Source: an uncultured Acidobacteriota bacterium
GTDB lineage: Bacteria > Acidobacteriota > Blastocatellia > Pyrinomonadales > Pyrinomonadaceae
NCBI GenBank assembly: GCA_963718105.1
Contig: OY970352.1
Location: 2,546,237 to 2,610,236 of the forward strand
Direction: 5' to 3'
Length of the DNA stretch: 64,000 bases
Under the pieces are notes generated by a model that ran no database searches, was not told where the DNA came from, and saw nothing but the letters and a program-made list of their open reading frames with translations. Shown here piece by piece: positions 1 to 64,000 of the stretch (positions are counted from its first letter, which is position 1; each line of letters begins with the position of its first letter). The position numbers and the translations under genes were made by a program.

Positions 1-1773
1 CCACAACTGACTCGGATCGGCCGGCGAAACCGTGATAACGAAGACCCTTTCCGTAACATTCAATTTCGGATTGGCCGGGTTGGGGACCGACTGCTGCCAG
101 ACCCTCTCCCATCCGGTATCAATATTATAGGTGCGATAGAGGCCGCTTTCCGTGGCGGCATAGATGCCGTTCTTGCCGTCATCAGTATAAGCAAGAGCGT
201 TTATTCTCTCTCCCAGCGCGGAGATCTTTTTCGGGTCGGGCGGAGGAGGCTTTACCGCCACCATCTTTTTACCGACCTTTTTGTATGTTACTTTTCCCTT
301 CGCCGCGGGTTTGGCCACTATCTTTGTCCACGAAGCTCCGCGGTCGATCGACCGGAAGATGCCCGAGTTGGAACCAAGATAGATCAGGTTAGGATTCACC
401 TTATCCTGCAGCATCGTGATCGGCACATCGTTATTCGCCACAAGATTTCTCATCGACGGGATCCAGCTCTGGCCGCCGTCATCGCTGACAAAAACAAATC
501 CTCCGCCGCCCGCCGTGTTATTGGTCGTGGCGTAGAAACGATTAGACCGCTCGACATCCGGCACGATGGAAAGCATCATGCGGCTGGTAAAATTGCCGTT
601 TGCCTGGGCAAAATTTTTGCCGCCGTCATTGGAGACCATCAAGCCGTAATTGTTGGTCGCGATAAATACTTTATTGGGTTCTTCGGGGTGAACGGCGATC
701 GAATTTATTTCCAGGGCCTTACTGGTAGTAAGCGACCAGCCGACGCCGGAGGTCATCCAGAAGCCTTCCGTGGTGCCGGCCAGGACCGTCCCGGCCAGCG
801 TCGGGTGAAATTTGATGGCGCGGGTGCGGCGCGAAGCCGAAGGAATTCCCTGGGCTTTTCTCCACAACTCGCCTTTGTTAAAAGATTCGTAAATGCCGCT
901 GCAGGCCGAAGCATAGATATGATTGGCGTCGCGCGGATCGATATCGATGGCAAAAACATCGGAATCGTCTATCATCCCGTTTTTGATCAGGCGCCAGTTT
1001 GCGCCGCCGTCGGTGGTTTTGTAGGCCCGCCACCACGTTCCGACATAAATGATATTAGGATCTTTGGGATCGATAGCGATCGAATCATTATCGAGCGGGA
1101 GGGTCGCGGAAGCGATCTTATGCCACGAATCTCCGGAATCCGTAGAGCGGTAAACTCCGTTCACGGTCCCTGCCAGAAGTATGTTCGGGCTGGAAGGCGA
1201 TTGCGCCAGCGCCTGAATGGCTTCACTTCTAAGGTCTTTTGATTCTTTCCAGGTCAATCCGCTATCGGAAGATTTGAAAAAGCCTCCCGGTTCTTTATGG
1301 CGATGGCCGGAAACATAGATCACCCGCGAATCGCGGCTGTCGATAATAATGTCGTCAAGAATGATCAGCGGCCGGCTAAAGGTGGCCAGCAGCCGCCAGT
1401 TTCTTCCGCCGTCGCGCGAGCCATAGACCTGGCTGTCCAGAGTGCTGACGTAAATATTGTTTTTATTTTTCAGGTCGATAGCTACGGTGCGAATATCGCC
1501 GCCGCTCGGGCCCAGCGATTGCCAACTGGTAAATTTCGCCGTATCCCGCTCTATCATGGCATCGGGGATAATGAGCTCTTGCTTGCTCGCCACCGCTACC
1601 GCCGCCACAGGGGGCGCCGGAACCGCCGGGGTTTCGACCACCGGTTCGGCTTGCGAAGGGGTGTTAACCTCGATTTGCGCGCTGAGAACCAAAGGAGCCA
1701 GAAAGACCAGACAGCCGAATAAAAAACCCGGTGCCATCTTGCTCAAAAATGTAGTTGTAGTTCTTGATTTCAT
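1..1773 (-). CDS. Secreted BNR/Asp-box repeat beta-propeller protein (sialidase / Ycf48-like superfamily); 3' end lies outside the window
   Basis: Not in the ORF track because it is open at the window edge. My translation of the minus strand from ATG 1773-1771 gives MKSRTTTTFLSKMAPGFLFGCLVFLAPLVLSAQ (signal-like). At least seven SxDxGxxW/F Asp-box motifs follow (SRDGGRNW, SSDSGLTW, STDSGDSW, TTDGGANW, SNDGGKNF, SDDGGQSW, SIDRGASW), in frame down to base 1. Plus-strand ORFs 688-1242 and 1297-1722 are Arg/Gly-rich shadows. Confidence 0.8.
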   Translation of the reverse strand, partial: MKSRTTTTFLSKMAPGFLFGCLVFLAPLVLSAQIEVNTPSQAEPVVETPAVPAPPVAAVAVASKQELIIPDAMIERDTAKFTSWQSLGPSGGDIRTVAIDLKNKNNIYVSTLDSQVYGSRDGGRNWRLLATFSRPLIILDDIIIDSRDSRVIYVSGHRHKEPGGFFKSSDSGLTWKESKDLRSEAIQALAQSPSSPNILLAGTVNGVYRSTDSGDSWHKIASATLPLDNDSIAIDPKDPNIIYVGTWWRAYKTTDGGANWRLIKNGMIDDSDVFAIDIDPRDANHIYASACSGIYESFNKGELWRKAQGIPSASRRTRAIKFHPTLAGTVLAGTTEGFWMTSGVGWSLTTSKALEINSIAVHPEEPNKVFIATNNYGLMVSNDGGKNFAQANGNFTSRMMLSIVPDVERSNRFYATTNNTAGGGGFVFVSDDGGQSWIPSMRNLVANNDVPITMLQDKVNPNLIYLGSNSGIFRSIDRGASWTKIVAKPAAKGKVTYKKVGKKMVAVKPPPPDPKKISALGERINALAYTDDGKNGIYAATESGLYRTYNIDTGWERVWQQSVPNPANPKLNVTERVFVITVSPADPSQLW

Positions 1774-1974
1774 ATAGGACGATTTTATCTCGGAAGATCC
1801 GCTTTAGAAGTTATGACTCAAGCTAATGACGGACAACTGTTCTGATGAATCATAGATGCCGATTGTTGTCCGAAAAAAGCCTTAAAACATTAGACATTGG
1901 GGCGATTCGCCATTTGGGAGCAGGACATTAAGACCATTGTTATTCTAATAAGAAATTTCAAAAAAATAAAGTAA

Positions 1975-2017
1975 AAAACAAAATGAACCGCCCTTTTCCA
2001 AGAGCGGTTCATTTTTA
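1975..2017 (-). terminator. Hairpin plus U-tract terminator downstream of the 2056-4443 gene
   Basis: ATGAACCGC (1983-1991) pairs with GCGGTTCAT (2004-2012). An A-run precedes and a T-run follows, so it reads as a terminator on either strand. Confidence 0.6.
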
Positions 2018-2055
2018 TCTATGCCTCGCTGCCGCGGCAGCAGGCGTTAAGTCCT

Positions 2056-4443
2056 TTACGGAGTTGGGTTATCCGCACCGGCGGGCACTCTCCACAGGGT
2101 GGTTCTGATCGTGCCGTCTCCAGCGCCTCCATCGACTATGGTAATGCGGCTGGCGTCGAATTTACGGAAGGCGATATGGTTGTTGAACAATTTCACCAAG
2201 TCGTTCTTCTTCTTGCCGGCCGGGCCGTAGTAGATGATGTAACCGCGTGAATTCGGGTCATTCTGCAGTTCGACAAAGAAGTTGTCGAGACGCGCTCTGA
2301 CCTGATCGTGCGGAAGATCTCCGAACTCATCGGTCTTGATCGCCATTGGTCTGGCAACCGAACCCGTTTCAGATTGCGTTGACGGGCAACCCGGGCAGCA
2401 TCCGCCCACATCGACTGTGGCCGTAACGGTGCTGTTGTTTTCCATGCCGTTGGTGCTGACATGAATGACCGGGGTTCCCTGTCCGCTCGAAATGGTACCG
2501 GCGGAAACGCTCCAGTTATAGGTCGGGTTGCAGTTGGTGCCGCCGCTGACATTAGCCGTAAAGACCATGTCCTCGCCTGACTGAACTGCCGAACTCGGTC
2601 CCGTAACTGAGATCGTCGGGCATTCGCACGGCGGTTTTTTACAATCCGTGCATTCTTTGACCGTAATGGTCTTGGTCTGTGTTTTACCGCAAACACCGCA
2701 GCCGTCATCGACGCCGGCAGTGATGGTGTAGGTTCCGGGTCTGACACCCGCGAGGTCCCAATTCACATTGGCGCCCTGGCCTACGATACGTCCACCGGAA
2801 ACGGTGTAGTTGTAGATCAGAGTGTCATTTTCCGGATCGGCCGCCGACGTTCTCACGCTAACCGAAGATGATTCGGCGCAGCCCGTTCCCGCGATCTCTC
2901 CCGGAGGGCATCCCAGCGTGACTTCGGTGTCACCGACTTCAAGGTTGGTTACGTCAGCCGCTTTGTTAAGCACGGCCGGGGTTCCGCGAGAGTTACGTCT
3001 TCCGATCGTCGCCTGGAAGATATATCCATGCGGGTCGGTCGAGAACGGGAAGATACCCTGCAGATCCTGGAAGTTGAAAGTAGTAGTGATCGTCTGCGAT
3101 GCCGGGATACCCGCAGTCGGGTTAGCCGGACGCACGATAACTACAGACGACGTCGTTGTGTCGTCAAAGGCTTCCAGATCCTGCTCGTTAGCATTGTAGC
3201 GATACGCAAATCCAAGACTCATCCAGCGAGTCGGGAAAATGCGGAAACCTACCAAAGCATCCAGAGGATTGTTTTCCAGAGCGTTCGGTGTGCGGCCGCC
3301 TATATACCAGGTCTGGCGGATTTCGCCGATCGGCTGGAAAAACTTATTGACCGGGAAATCGAGGCCGATAGCGGTCTGCAGTTCATCGGGCCTGTCAAGC
3401 AAAGTGAAAGTTCCCGTCGGGTATTTAGCTTTCACGCTGCTGTTGTGAATAAGGCCAACGTTCGAAGAAAGGTTGAGCCATTTTCTCAAGCGCGCATCGG
3501 CAAAGAAGTAGACGCCGACGTCACCGCGGTTTCCACCGGGGCTGGAACCTCTCTGCAACTGGTTAAATCCGCCCAGGCTGCCTGCTCTGTCGGCATACCA
3601 GCGGTAAAAAGGAATGATACCCACGCCGACCGGATTGTTCGGGCCGGTCCATCTCCATTTCGCACCGGCGGTGAACGTGCTGAAAGCAGTCTCACCGTAG
3701 TGGCGATTAAGGAACGGGGCGTCCGGCAAATAAGCCGGCGAATTGGTGAACACCATCGGTGCCACGCCGCTCGGGTTCAAAGCGACCGTTCCCCAATAAA
3801 GGCCAGGCAGGATACTGCCGGCGGGCGAACCTACGCCCGGGAACTGAGCCGCGCCGTTGCCACTGTCGATCGGGTTACCAACCGAGGTGACAAACGGACC
3901 GTATTGTCCGGCGAAACCGCCGATATACGGATACTGCAGGAAAGGCTGTCTGCCGTCCGGACGGAAAATACCCTGTCCCTGAAGGTTAGGTATTCCCAGC
4001 GGAGCGATAATGATAGCTCCCGGAACCGCCAGTTGATTAAAGCCGTTGATAGGCACGATCAACTGGGAATTTGGCAGCCTGAAACCCGACAGATTCAGTG
4101 GTGAATTCACCTTCATCGCACGGTAAGCATCCGTGTTAAAGAAAAGCTCGAGGTGATCACTCACACCGATCTGGAAGCTGATCGGCACTTCGACGATATC
4201 AACATTGCCGGGATCACGGTCAAAATTGCTGTAAGCAATACTGAACGTGTATTCTCCCCGGCGAAGAGTTTGTCCGTCATAAACGGTAAAAAGACCTGTA
4301 GGGCCGCCTACGGGACCTCCCGTACCGACAGTCGGGGCGGTATTTCTGGGGTCATTCTCCGACCTCGGAGTCTGAGCCGATCCCACCCAAACCAGTGTAA
4401 ACATAGTTAGCGCTAAAGCTAGCGCTTGTTTCGCGAGTTTCAT
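2056..4443 (-). CDS. Secreted / outer-membrane hypothetical protein with Cys-rich Ig-like repeats
   Basis: ORF track gives 2056-4470. I prefer the ATG at 4443 (MKLAKQALALALTMFTLVWVGSAQ signal) because GGAGG lies 6 nt upstream. The N-terminal ~480 aa are Gly/aromatic-rich and beta-barrel-like. Two repeated Cys-rich modules follow (YNYTVSGGRIVGQG.., YNWSVSAGTISSGQG..). Confidence 0.75.
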   Translation of the reverse strand: MKLAKQALALALTMFTLVWVGSAQTPRSENDPRNTAPTVGTGGPVGGPTGLFTVYDGQTLRRGEYTFSIAYSNFDRDPGNVDIVEVPISFQIGVSDHLELFFNTDAYRAMKVNSPLNLSGFRLPNSQLIVPINGFNQLAVPGAIIIAPLGIPNLQGQGIFRPDGRQPFLQYPYIGGFAGQYGPFVTSVGNPIDSGNGAAQFPGVGSPAGSILPGLYWGTVALNPSGVAPMVFTNSPAYLPDAPFLNRHYGETAFSTFTAGAKWRWTGPNNPVGVGIIPFYRWYADRAGSLGGFNQLQRGSSPGGNRGDVGVYFFADARLRKWLNLSSNVGLIHNSSVKAKYPTGTFTLLDRPDELQTAIGLDFPVNKFFQPIGEIRQTWYIGGRTPNALENNPLDALVGFRIFPTRWMSLGFAYRYNANEQDLEAFDDTTTSSVVIVRPANPTAGIPASQTITTTFNFQDLQGIFPFSTDPHGYIFQATIGRRNSRGTPAVLNKAADVTNLEVGDTEVTLGCPPGEIAGTGCAESSSVSVRTSAADPENDTLIYNYTVSGGRIVGQGANVNWDLAGVRPGTYTITAGVDDGCGVCGKTQTKTITVKECTDCKKPPCECPTISVTGPSSAVQSGEDMVFTANVSGGTNCNPTYNWSVSAGTISSGQGTPVIHVSTNGMENNSTVTATVDVGGCCPGCPSTQSETGSVARPMAIKTDEFGDLPHDQVRARLDNFFVELQNDPNSRGYIIYYGPAGKKKNDLVKLFNNHIAFRKFDASRITIVDGGAGDGTIRTTLWRVPAGADNPTP

Positions 4444-4763
4444 CACATTCCTCCGGCGAATAAAATTCATAAATTACAATTTTAGTTGAGTAGATTAGGT
4501 ATGAATTAAACTGCAATATTAACCCGGCTACTCTTCAATTATAGCCGTCACCCGAATGAGATAAGCTAAACAGCTTAAATAAAAACACTTTCAGGCAACT
4601 TTTGTTATAAAACTACATATATGAGAATACGCTTGAAATGTCAAACATGACATTTAAACCAAATAAAAACGACAGATGCGTAACCTCAGTTCCTAAGGTT
4701 ACTTTATATTTATCTGAAAATCAAGCGTTTTCATCACTTATGCAACATTTAAAGAGCTGTTCT

Positions 4764-6053
4764 TTAAGCATATATCCCGCGCATTCGGGTATCGTAAGCC
4801 ACGCGGTCTATCGCCAGCATGTACGACGCGGTCCTCATATCGACACTATGGGTTTCCGCATATTTGACCACTTCATGGAAACTGGCCACCATTTTTTCCT
4901 CAAGTCTTTGATTTACTTCATCTTCGCTCCAGAAAAAACCCATTCTGTCCTGAACCCATTCAAAGTATGAGACGGTCACGCCGCCGGCATTTGCCAGGAT
5001 GTCGGGAATAACGAAGATCCCTTTTTCGTGCAAAATGCTGTCGGCATTGGATGTAGTAGGCCCATTTGCGCCTTCGGCAAGTATCTTGCACTTGATGCGG
5101 CCGGCATTTGCCTTGGTGATCTGATTTTCCGTCGCGCAGGGTGCCAGCACATCGCATTCCAATTCGAGCAGCTCGGAATTGCCGATCTTTTCCACACCTT
5201 CCAAACCGTCAAACGATTTGGTGGCGCGTAAATGCTTCAGAGCCTTGGGAATATCAATGCCGTGCGAATTGTGGATCCCGCCGCTGACATCCGAGATGGC
5301 GATCACCTTGTAACCGAGGTCATGCATAAGCTCGGCGCCGATGCCGCCGACGTTTCCCGAACCCTGCACCACGACAGTGGTCTTGTCCGGTGTCAGGTCA
5401 AAACGCTTGATGGCTTCATTGACGCAGAACAACACGCCGCGTCCGGTGGCTTCACGGCGGCCCTGCGAACCTCCGAGGCCGATGGGTTTGCCGGTCACGA
5501 CAGCGTTGACAGTATGGCGCGCGTGCATGGAATAAGTATCCATGATCCAGGCCATCGTCTGCTCGTTGGTATTCATATCCGGCGCCGGCACGTCTTTATC
5601 CGGACCGATGAAATCGATCAATTCCGCGGTGTAGCGGCGGGTCAGCCTTTCCAGTTCACCGATCGACATCTGCTGCGGATTGCAGATGATGCCTCCCTTG
5701 GCGCCGCCGAACGGAACGTTCACGACCGCGCACTTCCAGGTCATCCACGCCGAGAGCGCCTTTACTTCGTCAAGGCTGACATTCGGATCGTAGCGGATAC
5801 CTCCCTTGGCCGGGCCGCGCGCGAAATTGTGCTGAACGCGGTATCCTTCAAAAACCTCGATATGTCCCGAATCCATTCTGATCGGAATATAAACCTTGAT
5901 CTCGCGGCTGGGAACGATCATGACCTTATAAAGATCTTCCTCCAGATCCAAGAGCCTGGCGGCGCGGTCGAACCGCTGCCTCATCGCCTCGAACGGATTT
6001 CTTTCATCGCTGCTTAAAACGTGTGCCGCTTCCAGGCCCGTTGCATTTGCCAT
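4764..6053 (-). CDS. gdhA: Glutamate dehydrogenase (Glu/Leu/Phe/Val dehydrogenase family)
   Basis: 429 aa with the hallmarks KGGIRY and [10 protein letters not shown] and the Rossmann motif GSGNVG. Confidence 0.93.
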
Positions 6054-6354
6054 TACATTTCTCCCAAGATTCTCAAAATATTCTTATCTAATAGTTCTTT
6101 TCACGTAAGCTTTAAAACATTCCTGGCCGCGCCTTAAACGGCGCACCCCGAAATATTCTTCCAACCAACACCTATTATGATTATTGCATCAAAACACATC
6201 GAATGAAGGCCTATGGTGACAGGTGGGCAGGTGAGTTTTGATCGATTGAAGATTATTTCCGACATTTGTTCGTAAATAATAGATTATTAAGTTATAAAGC
6301 CTAACGAGATGTTATCCCAAAGCCTGTCTTTGGCGCAACTTGCACACCGATATC

Positions 6355-6424
6355 TATGGAGCGCCGAATTTATTCGGCTGTAAGCGACACCGGCCTGTAG
6401 GCCGAATAAATTCGGCGCTCCATA
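6355..6424. repeat. Nested palindromic repeat, family C copy 1
   Basis: Perfect 24-bp arms TATGGAGCGCCGAATTTATTCGGC / GCCGAATAAATTCGGCGCTCCATA with a 22-nt spacer. Each arm contains its own mini-palindrome GCCGAAT..ATTCGGC. A second copy is at 40969-41064. Confidence 0.85.
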
Positions 6425-6477
6425 CAGCGGCGCTACAAATTGATTTTTTATCGTGTAAAATACGAACGAAATATTTT

Positions 6478-7905
6478 ATGACCCGATCTGCCCGGCAATG
6501 CCTTTCAAATATATTTCTTCTCCTTTCGGTAATGTTATTTATCACCGCGCCCTGCTTTGCCCAGGATGACGAAGATGATAAAGACCCGGTCAAACTTTTC
6601 CAGCAGGGCCAGGATGCGCACGAGAAAGGCGACCTGAAAAAGGCACTGGAACTTTATAACGAAGCGCTCGAACTCGCTCCCGAATTTCCCGAGGCGGAAT
6701 TTCAAAAGGGAGCGGCGCTGGTTTCGCTGAACCGGTCGGAAGAAGCAGAAACCTCATTCCGCCGGGCGCTGGAATTACGCCCGCAATGGACACCGCCTAT
6801 GAGCAGCCTGGGCTCTCTTTTGATCAAAGCCGGAAAATTTCCCGAAGCGGAAAAACTGCTGACGGCCGCCCTTAAACTCGACGAGCAAAACTTCCCGGCC
6901 TTGGCCGCCCTGACCGAACTTTATTTAAAAACAAAAGCGTCACCGGATGTTTTAAAAAACCTGCTGGCGCGGCTGCAGGCGCTGACCAGAAAAATGCGCC
7001 CGCCCGCGATGGTGTGGGCCGCGCGCGCCGCGGTGGAAAGAGCGCTGGGCGATTTTGCGAATGCCGGAATAAGCGCCGGCAAAGCGCTGGCCATCGATCC
7101 GAAAAATATTCCCGCGCTGCAGGAGCACGCCGAAGCGTCGCTGAGTTTGGGAGATCCGGGCTCGGCTTTAAATGACGCGGACGCGATTTTAAAACTCACT
7201 CCGCAATACGGGGCCGGAAAACTTCTCCGCGCCCGCGCTTTGGCGGCGGGGGGAAATACCGGTGAAGCCTTAAAGATCCTTGACTCCATGGATGACGGCA
7301 TCAAGGTGTCCCCGAGTTATATTGAGGTCCGGCAGGCGATCGTCGCGGCCGGTTCTAACGCGGAGGAAAATATTGCCGAGCTGGAAAAACTTATTACCGC
7401 CGACCCGAAGAATGTTTCCGTGCTGGCGCGGTTGTGCATCGCCGCCCGCCAGAGCGCTCCTGCCAAGTCCCTCGATGCCTGCCGCCGGGCGGCGGAGCTG
7501 GAACCGAATAATCTCAACCACGTGATCGGCTACGCCGGCGCGCTGGTGCAATCGAGGCAATTCGAGACGGCGGTCCAGCTATTGCGGAAAGTGATCAGCC
7601 TCGCCCCGGAAAATTATACCGCTCACGCAAATCTGGCGACCGCCCTTTTCGAACTCAAACGCTACCTGGAAGCCATCCCGGAATTTGAATGGCTGACGGA
7701 AAAAAAACCCGAGCTGCCGATCGGCTATTACTTCCTCGGTATCGCTTACGATTCGACAAAAAGATACCCGGAAGCAATGGTCAACTATAAAAAATTTCTT
7801 TCTTTAGCCGATCCGGTCTATAATAAGACGGAAATAGAAAACGTAAATTTGCTCTTGCCGGCCCTGGCAAAGCAGATCGAAAAACTCAAAAAAAGCAGGA
7901 ATTAG
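6478..7905 (+). CDS. Secreted TPR-repeat protein
   Basis: ORF track starts at TTG 6340, inside the repeat. The ATG at 6478 gives MTRSARQCLSNIFLLLSVMLFITAPCFAQ (signal peptide). Many 34-aa TPR-like units follow (ALELYNEALELAPEFPEAEF..., AIPEFEWLTEKKPELPIGYYFLGIAY). Confidence 0.8.
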   Translation: MTRSARQCLSNIFLLLSVMLFITAPCFAQDDEDDKDPVKLFQQGQDAHEKGDLKKALELYNEALELAPEFPEAEFQKGAALVSLNRSEEAETSFRRALELRPQWTPPMSSLGSLLIKAGKFPEAEKLLTAALKLDEQNFPALAALTELYLKTKASPDVLKNLLARLQALTRKMRPPAMVWAARAAVERALGDFANAGISAGKALAIDPKNIPALQEHAEASLSLGDPGSALNDADAILKLTPQYGAGKLLRARALAAGGNTGEALKILDSMDDGIKVSPSYIEVRQAIVAAGSNAEENIAELEKLITADPKNVSVLARLCIAARQSAPAKSLDACRRAAELEPNNLNHVIGYAGALVQSRQFETAVQLLRKVISLAPENYTAHANLATALFELKRYLEAIPEFEWLTEKKPELPIGYYFLGIAYDSTKRYPEAMVNYKKFLSLADPVYNKTEIENVNLLLPALAKQIEKLKKSRN

Positions 7906-7909
7906 CAGT

Positions 7910-8530
7910 ATGGGAAATATCAACAGGTTCCGCGGGCGCGTAATAACAACTTCTTCTTTTTGTACCCCTGCACATTTGATTCGCCCGGTACCTGTTTTAC
8001 TGCTCATCCTGTTCTCATTTGTCCCGGCCCTTGCGCAGGACGATAACGGCAGAAATTCCATGCCGGACGACGCAGCCCCGCCGCCGCTAAAGATAATCTC
8101 TAAAGAAGAAAAAGATCAACTGGCAAGCGAATCGGGTGTGAAAGACCGTTCGATCATCTACCTGGCCCTTTTGGAAGCGAGATTGAAAAAGGCGGAAGAC
8201 CTTTCCACGCAGGAGGATTTTGTGTCTACCCTGACACAGTTCGGCTCGTACGAAGGCCTGCTGGAAAGTATGGTCAACTTTCTTACGGCGGAAAACAAAA
8301 GCGGTAAAGCGTTATGGAGTTTCAAAAAACTTGAACTGACATTGCGCGCGCACAATGTCCGGATCGAATCCGTCAGGCGGGTAATGCCTTTTAAATACGC
8401 GTATCACCTCACCCGGCTGCAAAAATTTATCCGTAAGTCGCGGGCGACAGCAACCGAGTCGCTTTTCAGCGACTCGGTCGTGCGTGTTCCTGATGATAAG
8501 AATGATAAGAAGGAAGAGCAAAAGCCGTAA
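7910..8530 (+). CDS. Hypothetical secreted protein
   Basis: The ATG lies 4 nt after the TPR gene stop. Hydrophobic N-terminus VPVLLLILFSFVPALAQ and a Lys/Glu-rich C-terminus. No family recognised. Confidence 0.6.
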   Translation: MGNINRFRGRVITTSSFCTPAHLIRPVPVLLLILFSFVPALAQDDNGRNSMPDDAAPPPLKIISKEEKDQLASESGVKDRSIIYLALLEARLKKAEDLSTQEDFVSTLTQFGSYEGLLESMVNFLTAENKSGKALWSFKKLELTLRAHNVRIESVRRVMPFKYAYHLTRLQKFIRKSRATATESLFSDSVVRVPDDKNDKKEEQKP

Positions 8531-8532
8531 CC

Positions 8533-10806
8533 TTACTTCTCCACTCGATACACCTTACCTTTCCAGACAACTATCACCTGTTCGCCCAGCGAGAAATACT
8601 GCGCCAGTTCCTTCTCCTGTTTAAGCAGGTTGAAATATTCGTCGGAAGCAAACTTCAGTTTTACTTCGGGAAGTTTTAGCTGTTCCTGAAATTCACTGTC
8701 CACCCAGACACCGCTTTCCTGGTAGAAGGTTTTAATTCCTATTTTCTTAACAGTGCCGGTTTTCAGGGTTTCGTCGTCCGCACCGTCCAGCTTGTAATTA
8801 TTCTGCTGCTCGCGCGCCTCTTTACTGGCCTTGACCGCGTTTGATCCGGTTATGATATCCGCTCCGGCGGTGACCGTAACAGTCTGCGTCGGCGCCGCGT
8901 TGCGGGGATCGTTCGGGCTTCTTACGGTCCCGGACCCTCTGCTTGACGGTGCCATATTGGCGAACGCGCGCTTGTCCGAACCGTCAGTCGCCAGGTAAGA
9001 AGTGTAAGGCGTAACGATGCCGTAGCGGGTGCCGAGATCCACGATCTCGTCGCGCAGTTCCTTCTGGTCGCCGTTGGTGCGGATCTGCTCGACCAGCCAG
9101 CCTACGCGGCGCGTAGCCCAGAGGCGCGGCAGAAAAGTGTTGTCTTCATCGCGGCCCGGGAAATCCAGGTTTTCATAAGTAAAGGTACGAATTTCACTTC
9201 CCTGTTTGCCTTTTAACCGCAGCGTTACGTTGCTCATCGAATTTTGATAGCGCCCGATCAGTGTGATCTGCGTACCTTTAAAGAGGTCGGGCATCTTGCG
9301 CGGGTAAATAAGGTCGGTGTTGACCCCGCCGAAATCCAGCTCAATATCGGTCAGCACCGGAGAGCTGACCTTTGAAAAGAAACTCGAAACCCTTACTTCC
9401 AGATCTTCCTTGGGCTCGACATAGTCGGCCGCGCCGCCGTTTTCCGCCGCGATCTTATCGAGCAGGATGGTGTTCACGTCGTAACCGACACCGAATGTAA
9501 AGACGCGCACGCCTTCGACTTTTTTGTCTCGCAGATTTTGCACGATGCGATCGGCATTGGTTTCACCCACGGTCGGCAAGCCGTCGGTCATAAACACCAG
9601 CATCTTAGGCCGGCTCGAGGAATCAAACTGTTTCATCGCCGCGATCAGCGAATCATTAATATTAGTGCCGCCGGTCGGCTGAAGTTTTTTGACGAATTCT
9701 TCGCCGCGTGATTTTCCGGTCGGGCCGGCGGCGATCAAGGTGTTTTCCATCAGGTGTTCTTCACCGGCAAAGTTGATCACGTTAAAGCGGTCGCCGTCAC
9801 GCAGGCTCCTGATCCCGAAAAGCAAAGCCGAACGCGCTTTTTCCATTTTGCCCGCATCGGCCATCGAACCGCTCGTGTCGAGCACAAAGACGATATCTTT
9901 ATTGACCAGTTCTTTGTCTGAGATCGCGTCTTTCGGCGAGATCGTTAAAAGAAAATAACCGTCCTTGGCGGCTTCGTGATAGGTCACCAGCGAGAGGCCA
10001 AAGTCTTTGTCCGAGAGGCCGTAGAAAAGCTGGAAATCGTTCTGATCGTTTTTGCCGTAAGATTCAAAACTCAGCACGGCTTTGGTTTCGCCCTGCCGTT
10101 TGGTATCGATCGAATGGCTTGGCGAATAAATGCTTCGCAGCGCCTGTTTGCTTTCGATCTCAATGCGGCCGGAAAACACGCCGACCTTGGGGCCCGGCTT
10201 TGCGCCGCCCGATTCTTCGCGGCGATCGATGGTATCAACCCACGCGCGGCGGCCCGTTCCCAACGGATAACGGTAAGCCACCGTTCCGCTTTCGGCTTTT
10301 AACACTTGAGAATAGGTCAGCTCCAGTTTTTTATCGGAATTAGGCGGGATAGGAAAGATCGATGCCTGAAAAAGGTCTTTGCCCGCATATTCGAGCAGGC
10401 CGGGGTCGCGCTGTTTGCGCACGATCTCGTCATAGATCCGGCGCGCTTCTTCGCGCGAACGCACCTCGCCCACCAGTTTCTTGCCGTTTTCCCAGATGGC
10501 AAATTCCACGATCGCCGCATTGTCGGGGATCGGGAAAAAATACGTGCCTTCCAGCGTGTATGGCGTATCGTTGCGAAATACCTGCTCGACGTGGGTGGTA
10601 GCGACCTGGCCGCTTATCTTGGTATCGAGCGAGATGGATTTGATCGGTAAGGCATTTGGCAGCGGACGCTGGGGCACCGGGCGCGGCATACACGGTCTGA
10701 CGTCGCAAATTATCGGCACGATAACACCCTGCGCGTTCGCGCCCGTAACTGAAACAAAACCTACAAACAACAAGCACAGAAAAACCGAAAAGCTCTTTAA
10801 TTGCAT
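8533..10806 (-). CDS. VIT domain plus von Willebrand factor type A (VWA) domain secreted protein
   Basis: The internal ATG at 10806 is preceded by AAGGAG and gives MQLKSFSVFLCLLFVGFVSVTGANAQ. VIT-like region ISGQVATTHVEQVFRNDTPYTLEGTYFFPIP. VWA MIDAS motif IVFVLDTSGSM. Confidence 0.85.
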   Translation of the reverse strand: MQLKSFSVFLCLLFVGFVSVTGANAQGVIVPIICDVRPCMPRPVPQRPLPNALPIKSISLDTKISGQVATTHVEQVFRNDTPYTLEGTYFFPIPDNAAIVEFAIWENGKKLVGEVRSREEARRIYDEIVRKQRDPGLLEYAGKDLFQASIFPIPPNSDKKLELTYSQVLKAESGTVAYRYPLGTGRRAWVDTIDRREESGGAKPGPKVGVFSGRIEIESKQALRSIYSPSHSIDTKRQGETKAVLSFESYGKNDQNDFQLFYGLSDKDFGLSLVTYHEAAKDGYFLLTISPKDAISDKELVNKDIVFVLDTSGSMADAGKMEKARSALLFGIRSLRDGDRFNVINFAGEEHLMENTLIAAGPTGKSRGEEFVKKLQPTGGTNINDSLIAAMKQFDSSSRPKMLVFMTDGLPTVGETNADRIVQNLRDKKVEGVRVFTFGVGYDVNTILLDKIAAENGGAADYVEPKEDLEVRVSSFFSKVSSPVLTDIELDFGGVNTDLIYPRKMPDLFKGTQITLIGRYQNSMSNVTLRLKGKQGSEIRTFTYENLDFPGRDEDNTFLPRLWATRRVGWLVEQIRTNGDQKELRDEIVDLGTRYGIVTPYTSYLATDGSDKRAFANMAPSSRGSGTVRSPNDPRNAAPTQTVTVTAGADIITGSNAVKASKEAREQQNNYKLDGADDETLKTGTVKKIGIKTFYQESGVWVDSEFQEQLKLPEVKLKFASDEYFNLLKQEKELAQYFSLGEQVIVVWKGKVYRVEK

Positions 10807-10901
10807 TATTTTCTCCTTAAGAAACCGGTAAGCGCCGAAGGGGTCCGGCACTTATGATTACTTTAAGAACGCCCCGGTTGCTTTGGTCTTGCAGGAAAAA
10901 T

Positions 10902-10999
10902 GTAGCGCCAGCGTCCCGCTGGCCGTCGTGCGGGCGTCTCGCCCGCGCATAGCTGAAGGCGAGACGCCTTCAGGACAGCCGCCGAGACGGCAGCGCTAC
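10902..10999. repeat. Multi-hairpin GC-rich repeat, family B copy 1 (inverted relative to copies 2 and 3)
   Basis: Outer stem GTAGCGC/GCGCTAC encloses four hairpins: CCAGCG-TCC-CGCTGG, GCGGGCG-TCT-CGCCCGC, CTGAAGGCG-AGA-CGCCTTCAG and GCCGCCG-AGA-CGGC. Its reverse complement aligns with 19001-19110 over most of its length. Confidence 0.85.
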
Positions 11000-11003
11000 G
11001 TGC

Positions 11004-13769
11004 TTACTTCAATATTTCTTCAAAGCATTGCCTTATTTCCAGCCGGTGCGTGGCCAGAGTTTCAAGCAAGCTCGCCGGTGAGCCTAGTTTCAACCTTTTC
11101 GTCACCAGTTCCAGCAGCGGATGCCCCAGGCCCGGCAGACGCGTCGCCCGCCCGGCGGCGAGGCGGATAGCGTGGTCCAATTTACGCAGAAATAAATAAC
11201 CCGCCGACAAGATCTCATAATTCTCATCGCTTAGAATTTTCTTTTCCCGCAATAGCTGCAGCATCGGCAGGGTCGAGCGAAATTCGTCTTCATCCTGAAC
11301 GCCGTGTTTTAGCTGCAGGTACCGGATCAAAAAATAGATATCAAGCAGTCCGCCGGCGCTGTATTTAATATCCGTTTCATTTTGCCGCAGCCGCGGAGCG
11401 CGTTCTTCTTCCAGCCTTAGCCTGACACGGCTGGTCTCTTGTTTTAACTGCGCGTCCGCTGTGTTTTTAGCTTTCCGGTGAAGCATGTTTTTTGCGTCAT
11501 GCTCTAGCCGGCGGCCGAATTCTTCGGCGCCGGCAACCGCGCGGAGTTTTACATACGCCAGCCATTCCCAGATGGCCGCGCGATTTTCCACATATTCGAG
11601 AAAAGTTTTTCCACCGCAGCAGAGCGCTCCGTTCTTGCCGTCGGGACGCAGGCGCAGGTCGACGCGGTAGAGATTTCCGTGGCGGGTAAAACTCGAGATG
11701 GCAGTGACCAGAATTTCTGCCGCCGCCTGGTAAAATTGATGCTGCGCGGGGCCTTGTACTGTTGGCGAATTTTCATCGTCATAAACAAGTATGACATCGA
11801 GGTCCGAGCCGTGGTCCATTCCCCGTCCGCCCAACTTTCCCAGGCCCAGCACGGCGATCCGCAGATCTTCATTTTTATTATCGTAACGCCGTGACAATTC
11901 CCGTTTCATTATCAGTATTCCGGCGTCCAGGCTTGCTTCGGCCAGGGCGGTCTGCAAAATATTTGCCTCGCGCATCCGGATCGCTTCCATAAGATCGTGA
12001 ATGCCTATTTGCAGGTAGATCTTTGACCATTCGGTTCGCAAAACGTCGATCTCATCGCGAAAAGAGCTTTTTTCTTCGATGGCGTTTTGCATCTGCGCAT
12101 AAAAATTTTTCGGATCGAGTTTCGGGCTGTCGTCGTAAGCCGGCACACAATCTATCAATGAAGGATCGGCCGCCAGCATCTCGCTGAAATAATCGGAGAG
12201 GCCGCATATCTTGAGGAGTATTTCCACTTTTTCCGGCGGCAGGTCCTGGCCCGGCAAATATTTTTCCCATGAATCTTTCAGATGCGAAAAATTCCGGCCC
12301 GTTCGCTCGTCATCAAAACCTGCGGGTGTGCTGCTCGCCGTTAAAGGCTGCGCGGGTTGTGGGTCCGTTTCGACAAGCTCACCAAAAAGCTCGCCAAAAA
12401 GTTTTTGAAAGATCCGGCTGACTTCCCCCGTGTGGCTTTTTAGTTTTGCTTCAAAAAAAGCGCGCGCGTTTTCATTCTTATTGCCCATGCGGAGGGCGAC
12501 CATATCTCGCTTCGCTTCATCATCGGGCACGGCGTGGGTTTGCAATCCGTTTTCCATCTGCAGCCGGTGTTCCAGCGTGCGCAAAAAAGCATAGGCGCCT
12601 GATAGCTGGGTAAGCTCGCGTTCATTTAGCAGGCCGCGGTCGGCCAGGCGGCTAAGGCTGATCAGAGTATGCGGCGCGCGGAGCCAGGGGTCGGCGTTTC
12701 CCAGCGCCAACTGCGGCGCCTGCGCGATAAATTCGATCTCGCGAATACCGCCTTGCCCGAGCTTTACGTTAAAGCCGGATTCGTGATGCTGTTCCTGATC
12801 GATGGCCTGTTTGGAAAGCCTGACATTTTTGAGCGCCGTTTCCAGCGAAACTTCTTTCTGATAGATCACATCCTCCAGCGAACTATAAAAAGACCTAAAA
12901 AGGTCCGCGTCTCCTGCCGAACCGCGCGCCCGCAGCAGAACCTGCCGCTCCCAACCGCGCGCCGAAGACCGGTAATATTCCACGGTCTCTTTTAGCGAAA
13001 GCGCGAGCGGTCCGATGCGCCCGTGCGGACGCAGGCGCAGATCGACGCGGTAAGCCGCGCCCTCGCCCGCCTGCTGCCCGACCAAACGCGTTACTACTTC
13101 CGAAAGTTTGATGAAATATTCTTTGTTAGTCACCGCGCCGCGGCTGCCCGTGCCCGATGTCATGCCGTCGTAGGAGTAAAGAAAAAGCAGATCGATGTCG
13201 GAAGCGTAGTTGAGCTCTCTCGAACCGAGTTTTCCCAGCGAAACGACGGAGAATTTTGCCGGCGTATCTCTACTCTTGTCGTCTTTGAACTGCGGCGCGC
13301 CATAGCGGTTATCCAGTTCCTGCCGGGCCAGCCGCAGCGCGTGCTCCAGGATCGCGTCGGCCAGATTTGAAAGCTCTTCCGTCAGTTCCGAGATAGTGGC
13401 CAGCCCGCGGATGTCGCGCAGGTAGATGCGGAGTAGTTCGCGCCGCTGGAAACGGCTGAGCAAAATGTTGGTCTCGAGGCCTGAATTGGTCATCGTGAAC
13501 CGCGCCAGCGATTCCAGCAATTCTTCTTTCCCGCGAACTTTATTTTCCCGCCGCTTTCTGTCGAGCCACAAAAAATATTGCGGGTTTTGCGACAAGGTCG
13601 CCGCCAGCAAGGGGCTGTACGCTGCCAGCGTCAGGACGTCAGACAACAAGGCTTCATTTTTGCCCAGCCTCTGCGCTTCGTGCGGCGCGGACTGTTCCAA
13701 ACGCTCAAAGAATCTCCGCACCCCTTCGGCGTCGGGCAGATCCTTGATAAATGAAGTAATGTCCGGCAT
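11004..13769 (-). CDS. glnE: Bifunctional glutamine synthetase adenylyltransferase / adenylyl-removing enzyme
   Basis: About 920 aa with two nucleotidyltransferase halves (GKLGSRELNYASDIDLLFLY and GKLGGRGMDHGSDLDVILVY) and the overall GlnE architecture. ORF track uses TTG at 13790. The ATG at 13769 (MPDITSF) is more plausible. Confidence 0.9.
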   Translation of the reverse strand: MPDITSFIKDLPDAEGVRRFFERLEQSAPHEAQRLGKNEALLSDVLTLAAYSPLLAATLSQNPQYFLWLDRKRRENKVRGKEELLESLARFTMTNSGLETNILLSRFQRRELLRIYLRDIRGLATISELTEELSNLADAILEHALRLARQELDNRYGAPQFKDDKSRDTPAKFSVVSLGKLGSRELNYASDIDLLFLYSYDGMTSGTGSRGAVTNKEYFIKLSEVVTRLVGQQAGEGAAYRVDLRLRPHGRIGPLALSLKETVEYYRSSARGWERQVLLRARGSAGDADLFRSFYSSLEDVIYQKEVSLETALKNVRLSKQAIDQEQHHESGFNVKLGQGGIREIEFIAQAPQLALGNADPWLRAPHTLISLSRLADRGLLNERELTQLSGAYAFLRTLEHRLQMENGLQTHAVPDDEAKRDMVALRMGNKNENARAFFEAKLKSHTGEVSRIFQKLFGELFGELVETDPQPAQPLTASSTPAGFDDERTGRNFSHLKDSWEKYLPGQDLPPEKVEILLKICGLSDYFSEMLAADPSLIDCVPAYDDSPKLDPKNFYAQMQNAIEEKSSFRDEIDVLRTEWSKIYLQIGIHDLMEAIRMREANILQTALAEASLDAGILIMKRELSRRYDNKNEDLRIAVLGLGKLGGRGMDHGSDLDVILVYDDENSPTVQGPAQHQFYQAAAEILVTAISSFTRHGNLYRVDLRLRPDGKNGALCCGGKTFLEYVENRAAIWEWLAYVKLRAVAGAEEFGRRLEHDAKNMLHRKAKNTADAQLKQETSRVRLRLEEERAPRLRQNETDIKYSAGGLLDIYFLIRYLQLKHGVQDEDEFRSTLPMLQLLREKKILSDENYEILSAGYLFLRKLDHAIRLAAGRATRLPGLGHPLLELVTKRLKLGSPASLLETLATHRLEIRQCFEEILK

Positions 13770-13845
13770 CTTTAGAACGCATTGTACCAATAACCGTTAA
13801 CTGTTGGTAAATGATAAGGACGATGATAAAAACGCCGGACGCGTT

Positions 13846-14532
13846 TTATTTAGTCTGAGGTAGTTTGGTCTTAACCGTTCGATCCGGTTTTACCTTATAG
13901 ATGATAATTCCCCTGGCAAAAATTCTCTGAGTGCCATGTTGAAAAGGCGTAAAGGTTGCCTTTCGCGCGGCGTTTTCACATGCGGAGCGTATTAGCGGAT
14001 GTCCGGCAGCGGTATGCGCGGCTACTACTTTGCCTTCGAATACATCGACCAAAACGCGTACCTTTATTTCCGTTTCGGTTTTGATCCTTAAATGCCGGTT
14101 AATAACAGGCTTTGGTAAATTGAGAGCTTTGCCGTTTAAGATCCCGCCGTCGATACATTTTTTCTTTACGAAACCGTCAAAGTCATAAACTATGGGGCCT
14201 GTGACATAATAATTGATACTATAATTCATACCTGGAGGTGGAAACTTTGTCTCTTTTGCCGCTTTAACGGAAGCTTCGTGCAGAAGCACGTCACCCGAAA
14301 TTGCTTTGGCTTCAACAACCTGGCCTGTCTCACCCCGGAACCTGGTTTCAACTTCCACTTTTCCACCCACGCACAGATCTTCCGCGATCTTCGGATATTC
14401 GGGCTGTACCAGGTTTATTGCTATGTCGTTTAAAACCTTGGGTTTGCCGGTAGATCCGTCTTTTGTCTGAGCACTGCCCGCGACAAAAATTGAAACGATC
14501 AAACATAAAGCAATTGGAAATTTGCCTGACAT
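13846..14532 (-). CDS. Secreted protein with two TonB C-terminal-like domains
   Basis: Signal peptide MSGKFPIALCLIVSIFVAGSAQ. Two segments match the TonB_C pattern (VQPEYPKIAEDLCVGGKVEVETRF..; KVRVLVDVFEGKVVAAHTAAGHPLIRSACENAARKATFTP). AT-richer than its neighbours. Confidence 0.5.
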   Translation of the reverse strand: MSGKFPIALCLIVSIFVAGSAQTKDGSTGKPKVLNDIAINLVQPEYPKIAEDLCVGGKVEVETRFRGETGQVVEAKAISGDVLLHEASVKAAKETKFPPPGMNYSINYYVTGPIVYDFDGFVKKKCIDGGILNGKALNLPKPVINRHLRIKTETEIKVRVLVDVFEGKVVAAHTAAGHPLIRSACENAARKATFTPFQHGTQRIFARGIIIYKVKPDRTVKTKLPQTK

Positions 14533-14611
14533 GAATACACCTCTGTTTATGATCGGAAAAACTTATTTGATTAGACACCGTTTCCTCAGATTTGTTCCAT
14601 GCGTATTGAAT

Positions 14612-14683
14612 CATTCGAAACAGATGAAAGCTGGTAGATGATAACTGACAGATTCCGGATCTCTCTATTATCTATTCCGAATG
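14612..14683. repeat. MITE-like repeat, family D copy 1 (shorter)
   Basis: CATTCGAAA...GATGATAACTGACAGA...TATTATCTATTCCGAATG. It shares its termini and internal blocks with 48997-49075 and 56021-56107. Confidence 0.7.
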
Positions 14684-14740
14684 GTATATTTGGACAACTG
14701 TGCGCTCCCGCTATCGACCCGACTAAGATAAAATCCTTTT

Positions 14741-15610
14741 GTGCTGGAAAGATTCGAATTTCAGGTTGCCCTTGAGGACCATAAAAAACGGCTGGAAGAT
14801 TTTCTGCTCGACCGGTTTCGCTCGCTCAGTAAAATGTATCTGCGCGAGGTGGTGAAAACTGAAAAATGCGAGGTCAACGGGAGGCTGGAAAATCGCGGCT
14901 ACCGGCTCAAGGCGAATGATTTTGTCGAGATCGAGCTGGACACTGCCCGCGAGCATTCGATGAAGCCGCAGAATATTCCCTTCGAAATAATTTTTGAAGA
15001 CGAAGAGCTTTTGGTGGTCAATAAAGCTTCGGGGATGCTCGTCCACCCGACGCACTGGGAAAAGAACGGCACTCTCTTAAACGCCATCACTTATCATTTA
15101 AATAGCGATAAAACAGATTTCATTCGCCCGGGTTTGGTCCACCGGCTGGATAAAGATACCTCAGGGCTGATCGTGATCGCCAAAACTTCGCGTGCCCACC
15201 GGATACTGGCCGATCATTTTCACCGGAAACTGGTCGAGAAACGCTACGCGGCTTTGGTTGGCGGGACCGTAAAAGAAGACGAAGGGACAATCGTTGCTCC
15301 CATCGGCCGCTTTGCCGAAGAAAAATTATGGAATATAAAGGCTGACGGGAAACCTGCCGAAACCCGCTTCCGCGTCGTCAAACGAAGCGAAGATCGGGCG
15401 CTGCTCGAATTAGAACCGGTCACCGGCAGAACCAATCAACTCCGAATTCACTGCGCCCATATCGGGCACCCGATCCTGGGAGATCACCGGTACAACGGGC
15501 GCGAATTCACTCGCCTTTGCCTGCACGCACAAAAGTTAAGTTTCTGGCATCCCAACGGAAACCAGTGGCTGGAGTTTGAAACCAAAATACCGGAAGAGCT
15601 TTGTCTCTAA
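14741..15610 (+). CDS. RluA-family 23S rRNA pseudouridine synthase (RluD/RluC-like, N-terminal S4-like domain)
   Basis: GTG start. Catalytic motif HRLDKDTSGLIVIAKT plus PVTGRTNQLRIH. Confidence 0.88.
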   Translation: MLERFEFQVALEDHKKRLEDFLLDRFRSLSKMYLREVVKTEKCEVNGRLENRGYRLKANDFVEIELDTAREHSMKPQNIPFEIIFEDEELLVVNKASGMLVHPTHWEKNGTLLNAITYHLNSDKTDFIRPGLVHRLDKDTSGLIVIAKTSRAHRILADHFHRKLVEKRYAALVGGTVKEDEGTIVAPIGRFAEEKLWNIKADGKPAETRFRVVKRSEDRALLELEPVTGRTNQLRIHCAHIGHPILGDHRYNGREFTRLCLHAQKLSFWHPNGNQWLEFETKIPEELCL

Positions 15611-15652
15611 ACTCTCTTTTACTTATCAAAACGAGCCGATTTAATGGCTCCC

Positions 15653-15766
15653 AAAAGCGGGCGCAAGCAACCCTTCCAGACCTGAGAGTGTTCGACTTTG
15701 AAGTTTGAAATATAGATCTAAATAAATTTGCAGTCCGGAAGGGCCGCTTGCGCCCGCTCTTAAAAG
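15653..15766. repeat. BIME-like inverted-repeat element, family A copy 1
   Basis: Arms AGCGGGCGCAAGCAACCCTTCC (15656-15677) and GGAAGGGCCGCTTGCGCCCGCT (15737-15758). The ~59-nt linker is the reverse complement of the linker in copy 2. Confidence 0.9.
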
Positions 15767-15826
15767 TTATTGACGGACTTTAAAAGCAGGTCCCCTGGAA
15801 GTTTTTTTGCGGAGTAAAGCCGGATA

Positions 15827-16423
15827 TTAGGCCTTTGTTATCTCGACCCCTTCCTTAAGATCATAAACACCGGGAAGGCGGATGGTAACGGTTTTTGTTT
15901 CCATCACCGGCACTCCCATAAAACTGCAGTGTCCGGTGCCTTCGATATCGCCGCTTTTTATCTTTCTGATCTTGCCGCCTTCTATTTCCAGCATTCCGGG
16001 TTTTATCAAAAAAGACGCTTCGAGTTTGACTGCCAGCGTGCCCAGGGCCTGTCCGAAAACGGTGACTTCCATCGACGGTTCGTGCGATGTTTTTAGCGTG
16101 TGCTCGGTCAGTGAAACGAGCGATTTGGTGCCGGGCGGGTATTTTTCGGTGTCGCAATATTCGCGCAGCGATTTTTGTCTTTTCCAGGTTCCCGCCAGTA
16201 CGTCTTTGGGAATATCTATCGCCAGTAATTCATTCAAATTTTTGATCAAAAGCTCGAATAATCCGTCATAGAATCCGGCCGGCAATTTTACGCCCGGGAG
16301 CTTTTCGCTCATCTTTTGCCTGACATCCTGAAAGGAGTCGCTTTTTTTGAGCGCGTCAGCCTTAGCGGTAGCTTCTTTTTCCAGATCAAAAGCACTGGCC
16401 ATTGTAATAGGTTCATTTTCCAT
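15827..16423 (-). CDS. Hypothetical protein (last gene of a four-gene minus-strand cluster)
   Basis: 198 aa with no signal peptide and no recognised motif. Contains LEIEGG, also present at the C-terminus of the upstream gene product. Confidence 0.65.
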   Translation of the reverse strand: MENEPITMASAFDLEKEATAKADALKKSDSFQDVRQKMSEKLPGVKLPAGFYDGLFELLIKNLNELLAIDIPKDVLAGTWKRQKSLREYCDTEKYPPGTKSLVSLTEHTLKTSHEPSMEVTVFGQALGTLAVKLEASFLIKPGMLEIEGGKIRKIKSGDIEGTGHCSFMGVPVMETKTVTIRLPGVYDLKEGVEITKA

Positions 16424-16469
16424 AACTCACACTCCTACCGGGAATTTTTGAAAGTTCAAACAATTCCGG

Positions 16470-17378
16470 CTAGCCTTCCGAAATGTAATGACTGCCCGGA
16501 TCGAATTTAAACTTTAAGCTGATGCCGGTATCGAGAGAAGGAACGTCACCGCCCTCGATCTCCAATTTTGGATCAGCATCCGGCCGCAGCCCGATACTTA
16601 TCTCCGGAGCGGTAATTGCCGCCGCTGTTTGCGGCGCAGGGCCTCCGCCGCGCGACAGCGCATAGCGGATCCCCGCGAATGTAAAAATACCGATCGTTAC
16701 CAGCGCCGCGATGATCAGAATGAGCAGATACGGCCATTGCCCCGGCGGGGGTGTGTCGCTGCCCGCGATCGTGCCCGATCCGATGTTTGTGTTCGTGTTT
16801 ATGTTGTTTGCCGGCGCGGCGATGTTCGTATTGCTATTACCGTTGCTGCTGCTATTGGCGGGAGTTGGCACATTCGCATTGTTATTAGGCAAAGAGTTAT
16901 TTACCGCGTTATTCGTCGCGTTATTTGTCGCCGAGCCCGTTCCGGAATTGTCGGCGGAATTATTGCCGGCGGCGTTGTTAGATCCGGAAGTGTTTTTATT
17001 ACCGTTCCCCGTATTCGCCGGCCTGGTATTCGTGTTTTTATTTGTTTGGCCGGGGGACGTGTTCGTATTGTTAGGCCTGTTGTCGGGCTGCCTGGGATCG
17101 TTTTGCCTGTTGTCAGGCTGCTTTGGCCTGTTGGCCCGGTTCGCCAGTTGTTCCAACAATTTTTTTAACGCCTCCTGCACAGCGCTGTTGCCGGACCTGT
17201 TGTTTTCAGGTGTTCTCTGTGTCTGGGCGGGAAGCTGTGAGGCAAAACTCAAAGCCATAAGCAAAATAAACGCTGCTTTGGCTAAAAACCAAAACCCGTT
17301 CTTTTTACGCTTCGAGCGATCGGCCGCCAAAACGGCTTCACGTTCCTTCAAGGCTTTATATAAATAATTAGATCCCAT
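16470..17378 (-). CDS. Asn/Thr/Pro-rich low-complexity membrane protein
   Basis: 302 aa. N-terminal anchor FWFLAKAAFILLMALSFA, then ~150 aa of N/T/P/G low complexity (NNTNTSPGQTNKNTNTRPANTGNGNKNT...). A second TM segment WPYLLILIIAALVTIGIFTFAGI is followed by a short C-terminal domain. Confidence 0.6.
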   Translation of the reverse strand: MGSNYLYKALKEREAVLAADRSKRKKNGFWFLAKAAFILLMALSFASQLPAQTQRTPENNRSGNSAVQEALKKLLEQLANRANRPKQPDNRQNDPRQPDNRPNNTNTSPGQTNKNTNTRPANTGNGNKNTSGSNNAAGNNSADNSGTGSATNNATNNAVNNSLPNNNANVPTPANSSSNGNSNTNIAAPANNINTNTNIGSGTIAGSDTPPPGQWPYLLILIIAALVTIGIFTFAGIRYALSRGGGPAPQTAAAITAPEISIGLRPDADPKLEIEGGDVPSLDTGISLKFKFDPGSHYISEG

Positions 17379-17446
17379 TCTAAAATTAATGAGAAAAGAG
17401 ACGGATATGTTACAAAACGCTGCGACGGTATACCTTGCCGGCCGCT

Positions 17447-18379
17447 TTATTTTATCTCTATCGTCAGGGTGAGCGGCGACGGTTTCTCCGCGTTATTTTG
17501 CACCTGTATCACATACTTGCCGTTTTCCTTGAGCCGGGCGCTAAAGCCACCCGTCCCTTCGGTCACGTTGGCGTCGCCTTCGGTCAGGGCGACAGTTACG
17601 TTGTCGGTATTGACAGACACGGTAAGGGTTTGGCCGGCACGGGCGCCCAGCGAATAACGCTTGACGTCGTCGACCGTGACATTGATCGTCGTTTTCGAAG
17701 TTCCCCTGGCAAAGCTGACCTTTTCCTCAGGGTATAACTCTTTCCTGACCTCCGCGCCGGAAGTCTGCAGTTCCTTGCCGTTCCACTTGTATTTGGTCGT
17801 GATAGAAAATTCCGGGCAGCAAGCCCCGCCCGCTTCACCGACGTCATTTCTTTCCACTACCAGCAGGCCGTTTTCCACTTTAGCGCTGCGCAATCCGCCG
17901 TAGGCACGGTCACCGCCTTCAAAACGGGCCATCAGCGCCGGTTTGCCGGCCTTTAGTGTATAAACAAATCCTTCGGTGAATTGGCCCGTTCCACCCGTGT
18001 TGCAATTGGTCAGGATAATTGCTTCTTCTTTGTTATCGGCATCGACGTCGCCATAAGAAATATCGAAGACGTTAAAATAGAAACGGTCGGTGTAATCATC
18101 TTCCTTGGTTTCCTTGGAATACTCGCCGTTCCTGACGGTGACCTTAGCCGGCTCTTCGCCCGCGCAAAACGGATCGTAAGTAAAATTTTTGAAGTCGATC
18201 TTTCTGATGGACCTATCGATGTCGCCTTTACCCGTGGCGCCGTCGCCCGGTATGGTCGCCGCCGAATTTTCCACCTTCGCTGCGTCGGAGTTCGTGTCGC
18301 TTTTTATTCCTGCCGAACAGGAACTGACATTCGCCGCGCAGATCGCTGCTAAAAACATCGGAAGCCAATAATTTCTCAT
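17447..18379 (-). CDS. Putative lipoprotein, unknown function
   Basis: The ATG at 18379 is preceded by GGAGAAAAA and gives MRNYWLPMFLAAICAANVSSCSAG (lipobox-like). C-terminal beta-sandwich-like region (RYSLGARAGQTLTVSVNTDNVTVAL...). Confidence 0.7.
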   Translation of the reverse strand: MRNYWLPMFLAAICAANVSSCSAGIKSDTNSDAAKVENSAATIPGDGATGKGDIDRSIRKIDFKNFTYDPFCAGEEPAKVTVRNGEYSKETKEDDYTDRFYFNVFDISYGDVDADNKEEAIILTNCNTGGTGQFTEGFVYTLKAGKPALMARFEGGDRAYGGLRSAKVENGLLVVERNDVGEAGGACCPEFSITTKYKWNGKELQTSGAEVRKELYPEEKVSFARGTSKTTINVTVDDVKRYSLGARAGQTLTVSVNTDNVTVALTEGDANVTEGTGGFSARLKENGKYVIQVQNNAEKPSPLTLTIEIK

Positions 18380-18396
18380 TTTTTCTCCAACTATAT

Positions 18397-18942
18397 TCAT
18401 TTGCCGGTGCCGCCACTTGTACTAACTGCCGCAATTATTTCCTGTGACATTTCCGGCGGCAGTTTCATGACCTCCGAGATGGGGACATTGTATTGCTTGC
18501 TCCAGACACGAGAATTTTTCTCAATTTCGATCAGCTCGGCTTTGATCGTTAAATTGTCACCCTCGCGCATCACTTTTCCGGTCACGACCATCCAGGCTTT
18601 GAGGGCCTTTCCCGCCCGGCCCGGATCCTCGTTTTTTCCTTTATAGCGAATGACATCGTTACGAGGAACGATCTTTAAGGCAGAGTTTTGCGCAATTTCA
18701 TTTAACAGGCTTTCGCTCAGCTTATCGGCGATACTTCCCGCGTACCCGTCCTGATTCGCATTTTCAAAAGGCAGGACGGCGATCGTATTCGGCGCGGTGC
18801 TTCCGGAAAAGATCATGTTGCGCCACTCGGAAAAAATAATACCGCCCACGACAAAAACGCTCAGCACCAGAACCACAGTTACGGTCTGCCATTTGTTCGT
18901 TTTTTTCGCCGCCGCTTTTTCTTCCGATCCGGTATCGCTCAT
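18397..18942 (-). CDS. Membrane-anchored protein with TolB-N/CsgG-like periplasmic module
   Basis: ORF track starts at GTG 18999, which abuts repeat B2. The ATG at 18942 gives MSDTGSEEK.., then TM segment WQTVTVVLVLSVFVVGGIIF. The module IAVLPFENANQDGYAGSIADKLSESLLNEI...VTGKVMREGDNLTIKAELIEIEKNSRVWSKQY parallels residues ~180-290 of the 20715-22628 regulator. Confidence 0.65.
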   Translation of the reverse strand: MSDTGSEEKAAAKKTNKWQTVTVVLVLSVFVVGGIIFSEWRNMIFSGSTAPNTIAVLPFENANQDGYAGSIADKLSESLLNEIAQNSALKIVPRNDVIRYKGKNEDPGRAGKALKAWMVVTGKVMREGDNLTIKAELIEIEKNSRVWSKQYNVPISEVMKLPPEMSQEIIAAVSTSGGTGK

Positions 18943-19000
18943 AAAAATACTTTGAAAGTATAGTTCAGCTTGCTTCCGCGATAAAGTCAATAACTGCACT

Positions 19001-19110
19001 GTAGCGCCGCCGTCCCGGCGGCTGTCCTGAAGGCGTCTCGCCTTCAGTTATTCGCGTGGGCGGGACGCCCACACGACTGCCCCAGCCTTTAGAAGCAACG
19101 CTGGCGCTAC
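19001..19110. repeat. Multi-hairpin GC-rich repeat, family B copy 2
   Basis: Outer stem GTAGCGCC/GGCGCTAC encloses GCCGCCG-TCC-CGGCGGC, CTGAAGGCG-TCT-CGCCTTCAG and GTGGGCG-GGA-CGCCCAC. Confidence 0.85.
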
Positions 19111-19185
19111 CGGGCAGCGGCACAGCTTGTAAGTTTATTTTGCATTCGCTAAAGTACTTTCGGCTGGCGGCGAAGTTAATTTTTT

Positions 19186-20481
19186 ATGGCAACTGTTCTG
19201 TCCCGGAAAAAAAGGATAATTTTCAAGCTTGTACTGTTGTTGACCGGTACGATCTTTGGCTTGCTGATCGCGGAGGTAGCCTTAAGAGCGGCCGGTTATA
19301 GCTCGCCGGTTTTTTACAGCGTCGATGAAAGCCGCGGATACGCCTTGTCGCCCAATATGCAGGGCTGGTACCGCAAGGAAGGCGAGACCTATATCTCCAT
19401 CAACAGCGATGGCTTGCGCGATAACGAGCATCAAATTCAAAAACCCTCCGGCACCGTCAGGATAGCGGTCATCGGCGATTCGTATTCCGAGGCGCTGCAG
19501 GTCAACATTAACGAAACGTTCTGGAAAATAATGCAGGAGAAATTGAGTGCCTGCGGCGCTTTCGCCGATAAATTTGGCGGCAAGAAGATCGAGGTGATCA
19601 ACTTCGGCGTTTCCGGTTACGGCACCGCGCAGGAATTTCTGACGCTGAAGGAAAAAGTATGGAAATATTCGCCCGATATCGTGCTGCTGGCGATCACCAC
19701 CAACAACGACATCACCGACAATTACCGCGCGTTCAAACGCACCGAGATACCCTACTATATTTATCGCGATAACGAACTGGTGCTCGACGATTCGTTTCGC
19801 AGCTCAGCCAAGTTCAAATTCGACAATTCGTTTTTGGCACGGACCGGAGGCTGGCTGCGGGATAATCTGCGCGTTGTCCAGGGAATTCAGGACGGCCAGA
19901 CCGCTCTGAAATACTGGTTCGATCAGTGGAAGAAAAAGCCTGCCCCCCAGACTGCCGCGCCCGGCGAATCACCGGCATCCACCGTGCCCGCGGGTAATGA
20001 ACCCCCGAAAGCCGCACCTCCGCAAACCCCGGCCGCCAAACCGCCAACCGGAGACGTCGGCATCGACAATCAGATCTACCGCCTGCCCAAAGACGAGCAG
20101 TGGAATGAAGCCTGGCGCGTTACCGAGGGATTGATCCTGAAGATGAACGAGGAAGTACGGGCGCACGACGCGAAATTCGTCGTGGCGACCCTCAGCAACG
20201 GCGCGCAGGTTTTGCCCGATCCTAAGGCGCGCGCGGACCAGTTGGCTTATCTCGGCGTGGAAGATATTTTCTACCCCGATAACCGGATTAAAAATTTCGC
20301 GGAAAAAAACTCGATACCGGTAGTTACTCTCGCGCCGGAGCTGCAAAAATACGCCGAGCAAAATCATATCTTTCTGCACGGCTTTGAAAAAAATCTGGGT
20401 TTTGGGCACTGGAACCAGGCAGGACATCGTATGGGGGGAGAACTGCTTGGTAAGCATTTTTGCAGTGAGGTCATGAAATAG
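19186..20481 (+). CDS. SGNH/GDSL-type hydrolase-like protein with N-terminal anchor and Pro-rich insert
   Basis: N-terminal TM segment IFKLVLLLTGTIFGLLIAEVAL. Block I motif RIAVIGDSYSE. Pro/Ala-rich insert KKPAPQTAAPGESPASTVPAGNEPPKAAPPQTPAAKPP. Confidence 0.65.
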   Translation: MATVLSRKKRIIFKLVLLLTGTIFGLLIAEVALRAAGYSSPVFYSVDESRGYALSPNMQGWYRKEGETYISINSDGLRDNEHQIQKPSGTVRIAVIGDSYSEALQVNINETFWKIMQEKLSACGAFADKFGGKKIEVINFGVSGYGTAQEFLTLKEKVWKYSPDIVLLAITTNNDITDNYRAFKRTEIPYYIYRDNELVLDDSFRSSAKFKFDNSFLARTGGWLRDNLRVVQGIQDGQTALKYWFDQWKKKPAPQTAAPGESPASTVPAGNEPPKAAPPQTPAAKPPTGDVGIDNQIYRLPKDEQWNEAWRVTEGLILKMNEEVRAHDAKFVVATLSNGAQVLPDPKARADQLAYLGVEDIFYPDNRIKNFAEKNSIPVVTLAPELQKYAEQNHIFLHGFEKNLGFGHWNQAGHRMGGELLGKHFCSEVMK

Positions 20482-20534
20482 GCTTTGTCTCTGAAGTCTT
20501 TTTTCCTATCAAACAAGCTAATCGATAGCTTATC

Positions 20535-20648
20535 GGAGCGGGCGCAAGCGGCCCTTCCTGACTGCAAATTTACTTAGATTCTATATTTCACCTTCCAAGC
20601 CAACCACCTCTCAGGTCGGGAAGGGTTGCTTGCGCCCGCTCTTAAAAT
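20535..20648. repeat. BIME-like inverted-repeat element, family A copy 2
   Basis: Arms AGCGGGCGCAAGCGGCCCTTCC (20537-20558) and GGGAAGGGTTGCTTGCGCCCGCTCT (20618-20642). The right flank CTTAAAATGATACTGACGGGAC resembles that of copy 1. Confidence 0.9.
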
Positions 20649-20714
20649 GATACTGACGGGACATCGAAAGGCGGGCGAGATACTGGGTGAAAGATTCTGC
20701 CGCATCCCGATCTC

Positions 20715-22628
20715 TCAGGGCTTCAAGCCGATCCGGTTCAATAATTCACCGTAACGAGGATCATCACGCAATTTGTCGAGCGTTGGTTCGACCTTGAATT
20801 GCAGGATCGCAGGGGTACGCTCGTCAATCATTTTGTTCAGCCAAAAGAATGCCTCGTCTTTTTCTCCCAGTTGAGTATGAAGATAAGCGCGGCTTGATGA
20901 CGATGTGATTCCCCTTGCGGCCTCGATCTCTACCACCCTCTTAAGCCGATTTCGCAGAACCCCTTCCCACCCGGCTTCTTTAAAGACCGATCTGATCTCT
21001 TCGGCCCTTTCCGGTTTTACATTGTTCCACTTGATGAAAACTTCGAGCGCATCGGTGTACATTTGTTTTTGCTCATAGGCATCAAAAAGCACGTTGGAAA
21101 GGCTTCTGTCGTCCGGTTCTAAAGCGCTGATGTTCAGAGTTTGCTGAATAGCCTTGTCGTATTGTCTTGAATAGTAATAAAGCCTCCCCTTGCCCGCATT
21201 GATCGTCAGCGAACTGGGGTCGAGTTCCTGCGCCTTTTCCATTTCGGCCTCAGCCTCGTCAAAACGCCCGTTCGACATCAAAAACCAGCCATAAGCCTGG
21301 TGGATCCACGCAATGTTCGGATCCAGCTCTACCGCGGCCTTAAATTCTTTTTCCGCGGCCTCCCAGTCATATTCATATTGATACTTTAATTCGGCGAGCG
21401 CATTGTGCGCCTGTGCCAAAGAGCTGTCGATCTCCAGCGCTTTGACGATATTGGGCCTTGCTTTTTCGGCCGCCTCCGTCATGGATATTCTCCGGTGGCC
21501 GCTTTGCATAATATAAGCATCCGCCATACCTATGTAGGCCAGCGCAAAGTTCGGATCTTTTTGGGTTGCCTGCTGGTAGTAACCTAAACTTTCCTCTATC
21601 CAATTTTCACGCCTTCTATTCCAAATGAGCTGGCCGCGCAAATACAATTGATAGGCCTCGGCATCTTCCGTCAGGTGTTTTGTCAACTGCTCTTTTTCCT
21701 GCCCGCTCAATTGCAGTGTCAGGGCCTTGCTTATCCGTTCCGCGATAGAATCCTGCACTTTAAAGATACCGGTAAAGTTTTCGTCGAATTGCTCTGACCA
21801 GAGAGTGCTGCCGGTCGCGACATCCATTAGCCGCACAGTTACCCTGACCCGATCGCCGTCCTTTTGAATACTGCCATCCAGTACGGTCTCCGCCTTTACT
21901 TCTTTACCGGCAGCGATCGGGTCCTGCTGCAGATCGGTGTATTTGCGGACGGCGGTCATCGGCCTGACGCCCAGTTCCTTGAGACTACTCAGCCGGGTTA
22001 TAAGAGTTTCCGCCATTCCCATTTCGAGCGATTCATCCCGGCTGTCGGCGTTGAGCGGCTTGAACGGAAGGACCGCGATCGAACGGATCGGCGGTAAAGG
22101 AGTTTTTGCTGGCACCTGACGAAAAAGCAGGTAGCCGGCCATCAAAACGATCGCTATCCCGCCGATGGCCAATAAGACCGAGACGATTCCCCGTTTCTTT
22201 TTTACAGACAGTTCTGTTATTTGCCCCTCTTCGACAGGCGTTTCTTCTTTAATGTCTGCTGTACTCGGGCCGGTCGGATTTTCGCCGGTATCGTCTTTTA
22301 CTTCAGCGATAAAGCGATAGCCTCGTTTTGGAATGGTTTCAATGTACCGTGGTTGATCGGCGGAATCGCCAAGCGCGTGGCGGATCTCCTTGATGATCTT
22401 CGTCAGCGCATTGTCGCCCACAAAAGTGCCGCGCCAGATATTGCTGAACAACTCGTGTTTTTCAACCACACGGCCGTGATTTTTAAGCAAAAAAGCCAGC
22501 ACATCAAAGCCTTTGGGCGTCAGGCTGACATTTTGCCCGTTTTTCCGCACGCAAAAATTTTCAACGTCGACCGAAACGTCATCAAAGCAATATATATTGT
22601 GGTTGCCTGGCGCCGTTAAACTCATCAA
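20715..22628 (-). CDS. CadC/OmpR-type winged-helix transcriptional regulator with TM segment, TolB-N-like module and TPR domain
   Basis: N-terminal trans_reg_C-like region (LTPKGFDVLAFLLKNHGRVVEKHELFSNIW...YIETIPKRGYRFIA). TM segment IVSVLLAIGGIAIVLMAGYLLF, then IAVLPFKPLNADSRDESL..., then TPR-like repeats. Confidence 0.85.
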   Translation of the reverse strand: MMSLTAPGNHNIYCFDDVSVDVENFCVRKNGQNVSLTPKGFDVLAFLLKNHGRVVEKHELFSNIWRGTFVGDNALTKIIKEIRHALGDSADQPRYIETIPKRGYRFIAEVKDDTGENPTGPSTADIKEETPVEEGQITELSVKKKRGIVSVLLAIGGIAIVLMAGYLLFRQVPAKTPLPPIRSIAVLPFKPLNADSRDESLEMGMAETLITRLSSLKELGVRPMTAVRKYTDLQQDPIAAGKEVKAETVLDGSIQKDGDRVRVTVRLMDVATGSTLWSEQFDENFTGIFKVQDSIAERISKALTLQLSGQEKEQLTKHLTEDAEAYQLYLRGQLIWNRRRENWIEESLGYYQQATQKDPNFALAYIGMADAYIMQSGHRRISMTEAAEKARPNIVKALEIDSSLAQAHNALAELKYQYEYDWEAAEKEFKAAVELDPNIAWIHQAYGWFLMSNGRFDEAEAEMEKAQELDPSSLTINAGKGRLYYYSRQYDKAIQQTLNISALEPDDRSLSNVLFDAYEQKQMYTDALEVFIKWNNVKPERAEEIRSVFKEAGWEGVLRNRLKRVVEIEAARGITSSSSRAYLHTQLGEKDEAFFWLNKMIDERTPAILQFKVEPTLDKLRDDPRYGELLNRIGLKP

Positions 22629-22831
22629 AGAGGCAGTACTTCCTTAAAATGAAAATTTCTTTCTACTTAGAATAACACCGTCAATTTCGATTTTGTGGCA
22701 GCTAACCGTCCCGATCTCCATCAAATTTGCAAAGTCATTACAACGTCACCCTAACATCATAAAGACGTCATTACATTAAGCACGTTAAGAAGTAAGTTTA
22801 GCTGTCAGGTAATAAAACCAAGGAGTGTTCT

Positions 22832-23584
22832 ATGAAAAAAACGGCCATTTTAACTTGTTTAATAACTTTATTGACATCGTATTGCGTTTTGGCGCAAAGC
22901 AAAACGCAGGAAGCCGTAGGCCTTAACGACCGGGGCGTGTCTCAGATCGAGGATAAAAACTACGAGGCCGCGATCTCCCTTTTTGAGCGGGCCATTGTCC
23001 TGCAGCCCGGTTATGCGATGGCGCATTACAATCTCGGCACGGCGTATTTCCATTTGGGCCGTTTTGAAAAGGCCGTTCCCGCTTTCGAGCAAGCGATCAA
23101 AATATCGCCCGCCTTTGCGGACGCCTACAACCAACTCGGAGCGTCCTATCTTGAATCCGGACAAACCGAAAAAGGGATCGAGGCATTCCTCGAAGCCCTG
23201 CGTCTTAAAAAAGACGACCCTGTCATTTTCTATAATCTGGGCTGCGCGTATGTCCGCCTGCAGGATCTTGATAAAGCGATAAAATTTCTGGAGACGGCGA
23301 AGGCGTTAGATAAAAATAACGCGGAAGTACGGATCAATTTAGGATTTGCTTTGAGTAAGCTGGCGCGCTACCCGGAAGCGGCTGCCGAATTTGAAAAAGC
23401 GGTCGAGCTCGACCCGGCCGATACGGAAGCGCAATTCTTTCTCGGTGAACTTTATCTGCGTACAAAAAACAGGCAGGGGGCGATAGCGCAGTACGCAAAG
23501 ATAAAATTCTCGAACACGCAATTGGCCGACCGCTTGTACCGGGCGATATATAACGACAGAATCCTGGCTGTTTCGACGCGCTGA
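22832..23584 (+). CDS. Secreted TPR-repeat protein
   Basis: AAGGAG RBS. Signal peptide MKKTAILTCLITLLTSYCVLAQ. Six or so TPR units (AMAHYNLGTAYFHLGRFEKAVPAFEQAIKISP...). Confidence 0.85.
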   Translation: MKKTAILTCLITLLTSYCVLAQSKTQEAVGLNDRGVSQIEDKNYEAAISLFERAIVLQPGYAMAHYNLGTAYFHLGRFEKAVPAFEQAIKISPAFADAYNQLGASYLESGQTEKGIEAFLEALRLKKDDPVIFYNLGCAYVRLQDLDKAIKFLETAKALDKNNAEVRINLGFALSKLARYPEAAAEFEKAVELDPADTEAQFFLGELYLRTKNRQGAIAQYAKIKFSNTQLADRLYRAIYNDRILAVSTR

Positions 23585-23764
23585 CAAGAAGAGCGCGTCT
23601 GCAAACTTTAGGCTTCTAGAGGTTGGAATTTGTTTGCGTTCTGTTCGTCTCTTTGGTGTTATTTCGTGGTTATAGTTCTTAAACTTCGGAACCGGCGACT
23701 TAAGACTGGAACCACTAAATCACACAAAATAAACACGAACAAAGCGGCGATCTCGGCACGAAGG

Positions 23765-24142
23765 TTACTTTATGAACTTGATGGTCAATGGGTATTCCCA
23801 GAGCTCGCCGTTATTAGCCTTGATGGCGCCGATGATCGGAAACACTATGCCCATTACGGCGACAGCAAGAATGGTCAGAAATCCTATCAGGAAAAACATC
23901 AGGATGATACTCGCTATGATGTAGATCGTTGACGAGATCGCCCAGTTAACAACCATTTTGCCGTGGGCGTCGATGCCCGGCATTTTATCCTTCTGCGTTT
24001 GCCAAAGAATTATCGGCAAAATGATCCCAAGCGGAAAAAAGAGGACGTTGGCGAACTGCGAGAGATGAATAAAAAGCCCCATCTGCCTTTGTTCGGGCGT
24101 TTGCAGAGAGTTCTGCGGCGAAAACTGCATTTCGTAGCTCAT
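23765..24142 (-). CDS. DUF4870-like small membrane protein
   Basis: 125 aa with 3-4 TM segments. The ending AIKANNGELWEYPLTIKFIK is, as I recall, typical of the DUF4870 family. Confidence 0.6.
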   Translation of the reverse strand: MSYEMQFSPQNSLQTPEQRQMGLFIHLSQFANVLFFPLGIILPIILWQTQKDKMPGIDAHGKMVVNWAISSTIYIIASIILMFFLIGFLTILAVAVMGIVFPIIGAIKANNGELWEYPLTIKFIK

Positions 24143-24239
24143 AAATTATGTTCTCCTGAAGTCTAAGTAAAACCGCGCTCAATAAAAGATCTCGCGCATC
24201 CCTTGATCATCTATACGATCTTAGTACGACATTCGTTCC

Positions 24240-25532
24240 TTACTTGAGGGGCCTGCGATAAACGATCTTGCCGCCGACGATCGTCGCTACGGCCGCGCCG
24301 CGGAATTTGCGGCCGCCAAAAGGCGTGTTGCGTGATTTAGAGCGCGACTCCGAAACATCAAAGACCCATTTAAGGTGCGGGTCGATGATCGTGACATCGG
24401 CGATAGAACCCGGTTTTAGCGTTCCCCGTTCACGCATGCGAAATATTTTTGCGGGATTCGCGGCAAACAACTCCACCAACCGTACCAGATCGATAATTCC
24501 CGGATGGACCAGTTTTTCGAACGCCATACCGATCGCCGTCTCCAGCCCGGTGATGCCAAACGGCGCGCGGTCGTATTCCAGCGCCTTCTCGTCATCGTGA
24601 TGCGGGGCATGGTCGGTGGCAATGGCATCGATCGTAGAATCCTTTAGCCCTTCAAGCAGAGCCTGCACGTGTTCCTCGCTGCGCAGCGGCGGCGACATTT
24701 TTGTATTGGTGTCGTAACCTTCCACCGCGCTGTCGGTCAGGGTGAAGTGATGCGGCGCTACCTCGCAGGTAATATTAATGCCTTCGTTCTTTGCGCGGCG
24801 GACCGCTTCCACAGCGCTCTTTGTCGAAATATGCGCGATATGAATATGCGCGCCCGTCTCTTTGGCCAGGATGATGTCGCGCACGGCATCGATCTCCTCA
24901 GCCAGCGCCGGCATTCCCCGCAGGCCTAACAGCAGCGAAATTTTTCCTTCATGCATCACGCCGCCCTGGGAAAGCGATTTGTCTTCGCAATGGTCGACCA
25001 CCGGCAGATCGAAATCTTTCGCGTATTCCATCGCGCGGCGCATTATACCGGCGGTCGGAACCGGACGCCCGTCGTCGGAAACGGCCACCGCGCCCGCGGC
25101 CTTCATCTCGCCCATCTCGGCGAGTTCGGAACCGTCGGAAGATTTTGTGACCGCGCCGATAGGAAAAACGTTTGCCAGGCCGGCGCGTTCCGCCTGCTCG
25201 ATCATATAGCGGGTGATGGCCGCGTTGTCATTGACGGGCGTCGTGTTGGGCATCGGGCACACCGAAGTGAATCCGCCCGCCACCGCCGCCGCACACCCGC
25301 TGGCGATCGTCTCCTTGTGCTCCTGGCCGGGCTCACGCAGGTGAACGTGCATATCGATAAATCCCGGCGCCACTATCAAACCCGAAGCATCGAAAACTTC
25401 CGCATCCTCCGGCGCGCTTTCATTGTGTCCGAGCCAGCCGGAAACCCGGCCGTCTTCAATAAGCAAATTCTTTCCGCTATTTTGGTTTTCTAAAGGGTCG
25501 ATCAAATGACCATTGGCTATTAATAGTTTCAT
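24240..25532 (-). CDS. pyrC: Dihydroorotase
   Basis: 430 aa with metal-binding motif [12 protein letters not shown] and the later motifs HIAHISTK and ATDHAPH. Confidence 0.92.
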
Positions 25533-25585
25533 CTAAAATTAGTCTTGATTTTCTTCTTTTTCTCTATACATTGCAGTTTGACGGG

Positions 25586-25888
25586 CTATTTATTGTATCT
25601 TGGAAATTCCTCGTTTTCCTGGCCTTTCATTGCCTGGTCTAATGAAAATTCTTGCCATTGTTTATCTTCATCGGCGATATCATCTATTTCGATGTAACCT
25701 ACGTGGCAATTTGGTTCCGGGATCGGCAACCCGTCTTCGATCATCCCTTCGATATGCAATTCCACCGCCTCATGCATTAAGGTTTTAATCTCTTTTATGG
25801 TTTTTGCTGTTGTAACACAACCGGGCAAGTCCGGTACGTACGCCGAATAATTGCTCTCCGCTTTTTCAATAACTATAGCGTAACGCAT
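25586..25888 (-). CDS. HicB-family (UPF0150) antitoxin-like protein, solitary
   Basis: The ATG at 25888 gives MRYAIVIEKAESNYSAYVPDLPGCVTTAKTIKEIKTLMHEAVELHIEGMIEDGLPIPEP, the classic HicB N-terminal fold signature. No hicA-like ORF is adjacent. AT-rich. Confidence 0.7.
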   Translation of the reverse strand: MRYAIVIEKAESNYSAYVPDLPGCVTTAKTIKEIKTLMHEAVELHIEGMIEDGLPIPEPNCHVGYIEIDDIADEDKQWQEFSLDQAMKGQENEEFPRYNK

Positions 25889-26505
25889 AATATAAAAAAT
25901 CTTCTCTGCCAGAGTTAACCAAGTCAAACTTTCGTGTCAACCCGTGACGGCTTTTTATCTCCGCAAGGCAACCTTATTTGTTTTTAACTACATCATTTGT
26001 TTAGGACAAGTTGCTTCTTTTTCTCCAAGGTGGGGGCTGGATTAACACCCGTCCGGCTAATATTATTTCCACTAATTTTTCCCTTTACAATTTATTAGAT
26101 TTTTTATCCAAAATTTTTGATAAAGTTATTGTACCGCGCTTGTGAAAATTCCCTCTATCAAATCATTATCTGTAACGAATTAAAGGATTTAGCCTGATCT
26201 TATAACTATTGGTCTTCTATTTGCGTATGAGACCAGCAGGAAAACCTGACTGTTTTTCCGGGATCTCTTCAACGGAAGATTTCTGAAGCGGTTGTTAAGA
26301 CAACCAAAGTTCCTGGTTTTGCTATACGAAAAAAAGGAACCGTTACTAAAGGGCGACGTATCGAGAAAATATCCCGCCCTTTCACCAACGGCTCCACGTT
26401 TGATGAGACTGTTACCAGACTCACGCCGCAGCCTTTTAGGCGCACGGCGGCGTAAGTATAGCACTTTTTTCAAGAAAAACTTCGTGTTTTTTCAAGGAGT
26501 TGTAA

Positions 26506-29500
26506 ATGAGAAATATACTTATTTTGTTCTTCTTATTTCTATGTTCCACGGTGCTTATTGCTGCACAGGAACCGTTTGGTTCCGTCGAAGGAACCGTCCT
26601 GGATTCGCAGGGAGCGGTCGTTCAAAACTCCACAGTGACCGTCCGCAGCCTCGCGACCAACGTCACCAAGACAGCCGTTACCAATGAGAACGGCCAATAT
26701 CGTATTTTACAATTACAGCCCGGCTTTTATGAGGTCCGCGCTTCCGGAACGAATTTCAAACAATCGATCCGGGAAAGCGTGCAGGTCCAGGTCGGGCAAA
26801 CGGCCGCGGTCGATTTCAGCCTGGAAGTCGGCGGGGTAAGCGAAACAGTAGTTGTAACCAGCACGTCCGAAGCTCAGATCGAACGCTCTGACAATACCGT
26901 TTCCGGTGTGGTCAATACGATACAGATCGAAAACCTTCCTCTAAACGGCCGCAACTTTCTCGACCTGGCGCAACTGCAGCCGGGCACCGAAAAAGTCGAC
27001 GGCGCATCGTTTGACCCGACCAAGGCCAATTTCACCGGCGTTTCTATCGGCGGGCAAGCCGGCCGCTCGACCCAGATCACGGTCGACGGCGGTTCCGTGG
27101 TAGATAATGTCGTCGGAACTACCGTCCAGAATTTCTCGCAGGAGATCGTGCAGGAATTCCAGATCGGGCTTTCGAATTACAGCCTGTCGACCGGCGCATC
27201 CGCCAGCGGTTCGGTGAATGTCGTTTCGCGCTCCGGTTCAAACAATTTTCACGGAAATGTCTTCGGATATTTTCGCGACGATAAATTTTCCGCATTCCCG
27301 GCACTAGCCAGGCTCGATGCGGCGCATGTACCGGCCGCCGCGCAGACCGAAAGAGTTCCTTTCGACCGGCAGCAGATGGGCGGCACATTCAGCGGCCCGA
27401 TCATTAAAGATAAATTATTCTTTTTTGGAAGTTACGAGCGAAACAATCAGGACGGCTCGTCTTTGCGGAACCCCACATCGGCTTCGAGCTTTGCCGGTTT
27501 CACTCCGAACCCGTTTGACGAAACTTTGTTCACCGCCAAGGTCGACTGGGCGGCGAATGATTTCACCAACCTGTTTTTCCGTTATTCATTTAACGACAAC
27601 AGCGGCCAGGGGCCGTTCCCTGCCGGCTCGGGTATCGTGCCGCGCGACAGCGTGAGCGGTATTTTCCAATCCAATGACCAGATAGTAACGAACCGCGCTC
27701 ATAATTTTGTCGCCGGTTTGGCCTCGACCATCTCGTCCAATATGAGCAACAACCTGGTTTTCAACCTCAGCGATTTCAATAATGCGATCGATGCGGCTGT
27801 TCCGGGAATACCGGAGATCGCCTTTTCGGCGGACCCGCTTTTCCGCACGGGAACCAATGCGCTCACACCGCAGAAAACGCCGCAGCGCCGTCACCAGATC
27901 CGCGACGATCTGACGTGGTTAAGCGGCAAACACACGTTTAGTTTTGGCGGCGATTATGAACGCACCTCCATCGGCGGCACGTTCGTCTTTGCTAACCCGG
28001 TCCGCATCCGGCTTTTCATACCTACGTCAACAGATACCGAAGCCGATTTTCTGAACGCTTCCGTCCGTGATATTTCGATGGGTGTGGGCGATGCGAACCT
28101 GCCTTTTAACCAGGATGGGCCAACCGTCAATCATCGCTTTCAGTTTTACGCCGGTGATTCGTGGAAGATCACGCCCAACTTTACTTTGAACCTCGGGCTG
28201 GCTTACAGGTGGGATTCCAATCTCTGGAATCACGACCTCAGCCGTCCGGCGGTCATCGCTCCCCTCTTTGATAAAGGCACTGCCCCGGCGGCGCGCGATA
28301 ACAATAACATCGCTCCCCGCATCGGCTTTGCCTGGGATGTGATGGGCAATTCCAAGACCGTTATTCGCGGCGGTTTCGGATTGTATTACGACAACACGAT
28401 CGACAATCTGCGGCTCTTTGAACGAGCTGACCTCGGCCCCGTAGGAGCCGAACAGTTCCTCGTCGGAACCGGGATCGTCAGCCCCGTGCTGGCAGGGTTT
28501 GGCGGTGACGGACGGTTTGATCCGGGCCAGATAACGCTGGCGCAGATGCTGGCGCTGTGGCCGGCCGTTCGGGCGGACCTGGAATCTAGGCTGACGTCCT
28601 GTGTTTTGCCGACCGCTCTTGAATGCACGAATTCGGTTTCCGGACCGATCTTTTCGAGCAACTTCCAGGTGCCGTATTCGCTGCAATACTCGATCGGCGT
28701 CCAGCGCGAATTGCCGTTCAACCTGCTGCTGCAGGCTGACTTCAATTATCGCAAAGGGCTGCATGAAGTGATCGTGTATGACATCAACCAGGCGGATTCG
28801 GCGGGCGGCGCGGTTCTTGGAGCTTTCCCGTTCCCGGTCCCTTATGCCGATTCATCTGCGTTCTCGACCTATAAAGGCCTGCTGACACGGGTTGACCGCC
28901 GTTTCCGTAACGGTTTCCAATTCACCGCCAGTTATGCCCTGTCGAGATTCGATGCCTTTAGCCCGGACTCTTTAGGCCTGGGCGGAGCACCGACGGACAT
29001 CAATAACCTGCGGGCGGATTTCGGCCCTGCGGGACTGGACCGCAAACATCGCTTCGTTTTCAGCTCGGTTTATGAAATGCCGTTCTTTAAAAAAGACAGC
29101 TCTTTCATAAAACGAAACCTGCTGGGCAATTGGACCGTTTCTCTGATCTCGACAACTTTCAGCGGACTGCCGCAAAGCATCTTCCTGCCTGACTTTGTCG
29201 ACCTGAGCGGAACCGGAACGTCCGCGACCTACCTGCCGGGAACGACCGGCGGTTCGATCGGGCGCAACATTCGCACAGTCGATCAGATCAACGCACTGAT
29301 CACGAATTACAACAGCACTCTGGCAGGGGGCGTCGATCCCTTCGGAACCCCGCTCCAGGCTTTGGCCTTGCTTCCGGCTGATACGCCCATCGGCGGCGAT
29401 TGGGTCCACTCTCAGGACCTGCGTCTGACCAAGACGATCTCGTTTAACGAGCGTATGCGGCTGCAATTGATCGGCGAAGTTTTCAATGTGTTCAACTTTG

Positions 29501-29652
29501 CCAATCTGACCAATGTGGGTGACTTTGTTTTGCCGGTCCAGGGAACTGCGCCGGGCGATATTACCACTCTTCGCCCGACGCAGCGTACGACCAGCGTCTT
29601 CGGTACCGGCGGGCCGAGGTCATTCCAACTGGGGTTAAGATTTGCCTTCTAG
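26506..29652 (+). CDS. TonB-dependent receptor-like outer-membrane protein with N-terminal carboxypeptidase-regulatory-like domain
   Basis: 1048 aa with a signal peptide. CarbopepD_reg-like region GSVEGTVLDSQGAVVQNSTVTVRS..NGQYRILQLQPGFYEV. Plug-like region IENLPLNGRNFLDLAQLQPG. Long beta-barrel region ending in aromatic ...LGLRFAF. Confidence 0.85.
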   Translation: MRNILILFFLFLCSTVLIAAQEPFGSVEGTVLDSQGAVVQNSTVTVRSLATNVTKTAVTNENGQYRILQLQPGFYEVRASGTNFKQSIRESVQVQVGQTAAVDFSLEVGGVSETVVVTSTSEAQIERSDNTVSGVVNTIQIENLPLNGRNFLDLAQLQPGTEKVDGASFDPTKANFTGVSIGGQAGRSTQITVDGGSVVDNVVGTTVQNFSQEIVQEFQIGLSNYSLSTGASASGSVNVVSRSGSNNFHGNVFGYFRDDKFSAFPALARLDAAHVPAAAQTERVPFDRQQMGGTFSGPIIKDKLFFFGSYERNNQDGSSLRNPTSASSFAGFTPNPFDETLFTAKVDWAANDFTNLFFRYSFNDNSGQGPFPAGSGIVPRDSVSGIFQSNDQIVTNRAHNFVAGLASTISSNMSNNLVFNLSDFNNAIDAAVPGIPEIAFSADPLFRTGTNALTPQKTPQRRHQIRDDLTWLSGKHTFSFGGDYERTSIGGTFVFANPVRIRLFIPTSTDTEADFLNASVRDISMGVGDANLPFNQDGPTVNHRFQFYAGDSWKITPNFTLNLGLAYRWDSNLWNHDLSRPAVIAPLFDKGTAPAARDNNNIAPRIGFAWDVMGNSKTVIRGGFGLYYDNTIDNLRLFERADLGPVGAEQFLVGTGIVSPVLAGFGGDGRFDPGQITLAQMLALWPAVRADLESRLTSCVLPTALECTNSVSGPIFSSNFQVPYSLQYSIGVQRELPFNLLLQADFNYRKGLHEVIVYDINQADSAGGAVLGAFPFPVPYADSSAFSTYKGLLTRVDRRFRNGFQFTASYALSRFDAFSPDSLGLGGAPTDINNLRADFGPAGLDRKHRFVFSSVYEMPFFKKDSSFIKRNLLGNWTVSLISTTFSGLPQSIFLPDFVDLSGTGTSATYLPGTTGGSIGRNIRTVDQINALITNYNSTLAGGVDPFGTPLQALALLPADTPIGGDWVHSQDLRLTKTISFNERMRLQLIGEVFNVFNFANLTNVGDFVLPVQGTAPGDITTLRPTQRTTSVFGTGGPRSFQLGLRFAF

Positions 29653-29706
29653 ATCTTATCTCCATGCAAAGAAGAAACGGGCTTTCGGGCCCGTTTCTTT
29701 TTATGT

Positions 29707-29789
29707 GTAGCGCCGGCGTCTCGCCGGCTGTCGTGGTAGCGTCACGCTGCCACATATGCTTTTAACCGTGAGCGGGACGCTGGCGTTAC
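29707..29789. repeat. Multi-hairpin GC-rich repeat, family B copy 3
   Basis: GTAGCGCC...GGCGTTAC outer stem encloses GCCGGCG-TCT-CGCCGGC, GTGGTAGCG-TCA-CGCTGCCAC and AGCG-GGA-CGCT. Confidence 0.75.
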
Positions 29790-29791
29790 AT

Positions 29792-31189
29792 TTATTTTTT
29801 CAGCGCCTTCACTACCGCCTGAGCTTCGTTGCTCAGGGCCGACATCACGCTGTTTTCCTGGCCTTCGATCTTGGCCGTGGTGGACTGCATCTGGAGTGTC
29901 GTTCCGTCAGCGCCGAGCGGCTTTAAGTCATAACCGACGGTTACCTCTACCTTGCCTTCCCCGCTGCCCGCGCCGGTGACCTTGCCGAAAAGCCCGCCGA
30001 CCTTGCTCGCCGTAGATTGTTTTAGCGATTTTATATCGGTGTTCAAAATGTAATCGCAGTTCAACCGCTTCGCGTCGTCCGCGGAAGTGATCGCGACGGC
30101 TTCCAATTTATTGCCGTTGATCTGCGAAACAAGCATGTTCTGATACATATCGGTCGAAAGCGGTTTTCCTGTCGAATTACCGACCGTCATCACGCCGACT
30201 CGAACAACGCCGGGTTTCTTCGCGCCCGCATTATTTGCCGGCGTCATTCCCTGCATCATCTGGTTCATTTCGGCCTTTGCTTCCGGAGTTTTCTGGTACT
30301 CGCCAATGGACTTCTGGGTATTCTTTCCGTAAAGCTCTTTTTGTTCTTTGGCTTCGGCGTAACCGGCCGGGACATCGAAAAGCTCCGCGGGCAGCGTCGC
30401 CCGGGAAAGCTCGACAACCTCAGTGGTCATGGTCATCATTCCGCCGCCCATTCCCATTTTCGCCATCATGGCCGCGGTTTCGGCATCGTCTTCACCGCCC
30501 GCATCGGCCCCCGTTCCCGACATGGAAATTTTGGTGGTGAGTTTTAGCGCGTAGCCTAATTTACCGGTCCCTTTTTGGACGAATTTCGTCTGGTCCAGGC
30601 AAGCCGGCGCGTGCTTTTCGTAGTTCATCGGATTTTCGGGCGGACGATCGAATTTGCAGCTCAGCCCGACGGAAAGATCGACGTACCAGCCGTCGGTTTC
30701 GATGCGCTGGTTATTTTTATCGCAGGCGTCCGGCGAAGCCTCGGTCGTCATCACGGTCTTGATATGACGCGCGGTCATTCCGAACATCTGCTGGCGCTCG
30801 CCGGTGTCGATGATCTCCATCGTGCGGGTGACGATCCCGCCTTTTTGAGTTTTAACTTTTGCCGTCGTGGTGCTTTTCACCGGCTGGGCCTGCGCCGCGG
30901 TCTCGGGGGCGCCCATCGGTTCGATCAGGTATTTCCTTTCCGGATCGCTGACCCTGATCGTGCGCTTCAGATCGCACTGCATGATGCTCACGCTCTTCAT
31001 GCCCATATTATCGCTTTCCGTGCGTTCGCGCGCGCCCTTGATCATCACCGCCGATTCCATCGTGCGCCCAGCCATCGTCATTCGCTGGCGCATCTTGAAA
31101 TCGTTTTGCGCAAAAATATTTATTGCCGAAATAAGCAACACAAAAATGCCCGCGATAATTAGATGGCTAATTAAATTCCTACTTCTCAT
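29792..31189 (-). CDS. Secreted Met-rich hypothetical protein
   Basis: 465 aa with signal anchor LISHLIIAGIFVLLISAINIFAQ. Met-rich stretches (AAMMAKMGMGGGMMTMTT, AEMNQMMQGM). No family recognised. Confidence 0.65.
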   Translation of the reverse strand: MRSRNLISHLIIAGIFVLLISAINIFAQNDFKMRQRMTMAGRTMESAVMIKGARERTESDNMGMKSVSIMQCDLKRTIRVSDPERKYLIEPMGAPETAAQAQPVKSTTTAKVKTQKGGIVTRTMEIIDTGERQQMFGMTARHIKTVMTTEASPDACDKNNQRIETDGWYVDLSVGLSCKFDRPPENPMNYEKHAPACLDQTKFVQKGTGKLGYALKLTTKISMSGTGADAGGEDDAETAAMMAKMGMGGGMMTMTTEVVELSRATLPAELFDVPAGYAEAKEQKELYGKNTQKSIGEYQKTPEAKAEMNQMMQGMTPANNAGAKKPGVVRVGVMTVGNSTGKPLSTDMYQNMLVSQINGNKLEAVAITSADDAKRLNCDYILNTDIKSLKQSTASKVGGLFGKVTGAGSGEGKVEVTVGYDLKPLGADGTTLQMQSTTAKIEGQENSVMSALSNEAQAVVKALKK

Positions 31190-31330
31190 TTCTCTCCCCC
31201 ACCGTATGATTCTTTTATCTTCGATCGATTATAAGACGAATTTTACCCGGTTTTTTGCTCATTCTAAAACAGATCGCTCATACAAACTTTACCGGCCAGG
31301 CCACTTGTTATTTTCAACAAGCCGATCCGT

Positions 31331-31427
31331 CTCAAGGTTCGGAAGGGTTGCTTGCGCCCGCCGTTTACAAGTACATTCGAGCCAACCTAAAAAGATAAGA
31401 GCGGGCGCAAGCGGCCCTTCCTGACCA
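31331..31427. repeat. BIME-like element, family A copy 3 (inside-out topology)
   Basis: GGAAGGGTTGCTTGCGCCCGC (31341-31361), then a 36-nt linker, then AGAGCGGGCGCAAGCGGCCCTTCC (31398-31422). The arms face each other through their GCCCGC ends. Confidence 0.85.
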
Positions 31428-31471
31428 TGAGGTAATTATATTGCCTTTTTTTCAAAACAGGCTTTCGGCTA

Positions 31472-32419
31472 TTACTCTCCCACGGCTTTTCCGCCGGTCG
31501 CCAAATAGAGCACCGCCATTCTGACCGCCACTCCGTATTTCACCTGGTCAAGTATCAGCGAGCGCGAGCCGTCCGCCACTTCGGAGGCGATCTCGATGCC
31601 GCGGTTCATCGGGCCGGGGTGCAGCACGATGGCGTCTTTTCGGGCCAGGTCGACGCGCTGCGGCGTCAGGCCGTAATGAATGGAATATTCACGCAGGGTG
31701 GGAAAAAATGCGGCGTCCATTCGTTCGCGCTGGATGCGCAGGATCATCACCACGTCAGCGCCGGTGATGGCCTCTTCAATGTTCGGCGCGACTTCCAAAC
31801 CGCGTTTTACCAGAAAGCCAAAATCGCGCGGGACCAGCGGGCTGGGGCCCGCCACTCGTACCTTTGCGCCGAGTTTGGTCAGCAGGTGAATGTTCGAACG
31901 CGCCACGCGGCTATGAAGAATGTCGCCGATGATCGCCACTTTCAAGCCCTTGATCTTGCCTTTGTGTTCGCGAATGGTCATCGCATCGAGCAGCGCCTGG
32001 GTCGGGTGCTCGTTCGCGCCGTCGCCGGCATTGACCACCGCGGCCTTGCTGGCTTTGGCAAGCTGGTGCGGCACACCGGCGCTCGAATGGCGTACGACGA
32101 TACAATCCGGCGCCATCGCATCCAGATTCTGCGCCGTGTCTAATAAAGTCTCGCCTTTTGAAACACTGGAACTGGAAACGCTGATATTGACCGCGTCGGC
32201 GGAGAGGCGTTTAGCCGCGAGCTCAAAAGAAGTACGCGTGCGGGTCGAAGCTTCGAAAAAAAGATTGATGACGGTCTTGCCGCGCAGCGCCGGAACTTTT
32301 TTAACCTCGCGCTGGGAAATTTCGGTAAAAGTATCGGCGGTGTCTAAGATCCCCACGATCTCTTTCGCGGTAAGATCGCGGATGCCCAGCAGATCGCGGC
32401 GATGAAAAGGTTTGTCCAT
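31472..32419 (-). CDS. pyrB: Aspartate carbamoyltransferase catalytic subunit
   Basis: 315 aa with motifs [19 protein letters not shown] and HPGPMNRG. Confidence 0.93.
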
Positions 32420-32449
32420 CTTAGATAACAGTATTAACTGTTAATTATT

Positions 32450-32501
32450 AACTGTGAACTATTCACTGTTTTTCATGGATGTTAGTGAATAGTTCATAGT
32501 T
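32450..32501. repeat. AT-rich hairpin upstream of pyrB
   Basis: AACTGTGAACTATTCACT pairs with AGTGAATAGTTCATAGTT (17 of 18 positions), 16-nt loop. It lies between the terminator of the 32552 gene and the pyrB start. Confidence 0.6.
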
Positions 32502-32517
32502 AAAAGTTAATAGTCGT

Positions 32518-32541
32518 AAAAAAAGGCGATCTGATATCGCC
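32518..32541 (-). terminator. Rho-independent terminator after the 32552-33175 gene
   Basis: The minus strand reads GGCGAT-ATCAG-ATCGCC followed by TTTTTTT. Confidence 0.7.
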
Positions 32542-32551
32542 AATTTTATCG

Positions 32552-33175
32552 TTAATTTACATTCGGAAGAGGCTTACCAAGATCGCCGTAAAAAGCATAA
32601 TCGGCTTTTTTGCCGCTGATCTCCAGCCTCCAGTTGGTAAAAGTCTCGGCTGTTGCGCACATGTTTCCCCGTCCCTGGAGGACCAGAAAATAGTCGGTCG
32701 CCGGAGCCATACCCTTTTGAAAAATACCGGTGCCCTGGCCGACCTTGGATTTGAAACGCCACTCCTTATAGAGAGCCGGGCCGCCCGCGCCGAATTCCCT
32801 CCCGTCATGAATGTCGACCATAAAGTCCACCATGGTGGCCGGAAGAGGTAGTGTCAGCGTGCCGGTTTTGCCGTTCTCGTCCTTAAACGTGAACTTGAAC
32901 GTTTTGTTTTGAAAAATTGACGTGAGCTGAAAGTCGAACCCTATGGGATCCATGCCTTTGATCAGATCGTCGCCTGCGTCCGTCATGTAAAGTCCCGGCT
33001 CTTCGAACTTAAGCCGTTTCAGCTCGCTGAGATAGTTTTCATCCAACTTCCTGGTATCGATCACATACGCTCCCGCGTCGGCACAGCAGGCACAGGCCAG
33101 CGCCGGTGACGACAGTGACAAAATAACGAAAAAAGCGGCTGTCAGCATACCAAGCAGGATCAGTTTATTCTTCAT
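32552..33175 (-). CDS. Hypothetical secreted protein inserted between pyrR and pyrB
   Basis: 207 aa. Signal peptide MKNKLILLGMLTAAFFVILSLSSPALA followed by CACCAD. No family recognised. Confidence 0.65.
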   Translation of the reverse strand: MKNKLILLGMLTAAFFVILSLSSPALACACCADAGAYVIDTRKLDENYLSELKRLKFEEPGLYMTDAGDDLIKGMDPIGFDFQLTSIFQNKTFKFTFKDENGKTGTLTLPLPATMVDFMVDIHDGREFGAGGPALYKEWRFKSKVGQGTGIFQKGMAPATDYFLVLQGRGNMCATAETFTNWRLEISGKKADYAFYGDLGKPLPNVN

Positions 33176-33183
33176 ATTTCTTT

Positions 33184-33747
33184 CTATTCTGCCGGAAGTT
33201 CGAAAATACCGACCCCCTCGTCTTCGTCAAAATCTTTCAGCATCACGCGGATGATCTCGTTCTTTTTGGTCGGCACCAGTTTGCCGAAGTAATCCGCCTG
33301 GATCGGAAGTTCCCGGTGTTCTTTACCGCGGTCGATCAGCACGGCGAGCTGCACCCGGCGCGGGCGGCCAAAATCCATTAATTGATCGAGCGCGGCGCGG
33401 ATAGTTCGTCCCGTGTAAAGCACGTCATCGACCAGCACGATATTTTTATCCTCGATATCTTCGGTAAGTTCCGTGCGGTTGACGATCGGATTGGCTCCGA
33501 CAGTTGAAAGGTCATCGCGATAAAGCGTGATATCGAGAATGCCCTGGATCGGAGCGGTCCCTTCCAGTTCGGCGATGCGTTTGGCGATCCTTTCCGCCAG
33601 CGGAACACCGCGGCGGCGGATGCCCACCAGGTACAGGTCTTTCGCGCCCTGATTTTCCTCAACGATCTCCGAAGCCAGCCGCGATAGAGCGCGCTTCATC
33701 CTGGCCGGGTCCATTATCCTCGACTTCTCGCTTAAATTTGCTTCCAT
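33184..33747 (-). CDS. pyrR: Bifunctional pyrimidine operon regulator / uracil phosphoribosyltransferase
   Basis: PRPP motif [13 protein letters not shown] plus ITLYRDDL and [12 protein letters not shown] track start 33843 would overlap pyrD, so I use the ATG at 33747 ([21 protein letters not shown]). The start remains uncertain because there is no clear SD. 33714 is an alternative. Confidence 0.88.
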
Positions 33748-33824
33748 TCGCTGAAAATCGTAACAAAATAAGGCGACAGGTGACAAGTTGCAGTTGTTGA
33801 AGTTACAATTATCGCACTTATCAA

Positions 33825-34988
33825 ATGTCTCTTTATAAAACATTGATCAGACCCCTGCTTTTCAGCCTGCCCAGCGAAACGGCGCACGAAATAGGATTAA
33901 AAGTTTTAAAGACCGGACTTGCACCCGGTTTTTTTGGCGGTCTTTTACGCGGCAAAACTTCGTTCGAAGAGTTTGGCCCGCTGGAACGTTTTGGCCTGAA
34001 ATTCGACAACCCTCTGGGAATCGCGGCCGGCTTTGATAAAAACGGCATTGCGGTAGAGCAGCTTGCGGCCCTCGGTTTTGGTTTTGTCGAGATAGGAACC
34101 GCGACCTATCACCCTCAGCCGGGAAATCCAAAGCCGCGTCTTTTCCGTTTGCCGCAGGATCAAGCGCTGATAAACCGGGCCGGCTTTAATAATGACGGCG
34201 CGGCAAAGATCGCTGAAAGAGCAAAAAAGAAAAAACCGGACTGCGTGCTGGGGATCAACATTGGCAAGAGCAAGATCGTGCCCAATGAGGAAGCGGTGGA
34301 AGATTACCTGAAAAGCTTTGAACTGGTCCATCCGGTGGCCGATTACATCGCGGTCAATGTCAGTTCGCCAAACACGCCGAATCTGCGTGAACTGCAGCGA
34401 GCAGATGCGCTGGAGGAATTATTAAGGGCATTGCAGAAGAAAAATAAGGAGCTTTCGGAACGCAGCGTCGCTTTGAGTCCCGGCTTTAGCCGGCAGCCGC
34501 CTGAAGGCGGTACTCAAAACAAACCTCTGCTGCTAAAGATCGCGCCTGATCTGAGTGAAGCAGAGATCGAAGCCATCGTCGATATTTCCCTGCGCCTGGA
34601 CCTGTCGGGGATCATTGCCACCAACACGACGGTTAGCCGTGAAGGTTTGAAAACCGCGGGCAGTGAAGTTGAAAAAATGGGGCAAGGCGGTTTGAGCGGC
34701 AAGCCTCTGCAAAAACGCTCGACCGAGGTCATCTCTATGATCTACCGCCACGCAAAAGGAAAACTTCCGGTGATCGGTGTCGGCGGCATTTTTACTCCGG
34801 AAGACGCTTTTGAAAAGATCAGTGCGGGCGCGTGCCTGCTGCAGGCCTACACCGGATTTATTTACCAGGGATTTTCTTTTGCCAATGATATAAATGCCGG
34901 TCTGGCCGAGCTGCTTAAAAAGAACGGTTTTGATTCGCTGGATGAAGCCATCGGGAGCGCAGACTTTAGTCTGCAAAGTAAGAAATAA
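33825..34988 (+). CDS. pyrD: Dihydroorotate dehydrogenase (quinone), class 2
   Basis: 387 aa with [20 protein letters not shown] and IGVGGI. It contains an extra segment, [17 protein letters not shown], before the conserved KIAPDLS. Confidence 0.92.
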
Positions 34989-35003
34989 TTATGAGTATCT
35001 CAG

Positions 35004-35082
35004 AAGGCGGAAACGCGACAGTTATGGAGCGTGTTTCTTTTGCGATAAATCACACGCTCCATAACTGTCGCGTTTCCGCCTT
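35004..35082. repeat. Perfect 31-bp inverted repeat between pyrD and pyrF
   Basis: AAGGCGGAAACGCGACAGTTATGGAGCGTGT (35004-35034) pairs with ACACGCTCCATAACTGTCGCGTTTCCGCCTT (35052-35082), 17-nt loop, no U-tract. Confidence 0.9.
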
Positions 35083-35097
35083 GGTCCGCTATAAAAT

Positions 35098-35832
35098 ATG
35101 AAAGAAAAGATCATCCTTGCTCTCGACTTATCTTCCCCTGAAGAAGCGCGTAAAACCATCGACACTTTCCGCGAAGAGGTGGGTGCTTTCAAAATAGGGT
35201 TGCAACTCTTTACCGCCGCCGGCGCATCATTCGTTCGGGAATTAACGGCGCGCGGAGTAAAGATATTTCTCGACCTGAAATTTCATGACATTCCTAATAC
35301 CGTCGCTTCGGCCGCGGTTGAAGCAGCGCGAATGGGAGTCTGGATGTTCAATGTTCACGCCTCGGGCGGGGGCGAAATGATGCGCGAAACGGTCGGGAGA
35401 GTGAATGAAGTGTGCAGCCGGGAAAACCTTGACCGGCCGAAGATGATCGCGGTAACCGTTCTGACCAGTTCGAATGCCGAAACACTTAGAGAAACCGGGG
35501 TCCAAACCGCGCTGACGGAGCAAGTTTTGAATTTAGCGCGACTTGCGTCAGAATGTGAGATGGATGGTGTGGTGGCTTCGCCGCAGGAGATCGCGATGAT
35601 CCGCGATGGCATTGGACGAGAAGATTTCCTGATCGTAACACCGGGCGTGCGGCCGACTTTTAAGGCCGCTTTTGCAACGGCAGACGATCAAAAGCGTGTA
35701 ATGACACCGGCAGAAGCTATCACGGCGGGTTCCGATCACCTGGTTATTGGCCGCCCGATCCTGCAGGCTGCCGATCCTTTAGAAGCCGTACGGAAGATCG
35801 TCAGGGAGATGGAGAACACGCGGGCACATTGA
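35098..35832 (+). CDS. pyrF: Orotidine 5'-phosphate decarboxylase
   Basis: 244 aa with ILALDL, DLKFHDIPNTV and LVIGRPI. Confidence 0.93.
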   Translation: MKEKIILALDLSSPEEARKTIDTFREEVGAFKIGLQLFTAAGASFVRELTARGVKIFLDLKFHDIPNTVASAAVEAARMGVWMFNVHASGGGEMMRETVGRVNEVCSRENLDRPKMIAVTVLTSSNAETLRETGVQTALTEQVLNLARLASECEMDGVVASPQEIAMIRDGIGREDFLIVTPGVRPTFKAAFATADDQKRVMTPAEAITAGSDHLVIGRPILQAADPLEAVRKIVREMENTRAH

Positions 35833-37478
35833 TGAAGAAAATATTTTTTACCTTAATAGCTATCATTTTATTTTGCTGCCAATTCGGACAGGCACAGACG
35901 CCTGCTGCCGGACGTTTCCCCATCGGCGAACGCCTTACTTACAACATATCTTTTGCCAGCTACCCCAGCGCCGCATTTGCCGAGACCTACGTAGTTTCGA
36001 CCGGAAAATACGGTGACCGCGATGCCGTGTACGTTCAGGGCAGAGTAGTGACCACCGATTTTGTTAACGCGGCTTTTTTCTCCGTCGATGAAACCCGCCA
36101 ACTATTGGTAACGCCTGACACAGGCCTGCCGCTGCTTAGCAAGGTCATCAATGATGAAAACGGAATGCCGCGCGAAAAAGTAACCGATCATAAAGGCCCC
36201 GCTGCCGCGCACGATTGGTTGTCGGCGCTTTTCCAGCTTCGTTTTTCTACCGCGCCCAGCGGCGTGCTCAGTATTCAGGAAGACAACGGCAGCATCGTTC
36301 AGGCGTCGTATCAACTTGCCGGTAAAGCGCATGTTAAAACCACCGCCGGTGAATTCGATACGGTCGTTTTAGATGTTCAAATTACTTCCTTCCCGAAGCT
36401 GCAGATCTATCTTAGTGACGATGAACGCCGCATCCCGGTGGTCATTTCTTATAAACATCTAAAAGGAGTTTTGCGGGCCGAATTGGCGGGCATTCAGGAC
36501 CTTTCTCCGGAACCGGTCGCCGAAACCACGCCAAAGCCGCAAAACACTCCGCCGGTGGTGATGCCGACGCCGCGTCCCCGCGCCACGCCCATTCCTTACA
36601 AAAACAATCAACTTCTGGCGGAAGACCTGCCGTTCGATCTGGGCGAAACTTTGACTTATCGTTTAACGCGGCCGGGCACATCCACATCAATTGGAACGCT
36701 GGTAGTGCAAGCCGCAGAACGAAAACAATTTTTTGGCAAGGATGCCCTGCTGCTCAGCGCTTCGGTCCAGCAATTGACCGACGGCAATTCGTTTTTTGCC
36801 GCGGGTGATTCCATCAAATCATACGTCGAACCGGACACTCTCCTGCCGCAGCGTACGGAGATAAATTTTCACGGCGCTCTGAGCCTTTTTAACCAAGTGC
36901 TCCAGTTTGACCAGGCGACGGGTAAAGTAACCGATGGTAAGGGCGCGTTATATGACATCCCGGTGGGCACGCACGATATTTTGTCGTTGGCCTATGCTCT
37001 CCGGTCCTTCAATCTGAAGGAAGTAAAACCTAACAAAGGCCCGAGCGGCGATATCCGCGTCGCGCTATTTACCAGCGACGGCCCGGTGATCCTGACCATT
37101 CTCTCGCAGGCCGAAGAGACGGTCGATTTTCAGGGCAAAAAACTGACGGCGCAGGTGATCTTTGCCAGTATCGGGCAAAGCACCGTCAAATTATGGCTAA
37201 GTAAAGACCAGGATAAGCTTCCCTTGCGAATAAACATTACCAGTCCTACCTTTGCCTTTAACGCCGATCTGATCTCGGTCCTGCAAAACCCGCCTCCGGC
37301 CGGGGAAAGCAGTCCTTCAGCTAACGTGCCCGGAATTCCGGCCGATATGATGAAGAATATGACCGTTATTAATCCGACGATGGTCAATCCGACACTCAGC
37401 CCGTCGATGCTCGATACGACTACGGTCAACCCGACTCTGGTAAACCCCACGCCGACACCTGCCATCAAAAGACCATAA
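35829..37478 (+). CDS. Secreted hypothetical protein (possibly two DUF3108-like halves joined by a Pro-rich linker)
   Basis: Its ATG overlaps the pyrF stop (ATGA). Signal peptide MMKKIFFTLIAIILFCCQFGQAQ. Two similar halves start ERLTYNISF.. and ETLTYRLTR... Pro/Thr linker PEPVAETTPKPQNTPPVVMPTPRPRATP. Confidence 0.7.
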   Translation: MMKKIFFTLIAIILFCCQFGQAQTPAAGRFPIGERLTYNISFASYPSAAFAETYVVSTGKYGDRDAVYVQGRVVTTDFVNAAFFSVDETRQLLVTPDTGLPLLSKVINDENGMPREKVTDHKGPAAAHDWLSALFQLRFSTAPSGVLSIQEDNGSIVQASYQLAGKAHVKTTAGEFDTVVLDVQITSFPKLQIYLSDDERRIPVVISYKHLKGVLRAELAGIQDLSPEPVAETTPKPQNTPPVVMPTPRPRATPIPYKNNQLLAEDLPFDLGETLTYRLTRPGTSTSIGTLVVQAAERKQFFGKDALLLSASVQQLTDGNSFFAAGDSIKSYVEPDTLLPQRTEINFHGALSLFNQVLQFDQATGKVTDGKGALYDIPVGTHDILSLAYALRSFNLKEVKPNKGPSGDIRVALFTSDGPVILTILSQAEETVDFQGKKLTAQVIFASIGQSTVKLWLSKDQDKLPLRINITSPTFAFNADLISVLQNPPPAGESSPSANVPGIPADMMKNMTVINPTMVNPTLSPSMLDTTTVNPTLVNPTPTPAIKRP

Positions 37479-37592
37479 CCTGCCCTGAACATTGCTCTTC
37501 AGCGGCTAAAAGGTTAAATTATATATGCGCAGTTAGATTAAATTCGAACTGTATCAGGTATAGCTACGTAATTATTAAATAAGGTTTTAAGA

Positions 37593-38756
37593 ATGGATCA
37601 TACAACCCGCGAATTATTAAAACGCTACGCAAAACTGGCGATCGGACAGCCTTTTGCACCGATTCTGTTAAATATTCTGGTGACTTCGGTCTGCGATATG
37701 CGCTGTACACACTGCTTTTTTACCGACGAGCTGGACGACCGCCCGCGTAAAAAACTGCAGATGAAGACCCACGAGATCGATAAGATCGCGGAAACCCTCG
37801 GCGGCAACCTTGGTGTGCTGATACTGGCCGGCGGCGAACCGTTCACCCGCAAGGACCTGCCGGAAGTAGTAAATTCTTTCTATCGGCATAACAAACTGGA
37901 ATCGGTGTATCTGATGTCTAACGGGCAGATCCATCCGCGCATCTTCCCTGACGTAACGAGAATTCTGCAGGAAAACCCGAATCTCAATGTCACCGTCGCG
38001 CTGGGAATAGACGGCCTGAAAGACCAGCATGAAAAGATCCGCCAGAAAGAAGGTTCGTGGGACAAAGCTATTCATACAGCGCGCACGCTCAAGGAAATGA
38101 AGAAAGAATTTCCTAATCTGGACGTGCAAACCTGCACCTGCGTGATGAATTCCAACCAGGACACGATCTTTGATTGGTACGACTTTCTGAAATACGACCT
38201 CAAGCCGGACAAGATCAATATCAACTATATTCGTCCGCCGTCAAAAGACCCCAACGAACTCAATTTCGATCACGAGCGCTACGCTAAGCTTTCGCAGATG
38301 ATCCTTGACGACGTAAAGAATTCGGCGATCAAAAACAACTACGGCGGTTCGGCCGGTTTCTTTAAGGCGGCGATCGACATCTATATGCACGGCCTGATCA
38401 CCAAGACCAAGGAAGAACAGGCCCCGCAGATGAAGTGCTATGCCGGAACCGCCGGCGCCGTCATCTATGACGAAGGCACACTGTCGTCTTGCGAAAACAA
38501 AACGGAAGTTGCGAACCTGCGCGAGTTCGACTGGAACTTTAAGGCTGCCTGGAATTCACCGCAGATGAAACAGCGCCGCAAGGAAGTCGCCGACGGATGT
38601 TTCTGCACGCACGAATCGAACAGCTACTATCCGAGCCTGCCGTTTAACCCGGGCCATTTGATCCAGATCAAAAAACTGGAACGCCAAATGAAAAAGGCCG
38701 CCAAGCAGATCGACCAATCACAGCCGCAGGCGGATGGGCTGGCGGTCAAGGCCTGA
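37593..38756 (+). CDS. Radical SAM enzyme with C-terminal SPASM/twitch-like Cys cluster
   Basis: CX3CX2C motif in VTSVCDMRCTHCFF. GGEPF glycine-rich SAM motif. C-terminal CYAGTAGAVIYDEGTLSSC...GCFCTHE resembles the auxiliary Fe-S (SPASM/twitch) region. Confidence 0.8.
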   Translation: MDHTTRELLKRYAKLAIGQPFAPILLNILVTSVCDMRCTHCFFTDELDDRPRKKLQMKTHEIDKIAETLGGNLGVLILAGGEPFTRKDLPEVVNSFYRHNKLESVYLMSNGQIHPRIFPDVTRILQENPNLNVTVALGIDGLKDQHEKIRQKEGSWDKAIHTARTLKEMKKEFPNLDVQTCTCVMNSNQDTIFDWYDFLKYDLKPDKININYIRPPSKDPNELNFDHERYAKLSQMILDDVKNSAIKNNYGGSAGFFKAAIDIYMHGLITKTKEEQAPQMKCYAGTAGAVIYDEGTLSSCENKTEVANLREFDWNFKAAWNSPQMKQRRKEVADGCFCTHESNSYYPSLPFNPGHLIQIKKLERQMKKAAKQIDQSQPQADGLAVKA

Positions 38757-38761
38757 ACAAA

Positions 38762-39052
38762 ATGCTGACTTACAAAGCAATGTACAAATTTCTTGAAACA
38801 GGCGTCCATGGCGAGGTACTGGATTTTCCCGGTGTTATTACTTGCGGGAAAGACCTGGAAGAAACCCGTCAACTTTTATCTTCAGCCCTGGTCGATATGG
38901 CCGAGACAAATCTTGGTTTAGGAGAATCACTCCCAACTCCAGATTCTACTTTAAGCGATTCGGAAGCTGATCTGGAAGAACCTATTCATTTAGTTTTGAC
39001 TGCAACAACAAGAGTTAAGATCTCACCTGAAACTCACTATGAAGCGGCGTGA
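38762..39052 (+). CDS. hicB: HicB-family antitoxin
   Basis: 96 aa starting YKAMYKFLETGVHGEVLDFPGVITCGKDLEETRQLLSSALVDM, a UPF0150/HicB fold signature. Starts 6 nt after the radical SAM stop. Confidence 0.7.
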   Translation: MLTYKAMYKFLETGVHGEVLDFPGVITCGKDLEETRQLLSSALVDMAETNLGLGESLPTPDSTLSDSEADLEEPIHLVLTATTRVKISPETHYEAA

Positions 39053-39242
39053 TTTTTTACGTTATTTGGAAAGTAACGGATGTCATTTATTACGGGAAGG
39101 CGGCGGACATTCGATCTGGGAAAATCCGCGAACTAAAAATCGAACGGCAATTCCACGTCACAGGGAGATAGTTGATTACACGGCGGTAAAGATTTGCAAG
39201 CAGCTCGGCATCCAGAGTCCATTTGAAAAAAACAAAGACTAA
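39039..39242 (+). CDS. hicA: HicA-family mRNA interferase toxin
   Basis: 67 aa, MKRRDFLRYLESNGCHLLREGGGHSIWENPRTKNRTAIPRHREIVDYTAVKICKQLGI, matching the YcfA/HicA pattern. Overlaps hicB by 14 nt. Confidence 0.75.
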   Translation: MKRRDFLRYLESNGCHLLREGGGHSIWENPRTKNRTAIPRHREIVDYTAVKICKQLGIQSPFEKNKD

Positions 39243-40429
39243 TGAATCAAAATACCCCTAAAATTCTTGTCATCTCATCCGACACTGGCGGCGGGCATCG
39301 CTCTGCCGCGGCGGCGATCGTCGGCGGGCTGCAGAAATTTTGGGAAGGCCAGTCATTTGCGGTCCGCACGGTCAAAGCCATCGAAGATTCGCACCATATC
39401 GCCGCGCGGATGGTGAAAATGTATAACTGGACGCTGCGCAATAAACAGCACTGGATGAAATATCTTTACTGGGCGATCAACAAATTCCGCCCGGAAACGC
39501 GCGAGTTCTTTTACCGGCGCAGTTTTGGATTTGCCAAGCAATTATTTGAAAAATGGTGCCCGCACGTGGTGGTCAGCGTTCACCCGCTGACACAGCATTT
39601 TTTCGCCAAGGTCTTAAAAGAATTGAATCTGCAGGATCAGATCCCTCTCGTGACGGTGGTCACCGATCCGTATTACGGGTTTTGGAAAGGCTGGGCGTGT
39701 AACGACGTCGCGCTTTACCTGGTCGCCAGCGAAGAAGCCAAAATGCAGTTGATGGAATACGGCATTTCCCCGGAAAAGATAAAGATCTCGGGAATGCCGG
39801 TCGATCCCAAGTTTCACGAGGTTAACGAAAAAGATGCGCAGGCCGCCCGTCAAGCGCTTGAGCTCGATCCGGAAAAATTCACCATCTTCGTCAATGCCGG
39901 GTGGATCGGCGGCGGCAATATTCCGCAGATCTTTCGCGAGCTCGTCGCCGGCGAACTCGATGTCCAGGCGATCTTTCTCGCCGGAAAAAACGACGCGTTA
40001 AAGGCTGAAGCCGAAAAGATCGCACTGACCGCCAAATTTCCGGTCAAGGTCATCGGCTATTCCGACGAGGTGGAAAAACTGATGCAGTCCGCCAATGTGA
40101 TGATCTCAAAATTGGGCGGCCTGACCACCTTCGAAGCGCTGGCCTGCCAACTGCCGATCATCGCCGATGCCACTACGCCGCCAATGCCGCAGGAAGCCGG
40201 AACCGTCAAGTTGATCGCGCAGCGTGGCGCGGGCATATTGCTGGAAAAAGCATCGGATATAGTTCCCACCGTCCAAAATCTTCTCAACGATTCCCGTAAA
40301 TACGCGGAGATGAAAGCAGCCACCATCGGACTATCCATACCCAATTCCACCCAGCGAATTATTGAGGAAATTTCCGCCCTTCTTCCGGCAAACATACAGG
40401 CCACAGAACCCGTCTACGCCGAAAGTTAA
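39242..40429 (+). CDS. GT28-family glycosyltransferase, MGDG-synthase / UgtP-like (diacylglycerol glycosyltransferase)
   Basis: N-terminal KILVISSDTGGGHRSAAAAI is typical of MGDG synthase-like enzymes. A C-terminal GT-B half follows (ISKLGGLTTFEALACQLPII). Its ATG overlaps the hicA stop (TAATG). Confidence 0.8.
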   Translation: MNQNTPKILVISSDTGGGHRSAAAAIVGGLQKFWEGQSFAVRTVKAIEDSHHIAARMVKMYNWTLRNKQHWMKYLYWAINKFRPETREFFYRRSFGFAKQLFEKWCPHVVVSVHPLTQHFFAKVLKELNLQDQIPLVTVVTDPYYGFWKGWACNDVALYLVASEEAKMQLMEYGISPEKIKISGMPVDPKFHEVNEKDAQAARQALELDPEKFTIFVNAGWIGGGNIPQIFRELVAGELDVQAIFLAGKNDALKAEAEKIALTAKFPVKVIGYSDEVEKLMQSANVMISKLGGLTTFEALACQLPIIADATTPPMPQEAGTVKLIAQRGAGILLEKASDIVPTVQNLLNDSRKYAEMKAATIGLSIPNSTQRIIEEISALLPANIQATEPVYAES

Positions 40430-40679
40430 GTCTCTACAGCTTACTTAAAAAATTTTGACTATCATCGCCGCGATAAACTAACATTGGGGTTAGCATAAAA
40501 CTAATTACGGTTTTCCCATATGCACGAAATTTCCCGACAATTTTGTCATTAAGGTTTTGAACCCATTTGGCCTTTAGGGATTTTTTTGTCGTGAAGCTGT
40601 AAATAAACTATTAACCGTCCCGGCAAACCCTGCATATTTGCCGAACCAACATTCAGATCAAAATTAAAGGAGAGTTCTT

Positions 40680-40943
40680 ATGGTCAGAGATTTTATTAAA
40701 TCGTCTCGCCGATTGCTGATCCTGGCTGTGCTTTGCAGCGGCCTGGTATTTGTTTTAAGCGGAAATTTTAGCGCCGTTAAGGCCGGCCCACCCGCCTGCT
40801 GTTGGGAATGCGACGCCATGGTCGATCCCTGCGACAATTTCTGCGACCTTCTCCCGAACGCTCCCGGCTGCGCTCTTTGTCACGCAAACATAACTGCATG
40901 TTACGTCCACTGCGATCCGGACCCGAATTGCGTACCCGAATAA
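40680..40943 (+). CDS. Secreted Cys-rich mini-protein (10 Cys in ~51-aa predicted mature part)
   Basis: Strong RBS AAAGGAGAG. Signal peptide RRLLILAVLCSGLVFVLSGNFSAVKA. Predicted mature part GPPACCWECDAMVDPCDNFCDLLPNAPGCALCHANITACYVHCDPDPNCVPE. Confidence 0.65.
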   Translation: MVRDFIKSSRRLLILAVLCSGLVFVLSGNFSAVKAGPPACCWECDAMVDPCDNFCDLLPNAPGCALCHANITACYVHCDPDPNCVPE

Positions 40944-40968
40944 AATACAAAAAGGAGATAGCCTATTT

Positions 40969-41064
40969 GGAGTGCCGAATTTATTCGGCATTATGCAAAG
41001 GCATTTGAATTCTGAGAACAAATTCGAACATACTGTGTTCGTTGCCGAATGAATTCGGCGCTCC
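40969..41064. repeat. Nested palindromic repeat, family C copy 2
   Basis: GGAGTGCCGAATTTATTCGGC ... GCCGAATGAATTCGGCGCTCC with a 54-nt spacer that contains a GAACA...TGTTC hairpin. Confidence 0.8.
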
Positions 41065-41190
41065 TTGACCACAAATCCTGCTTTTACATTTGGACATTTA
41101 AGTAAATACCCTTGTATAACTTATACTTACGAATTGACAAAAAATACGGTCAGCAAGATAGATATTATTCATATAATTTAAGGACTAACT

Positions 41191-41940
41191 GTGACTCTTT
41201 TACTAGAAGGAAAACGTGCTTTTGTGTCGGGCGGTACCCGCGGCATCGGCGCCGCTATCTGTGAAGTTTTCGCCCGCGAAGGCGCAGACGTAGCTTTTAA
41301 TTATCACTCCAGCGACAACCTGGCAGAGGAAGTGAAAAAGAAGATCGAAGCCTTTGGCCGCCGCGCGCTCTCTTTCAAAGTTTCCGTAACCGACCGCTAT
41401 GGAATGAAACACATTGCCCGCGAAATAAAAGATGCCTGGGGCGCGATCAATGTGCTGGTCAACAACGCTGCCGTCAATAAAGGGGACAATTTCGCCACCA
41501 CCACCGATAGATCGTGGGATTGGGTGGTGGATACAAATGTGAACAGCCTGTTTGCCGTTACCAAGCCTTTTTACAAACAGATGATCCGCGAACGGGTCGG
41601 CAATATACTCAACATCACCTCCGTAGGAGCGATCCGCAGCCTGCCGACCTCGGTTCATTACGCCACCTCAAAGGCCGCCATGATCGGCTTTACCAAATGC
41701 CTCTCGCGCGAGGCCGCCAATTTCGGTATCACCGTAAACGCCATCGCCGCCGGTATCTTCGATACCGACCTCGGCAATACGCTTCCCGACCGCCTGCTGC
41801 AAATGCACGATTTCTGGGTAGCCAAAGGGCGTCCCGGAAAACCCTCCGAACTAGCTGAATACGCTGCCTTTATGTGCAGCGACCGCAACAGCTTTATGAG
41901 CGGCGAGGTCGTCATCGTAGACGGCGGCGCGGTAACTTAA
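41191..41940 (+). CDS. Short-chain dehydrogenase/reductase, FabG-like 3-oxoacyl-ACP reductase
   Basis: GTG start. Cofactor motif SGGTRGIG, NNAA, and catalytic YATSKAA. Confidence 0.85.
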   Translation: MTLLLEGKRAFVSGGTRGIGAAICEVFAREGADVAFNYHSSDNLAEEVKKKIEAFGRRALSFKVSVTDRYGMKHIAREIKDAWGAINVLVNNAAVNKGDNFATTTDRSWDWVVDTNVNSLFAVTKPFYKQMIRERVGNILNITSVGAIRSLPTSVHYATSKAAMIGFTKCLSREAANFGITVNAIAAGIFDTDLGNTLPDRLLQMHDFWVAKGRPGKPSELAEYAAFMCSDRNSFMSGEVVIVDGGAVT

Positions 41941-41954
41941 TTTTTCAAACAAAT

Positions 41955-42034
41955 AAACCACAGAGAACACAGAGTTCACAGAGAGATAGGTAGACAGATC
42001 TGTTTCTCTGTGAACTCTGTGTTCTCTGTGGTTT
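41955..42034. repeat. Perfect 30-bp inverted repeat downstream of the SDR gene
   Basis: AAACCACAGAGAACACAGAGTTCACAGAGA (41955-41984) pairs with TCTCTGTGAACTCTGTGTTCTCTGTGGTTT (42005-42034). Confidence 0.9.
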
Positions 42035-42041
42035 AATATTT

Positions 42042-42124
42042 ATTGAATTTGAAAATGAATTTCAATTCTAAGTCTTTAATTTACAATAGTTTAGCTTGAC
42101 ATGAATTTAATGCTGTCGTATATT
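42042..42124 (+). promoter_or_regulatory. Candidate promoter and AT-rich operator region of the ferritin-like gene
   Basis: TTGACA (42096-42101), 17-nt spacer, TATATT (42119-42124). TGAATTT occurs three times (about 42044, 42055, 42102), and ATTGAATTTGAAAATGAATTTCAAT has palindromic ends. Confidence 0.45.
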
Positions 42125-42170
42125 GTCATTGTAACCGAGAGTAGATAACTCAGGGAGGCGGTGGAAAATT

Positions 42171-42632
42171 ATGGCAAGAGGCGAACTAATAGATAATCTT
42201 AACAAAGCGTTGGCGCTGGAGATCTCCGGCGTGATCCAATACACGCAGCACAGTTTTTTGGTGACCGGTACCGAGCGTGAAGTTTTCTGCGATTTCTTTC
42301 GCGACCAGGCCGAGGAAGCCCAAAAGCATGTCAATATGCTGGGCGACAAGGTAGTCGCGCTGGGCGGCATTCCGACCGTGGAACCCGCGCTTATCCGCCA
42401 GTCTACCGATCTGAAAGAAATGCTGAAACAAGACCTCGAACTCGAACGCGCGGCGATGGATATATACAAGGCCGCCTGGGCCTCGTGCGGCGATGAAGAC
42501 CTGCCGACAAAGTTTATGCTGGAAGAACAGATCGCCGGCGAACAGACCCATATTGAAGAATTGGAAAAACTTACCAATGAACGGCAAAGCAAGGCCGGAC
42601 AGGAAAGAATAGTTTTGCGGCAAGTAAGCTAA
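42171..42632 (+). CDS. Ferritin-like diiron protein (bacterioferritin-family)
   Basis: 153 aa. LNKALALEISGVIQYTQHSF, EEAQKHVNMLGDKV and EEQIAGEQTHIEELEKL follow the Bfr-type E/ExxH ligand spacing, as I recall it from E. coli Bfr. Confidence 0.7.
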   Translation: MARGELIDNLNKALALEISGVIQYTQHSFLVTGTEREVFCDFFRDQAEEAQKHVNMLGDKVVALGGIPTVEPALIRQSTDLKEMLKQDLELERAAMDIYKAAWASCGDEDLPTKFMLEEQIAGEQTHIEELEKLTNERQSKAGQERIVLRQVS

Positions 42633-42651
42633 CAACTAACGAAATTGAAAC

Positions 42652-42687
42652 AAAAAAGAAGCAGGCTAAATTTCAGCCTGCTTTTTA
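42652..42687. terminator. Bidirectional rho-independent terminator
   Basis: AAAAAAGAAGCAGGCT-AAATTTC-AGCCTGCTTTTTATT lies between the convergent genes 42171-42632 (+) and 42710-42988 (-). Confidence 0.75.
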
Positions 42688-42709
42688 TTCGCCTATTTGA
42701 AGAAGAGAA

Positions 42710-42988
42710 TTAAGCGACGTTCGGAAATTCTATTACTTTGGAGTTGGTCACCGCGGCCCCCTGGTCGGCTTTCTTGCGGTTGACCCGGTAACGCATCGCC
42801 GCGATGGTGTGATGCAGGTCGTCCAGCATTTCGGGGGCTACTTCGATCGTTTTCTGGCAAGTCCAGCCGAGATCGTCACGCCAGGTTGAAAACTTAAGCA
42901 TCACGGTGCTGTCATCACGCAGGACCGCTTCTATTTTGCGCTCGTTGTCGGTTGAAACCGAAGGTTGAAGGATTGCTCTCTGCTGCAC
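42710..42988 (-). CDS. Small hypothetical protein (92 aa)
   Basis: GTG start with GGAG 9 nt upstream. No signal peptide and no recognised motif. Confidence 0.5.
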   Translation of the reverse strand: MQQRAILQPSVSTDNERKIEAVLRDDSTVMLKFSTWRDDLGWTCQKTIEVAPEMLDDLHHTIAAMRYRVNRKKADQGAAVTNSKVIEFPNVA

Positions 42989-43033
42989 TTAATTAACTCC
43001 AATAATTACGTATGAATAATATTATTAATAGAA

Positions 43034-43052
43034 ATTGAAATCCAATTTCAAT
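43034..43052. promoter_or_regulatory. Perfect 8-3-8 palindrome ATTGAAAT-CCA-ATTTCAAT (candidate operator) at the promoter of the 92-aa gene
   Basis: On the minus strand it lies just downstream of TTGACA-16-TAAAAT. It shares the AATTTCAAT core with the ferritin upstream region. Confidence 0.45.
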
Positions 43053-43223
43053 AATATTTTACCTTATTGCCATTTTGTGTCAAGACCAAGCAGCGGTTTT
43101 TTGGGTTTTCCCGACAAAATCCTGCAATATTTTATATTTCAGAACGTTCGAGATAGTGTGAGTGAACGGTTTAGTCTTACCTGAGAGCGCGGGCATCTTG
43201 CCTGCAAGATCGATTACGGGTCA

Positions 43224-43291
43224 GTAGCGTCTGCGTCAGCAGATGCGTCTTCCGGAACGCAAAAGAACGCACTTGCTAACGCAAGCGCTAC
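43224..43291. repeat. Degenerate family B-like multi-hairpin repeat (copy 4)
   Basis: GTAGCG...CGCTAC outer stem encloses TCTGC-GTCA-GCAGA and CTTGC-TAAC-GCAAG hairpins. Similarity to copies 1-3 is weaker. Confidence 0.45.
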
Positions 43292-43312
43292 CGACAAAAC
43301 CGCTTGTAGCTT

Positions 43313-44140
43313 ATGCGGATCATAATTCTAACTTTCCTTGTCTTCTCTATCGGGATGATCTTCCCTTCCGCGTCTTTAGGGCCGGCGCGCGGGCAGGAAA
43401 AACAGCGCGGCTTTGCCCTCTACCTGCTTCCCGGCTCCATCAAGCCCCACCAACTTAAGGATCTCGATATCAGCAAGCTCAAGCCGGCCGGCGAGCCTCT
43501 CATTACCGCCGCCGATCTCCATTACTATCAAAAAGACCGGCACGAGCTGGCCCTCACTTACGACGCCGGAAAGCGTCTAAAAAATCAGGTGCTGGAGCTG
43601 CGTGGCAGGTCTTTTGTGGTTTTTGTCGATAACGAACCTATTTACACCGGCGCGTTCTGGCTATCGATCTGGTCCTCGAGCTTTGACGGCATCTATATCG
43701 ATCTCGCGGGCCCGACGAGCGATTTTCCGGTCTTTAAATTGGGATTGGGCTATCCAAAAAATTTTAAGAATCTCCCGGACGCGCGCCCTGATCCACGGAT
43801 CTTTGAGACTTTCGCGCGGGCGGGCCTTTTACAACAGGAATTATTTATCCGCGGTAAATGTAAAAAGATCTCCAACACCTACGCCCGCCGCCCGGGCGTG
43901 ATCTTCACTTTTTCGGTGGGCAAGGTGGTAAAAGGTGACTTCAGCGGCGCTGAAATTACGTTCAACACTTATGCGGACAACCAAGGAGCCCGGCTCCTGG
44001 GCGCCCTCGACGCCATCGGGGAGCTCTACGGTAAAGACGATTGGCAGTTCGACCCGGATAAGGAAATACTCCTGAAATTCGAACAGCGGCTTCCCGCGTC
44101 CACTCAGATACCATACTTCAGCAGCTTTGATGTTAATTGA
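43313..44140 (+). CDS. Hypothetical secreted protein
   Basis: 275 aa with signal peptide MRIIILTFLVFSIGMIFPSASLG. No family recognised. Confidence 0.65.
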   Translation: MRIIILTFLVFSIGMIFPSASLGPARGQEKQRGFALYLLPGSIKPHQLKDLDISKLKPAGEPLITAADLHYYQKDRHELALTYDAGKRLKNQVLELRGRSFVVFVDNEPIYTGAFWLSIWSSSFDGIYIDLAGPTSDFPVFKLGLGYPKNFKNLPDARPDPRIFETFARAGLLQQELFIRGKCKKISNTYARRPGVIFTFSVGKVVKGDFSGAEITFNTYADNQGARLLGALDAIGELYGKDDWQFDPDKEILLKFEQRLPASTQIPYFSSFDVN

Positions 44141-44375
44141 GCGTGTCAATAGCCCGCTCTTGAAGCAAGGCTGCGCCCACCCTTAAGCAGGGCTACTGAC
44201 ACGATGCGGGCGCATCTTCAGGTCAAAACAGCGCCAAAAATAATTCAATGTGACCGAATTCAGAGAAAAATCGATATTTCTTTTCAAAACTGGCTTTTAA
44301 TTGCGGAAATATCATAAAATTAGAACCTCATTACACTGTCAATTAATTTTCGACCGGAAAGCTTTTACATAAAAA

Positions 44376-46796
44376 ATGGACGAATACACAGACCAGATGC
44401 CCCAGGACATAGCGCGTTTTCCCATGGTCCCTATCCGCGATGTGGTGATATTCCCTTTCACCAAGGTTGCGTTCAAGATCGGCCGCCCGAATTCGGTGCG
44501 CGCGCTGGAACACGCCCTGACCGGCGATCGTTATATCTTTCTCGCGACCCAGCACGATGCCACCATTGACGAGCCGACGCCCGACCAGGTTTACCAGATC
44601 GGCACTATCGGCCGCATCCTGCAAGCGCAGAAACAGGAGAACGGGCAGATAAAGGTCGTGGTCGAAGGCCGCGAACGCGCCACCACGATCAAGGTCGACC
44701 GGCAGGAAGACCTGTTGTATGCGACGGTCCGGCGGATCGTCTCCACCAATGAATCGGGTTACCGCACGGACGGGCTGCTGCAGAAACTGCACAACCTGGT
44801 CGAACAATTAATGCGTCTTTCTCCCGATGCTTATACGGATTCGCTGCACGCTTCGCTGCGCGGCACCATTCCGGCGCACATTGCCGATACCCTTTCGTCG
44901 CATCTGAAGGTGCCGGTCGAAGAAAAACAACTGCTGCTGGAGATCCCCTCGGTACAGGACCGCCTGCAAAAACTGATCGAAGTTCTGGAAATAGAGATCG
45001 ATAAAAAACAGCTCGACCGCCAGGTCCACACCCGCACCAAGCGGCAGATGGAAAAGGCGCAGCGCGAATATTATTTGAACGAACAGATCAAGGCCATCCA
45101 TAAAGAGCTCGGACGCAAAGACGAAAAAGCCGAGCTGGAAGAATTAAAAACAAAGATCGAAGAGGTCGGCATGACCGACGAAGCGAAAGAAAAAGCTCTG
45201 CAGGAACTTTCGCGGCTGGAAACGATGGCGCCGATGTCGGCCGAAAGCACCGTTTCGCGCACCTATATCGATTGGCTGGTGAACATTCCGTGGCAGGCGC
45301 GCTCTGAAGAGATCAACGATCTGAACAATGCCGAAGACATTTTGAACGAAGACCATCACGGGCTGGAAAAGATCAAGGAACGCATTTTGGAATACCTGGC
45401 CGTGCGGCAATTGGTAAAAAATCCCAAAGGCACGATCCTATGTTTTGTCGGCCCTCCGGGAGTAGGCAAAACCAGCCTGGGTAAATCGATCGCCCGCGCG
45501 ACGGGTAGAAAATTTGTTCGCTTCAGCTTGGGCGGCGTTCATGACGAAGCCGAGATACGCGGCCATCGCCGCACCTATATCGGTTCGCTGCCGGGGCAGA
45601 TCCTTCAGTTAATGAAGCGCGCCGGTACCGTTAATCCCGTGATGCTGCTCGACGAAGTCGATAAGCTCGGACACGATTTCCGCGGCGACCCGGCGGCGGC
45701 GCTTTTAGAAGTGCTCGACCCGGAACAGAATCATACTTTCCGCGATCACTATCTCGACGTCGATTACGACCTGTCGCAGGTGTTTTTTATCGCCACCTCG
45801 AACGTGCTGCATACTATTCCGCCGGCGCTCCAGGACAGGCTGGAAATAATTTCGCTGTCCGGTTACACCGAGAAAGAAAAGCTTCAGATCGCCAAGCGGC
45901 ATCTGATCCCGAAACAATCCGAAGGCAACGGCCTCGACCCGGAAAAGATCACTTTTACGGACGACGGCATCCTCGAAGTCATTCGCCACTATACGCGCGA
46001 AGCGGGCGTCCGCAGCCTGGAACGCCAGCTCGGCTCATGCCTGCGCAAAGTAGCGCGTAAATTTGTCGACGCCAAAGATAACAGTGACTTTCGCGAAGTC
46101 ATCTCCGCCGAGAAGGTGCGCGACCTGCTGGGTACTATCAAGTTCCGCAAACAGGACATCGCCCTGACCAGTGAGATCGGTTTGGTGAACGGGCTGGCCT
46201 GGACGGAAGTGGGCGGTGATATTTTGCAGATCGAAGCCACGCTGGTCAAAGGTAAAGGCGAGGTGCGCCTGACCGGAAAGCTCGGCGAAGTAATGCAGGA
46301 ATCGGCCCACACAGCGCTGACCTGTGTCCGCACCCGCGCGGAAAAACTCGGCATCGATACCGAGTTCATCCGGGAAAAAGACCTGCACATCCACGTGCCC
46401 GAAGGCGCTATTCCGAAAGACGGCCCTTCGGCCGGCATCACGATGGCCGTCGCGATGGTTTCTGCGCTGACAAACGTCGCTGTGCGCCACGATGTAGCGA
46501 TGACCGGTGAGATAACCCTGCGCGGCAAAGTTCTGCCCATCGGCGGCTTGAAAGAAAAACTTCTGGCGGCGCACCGCTTCGGAGTCAAGACCGTCATCAT
46601 TCCGAAAGACAACGAAAAAGACCTGGCCGACATTCCCGAAGAAGTTCTCGACGAAATGCAGATCCACCCGGTCGAGTCTATCGACGAGGTCCTGCAATAC
46701 GCGATGGATCACGAAAAAGTGGATATCACCGTCGATACCCCGCAAGTGTGGACGGGAGATCAGGCTTCGACGGATATAACGGCGGCGATAGAATAA
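44376..46796 (+). CDS. lon: ATP-dependent Lon protease (LonA)
   Basis: 806 aa. Walker [10 protein letters not shown], Walker B MLLDEVDK, catalytic Ser motif [12 protein letters not shown] and the Lys region LPIGGLKEK. Confidence 0.95.
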
Positions 46797-46879
46797 ATAA
46801 TCAGGAACGCTTCTTATCTTATTTCCAGATGCGTTTTCGCATGCCACTCGCTATTTTATGAACGTTGCCCGGATGCTTT

Positions 46880-48022
46880 TCATAAAACATTCCAACAGAT
46901 CTCAAAGGGGAAAAACCCTGAGGATAAAGCAATAGGAGATCGCAGGTATTTGGCTCCGCCTTTCAATACTGTTTTAACTTCATATTCAAGCTCCAGCGTA
47001 CGCTTCATTTCAACGGAAAGTTTAAAGGGAGCGGAACCAATTTCCGCTCCGATTCCCACACTGATATATCCGGTAGAACCTAACTTGGCGCCTTCCGTAT
47101 CACTGTCGGAATCATTGGCCGGCACCTTGGTTTTGTCAAAGGTCCCCCAAAATTGCGGCCTGGGCTTAGGATTTGCGGGCAATACATCAAGACAACTGTC
47201 TATCCCCGCAGGAATAGGGCGGGTTATGCGAGCGTCAGGATCGGCTTCCACCACGCGGTATCGCGTTCCGGATGCGACCGGCTTGCCATCCACCAGGGTC
47301 GTGCCGTGTTCAACTACCAGTTTCGCCGGAATTGCTTCCTCTTTGCATATCGAACCGGCCTGAATTTTGGTCGACATTTGAGTAGTAAAACCCAATCCGC
47401 CCCCGCCTTTTAAACCGGCAAATTCATACTGAGTGTCGGTCTCGACTTTCTCAGTGGTGGTGATCGTGGCCTCGGCGGTGCAACCGGCAAGATGAGGCCG
47501 ATGAATGCGAAAAAGTGGAAGATAGATTGGTATTACCCAATCAGGAGTGTTTGGGTCTCGTTTGAATTCAACCTCTACCGTACTTAAAAAATAAAATCCT
47601 TTATATAACTTTGAATTGGCCACATAAAAAGGACGCGAAGAGCCTGAACCCTGTTCGTTACTAAACCCATAATACTTATCAGGGTATTGGCTCAAAAACA
47701 ATCCCTGATCGGCAATTTCTCCTCCTACTCCCAAAAGAACTTGTCCAAGACCTTTTGTCTGTTTTTTTTCGATTCGGCCTATATAGCGAGCTCCCCAATC
47801 AGAATTAAGGGTTAACTCCGCTTCCTGCCCCGTAATCTGAATTTGGCTCAGTGAACCTACCGCGGCCTTTGCGTATTTTTTCGTAAGATGCGAATTTTCG
47901 ATCTTAGTTATTTCAACTTTTATCCCGTCTCGAGTTTTTGGAATTTTGCTTTCGTCATCTTGTCTTACAAGCGTTAAGATCGTTTGCTTATCGCGACAAG
48001 GAATTTCCCACATCTCGGTCAT
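46880..48022 (-). CDS. Hypothetical beta-rich 380-aa protein without signal peptide; candidate aerolysin/ETX-MTX2-like pore-forming fold
   Basis: GGAG RBS and AT-rich codon usage. The central segment ATITTTEKVETDTQYEFAGLKGGGGLGFTTQMSTKIQAGS is an alternating Ser/Thr-rich two-strand stretch around a Gly turn. No family recognised with certainty. Confidence 0.7.
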   Translation of the reverse strand: MTEMWEIPCRDKQTILTLVRQDDESKIPKTRDGIKVEITKIENSHLTKKYAKAAVGSLSQIQITGQEAELTLNSDWGARYIGRIEKKQTKGLGQVLLGVGGEIADQGLFLSQYPDKYYGFSNEQGSGSSRPFYVANSKLYKGFYFLSTVEVEFKRDPNTPDWVIPIYLPLFRIHRPHLAGCTAEATITTTEKVETDTQYEFAGLKGGGGLGFTTQMSTKIQAGSICKEEAIPAKLVVEHGTTLVDGKPVASGTRYRVVEADPDARITRPIPAGIDSCLDVLPANPKPRPQFWGTFDKTKVPANDSDSDTEGAKLGSTGYISVGIGAEIGSAPFKLSVEMKRTLELEYEVKTVLKGGAKYLRSPIALSSGFFPFEICWNVL

Positions 48023-48120
48023 ATTATTTCTCCATTGGAATCACTTCGTTTGGCGGCAGCTTATGTAAACGAAGAATTCATCGCAGGCATTCTGAGCAAC
48101 CGTCGTATTTATTGGCGCAA

Positions 48121-48208
48121 AGCTGAGAACTTGGGAGTTCGAGGCTTCGTGAGAAAACTCAGGTAAAAACTATGCGGCTAATTTATTCTCAAACCGAATT
48201 ATTGTCAA
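48121..48208 (-). promoter_or_regulatory. Promoter (TTGACA-17-TAAATT) plus conserved ~50-nt leader, copy 1 (drives the 380-aa gene)
   Basis: On the minus strand, TTGACA is at 48208-48203 and TAAATT at 48185-48180. The leader 48172-48121 aligns with 48926-48875. Confidence 0.6.
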
Positions 48209-48284
48209 TAGAAATTTTTACAGAACAAACCCGTCTGCGGCCGCTTGCTCCGCGGACGGTCATAATCAAATAATTAAGCCCAGG

Positions 48285-48836
48285 TTATTTCGTTGTCGTC
48301 TCTTTCGGATTATGATCGCGGTAATCCAGGAAGTCGTACCCGACATTGGCGGCGAGGAGCATCCACATTATGATCGTCCCCAGCGGGGTAATATATTCGA
48401 TGTCGTGAATTCCCTTGTCGCGCCCCATATAAAAGCTGATCGCGCCGAACACCAGGTAGAACAGGATCACAAAACAGACGGATATAAGCGTCGGCAAAAC
48501 GATCTCTTTTCCACCGACATTGTTATAGGTAAAGGAAAAAAATCCGGCCGTAACTCCCGCCGCCAGGATTGATAAAATTCCGATGGCCGAAGAATATGCC
48601 GGTGGCGTTTTACCGGCGGCTGTCACATTTGGCGTCTCAGAGATCAGCAGGAAGAAACCCAGCGCGGCCAGCAGCGTGCCGAACATCCCAAACGCTGCGC
48701 ACAAATAATACTTCCATTTGGATGATTTGTTCTCAAAATCTATTTTTCTCCCGTCTTCTCTAAAGAAGATAGCCCGCGCCACAATAGCGGCTACCCCGAA
48801 AAAACATCCTACTAATACAAGAGCAAAACCACCCAT
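48285..48836 (-). CDS. Hypothetical 5-TM membrane protein (183 aa)
   Basis: GGAGGTG RBS. Five hydrophobic segments (FALVLVGCFFGVAAIV, YYLCAAFGMFGTLLAALGFFLLI, AIGILSILAAGVTAGFFSF, LPTLISVCFVILFYLVFGAISFY, LGTIIMWMLLAANVGY). No family recognised. Confidence 0.7.
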   Translation of the reverse strand: MGGFALVLVGCFFGVAAIVARAIFFREDGRKIDFENKSSKWKYYLCAAFGMFGTLLAALGFFLLISETPNVTAAGKTPPAYSSAIGILSILAAGVTAGFFSFTYNNVGGKEIVLPTLISVCFVILFYLVFGAISFYMGRDKGIHDIEYITPLGTIIMWMLLAANVGYDFLDYRDHNPKETTTK

Positions 48837-48874
48837 TTTTCACCTCCAAAGTGCAACAATGTGATTGTGATATG

Positions 48875-48960
48875 AAGCTTGAGAACCAGGGAGTTCAGGC
48901 TTCGCGGGAAAACTCGGGAAACTATATAAATAATTTATTTGGAAATAGAGTGATTGTCAA
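48875..48960 (-). promoter_or_regulatory. Promoter (TTGACA-17-TAAATT) plus conserved leader, copy 2 (drives the 5-TM gene)
   Basis: On the minus strand, TTGACA is at 48960-48955 and TAAATT at 48937-48932. Hexamers and spacing are the same as in copy 1. Confidence 0.6.
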
Positions 48961-48996
48961 TAACTTTAAAAGCGGTGCTGCCTGAATATATCAAAC

Positions 48997-49075
48997 CTTC
49001 GGAAAAGATGAGAGATGATAGCTGAGTGAGTCGATCTATAATCTGTCATCTATCAGTTATCATCTATTCCGAATG
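48997..49075. repeat. MITE-like repeat, family D copy 2
   Basis: ...GATGATAGCTGAGTGAGTCGATCTATAATCTGTCATCTATCAGTTATCATCTATTCCGAATG aligns along its length with 56021-56107. Confidence 0.8.
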
Positions 49076-49178
49076 ACGATCTTATGAACCTCACAGCTTT
49101 TTAGAACATCAAATCCGTGGCGCTTTAAGGTTGTTTAAGCTGCGAAACACTCACGCGCTCCTTGCGCGCTCCATACAC

Positions 49179-49580
49179 CTAGCTGATCTGCTGCATCAAA
49201 CCGGCAAAATCGACCTGGCACCAGTGCTCTGTCAGCCGGCCGTTTTTGACGGTCAGGATATCGATCACGTCGATATGGATCGGGCGGCCGGTCGGCGCCG
49301 CTCCGAAAAATTCGCCGGTGTGTTCGCCAAAGAAACTTTTTCGGGTGACGACCTTATCGCCTTCGGCCACCTGGTCATATACTTCCGCCCGGAAGCCTGA
49401 GAAAGCGCCGCGCAGCATCTTGAACAGATTTTTCACGCCCTCTTTGTCCGGCGTCAGGCCGGGCAGCGCGGAGTGGTCGACAAAATCATCCGCCAGCAAT
49501 TCCTCCGCCACCTCTTCGCGGGCATCCGTCTGGTATTCGCTGATAAAGCGGCTGACTATATCTTTATTTTCCGTTGACAT
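49179..49580 (-). CDS. SnoaL-like / predicted ester cyclase family protein
   Basis: The ATG at 49580 is preceded by GGGGAG. NKDIVSRFISEY...DDFVDHSALPG...FRAEVYDQVAEGDKVVTR..HTGEF.G..PTGR......DILTVKNGRLTEHW follows the ester cyclase (NTF2-like) pattern. Confidence 0.65.
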   Translation of the reverse strand: MSTENKDIVSRFISEYQTDAREEVAEELLADDFVDHSALPGLTPDKEGVKNLFKMLRGAFSGFRAEVYDQVAEGDKVVTRKSFFGEHTGEFFGAAPTGRPIHIDVIDILTVKNGRLTEHWCQVDFAGLMQQIS

Positions 49581-49706
49581 TAAATTTCTCCCCAAAAATT
49601 GGACTCGCGCACAAATTCGCTCGGCAAACTAAAACGGTTTCAAAAATCTTCATTTGACATAAGGCCGTGCGAAAGCTAAGTTTTGAAAAACCTTTAAGGA
49701 GTACCT

Positions 49707-50153
49707 ATGAGCAAAGCTAAATCTGCAGATCTGTTAATGAAACTTTACGACCTGCGCCGCGAGGCGAAAATGCGCGATGCGCGCAACTGGTTCATCACTT
49801 TTTTTCCGGAAAGCGCCCAGGACGTACTAGGGGCGATGGTGCATCCCGAAACCAGCGCCTACGCCCGTATGGTGCTTAGCTATTGGGATATGGCGGCGTC
49901 GTTCGTCAATCACGGCGCGATCGACGAAGAAATGTTCAACGAAGCCAGCGGCGAGGGCGTGGTTGTTTTTGCCAAGGTCGAACCCTTTCTGGAAGAGATC
50001 CGCACGATCACGAACAATGCGAATTTTGCCGCCAGGCTGGAAGCCTGGGTTTCACGTATTCCCGACTATAAACAGGTCTGCGAAGACCGCCGCAACATGC
50101 TGAAAAATATGATGGCTGCCCGCGCCGAAATGATGAAAGGCGCATCAGCGTAA
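49707..50153 (+). CDS. Hypothetical cytoplasmic protein (148 aa)
   Basis: AAGGAG RBS. No motif recognised. Confidence 0.6.
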   Translation: MSKAKSADLLMKLYDLRREAKMRDARNWFITFFPESAQDVLGAMVHPETSAYARMVLSYWDMAASFVNHGAIDEEMFNEASGEGVVVFAKVEPFLEEIRTITNNANFAARLEAWVSRIPDYKQVCEDRRNMLKNMMAARAEMMKGASA

Positions 50154-50158
50154 TTGAT

Positions 50159-50223
50159 AATGAGTAACGGTGAATGATTAATGCCGAGAGATGGTCTATA
50201 TTAATCATTCACCGTTATTCATT
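50159..50223 (+). terminator. 24-bp near-perfect hairpin between the 49707 gene and engB
   Basis: AATGAGTAACGGTGAATGATTAAT pairs with ATTAATCATTCACCGTTATTCATT (23 of 24 positions). There is no clear U-tract, so function as a terminator is uncertain. Confidence 0.4.
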
Positions 50224-50226
50224 TGT

Positions 50227-50799
50227 ATGAAGATTTCCTCAGCCAAATTCGTAAAAAGCGCTTTTGAAGAGAGCCACTGGGTGACGGACAGCAAACCGGA
50301 AATATCTTTTCTCGGCCGCTCGAACGTAGGAAAATCCAGTTTGCTCAATTCACTTTTGAAGGTAAAAGGCCTGGCGCGCACTTCGAATACCCCCGGCCGA
50401 ACGCAGAGCATCAACTTTTTTCTGATCAACGATGCCTTTTATTTCGCCGATCTGCCGGGTTACGGTTATGCCAAAGTTTCCAAGACGATGCGAAAGGATT
50501 GGGGCAAGATGGCCGAAGAATATCTTGCTTTACGGCCCCAACTTGTGTTATCAATACAATTAATAGATTCGCGGCATCCTCCTACTGAGCTTGATCTGCA
50601 ATTGCAGGAATGGCTAGTTTTTCATCAAAGGCCGCGGCTTGTGATCGCCACGAAATCGGACAAACTATCCCGCAATGAATTGCATAAGAATTTGCAAGTC
50701 ATCAGGAAAGAGATGCCTTTAAGCAAAGTGATAGCTTATTCGTCGTCTAAAGGACATGGCCGCGACGAAGTTTGGCATGAAATCGAAGAAAAATTATGA
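50227..50799 (+). CDS. engB: Ribosome biogenesis GTPase EngB/YsxC/YihA
   Basis: G1 motif GRSNVGKSSLLN, G3 DLPGYG, G4 TKSDK. I use the ATG at 50227 (MKISSAKFVKSA). Confidence 0.9.
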   Translation: MKISSAKFVKSAFEESHWVTDSKPEISFLGRSNVGKSSLLNSLLKVKGLARTSNTPGRTQSINFFLINDAFYFADLPGYGYAKVSKTMRKDWGKMAEEYLALRPQLVLSIQLIDSRHPPTELDLQLQEWLVFHQRPRLVIATKSDKLSRNELHKNLQVIRKEMPLSKVIAYSSSKGHGRDEVWHEIEEKL

Positions 50800-51109
50800 A
50801 AAAGTAAAGATTTGGGGTTGATTTCTCGGACAACTTTGAGAGATAATTCACTATCTCATTAAAACTCAGGGGTAAAAGCTCTAGGGTTTAGTTCGGAAAC
50901 GCCTTGGCTGTACTTTCCAACTTGTTTCTCCGTGACAACTTATGACTTTTTAGATCGGCTAACACCGATCTTGCGTTAGGTCACAAATTCGCCGCCGGAA
51001 CATTAAATCCATAACATTATCGAGATATAGTTTTTTCCAATATTAATAATCCTGAAAAATTTAAGAGTACATGCAACGCAGCTAAAGAAAGCTGTTAAGG
51101 ATAAATAAA

Positions 51110-52576
51110 ATGCCAACTAAAGTAACTAAAAAGAAAGGCAGCGCAGGCACTGATGAAAAAAAGAACGGTGCTGCTGCCGATGAAGTAAAAGAAAAAATAG
51201 AAGACACTCCGCTTGAAGAGGTCGAAGAGATCGAGGAAATTGAGGAGGTCGAGGAGATCGATGCCGGCGAAGAAGAAGCAGAAGAAGAAACGGTAAGATC
51301 TTCTCCGCCCTCGGGCAACGGTGCCAATTTCGATCTCGCGGTCCTCAAGGAAATGTCTATTTCCGACCTCACGCACGTCGCCAAGGATTACAACATCCTG
51401 GGCGCTTCGGGCATGAGAAAGCAGGAGTTGATCTTTAAGGTCCTCGCCGCGCAAACGGAAAAAAGCGGCTTGATCTTTTCCGAAGGTGTGCTGGAAACCT
51501 TGCCCGACGGCTTTGGATTTCTGCGCGCGCCGGAATCTAACTATCTGCCGGGCCCGGACGATATCTATGTCAGCCCTTCGCAGATCCGCAAGTTTGACCT
51601 GCGCACCGGCGACACCATAAGCGGCCAGATCCGCCCGCCCAAGGAAGGCGAGCGTTACTTTGCGCTGATCAAGGTCGAGGCGATCAACTTTGAATCTCCG
51701 GAATCTTCGCGTGAAAAAGTATTTTTCGACAACCTGACGCCGCTTTATCCCGACGAACGCCTGACGATGGAGATCGGCCCGGATAATATCTCGGCCCGTG
51801 TGATCGACCTGGTCACGCCGATCGGCAAAGGCCAGCGCGCCTTGATCGTGGCGCCGCCGCGCACCGGTAAAACGATGCTGCTGCAGACCATCGCCAATTC
51901 CGTCACGACCAATCACCCGGAAGTAACCCTGATCGTGCTGCTCATCGACGAGCGCCCGGAAGAAGTTACCGATATGCAGCGCAGCGTCAACGGCGAAGTT
52001 ATCAGCTCGACCTTTGACGAACCGCCGACCCGCCACGTGCAGGTTGCGGACATGGTCATCGAAAAAGCAAAACGCCTGGTCGAACACAAACGCGACGTGG
52101 TTATCCTGCTCGATTCGATCACCCGCCTGGCGCGCGCGCATAACGCGGTCGTGCCTCCGTCGGGTAAGATCCTTTCCGGCGGTATCGATTCAAACGCGCT
52201 CCAGCGCCCGAAACGCTTTTTCGGCGCCGCGCGCAACATCGAAGAAGGCGGTTCGCTGACGATCATCGCCACCGCGCTGATCGACACCGGTTCGCGCATG
52301 GACGATGTTATTTTCGAAGAGTTCAAGGGAACGGGTAACTCGGAAATTCATCTTGACCGCAGGCTGAGCGACAAACGCCTCTTCCCGGCGATCGACATCC
52401 AGCGCTCCGGCACCCGTAAGGAAGAACTGCTGATCGAGAAGGAAGACCTAAACCGCATCTGGGTAATGCGCCGCGTCCTCAATCCCCTCTCGCCCGTCGA
52501 GCAAATGGAAGTCGTGCTGGAAAGACTCTCGAAGTCAAAAGCCAATGCGGATTTCCTGGCCAGTATGCAGACCTAA
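51110..52576 (+). CDS. rho: Transcription termination factor Rho with Lys/Glu-rich N-terminal extension
   Basis: Walker A APPRTGKT plus the RNA-binding and ATPase core ([24 protein letters not shown]). About 75 extra N-terminal residues include [25 protein letters not shown]. Confidence 0.95.
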
Positions 52577-52638
52577 AAACTGGGAGCGCAGACTTCAGTC
52601 TGCAGCGCTAACAAATGGGCGCTTCGCGTTCGAAATAT

Positions 52639-52669
52639 TAAAGGGCAGGTTTTGTACCTGCCCTTTTTA
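52639..52669 (+). terminator. Rho-independent terminator after rho
   Basis: AAAGGGCAGG-TTTTGTA-CCTGCCCTTT followed by TTAT. Confidence 0.75.
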
Positions 52670-52855
52670 TGTCTCGCTCAGCGAAGTCAGGCATGTGATT
52701 AGCATAAACGAGGGCGCAATGTTCAAGCGGTGCCAGGTTGTAGGGGTTTTTAAAGTGCTTCCCGTCTCTTTCCGTAATGGGCAAATAATTTCTTTCCAAA
52801 TAATCCGTTTTCGATTATTCTTTTGCTGCAAAAGTTTTCAACCTGATCAAACTTC

Positions 52856-54964
52856 ATGAAAAAGAGCACTTCCCGCAAACTTCTTCTTATTTCGTTGGCA
52901 ATAGTTTTTCTTTCATTGCTATCGGGACTACTGATCAACCTGATGACAAACAGCCCGGATTTTACGCGATGGTTAACGGATAAAGGAATTGGAACAAGGC
53001 ATATGGTGGGCGGCGTGATTATCACGGGCGCCGGCCTGTTGTTTCTTGCATATCTTCAATTTCGATATGACGAGGCCCCGGTGTCTTCCGGAGAGAAAGG
53101 CGTTTCCGGCCCCGACGCCGATCCCGATGTCGAGATGTTCTTCGATTCGCTGAGTAAGCGCTACCGAAATCGTTATGAGCAAAAACTGGATGGACGTTTC
53201 GCGATCACCCTGGAAATTCGCGAAAATTGGGATGATGAAGACGCAGAACCGGTTACGGATAAGTTTGAAAAAGATCCGAATTCCGGCCCGGCGGCGCTCA
53301 AGATCAATGAGCTGTTTCTAAAGAAGAAGCGATTGCTGATCGTCGGAAATCCCGGGGCCGGAAAAACCGTCCTGCTCTTAAAGCTTGCATTGAATCTTCT
53401 TGAAAACACCGAAAGGAGAGGAAATTATCAGATCCCGGTAATATTCAATCTTGTTTCATGGTCGCCTAAATATAGGAAGTTTGAAGACTGGCTGGTTGCA
53501 ATGCTTGTTTACGGCGAGGGACTATCGCGCGACCTTGCGGAAAAAATGTTGCACAAGAATAGGATCGTATTTTTGTTTGACGGTTTGGATGAATTAGCAC
53601 GAAATGAAAAAAAGAAAATTGCGGCCAAGAAGCGGGCTGATTGCCTGGAGGCGTTGACCTTGTACTTCCGGAAAGGGCGCCAAAACGTAATTTGCTGTCG
53701 TAAGAAAGAATTCGTTCGAATCCGTGCCGCTACCGGACAAGACGCGCCTGTTTCGGCAAAGATAGATATAAAAGATTTGACACAAGACCAGATTGAGGGC
53801 GCTTTATTAGAGGCTTCATACAGCGTACGCGAAGGGAGAAACGTAGATGAGGTTTCCGCGGTAAATATATTGACACTATTGCAGGAAGACAAAGGCAAAG
53901 CCCTTTCGGAGGTTTTGCAAACGCCTTTCTATTTCACCACCGCGCTCGAGGTTTTCGATCAGCAAAATGTTAAATTCCCGGACCTGCCGAAAAATATAAA
54001 GAGTTTGCAGAAGTACTTACTGGATAAATTCGTAAAGAATAAACTTGAACATACGCCAAATCCGAACGAGTTCGAATTCGGAAAAACGTGGACGATGCTG
54101 GTATCGCTTGCCACGCTGATGGAGAAAAAACAGCTTATTACCTTCGAGCTTGCCGATCTGCAGCCGTCGGATCTGACGAAGAGATGGACTTATACCGCCT
54201 TTTTCGGTTTAGCGGTGACGTTGTTATTCAGCCTGGTTTTTATTTTATATGTCGGCCTGGTGCATGGTTTGTCCGATGAGGTAAGCTATCCCGAATTTTT
54301 CGGAGGCTTGATATTCAGTTCCTTTTTCGGCTTCTTTCTCGGGATGAGTATAGGCTCCGAGGATGAGATCACCACTGAGGATATAGTGCGCCTCAGCTTT
54401 TCCAGATTCCTTAGTTGGGAGAGGGTAGCGATAAAATCTCTCTTATTCGGCCTGGGCGTTGGGGGCATCACCAGCCTGTTTCTTATCGCCACCACCGGCG
54501 TGGTTTTTGGCGTTATTTTCGGTTTGCTGAGCAGTATCGCCTGGGGCTTCGGAAATCTGAAAAGGATAACAAGATTTGCCTATCTCAAAAGTCCGTACCA
54601 GAGGATATACGGCGGTTTTACCGTAAACCTGGCATTTGTAATATTGGTAAGTATTCTAATAATGTGGCTTACGTATTTCTTCGAGACTGCCAACAGCAAA
54701 TGGCTTATTGCCGTTTCAATCTTAACGCTATACCTGTCATTTATACCGCTGCTTCGGCATCCGCTGATCCGGCACTTCATTCTTCGTTTCGCGCTGCGGT
54801 TCGAGGGGGTTGTTATTCCAAAATACGTAACGTTTTTGAACTATATTGATGCGACCCGGATACTGGAGCGAGACGGGGGACATTGGCGATTTCGGCACCA
54901 AAATCTGCAGGAATATTTTGCTGAATTAAGTAAGGGGCCGACTATGCGGAAGCCCGCATTATAA
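52856..54964 (+). CDS. Membrane-embedded NACHT-family STAND NTPase
   Basis: Two N-terminal TM segments. Walker A LLIVGNPGAGKTVLL and Walker B IVFLFDGLDEL. About six TM segments in residues ~470-650. Terminal FRHQNLQEYFAEL is typical of the NACHT winged-helix end. AT-rich. Confidence 0.8.
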   Translation: MKKSTSRKLLLISLAIVFLSLLSGLLINLMTNSPDFTRWLTDKGIGTRHMVGGVIITGAGLLFLAYLQFRYDEAPVSSGEKGVSGPDADPDVEMFFDSLSKRYRNRYEQKLDGRFAITLEIRENWDDEDAEPVTDKFEKDPNSGPAALKINELFLKKKRLLIVGNPGAGKTVLLLKLALNLLENTERRGNYQIPVIFNLVSWSPKYRKFEDWLVAMLVYGEGLSRDLAEKMLHKNRIVFLFDGLDELARNEKKKIAAKKRADCLEALTLYFRKGRQNVICCRKKEFVRIRAATGQDAPVSAKIDIKDLTQDQIEGALLEASYSVREGRNVDEVSAVNILTLLQEDKGKALSEVLQTPFYFTTALEVFDQQNVKFPDLPKNIKSLQKYLLDKFVKNKLEHTPNPNEFEFGKTWTMLVSLATLMEKKQLITFELADLQPSDLTKRWTYTAFFGLAVTLLFSLVFILYVGLVHGLSDEVSYPEFFGGLIFSSFFGFFLGMSIGSEDEITTEDIVRLSFSRFLSWERVAIKSLLFGLGVGGITSLFLIATTGVVFGVIFGLLSSIAWGFGNLKRITRFAYLKSPYQRIYGGFTVNLAFVILVSILIMWLTYFFETANSKWLIAVSILTLYLSFIPLLRHPLIRHFILRFALRFEGVVIPKYVTFLNYIDATRILERDGGHWRFRHQNLQEYFAELSKGPTMRKPAL

Positions 54965-55031
54965 ACGCAAAATCAAAGCCCTGCGAGAATCCCTTTGACA
55001 CAATAACTCTATAAAGCAGGACGAAATATTT

Positions 55032-55133
55032 TTGCGAGTCGCTATCTTATCCTCCGAAGCAGTTCCCTACTCCAAGACTGACTAACGCTACCGGCGCGCT
55101 GCCTGAGGTGCTCCGGTACAATGGCATTTCGGT
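55032..55133 (+). pseudogene. glgA: Decayed duplicate of the 5' end of a glycogen synthase gene
   Basis: TTGCGAGTCGCTATCTTATCCTCCGAAGCAGTTCCCTACTCCAAGAC... aligns with the glgA start ATGCGAGTCGCTCTTCTATCCTCAGAAGCGGTACCCTACGCCAAGAC... (56232 onward). It translates to LRVAILSSEAVPYSKTD then a stop. Similarity resumes in another frame (TGALPEVLRYNGISV versus AGALPKALRREGVSA). Confidence 0.75.
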
Positions 55134-55183
55134 TGGGGCGCCATGCGCTCTTCATCCGGCAGAGCATGTTTTTTAGCTAAAGC

Positions 55184-55897
55184 TCACCTGCTTTTGTTCC
55201 AGCGGTGCCCTCCGAACATCCGCACGGCGCGATAGGCGACGTCGCGTTTCCACTTTGCTATCTGCCTTTTTTCCATCAGCTCGTAAAAAAGATTGTCGGC
55301 ATCTTTGCGAAGGAACGTGTGTTTCGGATCTTCCAGAGGTTCCAATTGGCCAGGCGGCAGATCACCGCCGCAGCGATACAGCAGATCGTGAAACAAAGGG
55401 GCTTCGATAGACAGTTCAAATGAGGAAACCATCGGCCAAAGAAAGCGCGGGACGCTGGCCAGGTCAGTGAAAGAATCTTTTTTTGCGGTCAGGGCCCACT
55501 TCCCAAACCGGTAGGAACAATCTTCCACCACCATCCATTCCCTTTTGGAAACGACATAAGTTATCTTGGCGGTCGGGACATCGTCTCCTGCCGCTCCGGT
55601 TTGAGAAACCAATCCGGCGGCGTTTACTATCTCGACGATCTCTTCATCGGAAATATCCTCAAGCTTGCTCACGTCCAGATCAAGAACATTTTTGGGAGCG
55701 TCAGATTCCGGCAGCAAAGCCTCTTCCTCACCGAGTTCTCCGGGCATTGGCGCGCCCGCATTCGTCTTAAATGCCGCGGGAAGATCTTCGCCCCGGTACA
55801 TATTGATATGAACGTCCTCACCGGAAAGCTGACCGGAAAGAATTTTTTCATCTATTTCCGCGACGCTTGACCTCAACTGCTCTGCCACCGATTTCAT
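55184..55897 (-). CDS. DUF1353-like protein with acidic N-terminal region
   Basis: 237 aa. FTDLASVPRFLWPM...APLFHDLLYR matches the DUF1353 pattern (D.AS.PR..W ... HD.LY) as I recall it. The N-terminal ~100 aa are Glu/Asp-rich. Confidence 0.6.
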   Translation of the reverse strand: MKSVAEQLRSSVAEIDEKILSGQLSGEDVHINMYRGEDLPAAFKTNAGAPMPGELGEEEALLPESDAPKNVLDLDVSKLEDISDEEIVEIVNAAGLVSQTGAAGDDVPTAKITYVVSKREWMVVEDCSYRFGKWALTAKKDSFTDLASVPRFLWPMVSSFELSIEAPLFHDLLYRCGGDLPPGQLEPLEDPKHTFLRKDADNLFYELMEKRQIAKWKRDVAYRAVRMFGGHRWNKSR

Positions 55898-55940
55898 GGA
55901 TTCTCCTTACGTAAGATGGATGGAAGAAAGAAAGTGCCTA

Positions 55941-55969
55941 AAAATATTTGAAATGACACGAAATGTCAA
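55941..55969 (-). promoter_or_regulatory. Candidate sigma70-type promoter of the DUF1353-like gene
   Basis: The minus strand reads TTGACA, then 17 nt, then TATTTT. Confidence 0.45.
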
Positions 55970-56020
55970 GAAGTTTCCCTTGCGGGTCGTGTCCAAAGGT
56001 GTGGCGCGGCATCAAATAAT

Positions 56021-56107
56021 CATTCGGAATGGATGACAGATAATAGTTGATAGCTGAGAGATTTGATCTCTTATCTGTCATCTATCAGTTATCATCTACT
56101 CCGAATG
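56021..56107. repeat. MITE-like repeat, family D copy 3 (most complete)
   Basis: Terminal inverted repeats CATTCGGAATGGATGA... and ...TCATCTACTCCGAATG around GATAGCTGAGAGATTTGATCTCTTATCTGTCATCTATCAG. Confidence 0.8.
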
Positions 56108-56231
56108 GTAATCCTACAAACGAACTCTACGCGGGGAAATTATCGCGGCGCGCGGTATAAATTAAGCCGTTCAAATAGACGGCATAGCAGAACGCAGTTA
56201 AAATAAACCTTGCTCCAATTATCTCTTTAAC

Positions 56232-57653
56232 ATGCGAGTCGCTCTTCTATCCTCAGAAGCGGTACCCTACGCCAAGACCGGCGGGCTGGCGGACGTTGCC
56301 GGCGCGCTGCCCAAGGCGCTGCGGCGCGAGGGTGTGTCGGCCACGCTGATCACGCCGCTCTATCGCCAGACAAAGCGCGAACTGCTGGCCGGGCCGGTGA
56401 TCGACGATCTTTATGTGGATTGGCGCGGCGGTAAAAAACTCGTCAAGGTCTTTTACAGCCAGGCAGGCGACGCGCCGGCTTACCTGATCGACGCGCCGGA
56501 ATTTTTCGACCGCGATTCCATCTACGGCTTTAGCGAAGACCACCTGCGCTTCGCGTTTTTCTGCCGCGCCGCCATTGACCTGATGCACCGGCTGGGCGAG
56601 CCTTTTAATATCGTCCATCTCAACGACTGGCACACCGGCTTTGCCGCGGTCGAGATCGCCACGCGCCGCTACTGGGACAGGTTTTTTTACAACACGCATA
56701 CTGTTTTTTCCATTCACAATATGGCTTACCAGGGTGTCTTTTCGCCCGGGGAGCTTTGGCAGCTTGGTTTTGGCGACACCTTCTCGACCAACTCGTTTCT
56801 TTTTAACGGCAATGCCTCTGCCCTCAAAGCGGGCCTCGCGGTCAGCGACATGCTTTCGACCGTTTCCAGCCGCTATAGTTTTGAAATTCGCGATCGTGAG
56901 CACGGTTACGGGCTCGACTGGCTTTTGCGCGAGCGCGCCAACCGCCTGCTCGGCATCACCAACGGTGTCGATTACGAAGTGTGGAACCCCGCCACCGACA
57001 GCGAGCTTCCGGCGCATTTTCACGCCGGCGACCTGACCGGCAAACGGATGTGCAAACAGGCGCTGCTGGAAAAATTCAGCCTGCCGGTTGAATTAGACAA
57101 GCCGATCTTCGGCGTGGTTACCCGCCTCACTTCACAAAAAGGTTTTGAACTTATCCAGCAGGCGGCGGGTGAGATCCTTTCCACCGGCGCGTATTTTGTC
57201 GCGCTCGGCTCGGGCGAAAAGTCGTACGAAGATTTCCTGCAAAAGATGCGCGATTACGCCCCCGATCAGGTCGGAGTTTATAAAGGCTACAGCGAACCCT
57301 TAGCGCACCTGATAGAGGCCGGCTCGGACATCTTCCTGATGCCTTCAAAATTCGAACCGTGCGGTTTGAATCAGATGTATTCTTTACGCTACGGGACGGT
57401 GCCGGTGGTCCGCGCGGTCGGCGGGCTCGATGACACGGTGGAAAACTTTAACCTCATCCGCCGTACCGGCAACGGATTTAAATTCGACCAGTACAACGCC
57501 AACAGCCTGATCGAAAAAGTCTACGAAGCTCTCTTTGCCTACGCCGATACCGAGCTATGGCGAAAAATTCAATCCAACGGCATGCGGGTCGATAACTCCT
57601 GGGAAAATGCCGCGCGCAAATATATCCAGATGTACCAGACGACCCTCAACTAA
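56232..57653 (+). CDS. glgA: Glycogen synthase (ADP-glucose type)
   Basis: 473 aa with N-terminal SEAVPYAKTGGLADVAGALPKAL and C-terminal PSKFEPCGLNQMY. Confidence 0.93.
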   Translation: MRVALLSSEAVPYAKTGGLADVAGALPKALRREGVSATLITPLYRQTKRELLAGPVIDDLYVDWRGGKKLVKVFYSQAGDAPAYLIDAPEFFDRDSIYGFSEDHLRFAFFCRAAIDLMHRLGEPFNIVHLNDWHTGFAAVEIATRRYWDRFFYNTHTVFSIHNMAYQGVFSPGELWQLGFGDTFSTNSFLFNGNASALKAGLAVSDMLSTVSSRYSFEIRDREHGYGLDWLLRERANRLLGITNGVDYEVWNPATDSELPAHFHAGDLTGKRMCKQALLEKFSLPVELDKPIFGVVTRLTSQKGFELIQQAAGEILSTGAYFVALGSGEKSYEDFLQKMRDYAPDQVGVYKGYSEPLAHLIEAGSDIFLMPSKFEPCGLNQMYSLRYGTVPVVRAVGGLDDTVENFNLIRRTGNGFKFDQYNANSLIEKVYEALFAYADTELWRKIQSNGMRVDNSWENAARKYIQMYQTTLN

Positions 57654-57658
57654 AATTG

Positions 57659-59425
57659 ATGCCGGAATTCAAGATCAACGACAACCTGGAATTGAGAACT
57701 CTGCAGGAAGAGGACGTGCTTGTCCTGGCCTCGCTGGTAAAGGAAAACCTGCCGCACCTGCAGCCGTGGATGCTCTGGGCGGTGGATGATTATGACGTCC
57801 GGCACGCCGGTGATTTCATCCGGCAAAATCTCGACAATACCTCAAAATACCAGGCGCCCAGCTACGGGATCTTTTATGAGGGAGAACTTGTCGGCTGTAT
57901 CGGCTTTGTAAAACTGGACCGCGAAAGCGGGCTGGCGGAGATCGGGTATTGGATCAGCGCCGAACACCAGGGCAAAGGTTTGATAACCCAGTGTTCCCGC
58001 GCGCTGATCGAATATTGCTTTGAAGAACTGGGTATGGCCCGCGTCGAGATACGCGCCGCTGCTTCGAATGAGCGAAGCCGCGCTATTCCGGAAAAGTTCG
58101 GTTTCAAGCTTACCGGCCAGTTCAAGGACGAACATCCGCTTCCCGATCGGGTAGATGACCTGGTGATTTACGAAATATCCGCCCGCGACTGGCGATCCCT
58201 CTCCGACAAAAAGTTCCACGTAAAATTTAAGGAAATGCTGATCCGTCTTTTCCGGCGCGAGACGACTTCCAAGGAATTCATCCCGGTCATTGACGGCCTC
58301 CGCTTTCTGGCCATCACAATGGTGCTGCTCTTTCATCTCGACGGCTACATTAAAGAAAAATCCGCGGCACTTTCTTTTGCGCCCGCGAGTGAAACACTGG
58401 CCAAAGTTCCGGATATTTTTATTTTTGGCTTTCAGGGTGTCCAGCTTTTTTTCGTGATCAGCGGATTTATCCTGGCGGTGCCTTTTATGCGGTATGCACT
58501 GGGCCTGACCGATAAAAAGCCCCGCTTGCGGGCGTATTACCTGCGCCGCCTGACGCGGCTCGAACCGCCGTATGTCATTTCGACCATAGTCATCTTTCTC
58601 CTGCTGGTATTTGTTATCGGCAGTAAATATCCCATGGGCACTTTGACGGTATCGCTTTTTTCTTCGCTGTTTTATGCACATTTTCTGGTTTTTCCCGGCG
58701 AGCCGCCCTATATAAATCAGATCACCTGGTCGCTGGAAATGGAAGTGCAATTTTACCTGCTGGCGCCATTTCTGGTGGGCGGGTTGTGCCTTTTAAAAAA
58801 TAAATCCTCCCGGCGGATAGTGAACTTGTTATTGATCTTGTCGTTTGCCGGTTTGAGCTGGCTGCAGGAACTTTACTGGCACGTCGGGATAATGAATATC
58901 TCGATGTACCTGCATTATTTTTTGGCCGGCATTTTACTCTGCGATGTCTTCCTGCTCGACAGCGACAAACTGGGCCGGTTGAGCAGTGTCTGGGTGTTTA
59001 TTTTAGGGCTGCTTTTATTAGTGCCGATTACTTGCGTCAATCACTCGTACGCGCAAAACATCGCGCTCAGGATGGCGTCGCCGATAATGATCCTGGCGTT
59101 TTACCTGATCGTTTTCGGCAACAAGTGGTGGAACAAAATATTCAGCCTCAACGGGCTGACACTTATCGGCGGGATGTGTTATTCGATATACCTGCTTCAT
59201 TACGTGACGATCTCGGCGGTCGGGCGCTTTACCGCGAACCGGTTATATTTCAGCAATTTCACCGCTTACTACTGGGTGCAGATCTTTGTTTTGCTGGCGG
59301 TCGTGATGTTTCTCTCAGCGGTCTACTTCCTGCTGATCGAAAAACCCTGTATGAAACGCGATTGGCACATTCGATTATATGAGCGGTTCAAGACTCTCAG
59401 TTCATTTGGCAAGCCATTGAATTAA
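57659..59425 (+). CDS. Fusion protein: GNAT (RimJ/RimL-like) N-acetyltransferase plus acyltransferase-3 (OafA/YrhL-type) membrane O-acyltransferase
   Basis: The N-terminal ~185 aa are GNAT-like (IGYWISAEHQGKGLITQ, RVEIRAAASNERSRAIPEKFGF). The rest has IDGLRFLAITMVLLFH and about 10 TM segments, typical of acyltransferase_3. Confidence 0.75.
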   Translation: MPEFKINDNLELRTLQEEDVLVLASLVKENLPHLQPWMLWAVDDYDVRHAGDFIRQNLDNTSKYQAPSYGIFYEGELVGCIGFVKLDRESGLAEIGYWISAEHQGKGLITQCSRALIEYCFEELGMARVEIRAAASNERSRAIPEKFGFKLTGQFKDEHPLPDRVDDLVIYEISARDWRSLSDKKFHVKFKEMLIRLFRRETTSKEFIPVIDGLRFLAITMVLLFHLDGYIKEKSAALSFAPASETLAKVPDIFIFGFQGVQLFFVISGFILAVPFMRYALGLTDKKPRLRAYYLRRLTRLEPPYVISTIVIFLLLVFVIGSKYPMGTLTVSLFSSLFYAHFLVFPGEPPYINQITWSLEMEVQFYLLAPFLVGGLCLLKNKSSRRIVNLLLILSFAGLSWLQELYWHVGIMNISMYLHYFLAGILLCDVFLLDSDKLGRLSSVWVFILGLLLLVPITCVNHSYAQNIALRMASPIMILAFYLIVFGNKWWNKIFSLNGLTLIGGMCYSIYLLHYVTISAVGRFTANRLYFSNFTAYYWVQIFVLLAVVMFLSAVYFLLIEKPCMKRDWHIRLYERFKTLSSFGKPLN

Positions 59426-59469
59426 AAGGATAAACGTTTACCTGGGAACGTCTTCAAGTTTCTTACGAA

Positions 59470-59572
59470 GTCAGAACCGGGAACGCAGTGACCGGGTAAA
59501 TGAGCGCAGCGAAAAATTAACAGCAACTAGCCCGTCGGAAAAGAACCCGGTCACTGCGTTCCCGGTTCTGAC
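59470..59572. repeat. Perfect 28-bp inverted repeat, family E copy 1
   Basis: GTCAGAACCGGGAACGCAGTGACCGGGT (59470-59497) pairs with ACCCGGTCACTGCGTTCCCGGTTCTGAC (59545-59572), 47-nt spacer. Confidence 0.9.
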
Positions 59573-59778
59573 CTCATTCTCTGCTTGCTATCTTCAAATC
59601 CCATTCAAATTCGACGGACAAATCCTGATTACCCCAAATCTCTTAACGACTAAATCTCCCGGCTGAGCTATGCTTTCAGGTGCCTGAGGTCGGGAAAGAG
59701 CGGCAGGTACCTGAATTTCCCGATCTCAATGTTCTTTTTTAATTTAGTCTGCGGATTTGGGAATTTTACGGGATTTCT

Positions 59779-59833
59779 GTAACAAAATCGTAACAGGTGT
59801 AACGCCGTCACACGCTGTAACAGTGTTACACCT
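59779..59833. promoter_or_regulatory. Cluster of GTAAC(A) motifs and palindromes upstream of purA (candidate operator array)
   Basis: GTAACA occurs at 59779, 59790 and 59817, and GTAAC at 59799. TGTAACA-G-TGTTACA is a perfect palindrome (59816-59830). AGGTGTAAC (59795-59803) pairs with GTTACACCT (59825-59833). Confidence 0.4.
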
Positions 59834-60018
59834 GCGAAACGACTGCGGATTGCGCGGATCTTAGATTCCAAACCGTTACCGGCAGAAGCCGGCGGCGATT
59901 TATGACTTTAAGGCAAAGCCGTTGATAGTGAATAATGATTAGTGATAAACGACATGATTATTAAGAACGGTTTTTCCGTTAATCATTAAAATCACTAATC
60001 GTTTATCGTTAAGAAAGG

Positions 60019-60048
60019 CCGGTCACTGTGTTCCCGGTACCGACCTCA
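60019..60048. repeat. Family E half-copy
   Basis: CCGGTCACTGTGTTCCCGGTACCGACCTCA closely resembles the right arm plus flank of 59545-59576. Confidence 0.7.
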
Positions 60049-60087
60049 CTGTGCTAAAATCTATCGGATAACTTCCAAAATTTAAAT

Positions 60088-61407
60088 ATGATAATTGTAA
60101 TTATCGGAGCTCAGTGGGGCGACGAAGGAAAAGGCAAAGTTGTGGACCTGCTGGCGGACAGGTTTGATGTAGTGGCGCGTTACCAGGGCGGGCACAATGC
60201 CGGGCATTCGGTTTATGTCGGCGATAAAGCCTTTGTTTTAAGGCTTTTACCTTCCGGTATCATCCACGAAGACAAGACCTGCGTGCTCGGAAACGGAATG
60301 GTCATCGACCCGAAGGCGTTTTTCGAAGAGGTCGATCAAATGGCCGCCCAGGGCATTTCCATCACCCCCGAACGCCTCAAGGTCAGCAGCCGGGCGCACC
60401 TGATACTTCCCTATCACCAGGTTTTGGACCATACGACCGAAGAACGGCTGGGCAACGAAAAAGTCGGCACGACGCTGCGCGGGATCGGCCCGGCGTATGA
60501 AGACAAGGCCGGCCGGCGCGGTATTCGCGTGGCGGATGCCTTGGTGCCCGAAGTTCTCGCGATGCGCGTCAAGCGTAACCTCGAAGACGCCAACCGCGTG
60601 ATAGAAGCTTACGGGCAGCAGCCGCTCGAAGCGGAGCCGATCATAAAGGAAACAACTGAGCTGGCCGAACGGCTGCGCCCTTTCGTTACCGAAACAACCC
60701 ATTTTATGGCTCAGGCAATAAAGGACGGCAAGCGGATCTTGTGCGAAGGCGCCCAGGCTACTTTGCTTGACGTCGATCACGGCACTTATCCCTATGTCAC
60801 CTCGTCAAACCCGACGGCGGGCGGCGCGGCGGTGGGGCTGGGAATTCCGCCCCATAAGATCTCCGGAGTGCTGGGTATTGTCCGGACCTATGCCACGCGC
60901 GTCGGCGAAGGGCCGTTCCCGACCGAAATGCTCGACGCCGAAGAACCGATCGCGCATCTTATCCGTGAACGCGGCAACGAATACGGCTCCGTCACCAAGC
61001 GTCCGCGGCGCTGCGGCTGGTTTGACGCGGTAGCCACCCGGTACGCGGCGGAACTCAACGGCTTTAACTCTATCGCTTTGACAAAACTGGACGTGCTGGA
61101 TGAACTGGATGAGATCAAGATCTGTACCGGTTACCAGATCAATGGCAAGGCGGTCGACCATTTTCCCGCCGTTTCACACGAATTGAAGAGTATCATTCCG
61201 ACCTACGAAACGCTGGAAGGCTGGAAAACGTCCACCGTGGGTGTTACCAGGATCGAAGACCTGCCGCCAAAAGCCCGTACTTATGTAGCTTTTTTGGCGG
61301 AATCGGTGGGAACGGAGATCGGCCTGATCTCGACCGGGCCGGAACGCGACCAGACCATAATCCTGCGCGATTCGGTGATGTCGGATTGGTTCAAGACATC
61401 GAGCTAG
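60088..61407 (+). CDS. purA: Adenylosuccinate synthetase
   Basis: 439 aa with GAQWGDEGKGK, GTTLRGIGPAYEDK and TKLDVLD. Confidence 0.95.
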   Translation: MIIVIIGAQWGDEGKGKVVDLLADRFDVVARYQGGHNAGHSVYVGDKAFVLRLLPSGIIHEDKTCVLGNGMVIDPKAFFEEVDQMAAQGISITPERLKVSSRAHLILPYHQVLDHTTEERLGNEKVGTTLRGIGPAYEDKAGRRGIRVADALVPEVLAMRVKRNLEDANRVIEAYGQQPLEAEPIIKETTELAERLRPFVTETTHFMAQAIKDGKRILCEGAQATLLDVDHGTYPYVTSSNPTAGGAAVGLGIPPHKISGVLGIVRTYATRVGEGPFPTEMLDAEEPIAHLIRERGNEYGSVTKRPRRCGWFDAVATRYAAELNGFNSIALTKLDVLDELDEIKICTGYQINGKAVDHFPAVSHELKSIIPTYETLEGWKTSTVGVTRIEDLPPKARTYVAFLAESVGTEIGLISTGPERDQTIILRDSVMSDWFKTSS

Positions 61408-61423
61408 AAGCGGCATTTTGATC

Positions 61424-61535
61424 ACCTCTCAGGTCAGGAAGGGTTGCTTGCGCCCGCTTTTTTTGGTTTTTTGAGTTTTCCCCTTCTGTTGATACGATCA
61501 AAGAGCGGGCGCAAGCGGCCCTTCCCGACCTGAAA
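61424..61535. repeat. BIME-like element, family A copy 4 (inside-out topology)
   Basis: AGGTCAGGAAGGGTTGCTTGCGCCCGCT (61431-61458), then a 43-nt linker, then AGAGCGGGCGCAAGCGGCCCTTCCCGACCT (61502-61531). Confidence 0.85.
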
Positions 61536-61705
61536 TTACCTGACTCGCTCTGTCTCAACCCAACCGACTTGTTAATATCGGCGTTATCGTTTTTTCTGTT
61601 ATACTTAATAAACTAATTGCGCACTTTGTGCATCTTAAATTTATCTTATTCGAGAATGTTTTTTTAATGAATACGGCCGACGAAAGCTTCAAAGAGGTAA
61701 ATCTA

Positions 61706-62875
61706 ATGCGTGTAAGGGTTTATAGCAAAGTTTGTGCGTCTTTTCTGCTGCTCGCGATGTGGATGGGAACATTTGGAACTCTGAGCGCTTTTGCTCAGAC
61801 GACCACTGCCACCCCCGCCAAGCAAGCCAAAGAAGATAAAAAATCAAAGGATCAAAAACAGGAAGCAGCTCCTGCGCAGGCTGCCCAGCAGAATAATCCG
61901 AATCGCCCGCTGGAGCCGAATGAAAATCCGGCGATGATCGGCAAGCGTAATATCAACAAGGGTTTTGTCGGCTGGTTGGGCGGCTCTCAGGAAAAAGAGA
62001 TCTCGATGGGACGTCAGGTCGCCATGCAGGTCGAACAGGAAGCCAAATTCGTCGACGATCCGATCGTCACGGAATACATCAACCGCGTCGGCCAGAACCT
62101 GGTGCTCCACTCTGACGCCAAAGTTCCTTTTACTATCAAGGTCATCGACTCCGACGAGATCAACGCTTTTGCGCTTCCGGGCGGATTTTTCTTTGTCAAT
62201 AAAGGCCTGATCCTGGCCGCGGACAACGAAGCCGAGGTAGCGGGTGTGATGGCGCACGAAATTGCGCACGTCGCCGCCCGTCACGCGGTAGAAAACGCGG
62301 GCAAAAATCAGTTGCTCGGCTACGGCATGTTGGCCGGTATGATCTTTGGCGGGCCGATCGCCAGCACCATTCTGCAAAACGGCGGCGGTATCCTGCAGGG
62401 CCTGGCTTTCCTGAAATTCAGCCGCGGTTCCGAAGGTGAAGCCGACCGTCTGGGCGTGCAGTATATGTATGCCGCGGGTTACGACCCGACCGCGATGGCG
62501 ACGATGTTTGAAAAGCTGGCCGCTCAGAACAAAAAGAAACCGAGCGCCCTTTTGAAGCTTTTCTCGACTCACCCGCAGCCTGTCGATCGCCGTGAAAACA
62601 CTCTGGGCCTGATCTCAAGATTTCCGGAACGCGACGAATATGTCATCAGCAGCTCTGAATTTCAACGGGTAAAAGCCCGCTTGCTGAGACTTTCCAACGC
62701 CCGCGCGTCGGCGACCGTCGATCTGGATGAGAACGGAAATTCGCGTCCGACCTTGAAACGCCGTTCACCGGATCCGGAAGAAGGCGACGCTCCGAAAGAC
62801 GCTCCTCCGACCTTAAAGAGAGGTTCGGACGATAAACCCGCCGGCGAGCAGCCGGCACCCGAAAAGAAACCGTAA
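61706..62875 (+). CDS. M48-family zinc metalloprotease (BepA/YfgC-like), secreted
   Basis: The ATG at 61706 is preceded by AAAGAGG. Signal peptide MRVRVYSKVCASFLLLAMWMGTFGTLSAFAQ. HExxH motif in VMAHEIAHVAARH, with a downstream GSEGEADRLG. Confidence 0.85.
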   Translation: MRVRVYSKVCASFLLLAMWMGTFGTLSAFAQTTTATPAKQAKEDKKSKDQKQEAAPAQAAQQNNPNRPLEPNENPAMIGKRNINKGFVGWLGGSQEKEISMGRQVAMQVEQEAKFVDDPIVTEYINRVGQNLVLHSDAKVPFTIKVIDSDEINAFALPGGFFFVNKGLILAADNEAEVAGVMAHEIAHVAARHAVENAGKNQLLGYGMLAGMIFGGPIASTILQNGGGILQGLAFLKFSRGSEGEADRLGVQYMYAAGYDPTAMATMFEKLAAQNKKKPSALLKLFSTHPQPVDRRENTLGLISRFPERDEYVISSSEFQRVKARLLRLSNARASATVDLDENGNSRPTLKRRSPDPEEGDAPKDAPPTLKRGSDDKPAGEQPAPEKKP

Positions 62876-62903
62876 TTTAAGAGCCCATCTCGCTCATTGA
62901 TCA

Positions 62904-62940
62904 AGCAGGAAATGTCTTTACATTTCCTGCTTTTGTTTTT
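62904..62940 (+). terminator. Rho-independent terminator after the M48 protease gene
   Basis: AGCAGGAAATG-TCTTTA-CATTTCCTGCT followed by TTTGTTTTT. Confidence 0.8.
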
Positions 62941-62984
62941 AGACTGTGGGAGTCAAAACCACGCTTTAAGTCGAGAAACTAAAT

Positions 62985-64000
62985 ATGAAAAGGACGGCCA
63001 TTTTTCCGATCACCCTGGTCCTTTTCTGCTGCTCAATTTTCACCTTTTCTATAAATGCACAGACAGTCGACCCGTTTCCGGCTTTGATCGGCCAGTGGGA
63101 AGGGCCGGAGCTTTCTATCCGGGGTAAGATCTACTCTTTGATCGTCATATTCGCCCACGGTTATAATGGCGATGATAGCGGCCTTAAAGTTGTGGTTTCA
63201 CGAAACATGGTTGACAAAAAAACCTGCCGTTATCCTGACTGCTTCGAACCTCCCTATCACACCGCGGATGCGAAATTTTCCCCCAGAGGCACGTCTTTTA
63301 CTCTCGTCGGAACAAACCGCAATGCTTTTTACGAAGGATCGCTTTCTTCAAATGGAGAAGATCTGACAATTTTTTCCCTCGCCGAACTGCCTTCGGGAAA
63401 AACTTCGAGAGCTTCATGGGACCTGAAAAGGAAGCCCATCTGCAACAGGCCTGAGGAGATGATGGCCGCTGCGCGCGACCTTTGGGAGGGCCGCCGTTTG
63501 TCCGAAGTTAAAGTTGCGCTGTCCGGCTGCCGGTCTATCAATACCTACGAAGACATAAACTTCCTGATATGGGGACTGCTGACTTTAAAAGATCCGGAGG
63601 CCGTAGATACTCGATATTACAGTAAGTACACCCGTGCTCTTGATCTGTTCGATAAGTCAATAAAACTAAATCCGCAAAACTCGATAGCTTATTTTGCCCG
63701 GGCGTTTATTAATTACGAAAGGGCATTGGAAATAATTAAGGAGGTAAATGCGGAGATCGAGGCTAATAAAAAGGAATCTGAGCGATATCTTCCAAGTAGA
63801 TGGACAGCCCAACAAATAGAACAAAAGAAGGAAGCCGCGCGGCGCGAATCGCTCCGATCTTTTAATGATGTGATCAATAATTACACGTTGATCTTATTTA
63901 ACGATGCCTTCGAACGCGATGCGTATGTAAAACGCGCTCAAACTTACTATGCGATGTGGAGCAAATGCGAGCAGAATCCCGAATACCTGGAAAATGCGTT
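62985..64000 (+). CDS. Hypothetical secreted protein, 3' end outside the window
   Basis: Not in the ORF track because it is open at the window edge. My translation from ATG 62985 gives MKRTAIFPITLVLFCCSIFTFSINAQTVDPFPALIGQWEG... and stays open to base 64000. The C-terminal part looks helical/TPR-like (ALDLFDKSIKLNPQNSIAYFARAFINYERALE). AT-richer than the core genes. Confidence 0.65.
   Translation, partial: MKRTAIFPITLVLFCCSIFTFSINAQTVDPFPALIGQWEGPELSIRGKIYSLIVIFAHGYNGDDSGLKVVVSRNMVDKKTCRYPDCFEPPYHTADAKFSPRGTSFTLVGTNRNAFYEGSLSSNGEDLTIFSLAELPSGKTSRASWDLKRKPICNRPEEMMAAARDLWEGRRLSEVKVALSGCRSINTYEDINFLIWGLLTLKDPEAVDTRYYSKYTRALDLFDKSIKLNPQNSIAYFARAFINYERALEIIKEVNAEIEANKKESERYLPSRWTAQQIEQKKEAARRESLRSFNDVINNYTLILFNDAFERDAYVKRAQTYYAMWSKCEQNPEYLENA

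Follow-up and report, generated by a model that had tools for sequence, protein, structure and literature searches.

A 380-aa ORF (46880-48022, minus strand) and a 183-aa membrane-protein ORF (48285-48836, minus strand) lie between lon (44376-46796, plus strand) and a SnoaL gene (49179-49595, minus strand; Pfam E 3.7e-32) in a window of 64 kb, i.e. the whole stretch of DNA analysed here, from a Pyrinomonadaceae-like (Acidobacteriota) chromosome. The question raised by this locus is whether the two ORFs form a self-contained module of a pore-forming toxin and its membrane partner, as a preliminary description had proposed. That description had placed both ORFs correctly, and its prediction of five TM segments for the 183-aa protein agrees with hydropathy analysis (four strong hydrophobic segments and a less pronounced one around residues 147-167); we refer to this gene as the 5-TM gene. 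The 380-aa gene is convergent with lon.

A variable slot beside lon

Both genes had been regarded as an AT-rich island. This holds for the 380-aa gene, which has a GC of 0.465 and a GC3 of 0.428 (mean 0.614), the lowest among the 42 genes of the window (z = -2.9), but not for the 183-aa gene, which is of ordinary composition (GC3 0.576, z = -0.6). Nor do the two genes make up a single island: in blastn comparisons with sister genomes, homology to the loci L008, L009, L011 and L013 ends precisely where lon does (stop codon, 46796) and picks up again at 48120-48131, i.e. at a promoter/leader copy, or, for the empty site L011, at 48301. Only the segment 46797..48119, comprising the 380-aa ORF together with the 3' UTR and the stretch of the 5' UTR that is unique, is therefore strain-specific cargo, and the 183-aa gene belongs to the backbone.

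The content of this slot varies widely among close relatives, in which at least five different cargo states were found. L011 and L012 are empty sites where the 5-TM gene abuts lon without any cargo, mutually unrelated cargos fill the slot in L008, L009/L010, L013 and L014, and in one state the slot holds a tandem paralogue of the 5-TM gene that flanks it. The alternative cargos are for the most part membrane or secreted proteins and, apart from a YtxH-like general-stress protein in one set, they are orphans. PADLOC matched neither the 380-aa protein nor any of the neighbours and cargos submitted to it, and the slot has no detectable integrase, att site or boundary of a mobile element. The 380-aa gene was acquired horizontally and stands alone as an accessory gene in this hypervariable slot of the chromosome.

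The 5-TM gene, on the other hand, is a conserved lineage-specific backbone gene outside the cargo. Its orthologues (81-89% identity) adjoin the SnoaL gene in L009, L010, L011, L012 and L013, the copy in L008 is frameshifted and that in L014 is 56% identical; the family comprises only five relatives, all within this lineage. The gene was found with five other slot states, the empty one included, and members of the 380-aa family elsewhere always occur without it. Because the 5-TM gene is present in all sister genomes whatever its neighbour, stands alone in L011/L012 and is absent from the other loci of the family, the pairing is positional and does not constitute a module. Functionally, the 5-TM protein does not partner the 380-aa protein, and the toxin/immunity or effector/receptor pairing has to be abandoned; no conserved pairing of the two genes was found, the outcome that the preliminary description had named beforehand as speaking against its own proposal. 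Adjacency to a membrane protein is not in itself partnership, as comparison with three sister genomes and an empty site settled here. Weak matches to NCBIfam TafE and to Pfam DUF6057/DUF7937 were far below the cut-offs and were rejected. Nor does lon qualify as a linked activating protease, being a conserved housekeeping gene that every strain has at that position irrespective of its cargo.

A repeat search and a promoter scan of the region revealed a promoter/leader block in two copies, one on the cargo side (48125..48210, minus strand; TTGACA-17-TAAATT followed by a conserved leader; nhmmer E 3.7e-22) and one in the backbone before the 5-TM gene (48882..48962, minus strand; nhmmer E 4.8e-20), with the palindrome GAAGC..GAAC-N6-GTTC..GCTTC in the leader. 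All sister loci, the empty site among them, have the backbone block. The cargo-side block is missing from the empty site (L011/L012), and the block also precedes the unrelated cargo genes of L008, L009, L010 and L013; two copies occur only at sites with cargo, in four of the five occupied arrangements. Within the 64-kb window the block is limited to this locus, and it was not found in the unrelated genomes that carry the 380-aa family. The 380-aa and 5-TM genes are 262 nt apart, the gap holds a complete second TTGACA-17-TAAATT promoter, and no single transcription unit or translational coupling of the two genes was indicated. Judging from the sequence, the 380-aa gene is predicted to be expressed from a duplicate of the sigma70-type promoter/leader of the 5-TM gene and, since the promoters and leaders of both genes are paralogous, co-regulation is possible. 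A search of Rfam with 46700-49300 gave no match, and RNAalifold folded ten leader copies into a hairpin showing hardly any covariation, so that an RNA element and a DNA operator are not distinguishable. The lack of an integrase or att site, the duplicated promoter/leader and the tandem-paralogue state together suggest that the slot turns over by duplication followed by ORF replacement, rather than by site-specific integration.

A rare family of leaderless all-beta proteins

The 380-aa protein is a member of a rare, undescribed, leaderless all-beta family. It matches nothing in Pfam, NCBIfam, PADLOC, PHROGs or the PDB sequences, and an hmmscan of 42 family members against Pfam-A gave no match even at E <= 10. 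Exhaustive phmmer searches among 1.84 billion representatives recovered 61 clusters, which marks the family as rare, and two homologues show about 45% identity. Members derive from Acidobacteriota-like genomes, Amycolatopsis and metagenomes, and all those with a name are annotated as 'hypothetical protein' (e.g., WP_268755367.1 of Amycolatopsis cynarae). A metagenome scan added two loci only, a profile search of a word index with the family alignment gave two proteins only, and two family alignments used as queries found no relative in GTDB species genomes or in viral contigs; given the lack of viral relatives, there is no evidence for a phage origin. P0036, which matched residues 73-132 with ten repeats, was rejected as a homologue: it is a T9SS Ig-repeat adhesin (25% identity) whose E-value is inflated because the repeats are identical.

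The absence of a signal peptide had been noted before and was borne out, together with that of any TM segment, by a maximal 19-residue Kyte-Doolittle value of 1.08 and an acidic, polar N-terminus. None of the 56 aligned members has a signal-peptide-like N-terminal hydrophobic stretch, which makes the family leaderless, and the 19-residue Kyte-Doolittle TM cut-off is exceeded anywhere in only three of them (P0034, P0047 and P0056). In an all-vs-all BLAST of the neighbours of six family loci only the gene itself was common, and L001, L003, L007, L015 and L016 contain no neighbour that is homologous to one in the window or shared between loci; the contigs of P0004, P0008 and P0010 are only 1-2 kb long. 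The homologue in L001 is surrounded by ISL3 and rve transposases, an integrase, a weak AbiTii match and DUF4238, and those in L007 and L016 have housekeeping surroundings and are not located in defence islands.

Structure prediction showed the protein to be nearly all beta, as had been described. The N-terminal region (aa 1-127; 47642..48022, minus strand) is poorly conserved and mostly beta in secondary structure, consisting of a small beta domain and a Gly-rich insertion (aa ~88-127) that is specific to the window protein, being absent from all homologues in the alignments, and is modelled with low pLDDT (< 50 at residues 100-127 of the full-length model). The conserved C-terminal domain of ~240 aa (aa ~140-380; 46883..47605, minus strand), delimited by the extent of the phmmer matches, gave a domain-only AF2 model with a pLDDT of 88 and a pTM of 0.77, in which three long beta-hairpins are predicted (182-201/204-222, 227-244/247-258 and 305-328/331-354; 12-24 residues per strand). 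The segment ATITTTEKVETDTQYEFAGLKGGGGLGFTTQMSTKIQAGS, which had been singled out as an amphipathic hairpin, is found at residues 185-224 (47351..47470, minus strand) and is predicted to form a 20+19-residue hairpin with a G-x-GGGGG turn. Its hydrophobic/polar alternation at residues 195-204 and 210-222, around G203-x-GGGGG, is conserved across the family, and in the turn G203 reaches 93% and positions 205-209 are 67-81% Gly in the family alignment. However, every long strand is amphipathic (e.g., 322-328 and 331-339), not only those of the 185-224 hairpin, and the Ser/Thr-rich hairpin pattern is therefore not diagnostic.

A signature of near-invariant residues (R172, H174, P176, G180, C181, C226, D275 and C277) spans 47192..47503 (minus strand), and E374, C376 and W377 (46892-46903, minus strand) are conserved as well. 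The homologue P0046 lacks C181, C226, D275 and C277, all four lost together. C181 and C226 flank both ends of hairpin 1 in the AF2 model, and the conserved His/Cys cluster probably sits at the hairpin base, as far as the topology of the secondary structure indicates. Almost invariant His, Cys and Asp residues of this kind would sooner be expected in a metal-binding or catalytic centre than in a known pore former. Sortases, L,D-transpeptidases and caspase-like His/Cys enzymes were considered and rejected, as neither the spacing of the motif nor the fold agrees with them and no HMM or fold match was obtained.

Fold comparisons and competing explanations

In Foldseek searches with the domain model, the top matches are secretin subunits: 13 secretin chains have E-values between 1.4e-5 and 1e-3, with prob as high as 1.0, and secretins make up 27 of the 31 top PDB matches. 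The best are RcpA (1.4e-5) and f1 pIV (2e-5, prob 1.0), and PilQ, PulD, InvG and GspD are also represented. The alignments cover 212-308 columns and span the entire 253-aa domain, with low TM-scores (0.13-0.26) and an rmsd of 14-19 Å. Long beta-meanders may match each other generically in the 3Di alphabet. The secretin signal came from the domain-only model, the full-length model giving no significant match in PDB or BFVD. At E <= 10 none of the 42 members matched a secretin profile of Pfam, a comparison by hhalign of the family profile (56 sequences) with an alignment of six secretins (pIV/IKe/VFJ/Vibrio-phage/GspD/HofQ) returned a probability of 0.06%, and no T2SS, T3SS, T4P, Tad or filamentous-phage assembly genes were found near the gene in the window, L001, L003, L007 or L016. 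Gasdermins were not recovered by Pfam (42 members), by PADLOC (no family for the 380-aa protein) or among the top 50 Foldseek PDB matches, and no activating protease or sensor gene lies next to the gene at any family locus or is conserved across the six.

The explanation that we tentatively prefer, with somewhat less than even confidence, is that of a foreign stand-alone cargo gene whose product has a secretin-like, oligomerising, leaderless C-terminal domain and for which the 5-TM protein is not a partner. The domain would be a two-layer module of long hairpins, resembling that of secretins, whose copies would assemble laterally into a ring or beta-barrel; given the lack of an export signal, a pore, if any, would form from the cytoplasmic side, as with gasdermin, Pepco and EACC1 effectors. 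The variable N-terminal domain might act as sensor or autoinhibitor, and the His/Cys cluster as a metal or redox clasp on the hairpin bases. An oligomeric beta-barrel or pore role for the 380-aa protein is plausible as a candidate function. The broader idea of a pore former survives as a possibility: the lack of a leader, the long amphipathic hairpins, the secretins as top fold matches and the accessory nature of the gene agree with it, whereas the aerolysin type is unsupported and the 5-TM partner does not stand. It may even be, although we think it unlikely, that leaderless relatives of the secretin fold in diderm Acidobacteriota and monoderm Actinomycetota insert giant gated beta-barrels into the cytoplasmic membrane from inside, as stand-alone suicide, lysis or release effectors that are shut by a Cys3-His metal/redox clasp on the hairpin bases and by the variable N-terminal domain.

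An alternative of some weight, possible but on the whole doubtful, is a soluble two-layer beta-sandwich that forms no pore, with the His/Cys3/Asp/Glu residues as the metal or catalytic centre of an enzyme, a redox/metal sensor or a binding protein. It would account for the strongest conservation being at R172, H174, P176, C181, C226, D275, C277, E374 and W377 and not on the hairpin faces, and for the joint loss of four of these residues in one homologue, which suggests a single functional unit; a sandwich core explains the amphipathic strands equally well, and the housekeeping neighbourhoods of L007 and L016 and the low TM-scores to pore proteins also point this way. However, the significant Foldseek matches include no enzyme or lectin fold, there is no sequence relation to Pfam or PDB entries, strands of 20-24 residues are unusual in compact enzymes, and the sporadic spread with hotspot or mobile contexts fits accessory conflict-type genes.

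Two further explanations were weighed. In one of them, which we regard as quite improbable, the slot is an expression platform with a stress-responsive promoter/operator, and the 380-aa protein is not a toxin but an interchangeable stress- or envelope-protection protein. The palindrome-bearing promoter/leader common to the 5-TM gene and the cargos, the YtxH-like protein, the mostly membrane or secreted nature of the other cargos and the adjoining lon would fit such a platform, but the block occurs at one locus only in the window, the 380-aa family exists in unrelated genomes without it, and the cargos are mutually unrelated and, except for the YtxH protein, orphans. The other, originally proposed, is a two-gene toxin/immunity or anti-phage module in which the 5-TM protein would serve an aerolysin/ETX-MTX2-type pore toxin as immunity factor or receptor, and has become very improbable. 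Near-identical promoters and leaders mean that the two genes would probably be co-regulated, the hairpin at 195-222 is amphipathic and Ser/Thr-rich with a Gly-rich turn, and aerolysin, epsilon-toxin and CPE chains recur among the weak Foldseek matches; these matches, however, are insignificant and well below those to secretins (E 0.04-0.5, prob <= 0.23, TM <= 0.14). Moreover, PF01117, PF03318 and related aerolysin-clan models matched neither the window protein nor the 42 members at E <= 10 (ETX_MTX2, Aerolysin and Gasdermin: 0 matches), which leaves membership in the aerolysin/ETX-MTX2 group unsupported, and the lineage-bound 5-TM gene is conserved beside other cargos, its own paralogue or none.

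If the secretin-like fold and the oligomerisation were true, secretin-type architecture would extend beyond the export machines of the outer membrane into leaderless proteins, and also into bacteria that lack an outer membrane, as monoderm actinomycetes do, and a new family would join the few intracellular beta-barrel effectors (gasdermin, Pepco, EACC1). A giant barrel acting from inside would be a second independent solution of this kind beside gasdermins, with a possible evolutionary link to secretins. Whatever the function of the protein, the slot is a clean natural cargo site in which a duplicated, conserved promoter/leader drives different foreign ORFs in close strains, and it may be useful for studying the capture and expression of orphan accessory genes in Acidobacteriota, a phylum that, to our knowledge, has almost no genetics.

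Comparison with known systems

The slot resembles accessory-gene hotspots at fixed chromosomal positions in its fixed flanks (lon and the 5-TM gene), its empty-site strains, its many cargo states and the atypical composition of its cargo, but differs from them in having no integrase or att site and in that its cargos sit behind a conserved duplicated promoter/leader block. With aerolysin/ETX-MTX2 toxins, of which proaerolysin, epsilon-toxin and CPE recur as weak Foldseek matches to the models, the 380-aa protein has in common an elongated all-beta structure, long strands and a Ser/Thr-rich amphipathic hairpin; however, classical aerolysin-type toxins are secreted and the 380-aa protein is leaderless, and the His/Cys cluster and Gly5 turn of its family are not aerolysin features. 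Leaderless intracellular beta-barrel pore effectors have a precedent in Pepco and EACC1 (PMC12642450) and, like the 380-aa gene, these and bacterial gasdermins are sporadic accessory genes whose products lack a leader and would attack the membrane from within. The domain logic predicted for the 380-aa protein is similar to theirs, with a variable or inhibitory N-terminal part and an oligomerising beta-sheet part, although they show no sequence or fold match to the 380-aa protein, and Pepco (117 aa) and EACC1 are much smaller. Secretins differ from the 380-aa family in having a Sec signal, in their N0/N3 domains, none of which is evident in the secondary structure of the 380-aa protein, in lacking the His/Cys cluster, and in belonging to the outer membrane of diderms, whereas a member of the 380-aa family occurs in the monoderm Amycolatopsis cynarae. 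Nevertheless, the secretin C-domain (PF00263) is the only significant structural match of the conserved C-terminal domain, both are of similar size (~230-250 aa) and all-beta, with long antiparallel hairpins and Gly-rich or conserved-Gly turns. A secretin subunit contributes four-stranded outer and inner sheets to a double-walled barrel with a hydrophobic interface between the layers (PMC8563730), and the amphipathic strands of the 380-aa C-terminal domain would fit such a two-layer arrangement of outer and inner walls.

A variable slot between lon and a conserved membrane gene

An ORF scan confirmed two minus-strand genes between lon (44376-46796, +) and a SnoaL-family gene (49179-49595, -; Pfam E 3.7e-32): one of 380 aa (46880-48022, -) and one of 183 aa (48285-48836, -). 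The Lon protein shares a cluster at ≥90% identity with HEV7645807.1, 'endopeptidase La [Pyrinomonadaceae bacterium]' (exact-sequence cluster look-up), which assigns the window to a Pyrinomonadaceae-like acidobacterium. The preliminary description had both genes forming an AT-rich island, which holds for the 380-aa gene (GC 0.465; GC3 0.428, the lowest among 42 window genes, mean 0.614, z = -2.9) but not for the 183-aa gene, whose composition is ordinary (GC3 0.576, z = -0.6 against the same genes). The 183-aa product had been described as a five-transmembrane (5-TM) protein; four of its hydrophobic segments are strong and the fifth is weaker.

Sister loci were fetched via the Lon and 5-TM orthologues: L008 (an ENA MAG), L009 and L010 (a JGI contig and GCA_035995185.1), L011 and L012 (a 744-kb JGI contig and a Logan contig), and L013 and L014 (two short contigs). 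The 5-TM gene adjoins SnoaL in all of them, and its orthologues are 81-89% identical, except in L008, whose copy is frameshifted, and in L014, whose copy is 56% identical. The slot between the 5-TM gene and lon is empty in L011 and L012 (85 nt separate the two genes) and is filled by the 380-aa gene in the window, a polytopic membrane orphan of 419 aa in L009 and L010, a Cys-rich orphan of 365 aa plus an ORF of 148 aa in L008, three genes (115-aa, YtxH-like and 328-aa) in L013, and a tandem paralogue of the 5-TM protein in L014 (3130-3612, +; 40% identical, BLASTP E 1e-35). By blastn, homology to the sisters breaks off right at the lon stop codon (46796) and restarts at 48120-48131, or at 48301 where the slot is empty, which leaves 46797-48119 as window-specific DNA. 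The slot is hypervariable, and the 380-aa gene in it is stand-alone cargo acquired horizontally.

The two genes had been proposed to encode a pore-former and its membrane partner. This pairing is refuted, because the 5-TM gene is kept whatever fills the slot, and because, when all ORFs up to 3.5 kb to either side of the family gene were compared with one another by BLAST across six family loci, only the 380-aa family gene itself proved to be shared. A search of 5.8 billion clusters yielded only five relatives of the 5-TM family, all within this lineage, and the 380-aa family is present elsewhere without the 5-TM gene. Co-occurrence of the two genes is thus not conserved: their adjacency is positional, not functional, and no two-gene island exists here.

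Several further differences were seen around the slot. In L008 either an apparent frameshift or an assembly error has broken the 5-TM gene (14991-15546, -) into ORFs of 104 and 112 aa, which may mean that the gene is dispensable. The opposite flank of lon carries a second strain-specific insertion (43165-44048) with a 275-aa ORF (43313-44140, +; cluster size 1), which has a signal-peptide-like N-terminus (MRIIILTFLVFSIGMIFPSASLG) and no match in a Pfam search; L008, L009 and L011 have only about 80 nt at that position, and lon is thus bordered by variable orphan genes on both sides. A HicB/HicA toxin-antitoxin pair stands between radical-SAM and MGDG-synthase-like genes in L008 and L009, and the corresponding ~490 nt of the window (38755-39242) have no nucleotide homology to those sisters.

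A duplicated promoter/leader block

Upstream of the two genes lie paralogous stretches of about 85 nt (48125-48210, -, before the 380-aa gene; 48882-48962, -, before the 5-TM gene). Each copy contains TTGACA-17-TAAATT, followed by a conserved leader with the imperfect palindrome GAAGC..GAAC-N6-GTTC..GCTTC. An nhmmer model found two copies in the window, L008 (14330-14413 and 15635-15715), L009/L010 (13831-13908 and 15043-15116 in L009) and L013 (756-838 and 2046-2129), and one copy each at the empty site (6836-6916 in L011) and in L014 (2319-2393). The cargo-side copy stands before each unrelated cargo gene in the two-copy loci and is missing at the empty site, and the cargo-side copies are more alike among themselves than to the backbone copies. 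This likeness, together with the L014 paralogue, suggests that a [promoter/leader + 5-TM] unit was duplicated in tandem and that its second ORF was then swapped for foreign genes. As judged from the predicted promoters, the second copy would drive the occupant cargo and the first the conserved 5-TM gene.

Rfam gave no match over the promoter/leader region, and covariation is nearly absent from the predicted leader hairpin, so that an RNA element and a DNA operator are indistinguishable. A 21-nt stretch in the 3' end of lon (46754-46774) is 86% identical to the leader at 48889-48909 (GGGAGATCAGGCTTCGACGGA versus GGGAGTTCAGGCTTCGCGGGA), probably by chance, since it falls in conserved lon coding sequence.

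An undescribed protein family and its predicted fold

The 380-aa protein had no match in Pfam, NCBIfam, PADLOC, PHROGs or PDB sequences. A word-indexed search returned only two relatives (about 45% identity); phmmer, run exhaustively on 1.84 billion representatives, gave 61 related clusters, of which 40 reach E ≤ 1e-10, and the matched stretch is residues ~140-380 in every case. No Pfam family was matched consistently by 42 members, even at E ≤ 10, the family profile matched no PDB sequence, and, with the search patterns that could be derived, neither IMG/VR nor the GTDB species genomes yielded a relative. Named members are all 'hypothetical protein', including WP_268755367.1 of the monoderm actinomycete Amycolatopsis cynarae. 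The family is undescribed. A 137-aa antisense ORF inside the gene (46950-47363, +) matches antisense ORFs in two homologue loci (L001, L003) by BLAST; it was rejected as a separate gene, its likeness mirroring the conserved sense-strand coding sequence.

The closest homologue (P0003) lies in an identical orphan block in two independent samples (L001 2819-8680; L002 539-6400), consisting of 419, 154/86, 78, [347] and 406 aa and DUF4238; in L001 it adjoins a weak AbiTii match, ISL3 and rve transposases and an integrase, a context suggestive of an accessory or mobile island. The homologues in L007 and L016 stand amid housekeeping genes (FMO, M55 peptidase, cyclase, 5'-3' exonuclease). No PADLOC model fits the 380-aa protein, its neighbours (including the P0003 block genes) or the alternative cargos.

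The N-terminal ~100-180 residues vary across the family, and a Gly-rich insertion of low pLDDT at about residues 88-127 is unique to the window protein. The C-domain carries the signature LP-x-x-R-x-H-(R/C)-P-x3-G-C ... G-x-GGGGG ... C-x-E-x2-(V/I)-P-A ... D-x-C ... E-x-C-W, in which P169, H174 and P176 are invariant, R172, C181, C226, D275, C277, E374 and W377 reach 90% conservation or more, and C376 gives way to a hydrophobic residue in roughly one member in five. In one member C181, C226, D275 and C277 are missing together, suggesting that they act as one unit.

The protein is predicted by AlphaFold2 to be almost all beta and has neither a hydrophobic N-terminus nor a transmembrane segment (maximum 19-residue Kyte-Doolittle 1.08); the Ser/Thr/Gly-rich segment pointed out earlier corresponds to residues 185-224. 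None of 56 members has a signal-peptide-like N-terminal stretch, and three (P0034, P0047, P0056) contain some 19-residue stretch above the hydrophobicity cut-off. Neither PDB nor BFVD gave a significant match to the full-length model (pLDDT 79.5, pTM 0.74), with aerolysin, epsilon-toxin and CPE only at PDB ranks 28-45 (E 0.3-0.5). A confident domain-only model of residues 128-380, built from a 56-sequence alignment (pLDDT 88, pTM 0.77), shows three very long hairpins (182-201/204-222, 227-244/247-258, 305-328/331-354); C181 and C226 flank both ends of the first and should, by this topology, be neighbours in space. All 13 of its PDB matches at E ≤ 1e-3 are secretin subunits, including RcpA (E 1.4e-5), f1 pIV (E 2e-5, prob 1.0), PilQ, PulD, InvG, XcpQ and an additional type II secretion system secretin chain (8co1). 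Secretins make up 27 of the top 31 matches, with alignments covering the entire domain, at TM-scores of only 0.13-0.26, and long beta-meanders may match one another generically in the 3Di alphabet. Aerolysins rank after them (E 0.04-0.14).

Possible modes of action

The main rival reading, which we consider rather unlikely, makes this protein a soluble sandwich of two layers that has a metal or catalytic centre but forms no pore; that the gene is stress cargo is improbable. The aerolysin-type pore-former with a 5-TM partner, as first proposed, has a very small chance of being correct: its pairing is refuted by the sister genomes, and aerolysin/ETX-MTX2 membership is unsupported, with no consistent Pfam match and aerolysin E-values of 0.04-0.5. 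The family is not gasdermin either.

Every long strand of the protein is amphipathic. In secretins each subunit forms two sheet layers that meet at a hydrophobic interface between the walls (PMC8563730), and such an architecture, if shared, would explain this amphipathy, in which case the amphipathic hairpin flagged earlier would by itself be no evidence of membrane insertion.

We tentatively favour a mechanism in which the C-domain, as a secretin-like long-hairpin module, would oligomerise into a ring or barrel under the control of the variable N-domain and the His/Cys cluster. The gene is a genuine orphan, its cargo slot is well defined, and the likeness of its product to the secretin fold is intriguing though unproven. 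The protein may share secretin architecture, but it is not a canonical secretin: sequence (the family profile scored a probability of 0.06% in hhalign against aligned M13 pIV, IKe, VFJ and Vibrio-phage pIV homologues, GspD and HofQ), export signal, domain set, gene context and host envelope type all speak against membership. Being leaderless, it would in the favoured mechanism act on the cytoplasmic membrane from inside, a mode for which gasdermins, Pepco and EACC1 provide the precedent (PMC12642450).

Follow-up and report, generated by a model that had tools for sequence, protein, structure and literature searches.

A membrane-integral NLR-like NACHT NTPase from an Acidobacteriota bacterium with a predicted transmembrane insert in its winged-helix domain

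Bacterial NACHT proteins were surveyed in 2022/2023 by Kibby et al. (bioRxiv 10.1101/2022.07.19.500537). Soluble bNACHT proteins defend against phage. Table S1 and category 4 of the Supplementary Discussion of the survey describe a '68TM-wHTH' module in clade-5 NACHT proteins, in which an N-terminal domain that varies precedes the NACHT domain and six to eight transmembrane (TM) helices joined to a winged helix follow it. The four clade-5 examples are actinobacterial and carry an N-terminal REase, an adenylyl cyclase, an HTH or no annotated domain; the NACHT+68TM-wHTH combination is predicted there to sense intramembrane or periplasmic signals, and the clade-5 rows examined in Table S1 bear no bNACHT test label (Kibby et al., bioRxiv 10.1101/2022.07.19.500537). 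The protein described here likewise has TM helices (residues 443-633) C-terminal to its NTPase and associated with its winged helix, and is by architecture a member of this catalogued, uncharacterised 'NACHT + 6/8TM-wHTH' kind, although it differs from the clade-5 examples in being closest to Acidobacteriota (Pyrinomonadaceae) and in carrying an N-terminal TM hairpin. The original prediction that the architecture had not been described was thus wrong: the design, though rare, is already listed in the work of the Aravind and Whiteley groups.

With bNACHT01, bNACHT25 and the Avs proteins, the window protein (the window being the whole stretch of 64,000 nucleotides that was analysed) shares an N-terminal effector slot, a STAND switch with Walker A/B motifs and a winged-helix-domain (WHD) histidine, and a sensor to follow; like it, each of these systems consists of one gene, and effectors (TIR, REase and others) can be exchanged. 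They are, however, cytosolic and have soluble repeat or short C-terminal sensors, whereas the window protein is membrane-integral and its only candidate sensor is the TM array inside the WHD. Tmn and PifA are membrane-integrated P-loop NTPases that act as single-protein defences. Tmn resembles the window protein in being one large membrane-integrated P-loop NTPase for both sensing and output, and its defence at the membrane depends on Walker A. It is not a STAND, however: two TM helices interrupt its P-loop domain, it assembles into a decamer, it recognises RIIB through cytosolic arms, and its output is Mg2+ export. In the window protein, by contrast, no TM helix breaks up the P-loop domain, the insert being in the winged helix instead, and Pfam and PADLOC profile searches detected no sequence relationship to Tmn. 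KAP NTPases (Kidins220/ARMS, PifA) are P-loop relatives of the STANDs that likewise combine their NTPase module with TM helices; according to a summary in the Tmn literature, T7 is excluded by PifA via membrane depolarisation and leakage. The number and position of TM helices in KAP NTPases differ from those of the window protein. In the plant CC-NLR resistosome ZAR1, NTP-dependent oligomerisation gathers N-terminal helices into a membrane channel. The likeness here would be one of possible working and not of membership. ZAR1 is soluble until activated, inserts its N-terminal helix only and has an NB-ARC and not a NACHT domain, whereas in the window protein a hairpin and six further helices are predicted to reside permanently in the membrane.

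The gene, which the ORF listing, Pfam, homologues, AlphaFold2 (AF2) and Foldseek together define as encoding a 702-aa membrane-integral NACHT (NLR-like STAND) NTPase, occupies positions 52856..54964 (+) of the window, with the ATG start of the ORF listing. Another gene caller starts the same gene later (P0001, 649 aa); conservation of the first TM helix among the aligned sequences supports the ATG at 52856. In the window, the gene is flanked by rho, engB and glgA. The terminator scan and reading of the sequence revealed an intrinsic terminator of rho at 52640..52666 (+), with an 11-bp stem and then a T-run, and the NACHT gene is therefore a separate transcription unit; Rfam and tRNA scans around it found nothing relevant. 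The AT-richness reported for the gene relative to rho and glgA is real (GC 0.464 and GC3 0.533, against 0.560 and 0.687 for rho and 0.568 and 0.709 for glgA), but it is weak evidence of foreign origin because the nearby housekeeping gene engB is equally low in GC (0.445). A 15-nt direct repeat flanking the gene was dismissed as not significant, since by estimate ~0.2 such pairs are expected by chance in 3 kb.

Assignment to the NACHT/STAND NTPases was borne out by the HMM search that had been proposed, in which Pfam NACHT PF05729 matched residues 160-273 with 41.2 bits, above the gathering cut-off of 26.7, and by the motifs. Both nucleotide-binding motifs named in the original prediction were read in the translation: the Walker A motif GNPGAGKT (residues 164-171; 53345..53368 (+)) follows the pattern GxxxxGK[ST], and the Walker B motif IVFLFDGLDEL (residues 237-247) includes, within IVFLFDGLDE (residues 237-246; 53564..53593 (+)), the NACHT clade signature D[GAS]hDE as DGLDE at 242-246. 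This signature is used as defined by Kibby et al. (bioRxiv 10.1101/2022.07.19.500537). Both motifs contain invariant columns; in an alignment of 65 sequences, G164, G167, G169, K170, T171, D242, G243, D245, E246, R282 (the sensor-1 Arg), P357, G674, R678, F679 and H681 are invariant. The AF2 strand/helix order and the Pfam match delimit a pre-NACHT helix, a beta-hairpin and the P-loop nucleotide-binding domain (NBD) at residues 90-305 (53123..53770 (+)), a region whose conservation is second only to that of the C-terminal winged-helix half, and neither hydropathy nor AF2 shows a TM or hydrophobic segment inside the P-loop domain (residues 141-305). Helical domain 1 (HD1; residues 306-380; 53771..53995 (+)) follows, with AF2 helices at 310-366 and conserved columns that include a TPFYF motif with the invariant P357. 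The NACHT NTPase is predicted to be catalytically intact and cytoplasmic.

Other identities were rejected for the window protein. PADLOC gave weak matches to the P-loop region alone, the best being PDC-S60 (1.2e-7) and mad8 (3.2e-6), and no Avs or NLR model matched, which speaks against the Avs families. KAP_NTPase (PF07693) gave no match at E<=0.01, and both DGLDE, the signature of NACHT proteins, and the histidine motif of the WHD assign the protein to NACHT and not to KAP. The YobI/Tmn family does not fit a P-loop domain (141-305) uninterrupted by TM helices. ABC_tran, the profile for an ABC/ECF transporter ATPase, did not match the window protein, and the JGI names attached to homologues (EcfA2, DnaC, SAR1, MFS) look like erroneous annotations prompted by the P-loop or by composition; the transporter reading and these names were rejected because no corresponding profile matches were found.

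The first half of the winged helix (residues 381-442; 53996..54181 (+)), recognised from AF2 and conserved columns, comprises helices 381-399 and 408-425 and a strand near residue 430, and ends in a conserved F-E-L-x-D-L-Q-P; W414, A419, F430, E431, L432 and Q436 are near-invariant. An amphipathic helix and the second half of the winged helix are found at 54755..54934 (+), the most conserved region of the protein (conservation 0.74), as delimited by AF2, conservation and a weak match of Pfam PF24406 nSTAND_NTPase4, a STAND C-terminal model, to residues 656-689. The amphipathic helix (636-649, with H640, L643 and R644 conserved) comes directly after the TM bundle, followed in the AF2 model by helix 657-666, beta-hairpin 670-679 and helix 682-693. 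The end motif noted behind the TM bundle was read in translation and alignment as the winged-helix histidine motif WRFRHQNLQEYFA (residues 677-689; 54884..54922 (+)), in which R678, F679 and H681 are invariant. In NLRs, the winged-helix histidine is known to contact the nucleotide (His443 in NLRC4).

The AF2 monomer model, which is of high confidence (pLDDT 85.4, pTM 0.81), shows an NBD-HD1-winged-helix fold with the conserved WHD histidine, and the best solved structures retrieved with it by Foldseek were NOD2 (5irm), NLRC4 (4kxf) and NLRP3 (E 2.5e-8 to 1e-6). A profile of the 65 sequences searched against PDB sequences gave P-loop-level matches alone and no NLR, so the NLR kinship is visible by fold alone. 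The model runs from helices 381-425 through six TM helices to the helix/beta-hairpin/His681 element at 657-693, whose counterpart in NLRs closes the nucleotide pocket. The suggestion that the TM bundle sits inside the STAND module was right to this extent, and AF2 places the six TM helices as an insertion between the two halves of the winged-helix domain.

TM helices were called from Kyte-Doolittle hydropathy and AF2 helices, which agree on eight: 3-30, 47-72, 443-472, 478-499, 515-543, 548-568, 588-608 and 614-633. The first two, already anticipated, form an N-terminal hairpin (residues 3-72; 52862..53071 (+)) with hydropathy peaks at 9-27 and 51-69 and a pLDDT of ~70 in AF2. The other six agree with the predicted number but span ~443-633 and not ~470-650. 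This insert (residues 443-633; 54182..54754 (+)), as seen from hydropathy, AF2, hhalign and conserved columns, consists of three hairpins, the first two of which are duplicated units (hhalign unit A against unit B, probability 85.9, E 5e-6). The number of hairpin units in homologues varies from 2 to about 5, plus the terminal unit, while the control for the unit search returned 1 match among 1004 control proteins. Two short strands (510-513 and 569-572) are also present in the AF2 model of the insert. Lys/Arg counts fit the positive-inside rule and place the NACHT module in the cytoplasm, leaving outer loops of 0-5 residues. Even at E values up to 10, no meaningful Pfam family was found for the N-terminal hairpin or for the TM insert, and the 702-aa protein does lack a soluble repeat sensor, as had been claimed. 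Conservation is lowest in the TM helices, as would be expected of a fast-evolving sensor and equally of an anchor under loose constraint.

In total, 137 homologues were found, most of them full length, and the TM-NACHT layout recurs in most of them, so it does not stem from chance in a single sequence. The 2TM + NACHT + six-TM layout is the commonest one in this small family, and nearly all of the more distant loci inspected also have TM helices after the NACHT; the actinobacterial relative Hamadaea L056 has the same 2TM + NACHT + TM layout. The family is patchily spread over Acidobacteriota, Bacteroidota, Cyanobacteria, Chloroflexota and Actinobacteria, with one archaeon and copies on cyanobacterial plasmids. 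The N-terminal hairpin is present in 113 of the 171 full-length family members. In others the TM-wHTH is kept and the hairpin is exchanged for a TIR domain (P0052, P0056, P0148, P0149) or for EAD11 (P0103, P0111, P0136, P0184, P0206), and the hairpin thus appears, from these sequences, to occupy the slot where relatives carry effector or adaptor domains. No EAD11-bearing partner is encoded adjacent to the EAD11 versions. C-terminal additions are seen as well, with a TIR domain alongside the hairpin in P0182 and an S26 peptidase among other relatives. Fusion to TIR or EAD11 is a hallmark of conflict systems, and a conflict or defence role is plausible because relatives carry these domains in place of the hairpin. 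The REase, adenylyl cyclase or HTH at the N-terminus of the clade-5 examples, the patchy spread with plasmid copies, the solitary position in varied contexts and the separate transcription unit also speak for such a character. We consider, with the chances evenly balanced, that the gene encodes an NLR-like STAND switch of the NACHT clade that works alone, is integral to the membrane and acts as a conflict protein; an anti-phage function is plausible.

What the TM array does within such a protein can be read in several ways. Judging from its duplicated units, variable copy number and conserved small-xxx-small and loop motifs, it is probably more than an anchor. It may be an intramembrane pattern-recognition sensor that detects invader membrane proteins or membrane damage and gates the NLR nucleotide switch, with the hairpins forming a resistosome-like pore, a proposal that we put forward tentatively and on the doubtful side. 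Holins, injection or superinfection-exclusion proteins and conjugation machinery can be named as invader targets of such a sensor. The TM array, varying in copy number and sequence, would then be the counterpart of LRR, TPR and WD40 arrays.

Alternatively, the TM insert and the hairpin of an NLR-like conflict protein may merely hold it at the membrane, with sensing on cytosolic surfaces, that is on conserved loops, on the NACHT itself or through a host 'guardee' (compare the bNACHT01/25 types with their short C-termini), and with oligomer-driven membrane perturbation or a partner encoded elsewhere as the output. We regard this as rather unlikely. It would explain why the strongest conservation of the insert lies in its cytoplasmic loops (I505-x-T-E-D509, P580-Y-Q-R583) and in H640/R644, not in the helices, and why some relatives keep the hairpin and add WD40, ankyrin or TPR sensors behind an unchanged TM-wHTH (P0213, P0122, P0146); the outer loops are, moreover, too short for ligand binding, and Tmn senses its trigger with cytosolic arms. 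Nevertheless, about 94% of family members have no additional sensor domain, and a plain anchor needs neither a variable-copy repeat array with conserved glycine-zipper-like motifs nor an insertion inside the switch domain instead of at a terminus. The relatives with added WD40/ankyrin/TPR or TIR domains show that sensing may lie outside the TM array and the effector function outside the hairpin.

The small-xxx-small (glycine-zipper-like) motifs, which are conserved in TM4 and TM6, also bear on whether the array is the output, namely an NTPase-driven gated channel or exporter comparable to Tmn with its Mg2+ export, the trigger being sensed elsewhere. Such motifs are common in channel-forming helices, the array is kept even where TIR or EAD11 replaces the hairpin, and Tmn shows that a defence protein can couple an NTPase to ion export. 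However, few conserved polar residues are present in the TM helices of the insert to line a pore, STAND NTPases are switches and not motors, and a second effector would be redundant because array-bearing relatives already carry bona fide effectors (TIR, REase). An output role of the array seems very unlikely to us.

Genomic context bears on whether the protein serves immunity at all. Clustering of the flanking ORFs across 86 loci revealed no conserved partner gene beyond generic response regulators and ABC ATPases; the gene is solitary in varied contexts, for example between pntA and pntB, and even the closest homologues (65% and 47% identity) sit in different ones. The defence-island enrichment for which the neighbourhoods were to be inspected is not evident, as no neighbour is conserved at these loci and only a handful of 150 flanking proteins, about 8-12 as raw counts, match PADLOC at 1e-8, some of them housekeeping proteins such as QueC; a search of the phage collection found no homologues. 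The protein might be a membrane-state or envelope-stress signalling NTPase, for instance one that controls how a membrane complex is assembled in multicellular or filamentous bacteria. The mostly housekeeping flanks (rho, engB and glgA here; pntAB, ilvD and a phosphorylase elsewhere), the lack of a defence-island signal in them and of phage-borne copies in the phage collection, and the low GC shared with engB would agree with this. A housekeeping role, however, usually shows conserved synteny or a partner gene, whereas the contexts are variable and not consistently transporter or housekeeping operons, and the patchy distribution, the plasmid copies and the TIR and EAD11 fusions likewise count against such a role, which we consider unlikely. 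What is new is that this layout is the commonest in a patchy family, that the TM insert is a variable-copy hairpin array, that relatives swap or add domains, and that no neighbour is conserved and no defence-island enrichment is evident.

For a membrane-integral conflict protein, the following course of events can be envisaged. At rest, the winged-helix histidine half would hold ADP and keep the protein as an inactive monomer in the inner membrane. The trigger may be a rearrangement of the TM helices by a membrane protein of a phage or other invader, by a membrane lesion or by a change in membrane state. In all studied STANDs known to us, activation shifts the position of the winged helix against that of the nucleotide-binding domain. 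Because it is spliced into the winged helix, the TM array would pass any rearrangement of its helices straight on to the nucleotide switch. Nucleotide exchange would then lead to oligomerisation in the membrane plane, and the oligomers would cluster the N-terminal hairpins, or the TIR/EAD11 domains in relatives. The clustered hairpins would most likely perturb membrane integrity or ion balance, and infection or the cell would be aborted.

The kind of protein is already catalogued, and the remaining gain lies in its function and mechanism. Being small, single-gene and modular, the family is tractable for domain-swap and structural work. To the best of our knowledge, all mechanistically understood NLR-type switches, bacterial and eukaryotic, read soluble ligands with soluble repeat domains. 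In the window protein, the TM helices in the switch domain are the only candidate sensor; if they do sense, this family would show an NLR that monitors the membrane itself, and such an NLR would join the few membrane-integrated defences, Tmn, PifA, Kiwa and Zorya.

The NACHT gene at 52856-54964 (+) is an ATG-initiated ORF of 702 residues. P0001 (649 aa), the product of a gene caller elsewhere, corresponds to a start at residue 54 of this ORF, and the longer window ORF is the better call because the first helix is conserved among homologues. A Pfam search gave NACHT (PF05729) at residues 160-273 with 41.2 bits against a curated cut-off of 26.7, so that the NACHT reading of the original prediction was right, and Walker A (GNPGAGKT, 164-171), Walker B (IVFLFDGLDEL, 237-247) and the histidine motif WRFRHQNLQEYFA (677-689) all lie where it had placed them. 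Residues 656-689 also weakly match PF24406, a short STAND C-terminal model in Pfam. In a 65-sequence alignment, the invariant columns coincide exactly with the STAND catalytic and switch residues: G164, G167, G169, K170 and T171 of the P-loop; D242, G243, D245 and E246, which form D[GAS]hDE, defined as the NACHT-specific Walker B signature (Kibby et al., 2023); sensor-1 R282; P357 of helical domain 1; and G674, R678, F679 and H681 at the extreme C-terminal end. On the strength of these residues, the protein is predicted to be an active nucleotide switch. Foldseek comparison of an AlphaFold2 model against the PDB returned NOD2 (5irm, E 2.5e-8), NLRC4 (4kxf) and many NLRP3 NACHT structures, with Cdc6/Orc and CED-4 lower in the list, and the fold assignment is therefore consistent with the sequence assignment. 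No solved NLR was reached with the sequence profile alone.

Kyte-Doolittle analysis revealed two hydrophobic helices ahead of the NTPase and, from residue ~443 on, a cluster of further hydrophobic segments. In the AlphaFold2 model, which is based on the 65-sequence alignment and is confident (mean pLDDT 85.4, pTM 0.81), the former are the transmembrane (TM) helices 3-30 and 47-72, confirming the two that had been announced before the NACHT domain, and the latter comprises 443-472, 478-499, 515-543, 548-568, 588-608 and 614-633, eight in total. The internal bundle of six helices thus exists as described, but it starts about 25 residues earlier than had been stated. By Lys/Arg counts per segment across the alignment, which obey the positive-inside rule, the cytoplasmic parts are the N-terminus, the NACHT module, the loops spanning 500-514 and 569-587, and the last 70 residues; on the outer side, the insert has three loops of just 0-5 residues each. 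As modelled, the nucleotide-binding domain (116-305) and helical domain 1 (310-366) are followed by a pair of helices plus a short strand (381-430), with a conserved FELxDLQP at the end, and the six TM helices are followed by an amphipathic helix (636-649), a helix (657-666), a beta-hairpin (670-679) and a His-containing helix (682-693). By the model, the elements in 657-693 are the recognition helix, wing and histidine motif of an NLR winged-helix domain. Since the TM block precedes them, the secondary-structure order of the model, together with conservation, places it within the winged-helix domain instead of appended after the STAND module, which agrees with the first of the two placements originally offered for the bundle, inside the module or at its C-terminal side. 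NLRC4 His443, the equivalent of the winged-helix histidine of the window protein, contacts ADP.

The insert is composed of three TM hairpins, units A, B and C. Profile-profile comparison related unit A (440-514) to unit B (512-586; probability 85.9, E 5e-6), and found unit C, the last hairpin, distinct from both. Unit HMMs detected additional A/B-type units in longer homologues, five ahead of the terminal C unit in P0009 (949 aa) and three in several homologues of 770-830 residues; in a control they matched just 1 of 1004 unrelated flanking ORFs, and the unit signal is therefore not simple hydrophobic bias. The C-terminal TM-wHTH (winged-helix) module is covered by no Pfam model. Outside the NACHT gene, a 147-aa ORF at one homologue locus (L059, 5630-6073 (-)) gave two unit B profile matches (E 9e-5 and 0.014), and may represent either a hairpin-repeat protein in its own right or what is left of a decayed paralogue. 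The TM helices show the lowest conservation in the protein (0.33-0.41, compared with 0.65 for the nucleotide-binding domain and 0.74 for the second winged-helix half), and a small-xxx-small periodicity is conserved in the second helix of unit A (TM4) and of unit B (TM6). Within the insert, conservation peaks at the cytoplasmic loop motifs I505-x-T-E-D509 and P580-Y-Q-R583 and at H640, L643 and R644 of the amphipathic helix; in the model, the two loops build a small sheet from strands 510-513 and 569-572.

A search of 5.8 billion proteins yielded 137 relatives, most of them 680-730 residues long with full-length coverage and the same layout. With residues 380-702 as query against 1.84 billion cluster representatives, 582 matched at E<=1e-3, 148 at <=1e-10 and 26 at <=1e-30, the match being the C-terminal end of a ~700-residue protein in nearly all; the TM-wHTH module is real but rare. 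Automatic JGI names of family members contradict one another (EcfA2, DnaC, GTPase SAR1, MFS permease, DNA polymerase III delta prime) and look like P-loop-level or composition-level mis-annotations. Genome matches are patchy, covering Acidobacteriota (closest Pyrinomonadaceae at 39% identity), Bacteroidota (Saprospiraceae), many filamentous Cyanobacteria, Chloroflexota, Chlorobi, Actinobacteria and a single archaeal genome, Methanocrinis. Tolypothrix and Nostoc plasmids bear full-length copies, and no family member was found in the phage collection searched. Judged by this one mobile-looking gene, whose closest homologues are acidobacterial, the window may come from an acidobacterium.

The N-terminal two-TM hairpin is present in 113 of 171 full-length members, and the window protein therefore has the commonest architecture; in 27 a soluble domain takes its place. 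Pfam identified TIR (P0052, P0056, P0148, P0149) and EAD11 (P0103, P0111, P0136, P0184, P0206) at this end, in versions that lack the hairpin and keep the TM-inserted winged helix: the N-terminal slot alternates between TM hairpin, TIR and EAD11. About 6% of the full-length members carry an extra domain after the histidine motif, namely WD40 (P0213), ankyrin (P0122), TPR (P0146, P0207) or TIR (P0182), or, in P0217 and P0218, one further TM helix and then a signal-peptidase-like Peptidase_S26 domain, a layout by which an NLR-like protein would bear a peptidase domain on the non-cytoplasmic side. P0181 (1338 aa) carries two complete 2TM/NACHT/TM-wHTH modules in tandem on a single polypeptide, with Walker A motifs at 163 and 803 and Walker B motifs at 244 and 884. 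We propose that the TM array relays an event at the membrane to the winged helix, which would then let go of the nucleotide, and that nucleotide exchange would in turn lead to oligomerisation in the membrane plane and to clustering of the N-terminal modules, in the window protein with membrane perturbation as the result; to the chain as a whole we give an even chance. The main rival keeps the conflict role and reduces the TM parts to anchors, which is supported both by the conserved loop motifs being cytoplasmic and by the WD40, ankyrin or TPR sensors added by some relatives, and which we regard as unlikely.

In the window, the gene order is rho, the NACHT gene, a convergent DUF1353 gene and glgA. 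A strong terminator 3' of rho (52640-52666) marks the NACHT gene as its own transcription unit. Its AT-richness relative to rho and glgA was borne out (GC 0.464 and GC3 0.533, against 0.560 and 0.687 for rho and 0.568 and 0.709 for glgA); however, the housekeeping gene engB, two genes upstream, is equally low (GC 0.445), and composition alone is therefore little informative on the origin of the gene. A near-identical 15-nt direct repeat flanks it (TGTTCAAGCGGTGCC, 52720-52734; TGTTCCAGCGGTGCC, 55195-55209), which is weak evidence for an insertion scar because, by a rough estimate, ~0.2 such chance pairs are expected in 3 kb. The rho product (51110-52576 (+)) has an acidic low-complexity insertion in its N-terminal part. 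The DUF1353 protein (55184-55897 (-), 237 aa; PF07087, E 1.8e-19) has a long acidic N-terminal half; its gene and the NACHT gene together part rho from glgA, and other loci gave no sign of a functional link between the two. Between the divergent DUF1353 and glgA genes lies an imperfect palindrome of ~92 nt (56019-56109; folding energy -41.3 kcal/mol, z = -6.1 versus shuffles), single-copy within the window, for which Rfam gave nothing but a weak match, on both strands, to a miRNA hairpin model; it may represent a hairpin with a regulatory role or the remnant of a REP/MITE-like element. Starting 3 nt past the glgA stop, a 589-aa protein (57656-59425 (+)) fuses a GNAT acetyltransferase (residues 11-151) to a membrane Acyl_transf_3 domain (212-555). 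In a stretch of low GC (0.40-0.49), Pfam, NCBIfam and PADLOC matched neither a 380-aa protein (46880-48022 (-)) nor a 183-aa multi-TM protein (48285-48836 (-)).

At the loci inspected, homologues occur in unrelated surroundings. P0065 sits precisely between pntA and pntB, both transhydrogenase genes, on a contig of 1.8 Mb (L083, 10001-12079), looking like a lone gene that landed inside an operon; others adjoin ilvD (L086) or lie near a phosphorylase and a SLATT/DUF4231 gene (L081) or a photolyase (L088), and P0002, 65% identical to the window protein, is in a different context. Clustering of all flanking ORFs of 86 loci yielded no conserved neighbour, and by raw count only a handful of the 150 nearest neighbours matched PADLOC at 1e-8: one type I methyltransferase, one reverse transcriptase, AbiEi, Cas1, PbeA, DarG and two QueC, the last two probably housekeeping. 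Defence-island enrichment, the check proposed in the original prediction, is not evident from these raw counts, and the neighbourhood pattern is not evidence of defence-island residence; it is typical of a mobile gene that stands by itself. Ordinary metabolic families are the most frequent Pfam assignments of these neighbours. A non-immune role in membrane signalling would fit such housekeeping surroundings, and we consider it distinctly improbable.

Although the architecture had been taken as undescribed, it is already catalogued. Kibby et al. (bioRxiv 10.1101/2022.07.19.500537; Cell, 2023) sort bacterial NACHT C-terminal regions into categories, and in their Table S1 a module '68TM-wHTH' is annotated in four actinobacterial proteins of clade 5, where the N-terminal partner is an HTH, a restriction-endonuclease domain or an adenylyl cyclase, or is missing; no experimental-test flag appears in the clade-5 rows considered. 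We found no later paper characterising a TM-inserted NACHT. The window protein joins this catalogued kind from a phylum other than that of the actinobacterial examples. By way of working, its nearest characterised analogues are two membrane-integrated P-loop NTPases, Tmn (YobI family), which has two TM helices inside its P-loop domain, senses phage RIIB and exports Mg2+, and PifA (KAP family), which depolarises the membrane upon T7 infection; the window protein lacks the defining features of either family. A Tmn-like model, with the TM bundle itself as the output, is very unlikely in our view.

The original finding is real and was accurately described in its NACHT and insertion reading. To it are added the finding that the TM array is built of repeats whose copy number varies, a survey of domain swaps throughout the family, and the absence of a partner gene among the flanking ORFs of 86 loci. 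By sequence and model, the window protein combines an intact cytoplasmic NACHT switch, permanent membrane integration and a TM array of repeats spliced into the domain that bears the nucleotide-sensing histidine.
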